A DNA stretch of 22,849 nt, from contig CBFFRP010000163.1 of the NCBI GenBank assembly GCA_965644295.1, positions 1 through 22,849 of the forward strand. The letters run 5' to 3'. Source of the stretch: Paraphysomonas bandaiensis (taxonomy: Eukaryota; Protista; Chrysophyceae). The notes beneath the pieces are model-generated. The model was not told the DNA's origin and did no database searches. It saw only the letters and a program-made list of their open reading frames with translations. Below, one piece after another: positions 1-22,849 of this stretch (the first letter of the stretch is position 1; each line of letters begins with the position of its first letter). The position numbers and the translations under genes are program-made.

Positions 1-1707
1 GCTAAGCTCTTCGTTGTCCCGTGATTTGAACGAATGCCTGGTTATCTTCGCCTTGGCACACCATTTACACAGGGGTTTCTTGCAACTCTTCTCCTTTGCC
101 TTCGAAAGGTGATGTCGTTGTAGTCCTGATCCTCTGAATAACATGTGTCGGTGAGCTTCTATTAACTTCGATTTCGAGACATGTCCAGTACGCTCATGTA
201 AGCGATCCAACGCATCTTGTCCTGTATTATCCGACAAATTTACCTCCTCCATCTGATTGCACATAGACACATTTGGCAGATTTAACACCTCCATCAAGTC
301 CACATACGGCATTCCTCCATGCTCATCGTACTCTCCAGTCAACACCTCGTTTCCAGAGTCCAATTCCACGATTTTAGGCTTTCGAAGCAGTTGTAATCCG
401 TATCCCATTGATCTCAGCATTCCTCCTGACACAATGTTCTTCACCGCTTCTTCACTAACTCTGATGTCTCTCCATTCCCCGAATGTACCAGTTCCCTGTG
501 TCTCCAATTGAGAACCCTTTCTAGTTAGTTGGATTGCCCCAAACTCAGGAGTAAATGACTCCAGTGCAATTTTATCCTTTACTATAAACAGTCTTTTACT
601 TGCACAACTGTCCAGATATACACGAGGTTCTTCCGACGTATCCACCGATAGCAAAACCTCTTCTCCAAACATATTCGCTTCATCATCCGACGACTCTCCG
701 TCGTTGACGTATTTCTTCCATTCTGTCTCGAATTTCCTGTTCGATTTTCGAGGATTCTCATTATCCGGGTTTTTTATGTTCTTCCGTTTTTTCGACTTGC
801 ACTGTCGGGCTTTATGACTAAAATCTCCACAGATATGACAACCAGTATAATCCTTTGATCCTGGCTGCTGCACACTCTTCGAAGCTTTTTCCTTTGTCTT
901 CCCTTTTCTTTTGAACTTGTCCATTTTTCTTTGTCGTTCCTTAGCATAACAATTCGCTGCTACATGTCCCTTCTTCCGACAAAATGAACAAACCACTGGC
1001 TCCTTCGACGCCGTAAAATTGATCTCTTCAGATTTGTCTCCCTTTAGTTTCTTCAGCTGCGTCATAGCCTCGTCATACTCTTCACAAGCCTCTTTCACCG
1101 AATCAAATGTAGTTGTTGCTTTAGGCATCATCGCTACCGACATCCATAAATCATGTAATTCCTCTATCTGCAGCGCTGCTTTTATCTTTGCTAATTTACT
1201 TGCCTCTGTCTGCGGTTGTCCCAATTTTATGAGCTTCTGGATTATACCGTTCAGTCGATCTACCCCAACAGACACCTTTTCCCCCGGCCTTATTTTGAAC
1301 GAATGGTATTCTGCCGTAGTCTTCTCCAATACAGTCCCAATCTCGCCTCTGAACCTATCAACCAGTGTCTGAAGGAGCTCACTGGATAACACCTCCTTAG
1401 CAGGATCATCAGCAGGTAAAATTGCCTTCCCCTCCAAATATTGATTGGCTACCTCCAACACATCAGGGTCATGCTCGCAAGCCTCCCAAATAGTACTAAC
1501 ACAGGTATCATTACGCTCTCTCCATGACTCTAAATTCCTTCCTCCGGCTGGCGGGTCCTCCAAGCCAAGATGGTTTCGGTTTTTCTTCATTAGATGCATC
1601 TTGATTTTTCTCGCTGAATAGTCTGCTTGGTTCTTGTCAAACCGTAGCTTCTTGTCATCTTCCCCATCCCTACAACTAGCATTCGCTACCATAACAGAAG
1701 TTGACAT
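1..1707 (-). CDS. Partial Gag-Pol polyprotein of Copia-A (569 codons in window, no stop)
   Basis: Hand translation MSTSVMVANASCRDGEDDKK... shows two CCHC knuckles (CSFCRKKGHVAANC, CHICGDFSHKARQC), protease YLDSCASKRLF and the integrase Zn-binding region LHERTGH...CKWC. It is absent from the ORF track because it runs off the edge. Confidence 0.92.
   Translation of the reverse strand, partial: MSTSVMVANASCRDGEDDKKLRFDKNQADYSARKIKMHLMKKNRNHLGLEDPPAGGRNLESWRERNDTCVSTIWEACEHDPDVLEVANQYLEGKAILPADDPAKEVLSSELLQTLVDRFRGEIGTVLEKTTAEYHSFKIRPGEKVSVGVDRLNGIIQKLIKLGQPQTEASKLAKIKAALQIEELHDLWMSVAMMPKATTTFDSVKEACEEYDEAMTQLKKLKGDKSEEINFTASKEPVVCSFCRKKGHVAANCYAKERQRKMDKFKRKGKTKEKASKSVQQPGSKDYTGCHICGDFSHKARQCKSKKRKNIKNPDNENPRKSNRKFETEWKKYVNDGESSDDEANMFGEEVLLSVDTSEEPRVYLDSCASKRLFIVKDKIALESFTPEFGAIQLTRKGSQLETQGTGTFGEWRDIRVSEEAVKNIVSGGMLRSMGYGLQLLRKPKIVELDSGNEVLTGEYDEHGGMPYVDLMEVLNLPNVSMCNQMEEVNLSDNTGQDALDRLHERTGHVSKSKLIEAHRHMLFRGSGLQRHHLSKAKEKSCKKPLCKWCAKAKITRHSFKSRDNEELS
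1683..1691 (-). promoter_or_regulatory. Primer-binding site of Copia-A (initiator-Met tRNA type)
   Basis: TGGTAGCGA, shared with the B/C PBS. Confidence 0.7.
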
Positions 1708-1984
1708 TATTTGCTAAGGTTTACTATTCTCAACTGATAAGATGAAATTATAAACATTACATGATAAAGAACCTAAGTTGTGTTCGATGTGTTCAACACC
1801 ATTCATTTACTACTATAGTGTACAAACCACACACTCAGTGATCGTATCCTGTATAGTCACCCACTTCTACTTCAGTTTCATACTACACAATATAATGTAC
1901 TAATTACATACATATCTTTCGATCCTTGCATCTCACATAATACTGCACTCAATTGCAAGTATATAGAATCTTCAGATCTCAACA
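1692..1984 (-). repeat. Putative 5' LTR of Copia-A
   Basis: Lies between TGTTG (1984) and the PBS; 293 bp, the same size as the B/C LTRs. The inner boundary is unverified because the partner LTR is outside the window. Confidence 0.7.
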
Positions 1985-2017
1985 TTCTGAGGAAATAGTA
2001 TTACTCCGAAAAACTAT

Positions 2018-2311
2018 TGTTGAGAAACGCTCATTTTACACTAGATCACAGAGAGAATTTGTCGTAAGACTAGATAGATTTATTAATATCGTTTACACGA
2101 AGTTGTGATAACCAACACTAACTCATTATAATCCCTGCATAATATCCTACATATGCGAACCTCTCGTTACTGAACATATCTTGAACGATCAAACTATTTC
2201 AGTTTCTCAATATCATCACAGCATTTGTACATCACTATATTTCACTGTATTCTCGTACATTGTCTTGAAGTGACATACTGAATATACTAGAATAAGATCC
2301 ATATTCTAATA
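2018..2311 (-). repeat. 3' LTR of Copia-B
   Basis: Direct repeat of 7231-7524; element-sense termini TATTAG...CTCAACA. Confidence 0.97.
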
Positions 2312-2320
2312 CTCCCACTC
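2312..2320 (-). promoter_or_regulatory. Polypurine tract of Copia-B
   Basis: GAGTGGGAG directly abuts the 3' LTR; identical in Copia-C. Confidence 0.85.
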
Positions 2321-2490
2321 AATGTAGAATGCAGTGAGATAAAACAACAGTGATCACAATAATCTGATAATGCTATGACTATCTAGTCCCATAGGTAAAA
2401 ACAGATGTGAAATCTTTTAAAGATACATATATATCTAGCAGTCAACTAGATATACAGTTATGTGGGATTTTCACCCACTAAAACACACCT

Positions 2491-5400
2491 TTAACCTCTT
2501 CGGGGTCGTTTCTTCTGCTGCTCCTCCACACTGTTAGACACACTCCTCTTAACCCCGGTAATCGTTTTCTCATGACGGCTGAAGATCTTCGTGGACAACG
2601 CCTTTGTAAAAATATCGGCCGCCATATCATCCGTAGATACATGAATCAACTTTGCTGTAGGAAATTTTCCATTAACATGTTCTCTTATCCAGTGATACTT
2701 GATGTCAATATGCTTCGACCTCTTATGATACACTGGATTCTCTGAAAGATCCTTTGCACTCTTACTATCCATAAAGAATGGAGTCGGCTTCGCTACCAAG
2801 AGTCCGAGCTCCTTGAACACCCCCGAAGCCACACCAGTTCTTGCAAAGCCGCATACTCCGCCATATACTCAGATTCCATGCTCGAAGTCGCAACTGTGGT
2901 CTGAAGCTTGGACTGCCAGGCCAATGCGCCCGCACATAAAAACACGATGTATCCCGTTGTGGATCGCCGAGTCATCCTATCCCCAGCCCAGTCTGAATCA
3001 CTGAATACATGTAAATCAAACTCACTCCCACTGAATCTGATTCCCTTATCAACTGTACCACGTAAATATTTCAACAAATGAATAGCTAATCTGCAAGTCG
3101 CATATGTTGGAGAAGTACTAAATCGAGCCAATAACCCCACAGCGTAAGCCAAATCAGGTCTAGTGTGAATCGCCAAATGCAACACCGCTCCAATAATTCC
3201 TCTATACGGAAATGATTCGACCCACTGCTTCTGCTCCTCCGTCAGCTCACGTTGCTCTGCCAACAAGTCCTGAACATTGGTAGGTAGTGGAGTCTCCTTA
3301 TTCTTACTGCTCTTTCCCATAAACGAACTGAATTTCTTGACAATATTCTTGGCATATTCCGATTGATCTAACATGTACCAGTCCTCGCCTCTCGTGATTC
3401 TGATATTCAGAAACCGTTTGCACACACCCAGATCATGCATTTCAAACGTTTCGCAGAACCTACGTTTAACACTTTCTAAGTAGGTGAGATCAGCAGATGC
3501 AATGATAATATCATCAACATATATCAGCAATAAGTGCAATTGACCATTACTCCATCGCATATACAAGCATGTATCTAAAATGCAAGCAGTAAAATGTAAC
3601 GATTTGATAAACTTGTCAATATGCTTGTTCCACTGCCTCGGTGATGACCGCAAACCATATAAGGCCTTGATCAATTGAAAACACCACCCCGCTGGCAACT
3701 CTTCATCAGGTGGAGGTGCCATATACACATCCTCTTCAAGATCGGCATAACAAAACGCTGATGATACGTCCAACTGATGTACATGCATATGAAACATAAA
3801 GGCAATTGCAAGAACCAGTCGAATGGTTATTCCTTTGACCACTGGAGCAAACGTGGACTGCTCCTCCTCCGTTTTTTCTTGTAGATTCCCTAATGCAACC
3901 AGCCGCGCCTTATACTTGACTACGTTCCCCAGAAGGTCTCTCTTCACCGTGTGAACATACTTTGCTCGCACCAACTTCACTCCTCGTGGAGTCCGCACAA
4001 TCTTTAAGACACGTCTCTTCAGTAGTGAGGTCTTCTCCACCTTCCGAGCTTCTCTCCACTTCATGTACTGTGGAGATCTCTCTGCTTCAGCATAGGAGTC
4101 TGGTGTCTTAAAATCATCATGTTGAAACTCTGCATGTTTAAAGTTAACAGTGCATGCATCTGGCACCTCAACCATATTTATTTCTCCTAACACCGATGCG
4201 TTCGCCAACCTACGCTGTAGCCGTTTCCGCCGTACACGACCATCACCATCTAGTTCAATAGGTCGTCTAGTAGTTATATACGAACCCATACCTTGCTCAT
4301 CCTGAGCCCGCAAATCTTGCGGTGTGGGAGGAGCCCCGCTCGCATCCCCAGACCCATGGTCTGTCAAGGTCTGCAACCTCACGACTGTCTGTTGACAGGT
4401 TGGGTCGGGACTCTCCTGGAACCCTCCAGGTCTTCCCTGGTCCAGCTCCCTGGCTGGCGTAGTACTCAGGGCGTCCCCCTTTCCTATGTACCCGGTATTC
4501 CCGGGGGTTTCTGCAGTCATACGCACCACGTCTTCGACGTGTATAGGCACCCGGTGCTCTATATGCTCGCGACCTGCAGTAACAAGTGAACGGTATGCTA
4601 CAATCACACCCTTACGTTCTACAACTCTTGTTGTCTTGTACAGAAGTCCGTCCTCATCATCAATATGATACGTTCCTTCTAAGCTGACATAGTCGGATGC
4701 AAGCTTGGGTCTAGCGGCCTCCCGCACTCGAAGAGCATCAATCTCTGCGAAATACTTCTCTGATCGTGATGGCGTTGACTCATCAGTCAATATATGGACT
4801 GTAGTCACCACCTTGTTTGATTCAGGAAGATATACATGGTATCCTACCTTCTCATCAGAGTAACCCATTAAATATCCAACTAGAGCCTTATCCTCCCAAT
4901 CCTTTCGTCGATCCGCCTTCGGTGAAAGAACATAAGTTCGACACCCCCATACCCTAAGATATCTCAAATTTGGAGGCTCACCCGTTAGAAACTCTATAGG
5001 AGACATATACCCTTTATCTGTTTTCGTTGGCAATCGAATCAAAATATATCTGGCTGCCATGTATGCATCCAGCCAAAATTGCGGTGGCAGTCCAGATTGG
5101 ATTAGCATTGCAAGAGTCATCTCTCCAGCAGTTCTGAACTTCCTCTCCTCTATGGCATTCATTTCTGGAGAGTCTGTTGAGCTCCACGTATGTTGATAGC
5201 ACTCCTGTGTCCTAAGATACTGACGCAGCTCTTCACTGATTAACTCTCTTGCACCATCTGCATGATAGTGCTCCATCTTGAGCTTGTACCTTCTAACATC
5301 TCCTCTAAATAGCTCTTTGAAGACTTCTAAGATCGCTTCCCCAGTTCTGTGGACTAAACCCGTCGCCCAGAACATTTTGCTGGCATGATGCGTTATCTTT

Positions 5401-7247
5401 AACACATACCTCTCACCTCCTCTAGCAGGACAATTTAAGTACACAGCGATATCTGCTGAAAAATTCGGTCTAACGGAATTCTCGTCCTTCGTTCGGAAGC
5501 TGACTCGGGTTATCTTAGACCTGGCACACACATCACACAAACACTGATTTTTGTGTACCTTGGCTGTGAGGTGTTTCCGTTTCAACCCTGTACCCATGAT
5601 GAGCATCCTCTTATGTGCCTCTACTAAAGCATGTTTGTTGAAGTGACCCGCTCTCCGATGCAGCAACTCCAGCTCGTCCTCACCAGTCCTATCGCTAAGA
5701 TTTACTTCACAATTACTCGGTGTAGACACATCTGGAAGCTCCAACAGCTGCTGAGTTGGAACTGCAGTCATTCCATTCTTCATGGGTCCCTCCAGTACCA
5801 GTTCACCAGTATTACAGTCATAAATTTGGATCCCATACCACACCGTGAATCGATAGCCCATTTCGTTCAGCTTACGTCCGGAGCACAGGCATCGATTGAT
5901 CTGATCTGAAATTTCTATGTCTCTCCATGCTCCACGGGAACCCACACTTGTGATATGAATCTCTGATCCCTTCTTAGAGCCGTTTATCACCTTTGATGTA
6001 TTCATATGAGTGTCAAGCATGGTCACATCATTCATCAAGAACATTGATGATGAACAGCAGGTGTCAATATATGTATAATGCATGTCATCATTTACACTAC
6101 ATATATTCGTTTCATGTATATTGCATGACAATTTCATAACATCCTCGATCATATTTGCTTCATCTTCATCAGAGAATTCTGCTGGTTCTCCACGCCGTAT
6201 ATTCTCTACTGTCAGTAGCCTTTTGTCCGGCTTCCTACCATGATTCTTCCCTTTCTCTCCTCTTCTAGAATGCTTTTTCTTCGTCGTTGGACAATCAGCA
6301 GCAAGATGTTCCAGAGACTTGCAATTTCTGCATCCCGTGTATTCAGCACTTCCAGGACGCTGCCCTGATATCTCTCCATCCTTCTTCCTCTGCTTCCTCC
6401 TGCACTGTTCAGTTGAATGGCTATGAGGAATTCCTTCTTTCCTGCAATATCTACAGTTGCCCTTCTTACGCTTATCCCGTTCCGTTCGAGACCGTTTGCT
6501 CTTTTCAATGAAATTCAGCTCCTCCACCTTCTTGCGTTTCCGCTCTAACGCAATCCTTCCAGGAATGGTATCATCATACCGTTCTATCTTCCTTGATAAT
6601 GTTGCATAATCAACATCATCAGGCATCAAATACAAAGCAACATTCAGAGGAGCATATTCTTCATTCAACAGACCTTCTCGTAACCGTGTTATTTTTGAGA
6701 GCTCCGATATGTCCTGCTGCTGCTCCTGTAGCTCTTTCAGCAGTATTTCAAACCGTATTATATAGTCCTTCGCAGTCTCCTCCGGACGCATACGGAAAGA
6801 GCCATACTGAGTCAACAGTTCACTGATCTTGTTTTGCTTCCCTCCAGCAAAGCACTTCTTCAACTCATCAATCATAATATGCGCCTTAAACCTGTTGCTT
6901 CCTTTTCCATCAGCCTTGAACCCTTTATGTAGAAGATGGAATTTCTGAAGCGCCTTCGAAGATGTTTGCACTGCCTCTCTGCAGTACGAATACGCTATGG
7001 CATTCGCCTTCCAGTACTTCTTCACAGCCTGTCTGTAAGACTTTTCCTCCATTAACGTGAGTGGCTGTTCCCCAAAGTCGCTTTCCTTCGGTGGTGGCTC
7101 CACCGCTACTTCACTTTGCTCTTTCCTCATGAGGAATGTTTCGAAGTCCTCAATCCATTGTTCAACATTGCTCTCATTAAACTGTGGCACTACTCCTCTA
7201 TCCTCCTTCTCTCCTCCTCGCTCGCTACCATGTTGAGAAACGCTCAT
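2491..7247 (-). CDS. Gag-Pol polyprotein of Copia-B, with a 1-bp frameshift in RNase H at 2820-2824
   Basis: ORFs 2793-7247 plus 2491-2832. Motifs: CCHC knuckle, YIDTCCSS protease, HHCC, integrase D-D-E (ADI / HADG / EERK), RT HQLDVSSAF, LYGL and YVDD, RNase H SDSDWAG, SSMESEY and ADIFTK. It has a C5 run where Copia-C has C6. Confidence 0.95.
4301..4470 (-). other. Candidate cis-acting structured RNA element within the IN-RT linker of Copia-B
   Basis: Closing stem plus about eight small hairpins, with covariation against Copia-C 15699-15868 (see findings). Confidence 0.7.
7220..7230 (-). promoter_or_regulatory. Primer-binding site of Copia-B
   Basis: TGGTAGCGAGC immediately after the LTR CA. 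TGG-T-A implies CCA, A73 and U72, i.e. the A1:U72 pair of initiator tRNA-Met. Confidence 0.85.
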
Positions 7248-7524
7248 TTTACACTAGATCACAGAGAGAATTTGTCGTAAGACTAGATAGATTTATTAAT
7301 ATCGTTTACACGAAGTTGTGATAACCAACACTAACTCATTATAATCCCTGCATAATATCCTACATATGCGAACCTCTCGTTACTGAACATATCTTGAACG
7401 ATCAAACTATTTCAGTTTCTCAATATCATCACAGCATTTGTACATCACTATATTTCACTGTATTCTCGTACATTGTCTTGAAGTGACATACTGAATATAC
7501 TAGAATAAGATCCATATTCTAATA
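7231..7524 (-). repeat. 5' LTR of Copia-B (contains the gag ATG at 7247)
   Basis: Direct repeat of 2018-2311. Confidence 0.97.
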
Positions 7525-7600
7525 ACTATGAGTGGGCATATAGTCAGCAGATAATTTAATGCCCAATCATAGCCAAATGCTTGTGTGGCACAAGGGACAC

Positions 7601-8155
7601 TAAAGTCGAGGAGGTAATACCAAAACCTGGTGAAATGTATAAAACCTGGTGAAAGTTTTGATGATGGTTGGAAAAGGGTATAACTATGCACAATAAGATA
7701 TATTATGAAGATATATTAACAGTGTGAAAAGTATTATATTTATAATATTTTTTACTAATTTCTTCCATATTATTTCAGTTTTACAGCTATAAAAGTCACC
7801 GACTACACATATATATTACATACAGTTCACAAGTATGAACTATAACCATCTCACTACACACCCATATACCATATTACTATGCCTCACTATACCATCTCAC
7901 TATATTATACCACTTTACCATATACCATATAACTATACATCATTCTATACCATCTCACTATATTATACCACTATACCATCTCACTATACACTTGTAACGC
8001 AATAAATACTGCTAATAACAACTATACTTGCGACTTTTTCTTTATCTTTAACCTCTCAGATACAAATTACAGTAAATAATAACTCAATACTTAGATATTA
8101 TGAAACTTGGTGAAATTTCTTTACCAGGTTTTGTTTTGGTATTACCTCGACTTTA
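7601..8155. mobile_element. Putative non-autonomous TIR element (MITE-like)
   Basis: Imperfect ~35-bp TIRs TAAAGTCGAG(GAG)GTAATACCAAAAC(AAAAC)CTGGT, four subterminal AAACCTGGTGAAA-like motifs, possible TA TSD and an AT-rich non-coding interior. Confidence 0.72.
7839..7990. repeat. Degenerate minisatellite built of CTATACCATCTCACTATA / TATACCA units
   Basis: The motif recurs at about 7887, 7946 and 7971, and the + strand is almost G-free here. Confidence 0.8.
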
Positions 8156-9380
8156 ATATAAGTGTCATTTGTCTTTGGACCTTGACGAATAAACAGGTAT
8201 CTGGGGTATTGGGCTGCCTGCTGAAGTCAAGCATCCGGGCAGTTCACCTTAAGGACTCAAAAATTCTGAAGTTAGCCGATTTCAGGTATATCAACATTCC
8301 GCTTGCACAATGTGTTTACTTGGAGTGATAGAGCGAAAGTCGTTGCACTTTGGTGCTTGTAGTACCTTTAAATAGTAGAATATCCGAGTTTTAAGCACTA
8401 GCTAGTAAAATTGTTTTCTAAATTAGATTTGTCTCTGAAACGCCTATTGCCATCTAAAAATACCCAGATATTGATCGCAGTTGAAGCTAACGAATTTATG
8501 TTACGATGGCTTCTATCACCCAGACTAGCAGAGCTTAGAAAATATAATAAATTAATTTAGACAACCTCTATAAAACATAGCAGCAGAGGTGATAACGTCT
8601 ACAAAACGGCACACACCCCGGGGTCGACAAAGTAGATACTCGAAATGTCCCTTTCTAATTTGCCATCCTCCATTAAAAAATTCGAGGTACAATTTTTAGT
8701 TGAAAGATACTTGATAGCGAAGGTTACCTCAGCTGGTCTCAAAGGAAATATGCTCAATATAATACAACATCTCAAGTATTATTGCTTGAATCAAGGATAT
8801 GTATTTGGATGTGATAGTCGTAAGCGTTAATTTCATATGGGTATTGAAGCCAGCAAGAAGTCGATGAGTTTACTGCCAATTGCAAATTCTAAAGAATGCT
8901 ATAGTACGCTCCGTAAGAAAGATTTCTTATGTGCAGTAACCAAAACAAGACATGCATACCACAAGCAATAATGTTGAAAGATTATTCAGTGGATCTAAGA
9001 TTGTTATGACTGATATACGCATTAGAGCTACTTATGTTTTTATGCATTAATCATCGAATCTGGAACGAAATGTCAATTAATTACATATTAATAATAATTG
9101 CACATAACTTAGTACAACCTACGTCAATTAATTGATAATGAAGTGTTACGTGTGATGTGTTACTATATGGAATATCTCTTGACTGTTGGTGAGAGTTGAA
9201 AATACACCGCAAGACTGATTATTACAATTGTGTAGAAATGTGTGGATTCGGCATTTGTCAATATATTTGACCTTGCCCATACCAATATACTTTAGAGTCA
9301 TATTGAATCGCAGCATACTATTTCCTGAGAGGTATAGTCACGTAAACTGCAACACTGTGCACATATACAACAGTTAAACT

Positions 9381-10963
9381 TCAGCTGTCGTCACGCTGAG
9401 TTAACAACTTTTGCAGAGACAAAAGTACGGCCTGACTTTCTTCAGCTGCTTTTTTGCACTTTATTTCTGCTTTAGTTTGAAACGTTTCCAAGTGGGAGGT
9501 GCTTACAGCGCATGTTTCGGACGACCGCTGTTCCAAATCCTTCTTACGTTCTAGAGCCTCTCTTTCCAGAGCGGCAACCCTTTTCGACCTAGATTCTGTC
9601 AGCTTCGAGACAACATGGGGATGTGTATCTCCAAGCGTTTGCTCTGCAGTCTCCAAACAAAACCAAATTACGTTTTGTAAATCCCTGGACCAAGAAATAT
9701 TAAATCATATATAATGACATAGAGTGGAGACACGTACCGGGCATATCTGAGCTCATTCGCAAGGCGATCTCTCTCTAGCCCTAGTTCTCTTAGGCCTGCT
9801 ACGCGAACTAGGTCTCGGCAGTGCGATAAATGCTTCACCGCATTAATCTCGCTACTAAACTTCTGCACCATTGCATGTAGCTCTCTTGAAGCCGAGGTGA
9901 CACGCTCAGATAGTAGTGCAGCGCGATGGGAGTCCTGCTTGGCCTTGGCTTCAATCATTAATTTTTCTTGTTCACACTGCTCCGTCACTCGCTGCAAAGT
10001 TCGCATCATGTCACTTAGCTGCTGATCTTTTAACTTCTGCGCAGCTTCAAAATCTGCCTTTGCCATTTGTCGGTTTATCATGGGAGAAAGTGGATCACAA
10101 CCCTGGTCAACACCAGATACTCGGAGGATGTCTCCAGCTCTCCCACTCTTAGATGGGGAAGAAATGGCACGTTGATTTTCTTGCGCTTGGATGCGTTCTA
10201 ATATGGACTTTAAACTATCTAACATGTAATCTCGAAATTGACCCAGTTCATTAGGTACTTCTTTCGCCACGACACTAGCGGTGGAGCAAACACTCTTTAT
10301 ACCGCTTTGTAATGCTGTCGCCTGCTCACGACTTATACCCAGAGTGTCCATTCTTTTATCATCATTAATGGATTTCTTTGCCCTTACAATCGCTTGTAAC
10401 TCATTTTCCAGCTCCAAAATCCTAGCATTTTTTGTGTTCTCAATGTGCATCTGTTCTTTCTTTGCAGTAGCCAATTTATCAGTGGCGTCTGCTAATTTCG
10501 ACCGCAGGGTCGATATCTCTGACTTTAATTTGTCCTTCTCATTAGAATCATCATTCCGCGGAGATAGCAAACACGGTCCAGAATCCTGAGTGTTTACTCT
10601 GGAATATGATCCAGGTGTAATATCGGTTTGCGTGGCGACACATACATTGGATGTAGAAGATTTCGAAGACAAAAAACTTCGATAGTTCTTTAAAGCTAAA
10701 TCCGCTTCGTCAATTTTTCGCTGTAATTTCGAATTTTCAGCTTCTAAGTCACGTACACGGCGTTTCAGCCCCTCCATATTTAGACAGCCGCTGCCGTCAG
10801 CCATCATATCAACTGAAAACCCCCTCTTAGACATAGGAGGCTGGGGACCTTTACGCATTGGTTCGAGTGAAAGTACGTGTTTATTGTCTTTAATCAACCT
10901 GCCTCGATGAGATGGTTTGGTGTTGTTGCTATTCATTGTTAGTATTTTCAAGTTGTGGGACAT
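9381..10963 (-). CDS. Uncharacterised coiled-coil protein, 2 exons (10963-9738, 9684-9381), about 509 aa
   Basis: A 53-bp intron at 9737-9685 (GTACGT...TCCAG) joins the 431-aa and 91-aa ORFs in frame (YAR|DLQNVIWFCLETAEQ). The protein has heptad-like E/K/L/Q-rich segments. Confidence 0.8.
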
Positions 10964-11527
10964 ACTGCAGTGAGTGAGAGTGTCCGGCTCCGACTAAATA
11001 GTTACTCAATAATTCATAAACGCATAACACATAAAATAAACTCTATAACACGCCACAGGGTGAGTTATAGGTACAAGTTACTCTATACTTCCTCCGCCCT
11101 CGTGAAGAGAAGGAGGACTGGACTGACTGTTATATATGGAAGCAAGCAGGGGTGAGATGCTGCCTATACATAATTCCAGTGCGGAGTACACTGTCGTTCT
11201 ACTAGCCGGTAGTCGTACGATAGTAATACAAATACCTCCACTGTATACTGCTGTATACTCAATTCCAACAACAGGCAAATAATAACTGCTGGTCTCCCAA
11301 TAAAAAATAAAAAATGTGCTTAAACTGAAATTCTTTGCACCCCTATAAGATATTATTTCAAAACTATATGACTGTCTATAATTTCAGTTTTCGACTGAAG
11401 AAGTGAGATGACAGAAGAAGAGTGAGACCTACATACCAAATCAGAAGATAATTCATGGCATTTATTTTCAGTTTATATTCAAGAAATACTGAAAACATTG
11501 AGAGTGACAAGGACATCTGGCTATCAC

Positions 11528-13014
11528 ATGGATCACGTTGAACAAGGGCAATCTTTGTCGAATATACCTTATGGAGGAAATGGAGATAAGCTAACATACA
11601 CCGAGGGCCCTAGTTTTGATGGCAGCATTCAGAGCGACTCCGATTCTGACGTGGATGACATCACTCCTCCTACCATAATCAAGCGAAAGTCCGACCTGCC
11701 GAGGTAGTATTAATGCTGTTAATTGATTACGATGCTAATGGTCTTTTTTAGAAAGCCGAAATCTAAGTATAAAGGAGGTATGTTATTTGAGATGTGTGTC
11801 GACGCGGCTGACATTTTTTCAGTCTTTCGTTGCGGAAAAAAGTTCAAAGCGCAGATTCAGACTGGGGTAAGTCTTAGCGCTGTTTGACTTTGCTACAATG
11901 CTCATGCCTACGTGTAGGGTGTGCAACATTATCTCGGATTGTTCGACCTAGAGGATGATGCTGCCAGGGCATACGACATTCATGCTCGAGTAAGATGACA
12001 TTGTAACTACGACGCGTGTAATGGTGGTGCATTTTATGAAATAGGCAACCTTGGGTCCCAAGGCGAAGACTAACTTTGTTTATGATAACTCTGAAAACAT
12101 AGTTCCAGCAGACTTTGTTGCTATCCAGCCTTCAGACGTCAATAAAACTTCAACAGATGTAAGTGCCCACACACTTCATTAAGAATGTTGACTCGTCTTT
12201 GTAGAGTGTGAGTGGTTCGTTGTCAAGCAGTGGAGTGCGTCCTAAAGGAGCACAGCATTCGAAGCGCACGTACGTGGGTATCAAGGCTCGTCGCAAACGC
12301 ATGAGTGAAAACGCCAGTAGCATAGGCAGCGGTCTTGAAAGCGTCTCGCAGTCAACTGGTCAGACACAAGCAGCTGGCGTGACCATTACCCCAGGAGGTA
12401 GCTCAGAAGGACCAGTGTCTAAGCGAATGCGGCATACTCCATCTGGTAAGGAGAAGAATAGTAGTTGGCGTGGTGTTCTCACACGGGATACTTCTGGGAA
12501 ATGTTTAAAGTGGACTGGTCAGTGGACCGCGGACTCTAGTCCTTCATCAGAAGAGAATACATTTGACTTCAACAGCCCACCTGTCGCGGATGAGGTGCTT
12601 GATTCTGACAATTCGTCATCGCTACAGCCCGTGTCTGGAGTATATTCGGGGAGCTACATGGCACAAGGCTCCGTCCGTGTATCGGACGTGAAGTTTATGG
12701 TGCATTTTTTCCCGGCGGAGTCTGATGTGCCTGGCAAAGCATCACAGGATGAGTTTTTTGTGGTTGGGAAAGGGGATTCGCAGTTTGGCCCTTTCGTTTT
12801 GCGTGGCAACTACAACTCCACGACACGATCGCTGGAAGCGAACAGAATGCCGGTTGCGCCGGGGGATCCCATGTTGTCGGCCTCCGTGGAAGAGTTGAAG
12901 AATATACTTGCACAAGAGCCATCTAAACATTCCCCGGCTGCATCTGCACAAAATGCTGAGGAATCACGGCCAGGATCTATCGCGTCTTACGTTGCTAATG
13001 AGGTGCATGTATAA
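11528..13014 (+). CDS. AP2/ERF-domain DNA-binding protein, 6 exons (11528-11703, 11752-11777, 11823-11866, 11918-11989, 12045-12158, 12205-13014), about 413 aa
   Basis: Five GT-AG introns of 45-55 bp give an in-frame AP2 domain: SKYKGVFRCGKKFKAQIQTGGVQHYLGLFDLEDDAARAYDIHARATLGPKAKTNF. Confidence 0.92.
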
Positions 13015-13428
13015 GATTGAACGAGCTGTGTGTGCGGGTAACTGTAAGGTTCTCTATGTGAATAATGTGAATTTTGCTATAATAATTCATAATGAAATGA
13101 CTAACATCTAGTACCCTTCGAAATGTTAGAATATTGAAAGTATATTCATACCACTATGCTCATGCAAGAACTACGCTACGGTATTGGGTCATTCAAAACC
13201 AAAGATAAAAGCTTATGTTACCACAAATCAAGGTTGGTAACAATGTAACAATACTATTGTTAGATCGCGTTCAATCGACACTATTGCAATAGAGTAGTAT
13301 CATTAATCAGTAAGTAATCACGTAATCACAGCAGTAGATTTCATTTTGGTACTAGTCGTCTTAAATGTTAAATAAATACCAAACCCACTTCGCTGGCTAC
13401 TGCTTAGCTAATCATTTCTTTCCGTTTC

Positions 13429-13721
13429 TGTTGGGAAATGCTCATTTTACTTAGATCAAAGAGAGATTAAGTTGTTAGACTAGATAGATTTATTAATATC
13501 GTTTACACAAATTGTGTTAAACAACACAAGCTCGTTTTGTGCCATGCATAAATCACTACTTCTGTAGACCTTTCGCTACTAAACATATCTTGAAAGAGCA
13601 AACTATTTCAGTTTTCTCAATATCATAACAGCATCTACACATCACCATACTTCACTGTATTCTCGTACATTGTCTTCAAGTACCACATTGAATATACTAG
13701 GATACAGTCCATATTCTAATA
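13429..13721 (-). repeat. 3' LTR of Copia-C
   Basis: Direct repeat of 18593-18885; element-sense termini TATTAG...CCCAACA. Confidence 0.97.
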
Positions 13722-13730
13722 CTCCCACTC
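13722..13730 (-). promoter_or_regulatory. Polypurine tract of Copia-C
   Basis: GAGTGGGAG abuts the 3' LTR. Confidence 0.85.
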
Positions 13731-13894
13731 AATGTAGAATGCAGTGATACGAAACAACAATGAGTACAGTGATCTTCATGCTATAAACTAGTCTCATAGG
13801 TAAAATAGATGTGAAATCTTATCAAGATACATATATAACTAGCAGTCAACTAGATATATAGTTATGTGGGATTCTCACCCACTAAAACACACCT

Positions 13895-16800
13895 TTAACC
13901 TCTTCGGGGTCGCTTCTTCTGCTGCTCCTCAACTCTGGTTGACACACTTCTCTTAACCCCGGTAATAGTTTTCTCATGACGACTGAAAAGTTTCGTTGAC
14001 AATGCCTTCGTGAAAATATCAGCCGCCATATCATCCGTCGACACATGAATCAACTTTGCCGTAGGAAATTTTCCATTTACATGCTCTCTCACCCAGTGAT
14101 ACTTGATGTCTATATGCTTCGACCTCTTATGATACACAGGATTCTCGGAGAGATCTTTCGCACTCTTGCTATCCATAAAGAATGGAGTCGGCTTCGCAAC
14201 TAAGAGCCCGAGCTCCTTGAACACCCCCCGAAGCCACACCAGTTCTTGCATAGCCGCATACTCCGCCATATATTCAGATTCCATGCTCGAAGTTGCAACT
14301 GTGGTCTGTAGTTTAGACTGCCAGGCCAATGCGCCTGCACATAAGAACACAATGTATCCTGTTGTCGATCGCCGAGTCAGTCTATCACCAGCCCAATCTG
14401 AATCACTGAACACATGTAAGTCGAACTCACTCCCACTGAATCTGATGCCCTCATCAATTGTTCCACGCAAATATTTCAATAAGTGAATCGCCAGTTTGCA
14501 CGATGCATATGTCGGACAACTACTAAATCGAGACAATAACCCCACTGCATAAGCCAGATCAGGTCTAGTATGCATTGCTAGATACAACACTGCTCCAATA
14601 ATTTGCCGATACGGAAATGAGTCAACCCACTGCTTCTGCTCCTCCGTAAGTTCACGTTCCTCTGCCAACAGATCCTGAACATTAGTAGGTAGTGGGGCCT
14701 CCTTATTCTTACTACTCTTTCCCATAACTGAGCTGAATTTCTTGATAATATTCTTAGCATACTCAGATTGATCTAACATATACCAATTTTCTCCTCTGGT
14801 TATCCTGATGTTCAGAAATCGCTTACACACTCCCAGATCATGCATCTCGAATGTTTCACAGAACCTACGCTTTACGCTTTCCAAGTAAGTCAGATCAGCG
14901 GATGCAATTATGATATCATCAACATATATCAATAATAAATGCAGTTTTCCGTTACTCCATCGCATATACAAACACGTATCCAAAATACACGGAGTAAAAT
15001 GCAATGATTTAATAAACTTGTCAATATGTTTATTCCACTGTCGCGGTGAAGATCGCAGTCCATACAATGCCTTGATTAGTTGAAAACACCATCCAGCTAG
15101 TAATTCCTCATCTGGTGGAGGTGCCATATACACGTCATCCTCCAGATCTGCATAGCAAAATGCGGATGATACATCTAATTGATGCACATGCATCTGTAAC
15201 ATAAACGCAATCGCTAACACTAGTCTAATGGTTATACCCTTAACCACTGGAGCGAAAGTGGACGGCTCCTCCTCCTTCTTCTCTTGGAGATTTCCTAATG
15301 CCACTAGCCGAGCCTTGTACTTTACTATATTCCCTAGTATGTCTCGCTTCACCGTATATGCACATATTTCGCTCTAACTAATTTCACTCCGCTTGGAATT
15401 TTCACGATCTTCAAGACACGTCTTTTCAGCAATGATGTCTTCTCCACCATTCGAGCTTTTCTCCATTGTTGATACTGTGGAGATCTCTCTGCCTCGGCAT
15501 ATGAATTTGGTATCTTGATATCTTCTGTCTCTGCATGGTTAAGATCAATATTATGCGCATCCGGTACTTCAACCATATTAATCTCTCCTAAAACTGACGC
15601 GTTTGCCAGTCTCCGCTGCAGCCGTTTGCGTCGGACCCGACCATCACCATCTAGTTCAATCGGTCGACGAGGTATATAAGAACCCGTACCTTGCTCATCC
15701 TGAGCACGCACATCGTGCGTTGTGGGAGGAGCCCCGCTCACAACCCCAGACTCATAGTCTTCAGAGGTCTGCAACCTCACAGCTGTCTCCTGACAGGTTG
15801 GGTCAGGACTCTCCTGTAACCCTCCAGGTCTTCCCTGGTCCAGCACCCTGGCTGGCATAGTACTCAGGGCGTCCCCCTTTCCTATATATCCGGTATTCCC
15901 GGGAGTTTCTGCAGTCATTCGCACTACGTCCTCGACGTGAATCGGCACCCGGTGCTCGATATGCTTCCGACCTGCAGTTACCAGAGATCGATAGGCTACT
16001 ATTACCCCCTTTCGTTCTACTACTCTCGTGGTCTTGTAGAGAAGACCATCCTCATCATCAATATGATATGTACCTTCTAAGCCCGCATAGTCAGACACAA
16101 TTTTCGGTCTCTCGGCCTCCTTCACTCGAAGAGCATCTATCTCAGCGAAATAGCTCTCCGAGCGTGACGGTATGGACTCATCAGTTAATACATGTACCGA
16201 CGTGACGACCCTATCAGTCGCAGGTAGATATACATCATATCCTACCTTTTCATCTGAATATCCTATCAGATATCCGATAAGGGCCTTGTCGTCCCAGTCT
16301 TTCCGTCGATCCGCCTTTGTAGTGAGGACATACGCACGACACCCCCATACTCTGAGATATTTCAGGTTGGGAGCCTCACCAGTCAAAAATTCAAGAGGGG
16401 ACATATACCCCTTCGCTGTCTTTGTAGGCAATCGAATTAATATGTACCTGGCTGCCATGTAGGCATCTAGCCAAAACTGTGAAGGCAATCCTGACTGAAT
16501 CAGCATCGCTAATGTCATCTCACCACAGGTCCTGAATTTCCGCTCCTCAATCGCGTTCATCTCAGGAGAGTCCGTAGAGCTCCACGTATGTTGATAGCAA
16601 CCCTGTGACCTAAGATATTGTCGCAGCTCATCACATATTAGCTCCCCTGCTCCATCTGCATGGTAATGATGCATTTCTAATTTGTACCTTTTCACATCTC
16701 CTTCAAAAATCTTCTTGAAAACCTGCAGTACCGATGACCCAGTCCTATGAACAAGCCCTTCCGACCAGAACATCCGACTGGCATGGTGTGTTAGTTTGAG

Positions 16801-18609
16801 CACATATATTTCCCCTCCTCGAGCTGGACAATTTAAGTATACTGCTATATCGGCCGAGAAATTTGGACGAACGGAGTCCTCATCCTTTGTCCGAAAACTT
16901 ACTCTGGTGATCTTCGCCCTGGCGCATACATCACATAGACACTGTTCTTTGGAAACACGTTTCGAGAGATGTTTTCGTTTCAGTCCAGTCCCAATAATTA
17001 GCATTCTTTTGTGGGCTTCTACCAACGCATGCTTGTTAAAATGACCCGCTCTCCTATGTAACAGCTCCAGTTCATCCTCACCCGTACGGTCACTGAGATT
17101 TACTTCTGAATCACTGGATGTCGATACGTCTGGAAGCTCCAATAACTGCTGTGTTGGCACAGCAGTCATTCCATTCTTCATAGGTCCCTCCAACACCAGC
17201 TCATCCGTATTTCTGTCATATATCTGTATACCATACCATACAGTAAATCGATATCCCATATCGTTCAACTTCCGTCCAGAACAAAGACACCGATTTATCT
17301 GACTTGATACCTCAATGTTCTTCCATGCTCCACGGGAACCTACACTCGTGACGCATATCTCTGACCCTTTTTTCGAACCATTAATAACCTTTGATGTGTG
17401 CATATGACTATCAAGTATATTCACATCATTTATCAAAAACATTGATGACGAACAACAGGTATCAATGTATGTATAGTGAATATCCTCATGCACACTACTG
17501 CATATATTCGTCTCATACACATTACATGACAAGTGATACTCTTCCTGTTGCTCGATCATATTTGCTTCGTCTTCGTCAGACAAATCCGCTGGCTCTCCAC
17601 GCCTGATGTTTTCAACTGTAAGTAGTCTTTTGTCTGGTTTCCTTCCATCTTGAAACCTCACAGCCTTGCTCTTGCTTTGCGAGTACTTCTTTTTCGATGC
17701 TGGACAATCGATGGCAAGATGTTCCTTTGACTTACAATTTCTGCACCCAGTATATTCGGCACTTCCAGGTCGCTGCCCTGTAATCTCTGTATCCTTCTTC
17801 ATCGGCTTCTTCTTACCGTTGTTCTTCTTACGATGATCCCTCTCTCTGCGATATCGTTTCTTACTGTCTATCAGGTTCAGCTCCTCCACTCTTTTACGCT
17901 TCTTCTCCAACGCTTCCTTCCCAGCCATAGTATCATCATAGCCTTCTATCTTACGTGATACAGTTACATAATTAACATCATCATCCATCAAGTATAATCC
18001 AACTCTCAGTTGAGCATACTCTTCATTGAGCAAGCCTTCTCGTAGTCGACTTGTTTTTGATACCTCCGAGATATCCTGCTGCTGCTCCTGTAGTTCCTTC
18101 AGCAGTAGTTCGAACCGTAGTACGTAGTCCTTCGCCGTCTCCTCCGGACGCATACGGAAAGAACCATATTGAGTTAAGAGGTCACTGATCCTATTTTGCT
18201 TCCCTCCAGCAAAACACTTCTTCAACTCATCAATCATTACATGTGTTTTGAACCTGTTTACACCACTCCCTTCTGCCTTGAACGCTTTGTGGGTAAGATG
18301 GAATTTACGCAGCGCTTTCGGGGAATGCTGCACCGCATCCCTGCAGTAAGAATAAGCTATGGCGTTCGCCTTCCAATACCTCTTCACAGCCTGTCTGTAC
18401 GCCTTCTCCTCCATCAACGTAAGTGGCTGCTCCCCGAAGTCGCTCTCCTTAGGTGGCAGTTCCACCGCTACCTCGCTTTGTTCCTTCCTCATAAGGAATG
18501 TCTCGAAGTCCTCAATCCATTGTTCAACGTTAGTCTCGTTGAACTGAGGAACTACTCCTCTATCCTCCTTCTCTCCTCCTCGCTCGCTACCATGTTGGGA
18601 AATGCTCAT
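13895..18609 (-). CDS. Gag-Pol polyprotein of Copia-C, with a 2-bp insertion frameshift at about 15355-15359 (start of RT)
   Basis: ORFs 15349-18609 plus 13895-15352, collinear with Copia-B. It reads CAT-AT-ACG-GTG where B has CAC-ACG-GTG. Confidence 0.95.
15699..15868 (-). other. Candidate cis-acting structured RNA element within the IN-RT linker of Copia-C
   Basis: Gap-free 170-nt homologue of 4301-4470 with compensatory substitutions. Confidence 0.7.
18582..18592 (-). promoter_or_regulatory. Primer-binding site of Copia-C
   Basis: TGGTAGCGAGC adjacent to the LTR. Confidence 0.85.
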
Positions 18610-18885
18610 TTTACTTAGATCAAAGAGAGATTAAGTTGTTAGACTAGATAGATTTATTAATATCGTTTACACAAATTGTGTTAAACAACACAAGCTCGTT
18701 TTGTGCCATGCATAAATCACTACTTCTGTAGACCTTTCGCTACTAAACATATCTTGAAAGAGCAAACTATTTCAGTTTTCTCAATATCATAACAGCATCT
18801 ACACATCACCATACTTCACTGTATTCTCGTACATTGTCTTCAAGTACCACATTGAATATACTAGGATACAGTCCATATTCTAATA
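18593..18885 (-). repeat. 5' LTR of Copia-C (contains the gag ATG at 18609)
   Basis: Direct repeat of 13429-13721. Confidence 0.97.
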
Positions 18886-20405
18886 GTTTCTTAATTATTG
18901 ACATATAACCAATATCAGCTTCATTATCCTACGTGTTGTAGTAATAATCACTGTCTAAACATTGACTTATATTTGTCTAAGAACACTGATTGCAAAATAT
19001 TGCGAGCTACTTCAACGAAATCATTATTGATAGAATTTTAAGCCAACCCAGCAATCAATATATTTTACAATATATTCCAATATTTTATCATTAGCGATTT
19101 CTCCCACTACATGTCCTAATCTTCCTTGAAGCAGTAGTACTATATTGCATGCTGCATGCCTTACTTATGTTTGATATCTCAACTACTCTACCTACGTTAG
19201 ATGCAAGATCAGGGGAAAATAGAATACCTAATCACGGATGTCACAAGTCAAATATTTTGCATTTAATAGATTGTTACCGAGCCCTGTTACCAACCAAGTA
19301 CACCAGGGATAGGGGACAAGATATTGTATTGCAGTACCGGCCAGATTTCTAAAAGCTAAATACAGACTGTTGTAGCCGGATGCAAGCTTAATTCAAAATA
19401 TTTTTCATGGATATGATGATGTAGACGTCACGATAATGGTTCAGAGGATGCGTATGAGGAAAATAGTTACTAGCCAAGCAGTAGAAGTTTCATTGCCATG
19501 TGACTTGAATGGCTAGTACTCATAAAGAAATCTTCGGAGGGGTTTACTTACTGATTAATGATGCTAATACATTGCAATAGTATAATTGGGCCGGTTGAAA
19601 AACTTCATCAATATTAATAACGGAGCGAACGCTACTTAACAATTTCCCTGGGGTATAGTACATGTTTAATTGGAGTCGTATTGCTAATGTGTATTCCTTA
19701 CTATTAATTACAACTAAAACTGTAGCACGTAATAAGCTACTGATAACTGATACTACTATATACTATATATCTATACATCAATGGTATTGTTGGTCCGATT
19801 GGAAACATACTGCAATATTCTTACTCATGGGAAAGTGGCTTACAATTAGTATTGCAAAATATTGTACCTTTATATATCGTTATCCACTTCAGAGAAAAAA
19901 GAACACAAAACTATAATATACTCGGAAAATGGGGTGCTGCTATAAAGGTGATGATAACAGCACTACAACTCAAACAAGTCAACACATGAAGAGAATCTCA
20001 TTTAACTTCAAGTATACAGCACCAACCGGTCAGGTGGAATACACAAAGAGAAGTAAACAAACGCCATACGATATATAAAACACTCAGTTACGTGTCCACA
20101 TGGTTGCCATATTGGAACCATACAGTGATGCGGAAGCGGAAGATCTCATAGGCTATCTTTTGATTGCACCTCACCATGCGGTTCACACACACCTTCAGAA
20201 TACATAACTACACTACCGTATACCTTAATATACTGCATCAGAATTAAGGTTAAACTGAAAATTGTATAAGGCCATTCAAGATGCTCTGAAAAAGGTCTGG
20301 TTTGATGGTTTTTTAGCTGTATGAGACGAGACTTATATATGAGCGCAGAGCCGCGCAGTGATTCCACAGTGCAGTCGAGACTATTATAGAAAGAAAGACC
20401 TTAAG

Positions 20406-21155
20406 ATGCCTCACGTTTCGTTTCGAACCAACTGTAAGTAGTACCGTCACCCAAGTTGATAGTTCTGGTGTTTAATAGCTTTCATGTGATGTTCAGACCG
20501 CAAAACCTTCAGGACAGTTCGTCGTCCTTACGAGAAGGAGCGTCTCGACCAGGAGCTCAAGCTCTGTGGTGAGTACGGCCTTAGATGCAAGAGAGAGATC
20601 TGGCGTGTACAGCTCGTTCTGTCTAAAGTTCGTAAGGTGATATACGCTTCTTATGGTTTGATTTACTGTTAATTATATATATCAGGCTGCTCGTAATTTA
20701 TTGACTCTTGACCCCAAGGATCCCAAGAGACTTTTCGAGACCCCTCCTCTCATTCGTCGTCTTAAACGCTATGGGTTATTGACTGATGAGGAGAACTCTC
20801 TTGATGACATCCTCAAGCTTACCACCCAGCGATTCATGGAGCGCAGGCTTCAGACCAAGATCTTCAAGCAGGGTCTGGCCAAGTCTATCCACCACGCCCG
20901 TGTGCTCATCAGACAGAGACATATCAGGTACAACTTATTAATCTGTACTAGAACTTTTTAATTGTGTTTGATCAACCTAGGGTTGGCAAGCAGGTTGTCA
21001 ACGTGCCTTCGTTTTTGGTGCGTATCGACTCAGAGAAGCACATCGATCTCGCTGTGAACTCCCCCTATGGTCAGGGCCGCCCTGGTCGTGTTGCTCGCAG
21101 ACGCGCTGCTCAACGTGCTGCCGCTGAAGGAGGAGGAGATGACGAGGATGTGTAA
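20406..21155 (+). CDS. RPS9: 40S ribosomal protein S9 (uS4), 4 exons (20406-20433, 20497-20636, 20686-20927, 20981-21155), 194 aa
   Basis: The spliced product contains [68 protein letters not shown] and GRPGRV. Introns are 63, 49 and 53 bp. Confidence 0.97.
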
Positions 21156-21856
21156 AGATAGTGGTATCTTTCAGGTCCTAGTGTAATAATGAGGTCTTTC
21201 TATACACATAACTCTGTCGACTTGTAATCTACACCATATTTGGTAGTGTAGTAGAGTTAGTAGAAGGGATATAATTGGAATGGCAGTTTTCTATAGCCGA
21301 TAGGGCTGCGTTTAATAAAATACTACAAGGAACAAACATGCCCCCTTAAACCTTATGCACCAACTAGCAGGCTTGCGTAACAATTAATTGGTGACAGGTG
21401 TCCAACAATAATAATTGCAATTATTAATTAAGCATCCAACTATTGGGCATTGATAGATTTTAGAATAACTTTATGAACTATAATCTCATCCCAAAGAAAC
21501 ATCAACATTTTCACGCAGAAACATCAACATTTCAAGTGTCTAGGTGTCATTCGCTGGTGAAAATGTAGTCGTAACAATCTTAGCTCTGCTAAACAACCTC
21601 GCACAAACATTGTTGGTAGTGCTATACAAATACTTCATGCAACGATATCGTGCTGGTAGTTTGGTGCGTGCCTTTTGGCGCTTTCGGTTGTATTTAAGTA
21701 AACGAATGGCTTCGTCTTCCTCCTCCATATCTTTCTCTTCATCAAGTTCATTTTCGTGCAGGTACATCATTTATCAGTTATTGTTCCCTACCGCGCTGAA
21801 TTTTGACTAATACTCTCTCGAAATCTGCATTTTGAACAATTTCCGAGTCTTCATCC

Positions 21857-22849
21857 TATAAGGAGTTCAAAAAGCAACAGAAGCACGGAAAAACAAGTTC
21901 AGTGCACGAGAGATGATTCAGACGCGGAAATCTTGCTTCAAAGGTGGGCACAAGAACAAGATTGGAGACCTCCTTACTCAGTATGGATCCATTGAGATGA
22001 AGCCGGGAGAGACCGCCAAAAGGAGTATGTGCTACGTTTTGAACTGCTACACCAAGAGCTTTGGGCACTGAATCAAACAGTAACAGAAATATCAAAAATC
22101 AGTTGCCTAGAGGAAGGCCTTGTTAATGATGAATATGATGCATTGAATTGTGCTCTCTGTATCTGTTACCTGATGATGTCTCATATGAAAGTGTTATCTA
22201 AAAAGATAGAACAATTTGATGACACACGAAGACTGGAAGACGAATCATCGACAAGAAGCGAAGGATTACTATAAAAGGAGGAGGTGAATTACACTTAGAA
22301 TCCTCTCGCAAGAAGGAGAGAGTATCCACTTCATCGAAAACGAAGTAGTGTCGTTACAATATTCAAAAAGGGGTATTGTTCATAATCATACTACTGAACA
22401 ATGCAGATCAAAGTAGGAGGTAAAACGACAGAGACCTGACAGCAAGGCTGCAGGATCTGCAAATCCAAAAATCGCCGACAACATGAACGCCGACAATTCT
22501 AAAGGCAAGGTGAAGAAACCGCAAAAATCCGGGAAAGTGTTTATATTTGAGAATATCAGAAGAGGGGCTACTGAATCTGACTATATGACTGTGCTGTTGA
22601 TATATATACCAAAACTGATGTATGCTGTATGACTGATAATTGATAGTGATGCGTGTGGCGGAGAAATTCAGCAATACAACCTGAAGGTAAACCATTACCA
22701 TACTGATCGAGCTGGGGTGCTGGTAAATCCAGAGCTGAAGAGATATCTGCAGTCACAGAGTTGCCAAAATCATACATGATCCAGTACCGATACTTCTGAA
22801 CTGAACGCTGTTGAGGAGAGAAAGTTTCGTAAGTCTTCAAAAATGGCGC
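21857..22849 (+). pseudogene. Decayed, internally deleted copia gag-pol relic related to Copia-B/C
   Basis: Frameshifted blocks SCFKGGHKNKIGDLLTQYGS, VLRFELL, EGLVNDEY, GIVHNHTTEQCR, ENIRRG, HYHTD and SSTDTSELNAVEERKFR align to B/C Gag and integrase. It has many stops and indels, and no LTR was recognised. Confidence 0.9.

Follow-up and report, generated by a model that had tools for sequence, protein, structure and literature searches.

A palindrome-rich integrase–RT linker in two Ty1/copia families of a chrysophyte resembles a recently exchanged, mutation-shaped cassette more than a proven RNA signal

The window, i.e., the whole stretch of 22,849 nt of Paraphysomonas bandaiensis DNA that was analyzed, carries two Ty1/copia elements, B and C, both on the (−) strand. 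Copia B (2018–7524) has identical LTRs (2018–2311 and 7231–7524) and an ATAGT target-site duplication; a frameshift near 2820–2846 leads to a premature stop at 2793 in this copy. Copia C (13428–18885) has an ORF that is split near 15350. The copia B polyprotein comprises a zinc-knuckle Gag, an SH3-like integrase domain (residues 755–826), and an RVT_2 domain (residues 1080–1307). Between the latter two lies the feature studied here, a 170-nt multi-hairpin tract (4301–4470, (−) strand) encoding polyprotein residues 926–983 in the integrase–RT linker, which was aligned with the homologous tract of copia C (15699–15868, (−) strand). An overlapping ORF was rejected, as the tract has no alternative frame that stays open in B and C alike; the (+) strand frame open in B has a stop in C. 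The database proteins nearest to the elements come from a Paraphysomonas transcriptome, which contains C and D polyproteins, and from marine metagenomes. The 62.5-Mb genome harbors at least 40 copies of each of the B and C families, with 97–100% identity, and at least 30 copies of a third lineage, D. B and C are highly active Ty1/copia subfamilies, and their host is a Paraphysomonas-like chrysophyte, a little-studied marine protist. Searches for a further B/C-like lineage returned only near-identical B or C copies from the DNA of the same genome and only B, C, and D types from the protein database. The B/C-type tract was absent from the D relatives L192–L197. Contigs from public runs were exclusively of the B and C types, apart from one unreadable low-depth contig that skips 4265–4513, and a metagenome scan with an invariant 18-mer gave 117 loci, all of them chance matches of 21–40 nt.

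The first-pass annotation of this DNA had described the tract as a covarying multi-hairpin RNA element, and its account of the alignment proved accurate. B and C align without gaps over the tract and differ at 20 positions, distributed 5/8/7 over the codon positions and changing the amino acid in 14 of 58 codons (14 of 57 in the earlier count). Three pairs of differences are compensated ((+) strand positions 4308/4322, 4313/4317, and 4354/4358). The first two lie in one hairpin (4308–4322, (−) strand; CCGCAA-gau-UUGCGG in B, ACGCAC-gau-GUGCGU in C) and the third in another (4349–4363, (−) strand; CAGACC-aug-GGUCUG in B, AGACU-aug-AGUCU in C). The GAGC/GCTC, AGGT/ACCT, and CCAGG/CCTGG stems are indeed invariant, and the closing stem CCUGAGU...GCUCAGG is present in the minimum-energy folds of both elements. 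Further hairpins on the (−) strand include CUGUC-aaca-GACAG (4385–4398), from which 12 nt are deleted in the metagenome variant L062 with the ORF left intact, and a chain of mutually exclusive hairpins formed from CCAGG/CCUGG (4415–4457), i.e., CCAGC-caggga-GCUGG, CCAGG-gaaga-CCUGG, and CCUGGA-gggu-UCCAGG. The mismatch reported for the CAGGA/TCCTG stem of B is present in this copy (4407), but it is a minority variant: 37 of 41 B copies have the C-type base and an intact stem, and the four copies with the stem-breaking base are found on three different contigs. Position 4366 likewise varies within the B family, and the differences at 4363–4366 represent two 1-nt indels rather than four substitutions. 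When 20 substitutions were placed randomly, three or more compensated pairs arose in 3 of 20,000 simulations (P about 1.5e-4), with about 0.1 pairs expected by chance versus three observed; beyond the tract, compensated pairs occur at chance level only. Because the compensated changes mostly alter amino acids and far exceed chance, the data support that the short hairpins stay paired through something acting on the nucleic acid, not on the protein.

Perfect hairpins with stems of at least 5 bp comprise 33 base pairs in B (6.6 expected from dinucleotide shuffles) and 48 in C (7.1 expected; P ≤ 0.001), an excess of about five- to sevenfold that is the highest among all element windows. In the part of the window outside the copia elements, palindromes showed no enrichment (mean z −0.03). 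Any mutational source must therefore be element-specific, and palindrome-generating mutation as a genome-wide host effect was rejected. No other part of the element is predicted to fold as stably as the linker (−60 to −77 kcal/mol versus −22 to −50 kcal/mol for the other tiles). This stability is largely GC content, the tract being a GC island (58–61% versus 40–50% in the remaining element), and the z-scores are ordinary and frame-dependent: −2.7 for the 170-nt tract and −1.0 for the tile 4321–4470, with four other 150-nt element tiles matching these scores (−2.0 to −2.5). Compared to permutations of synonymous codons, the tract folds modestly better (z −1.9 in B, −2.6 in C). Both strands fold equally well (z −2.5 to −3.5), the palindromes being strand-symmetric, and the stems, which are Watson–Crick only, form overlapping, mutually exclusive hairpins instead of one fold. 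RNAalifold returned a covariation term of −0.01, with 3 of 58 pairs covarying and 45 pairs never varying; the term is near zero because the B/C split is the only informative one. Covariation across several independent lineages was not found, as all three covarying pairs derive from this single split. Rfam gave no match at gathering thresholds, only chance-level miRNA matches (E 7–10). The first-pass claim that selection acts on nucleic acid structure and not on protein thus stands in one part, as something at the nucleic-acid level keeps the hairpins paired; selection on RNA is not established, given the one split, the ordinary z-scores, and the strand symmetry.

The zone of low B–C divergence is wider than the 4301–4470 originally described and extends over about 4240–4580 ((−) strand; C counterpart about 15638–15978). 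It affects all codon positions (10.9% overall, 17.9% at third positions) and is a candidate recombination patch or linker cassette. Third-position divergence falls from about 45% to 12–18% in the tract and zone, and NG86 pS is 0.11–0.16 in the tract versus 0.45–0.9 elsewhere; over most of gag-pol, third positions are 0.45 diverged (JC 0.69). Divergence of the tract is 0.12 with a pN/pS of about 1, i.e., the linker is neutral at the protein level and drifting. The neighboring domain (4512–4682) shows the opposite pattern, as previously noted, with one amino-acid change and 25 third-position changes. Within the zone, the most conserved core (4393–4487, (−) strand) has four B–C differences in 95 nt; its CCWGG motifs, about 10–11 nt apart, form overlapping alternative hairpins, and it includes a 12-nt purine run (4473–4484). 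The upstream border of the zone (about 4581) lies within a conserved integrase C-terminal protein module (4515–4682, (−) strand), and the downstream border (about 4236) adjoins the conserved module RKRLQRRLANASVLGEINM (4170–4235, (−) strand), the D homolog of which contains the recombination breakpoint of the element L196.

Selection on RNA structure, to which the first-pass annotation had attributed the low divergence, was not borne out as its cause. Paired and unpaired positions of the tract are similarly conserved (about 9% and 15% different, respectively). If the linker were as old as other synonymous sites, structure-only constraint would have left the loops randomized; the loops are conserved instead, which argues against structure selection as the source of the low divergence. 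Within the B family, the zone is not short of shared variants (6 in 340 nt versus 12 in 660 nt, both being small numbers). The fast-evolving LTRs, which are unalignable to lineage D, show a B–C divergence of only 0.168, and third-position divergence in the 3′ part of pol goes down to 0.19–0.28. B and C therefore look like mosaics, with LTRs and a 3′ pol part of much lower divergence than the other gag-pol. The 3′ UTR is unsuitable as a neutral yardstick: it is partly coding in intact copies, and conservation of the true UTR extends even to lineage D.

Copies of the sister lineage D in the same genome are clear recombinants, one of them with a breakpoint at the same linker-flanking module. L196 matches D at 98–99% identity as far as the module immediately 3′ of the linker, beyond which identity drops to about 75–80%; the divergence of L197 from D switches near position 6400 of L061, and in L192 a patch of low divergence covers the integrase C-terminal module along with the beginning of the linker. 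Between B and C, divergence falls abruptly at all codon positions (0.18 at third positions inside versus 0.45 outside) with borders in conserved modules. Because of the similar conservation of stems and loops, the borders of the zone, the LTR divergence, and the recombinant sister copies, the zone is probably a B/C recombination tract, as judged without an alignable outgroup, and we infer that recombination, not constraint, explains the low B–C divergence. Lineage D is the only outgroup, and its linker is unalignable to B/C. Template switching of reverse transcriptase between co-packaged RNAs is known to make mosaic LTR retrotransposons and retroviruses (reviewed in PMC3187697), and breakpoints cluster in conserved segments (PMC1636437). 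B and C resemble such mosaics in having a low-divergence patch bounded by conserved sequence within deeply diverged coding regions, and in belonging to a genome with several active families, in which recombinant sister copies are seen directly. In contrast to these systems, parental lineages of the B/C patch were not found, and the patch falls where the element is richest in palindromes.

Regarding the hairpins themselves, the B–C differences are clustered and multi-base, and they create or perfect inverted repeats. The change of TC to CT at 4383/4384 makes ACAGCTGT in C; the adjacent changes at 4391/4392 make a 7-bp repeat in C (TCCTGAC/GTCAGGA), which overlaps and competes with two other conserved hairpins; and the changes at 4322/4342/4345 perfect GTTGTG/CACAAC. 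Together with the symmetric changes in two hairpins, these sites fit the footprint of template-switch mutation, which creates stems and gives multibase compensatory changes (PMC8794818) and, in yeast, homogenizes inverted-repeat arms within coding sequence (PMC8604942). As in the described cases (PMC8794818, PMC5453318, PMC8604942), clustered changes in the tract perfect or extend reverse-complement repeats, and apparent double compensatory changes occur without G–U intermediates. The known cases differ in that they concern cellular DNA replication, whereas the presumed polymerase here is reverse transcriptase. We infer that mutation bias, not selection, keeps the stems paired.

The explanation that we prefer, and to which we give about an even chance of being correct, is an exchanged, protein-neutral linker cassette with palindromes that were generated and kept paired mainly by template-switch mutation in reverse transcription. 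B and C would share the integrase–RT linker by relatively recent common ancestry: reverse transcriptase may have switched template between co-packaged RNAs inside the two conserved linker-flanking modules, by which the linker would have moved as a cassette between lineages with otherwise much older gag-pol. After the exchange, the linker would have drifted at the protein level, and intramolecular (snap-back) template switches would have copied one arm onto the other, giving clustered changes that look compensatory. The location of the hairpin array within the patch, away from its borders, counts against this combination of exchange and mutation. The pattern is genuine, but the linker looks as if it had been exchanged recently and shaped by mutation, more so than like an established RNA signal. 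If the preferred explanation is true, the locus clearly illustrates two pitfalls in the comparative search for structured RNA in mobile elements: an appearance of synonymous constraint can arise from recombination between families, and one of compensatory evolution from template-switch mutation. Under this explanation, the data also document pervasive mosaicism among very active copia families of a little-studied marine protist genome.

A less probable but serious alternative is that selection maintains a cis-acting set of short stem-loops in the genomic (sense) RNA, with stems of 5–6 bp and purine-rich, G-first loops. Under such selection, compensatory substitution would keep the stems, and the cassette would, just as tentatively, have spread between lineages for its usefulness. 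Candidate roles are the binding of Gag/NC or a host factor (packaging enhancer), or ribosome slowing at the integrase–RT junction. The three compensated pairs, reached mostly via amino-acid changes at a P of about 1.5e-4, and the chance-level frequency of such pairs outside the tract fit this alternative, as do the folding that beats synonymous-codon permutations in B and C and the presence of C and D polyproteins in the Paraphysomonas transcriptome. On the other side, effectively two lineages are sampled, with a RNAalifold covariation term of −0.01; the hairpins overlap and are mutually exclusive, neither strand is preferred, the z-scores are no outliers, and Rfam is without a match.

Lineage D bears on the alternative in both directions. 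Although its linker is unalignable to B/C, no other window of the D ORF is as enriched in palindromes (26 bp versus about 4 expected), and the palindrome excess thus peaks at the linker in B/C and D alike. It contains four 27-nt repeats, each of which carries a hairpin with a GAGNA loop; three of the stems measure 5 bp (TCAGG/CCTGA; in unit 2, TCAAG/CTTGA), and the fourth unit pairs over 4 bp. TRF found no tandem repeats in B/C. The 16-nt hairpin core of the D repeats is 82% identical, compared to 41% for the flanks, and synonymous and loop positions are invariant, with third positions fixed beside a variable second position. Unit 2 shows a paired change, in which CCT to CTT (proline to leucine) is accompanied by the synonymous CAG to CAA, and a GAGTA (GAGUA) loop recurs in another reading frame. 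The B/C hairpin CCAGG-gaaga-CCUGG has the same form as the D units, the common unit being CAGG-N5-CCUG. The recurrence of GAGNA-loop hairpins in two reading frames and the invariant third positions speak for selection on RNA. The conserved GAGNA loops are not explained by template switching, and the palindrome richness of the D linker favors function and counts against the explanation that we prefer. However, at least nine D copies lack one 27-nt unit, and the number of units is therefore not fixed; hairpin number varies among transposing subfamilies, with L062 also one hairpin short, which is unfavorable to a selected RNA. As for the packaging or dimerization signal suggested by the first-pass annotation, the tract sequence is not conserved in lineage D, though the D linker is hairpin-dense.

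Known RNA systems offer partial parallels. Like HIV-1 SL1–SL4 and Ty1 PAL/CYC (PMC7969010), the tract has short stem-loops that expose purine- or G-rich loops on the genomic strand, and its element encodes a zinc-knuckle Gag. The known signals are located in the 5′ leader or gag, whereas the tract sits in pol, in the middle of the genome, with a variable copy number and no unique fold. HIV-1 has been reported to have more RNA structure at protein-domain junctions (Watts et al. 2009, as cited in PMC7969010), which resembles the most stable predicted fold at the inter-domain linker here and would favor a selected RNA. However, the stability of the tract is largely GC content, and in Ty1, of all copia-type elements the best studied, SHAPE data reveal no surplus of structure where domains meet (PMC7969010). 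The known cis elements of Ty1 are PAL, PBS, BOX, CYC, the frameshift site, PPT1, and PPT2, with no such array among them (PMC7969010). As Ty1 has neither such an array nor extra boundary structure, a selected element here would be new. The fullest version of this alternative is a lineage-spanning, RNA-selected stem-loop array in chrysophyte Ty1/copia linkers (stems of 5–6 bp; GAGNA and GAAGA loops), variable in number and with sequence turnover, serving as an internal Gag/NC-binding packaging enhancer or translational pause site at a place for which copia-type elements have no cis element on record; we consider it slightly more doubtful still. If selection on RNA were to apply, the tract would be without precedent among Ty1/copia retrotransposons as a structured cis element located internally in pol, and would provide a handle on RNA packaging or translation by single-ORF copia elements in stramenopiles.

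It is improbable, though conceivable, that the hairpins are partly a by-product of a short peptide repeated in the disordered linker (Q-G-x-P-D/G in the four 9-residue repeats of D; DQGRPGG and FQESPD in B/C). The codons CAG-G...CCU-G are intrinsically self-complementary, and selection would act, with equally little probability, on the peptide, e.g., as a protease-processing or interaction motif. In agreement with this, the CAGG/CCUG stems fall on the Q-G and P-D/G codons in every unit, and the repeat period of 27 nt equals nine codons. However, the best-supported B–C hairpins stay paired while the peptide changes (PQDLR to THDVR; TDHGSG to EDYESG), and the proline-to-leucine change in D unit 2 comes with the matching synonymous change of the glutamine codon. 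CCT also accounts for only 25–30% of the proline codons in these ORFs, and the GAGUA loop recurs in a different reading frame.

Least probable is a DNA-level replication element, i.e., a central polypurine tract (4473–4484) followed by a hairpin-rich strand-displacement stop as in the lentiviral cPPT/CTS or Ty1 PPT2, a known Ty1 cis element (PMC7969010): the 12-nt all-purine run does lie in the most conserved core, at 55% of the element length and within the integrase C-terminal coding region, but such runs abound on this strand, which is rich in purines, D has an interruption in the homologous run, and the run is unlike the 3′ PPT TTGAGTGGGAGT, which has no copy with up to two mismatches in the tract and its nearest copy (one mismatch) at 3024–3035 in B and 14429–14440 in C.

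All three copia lineages share a highly conserved true 3' UTR, at 2424–2500 in element B and 13828–13905 in element C, both on the minus strand of the window, and at 7715–7800 of L061 (the sequence that provides the D coordinates) in lineage D of the same genome. A block of approximately 45 nt, which includes the hairpin GTGGG-N7-CCCAC, is near-identical in B, C, and D, and a second 3' UTR hairpin, ATCTT-N3–4-AAGAT, has kept its stems with varying loops. These 3' UTR features are stronger candidates for genuine cis-acting elements than is the hairpin-rich linker tract between integrase and RT. The corresponding linker of lineage D contains four tandem 27-nt units (L061:5803–5910), each encoding nine residues of the form x-x-x-Q-G-x-P-D-x and each bearing a short hairpin whose loop reads GAGNA. 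One of these units is absent from a D subfamily of at least nine copies, and the transcriptome-derived copia polyprotein P0006 likewise lacks one 9-residue unit. Three D-related copies, L196 (contig G000:C336, 21300–24200), L197, and L192, are clear inter-lineage recombinants; the conserved module RKRLRRRLANASVLGEINM is the point at which L196 drops from ~99% to ~77% identity to D.

The 12-nt 3' polypurine tract TTGAGTGGGAGT (2311–2322 in B and 13721–13732 in C) has a one-mismatch copy, TTCAGTGGGAGT, in the part of each element that encodes RNase H (3024–3035 in B and 14429–14440 in C, minus strand), for which the chance expectation is only ~0.01 per element strand. TTCAGTGGGAGT is a candidate for a second site of plus-strand priming. 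At the opposite end of B, TGGTAGCGAGCGAGG (7216–7231, minus strand) directly follows the 5' LTR and looks like a primer-binding site. The ATG at 7247, which opens the listed B ORF, falls within the LTR, and the true start codon is therefore probably located farther downstream. Furthermore, the copy of B in the window is not entirely intact: compared with C, it carries a 1-nt frameshift near 2820–2846 (minus strand) that leads to a premature stop at 2793, whereas the C and D ORFs run on for ~100 more codons through the RNase H C-terminus.

In the B–C comparison, two further small hairpins in gag, at 6931–6946 and 6604–6616 (minus strand), show changes on both sides of the stem (AGAA/TTCT to GTAA/TTAC, and one pair inside ATGTTG/CAACAT); jointly, these double changes are at about chance level over the whole element. 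Between the copia elements, two long ORFs of 431 aa (9668–10963, minus strand) and 268 aa (12208–13014, plus strand) are found, neither of which has a Pfam match. A palindrome excess (z 4.3) was observed at 10371–10540, inside the 431-aa ORF.
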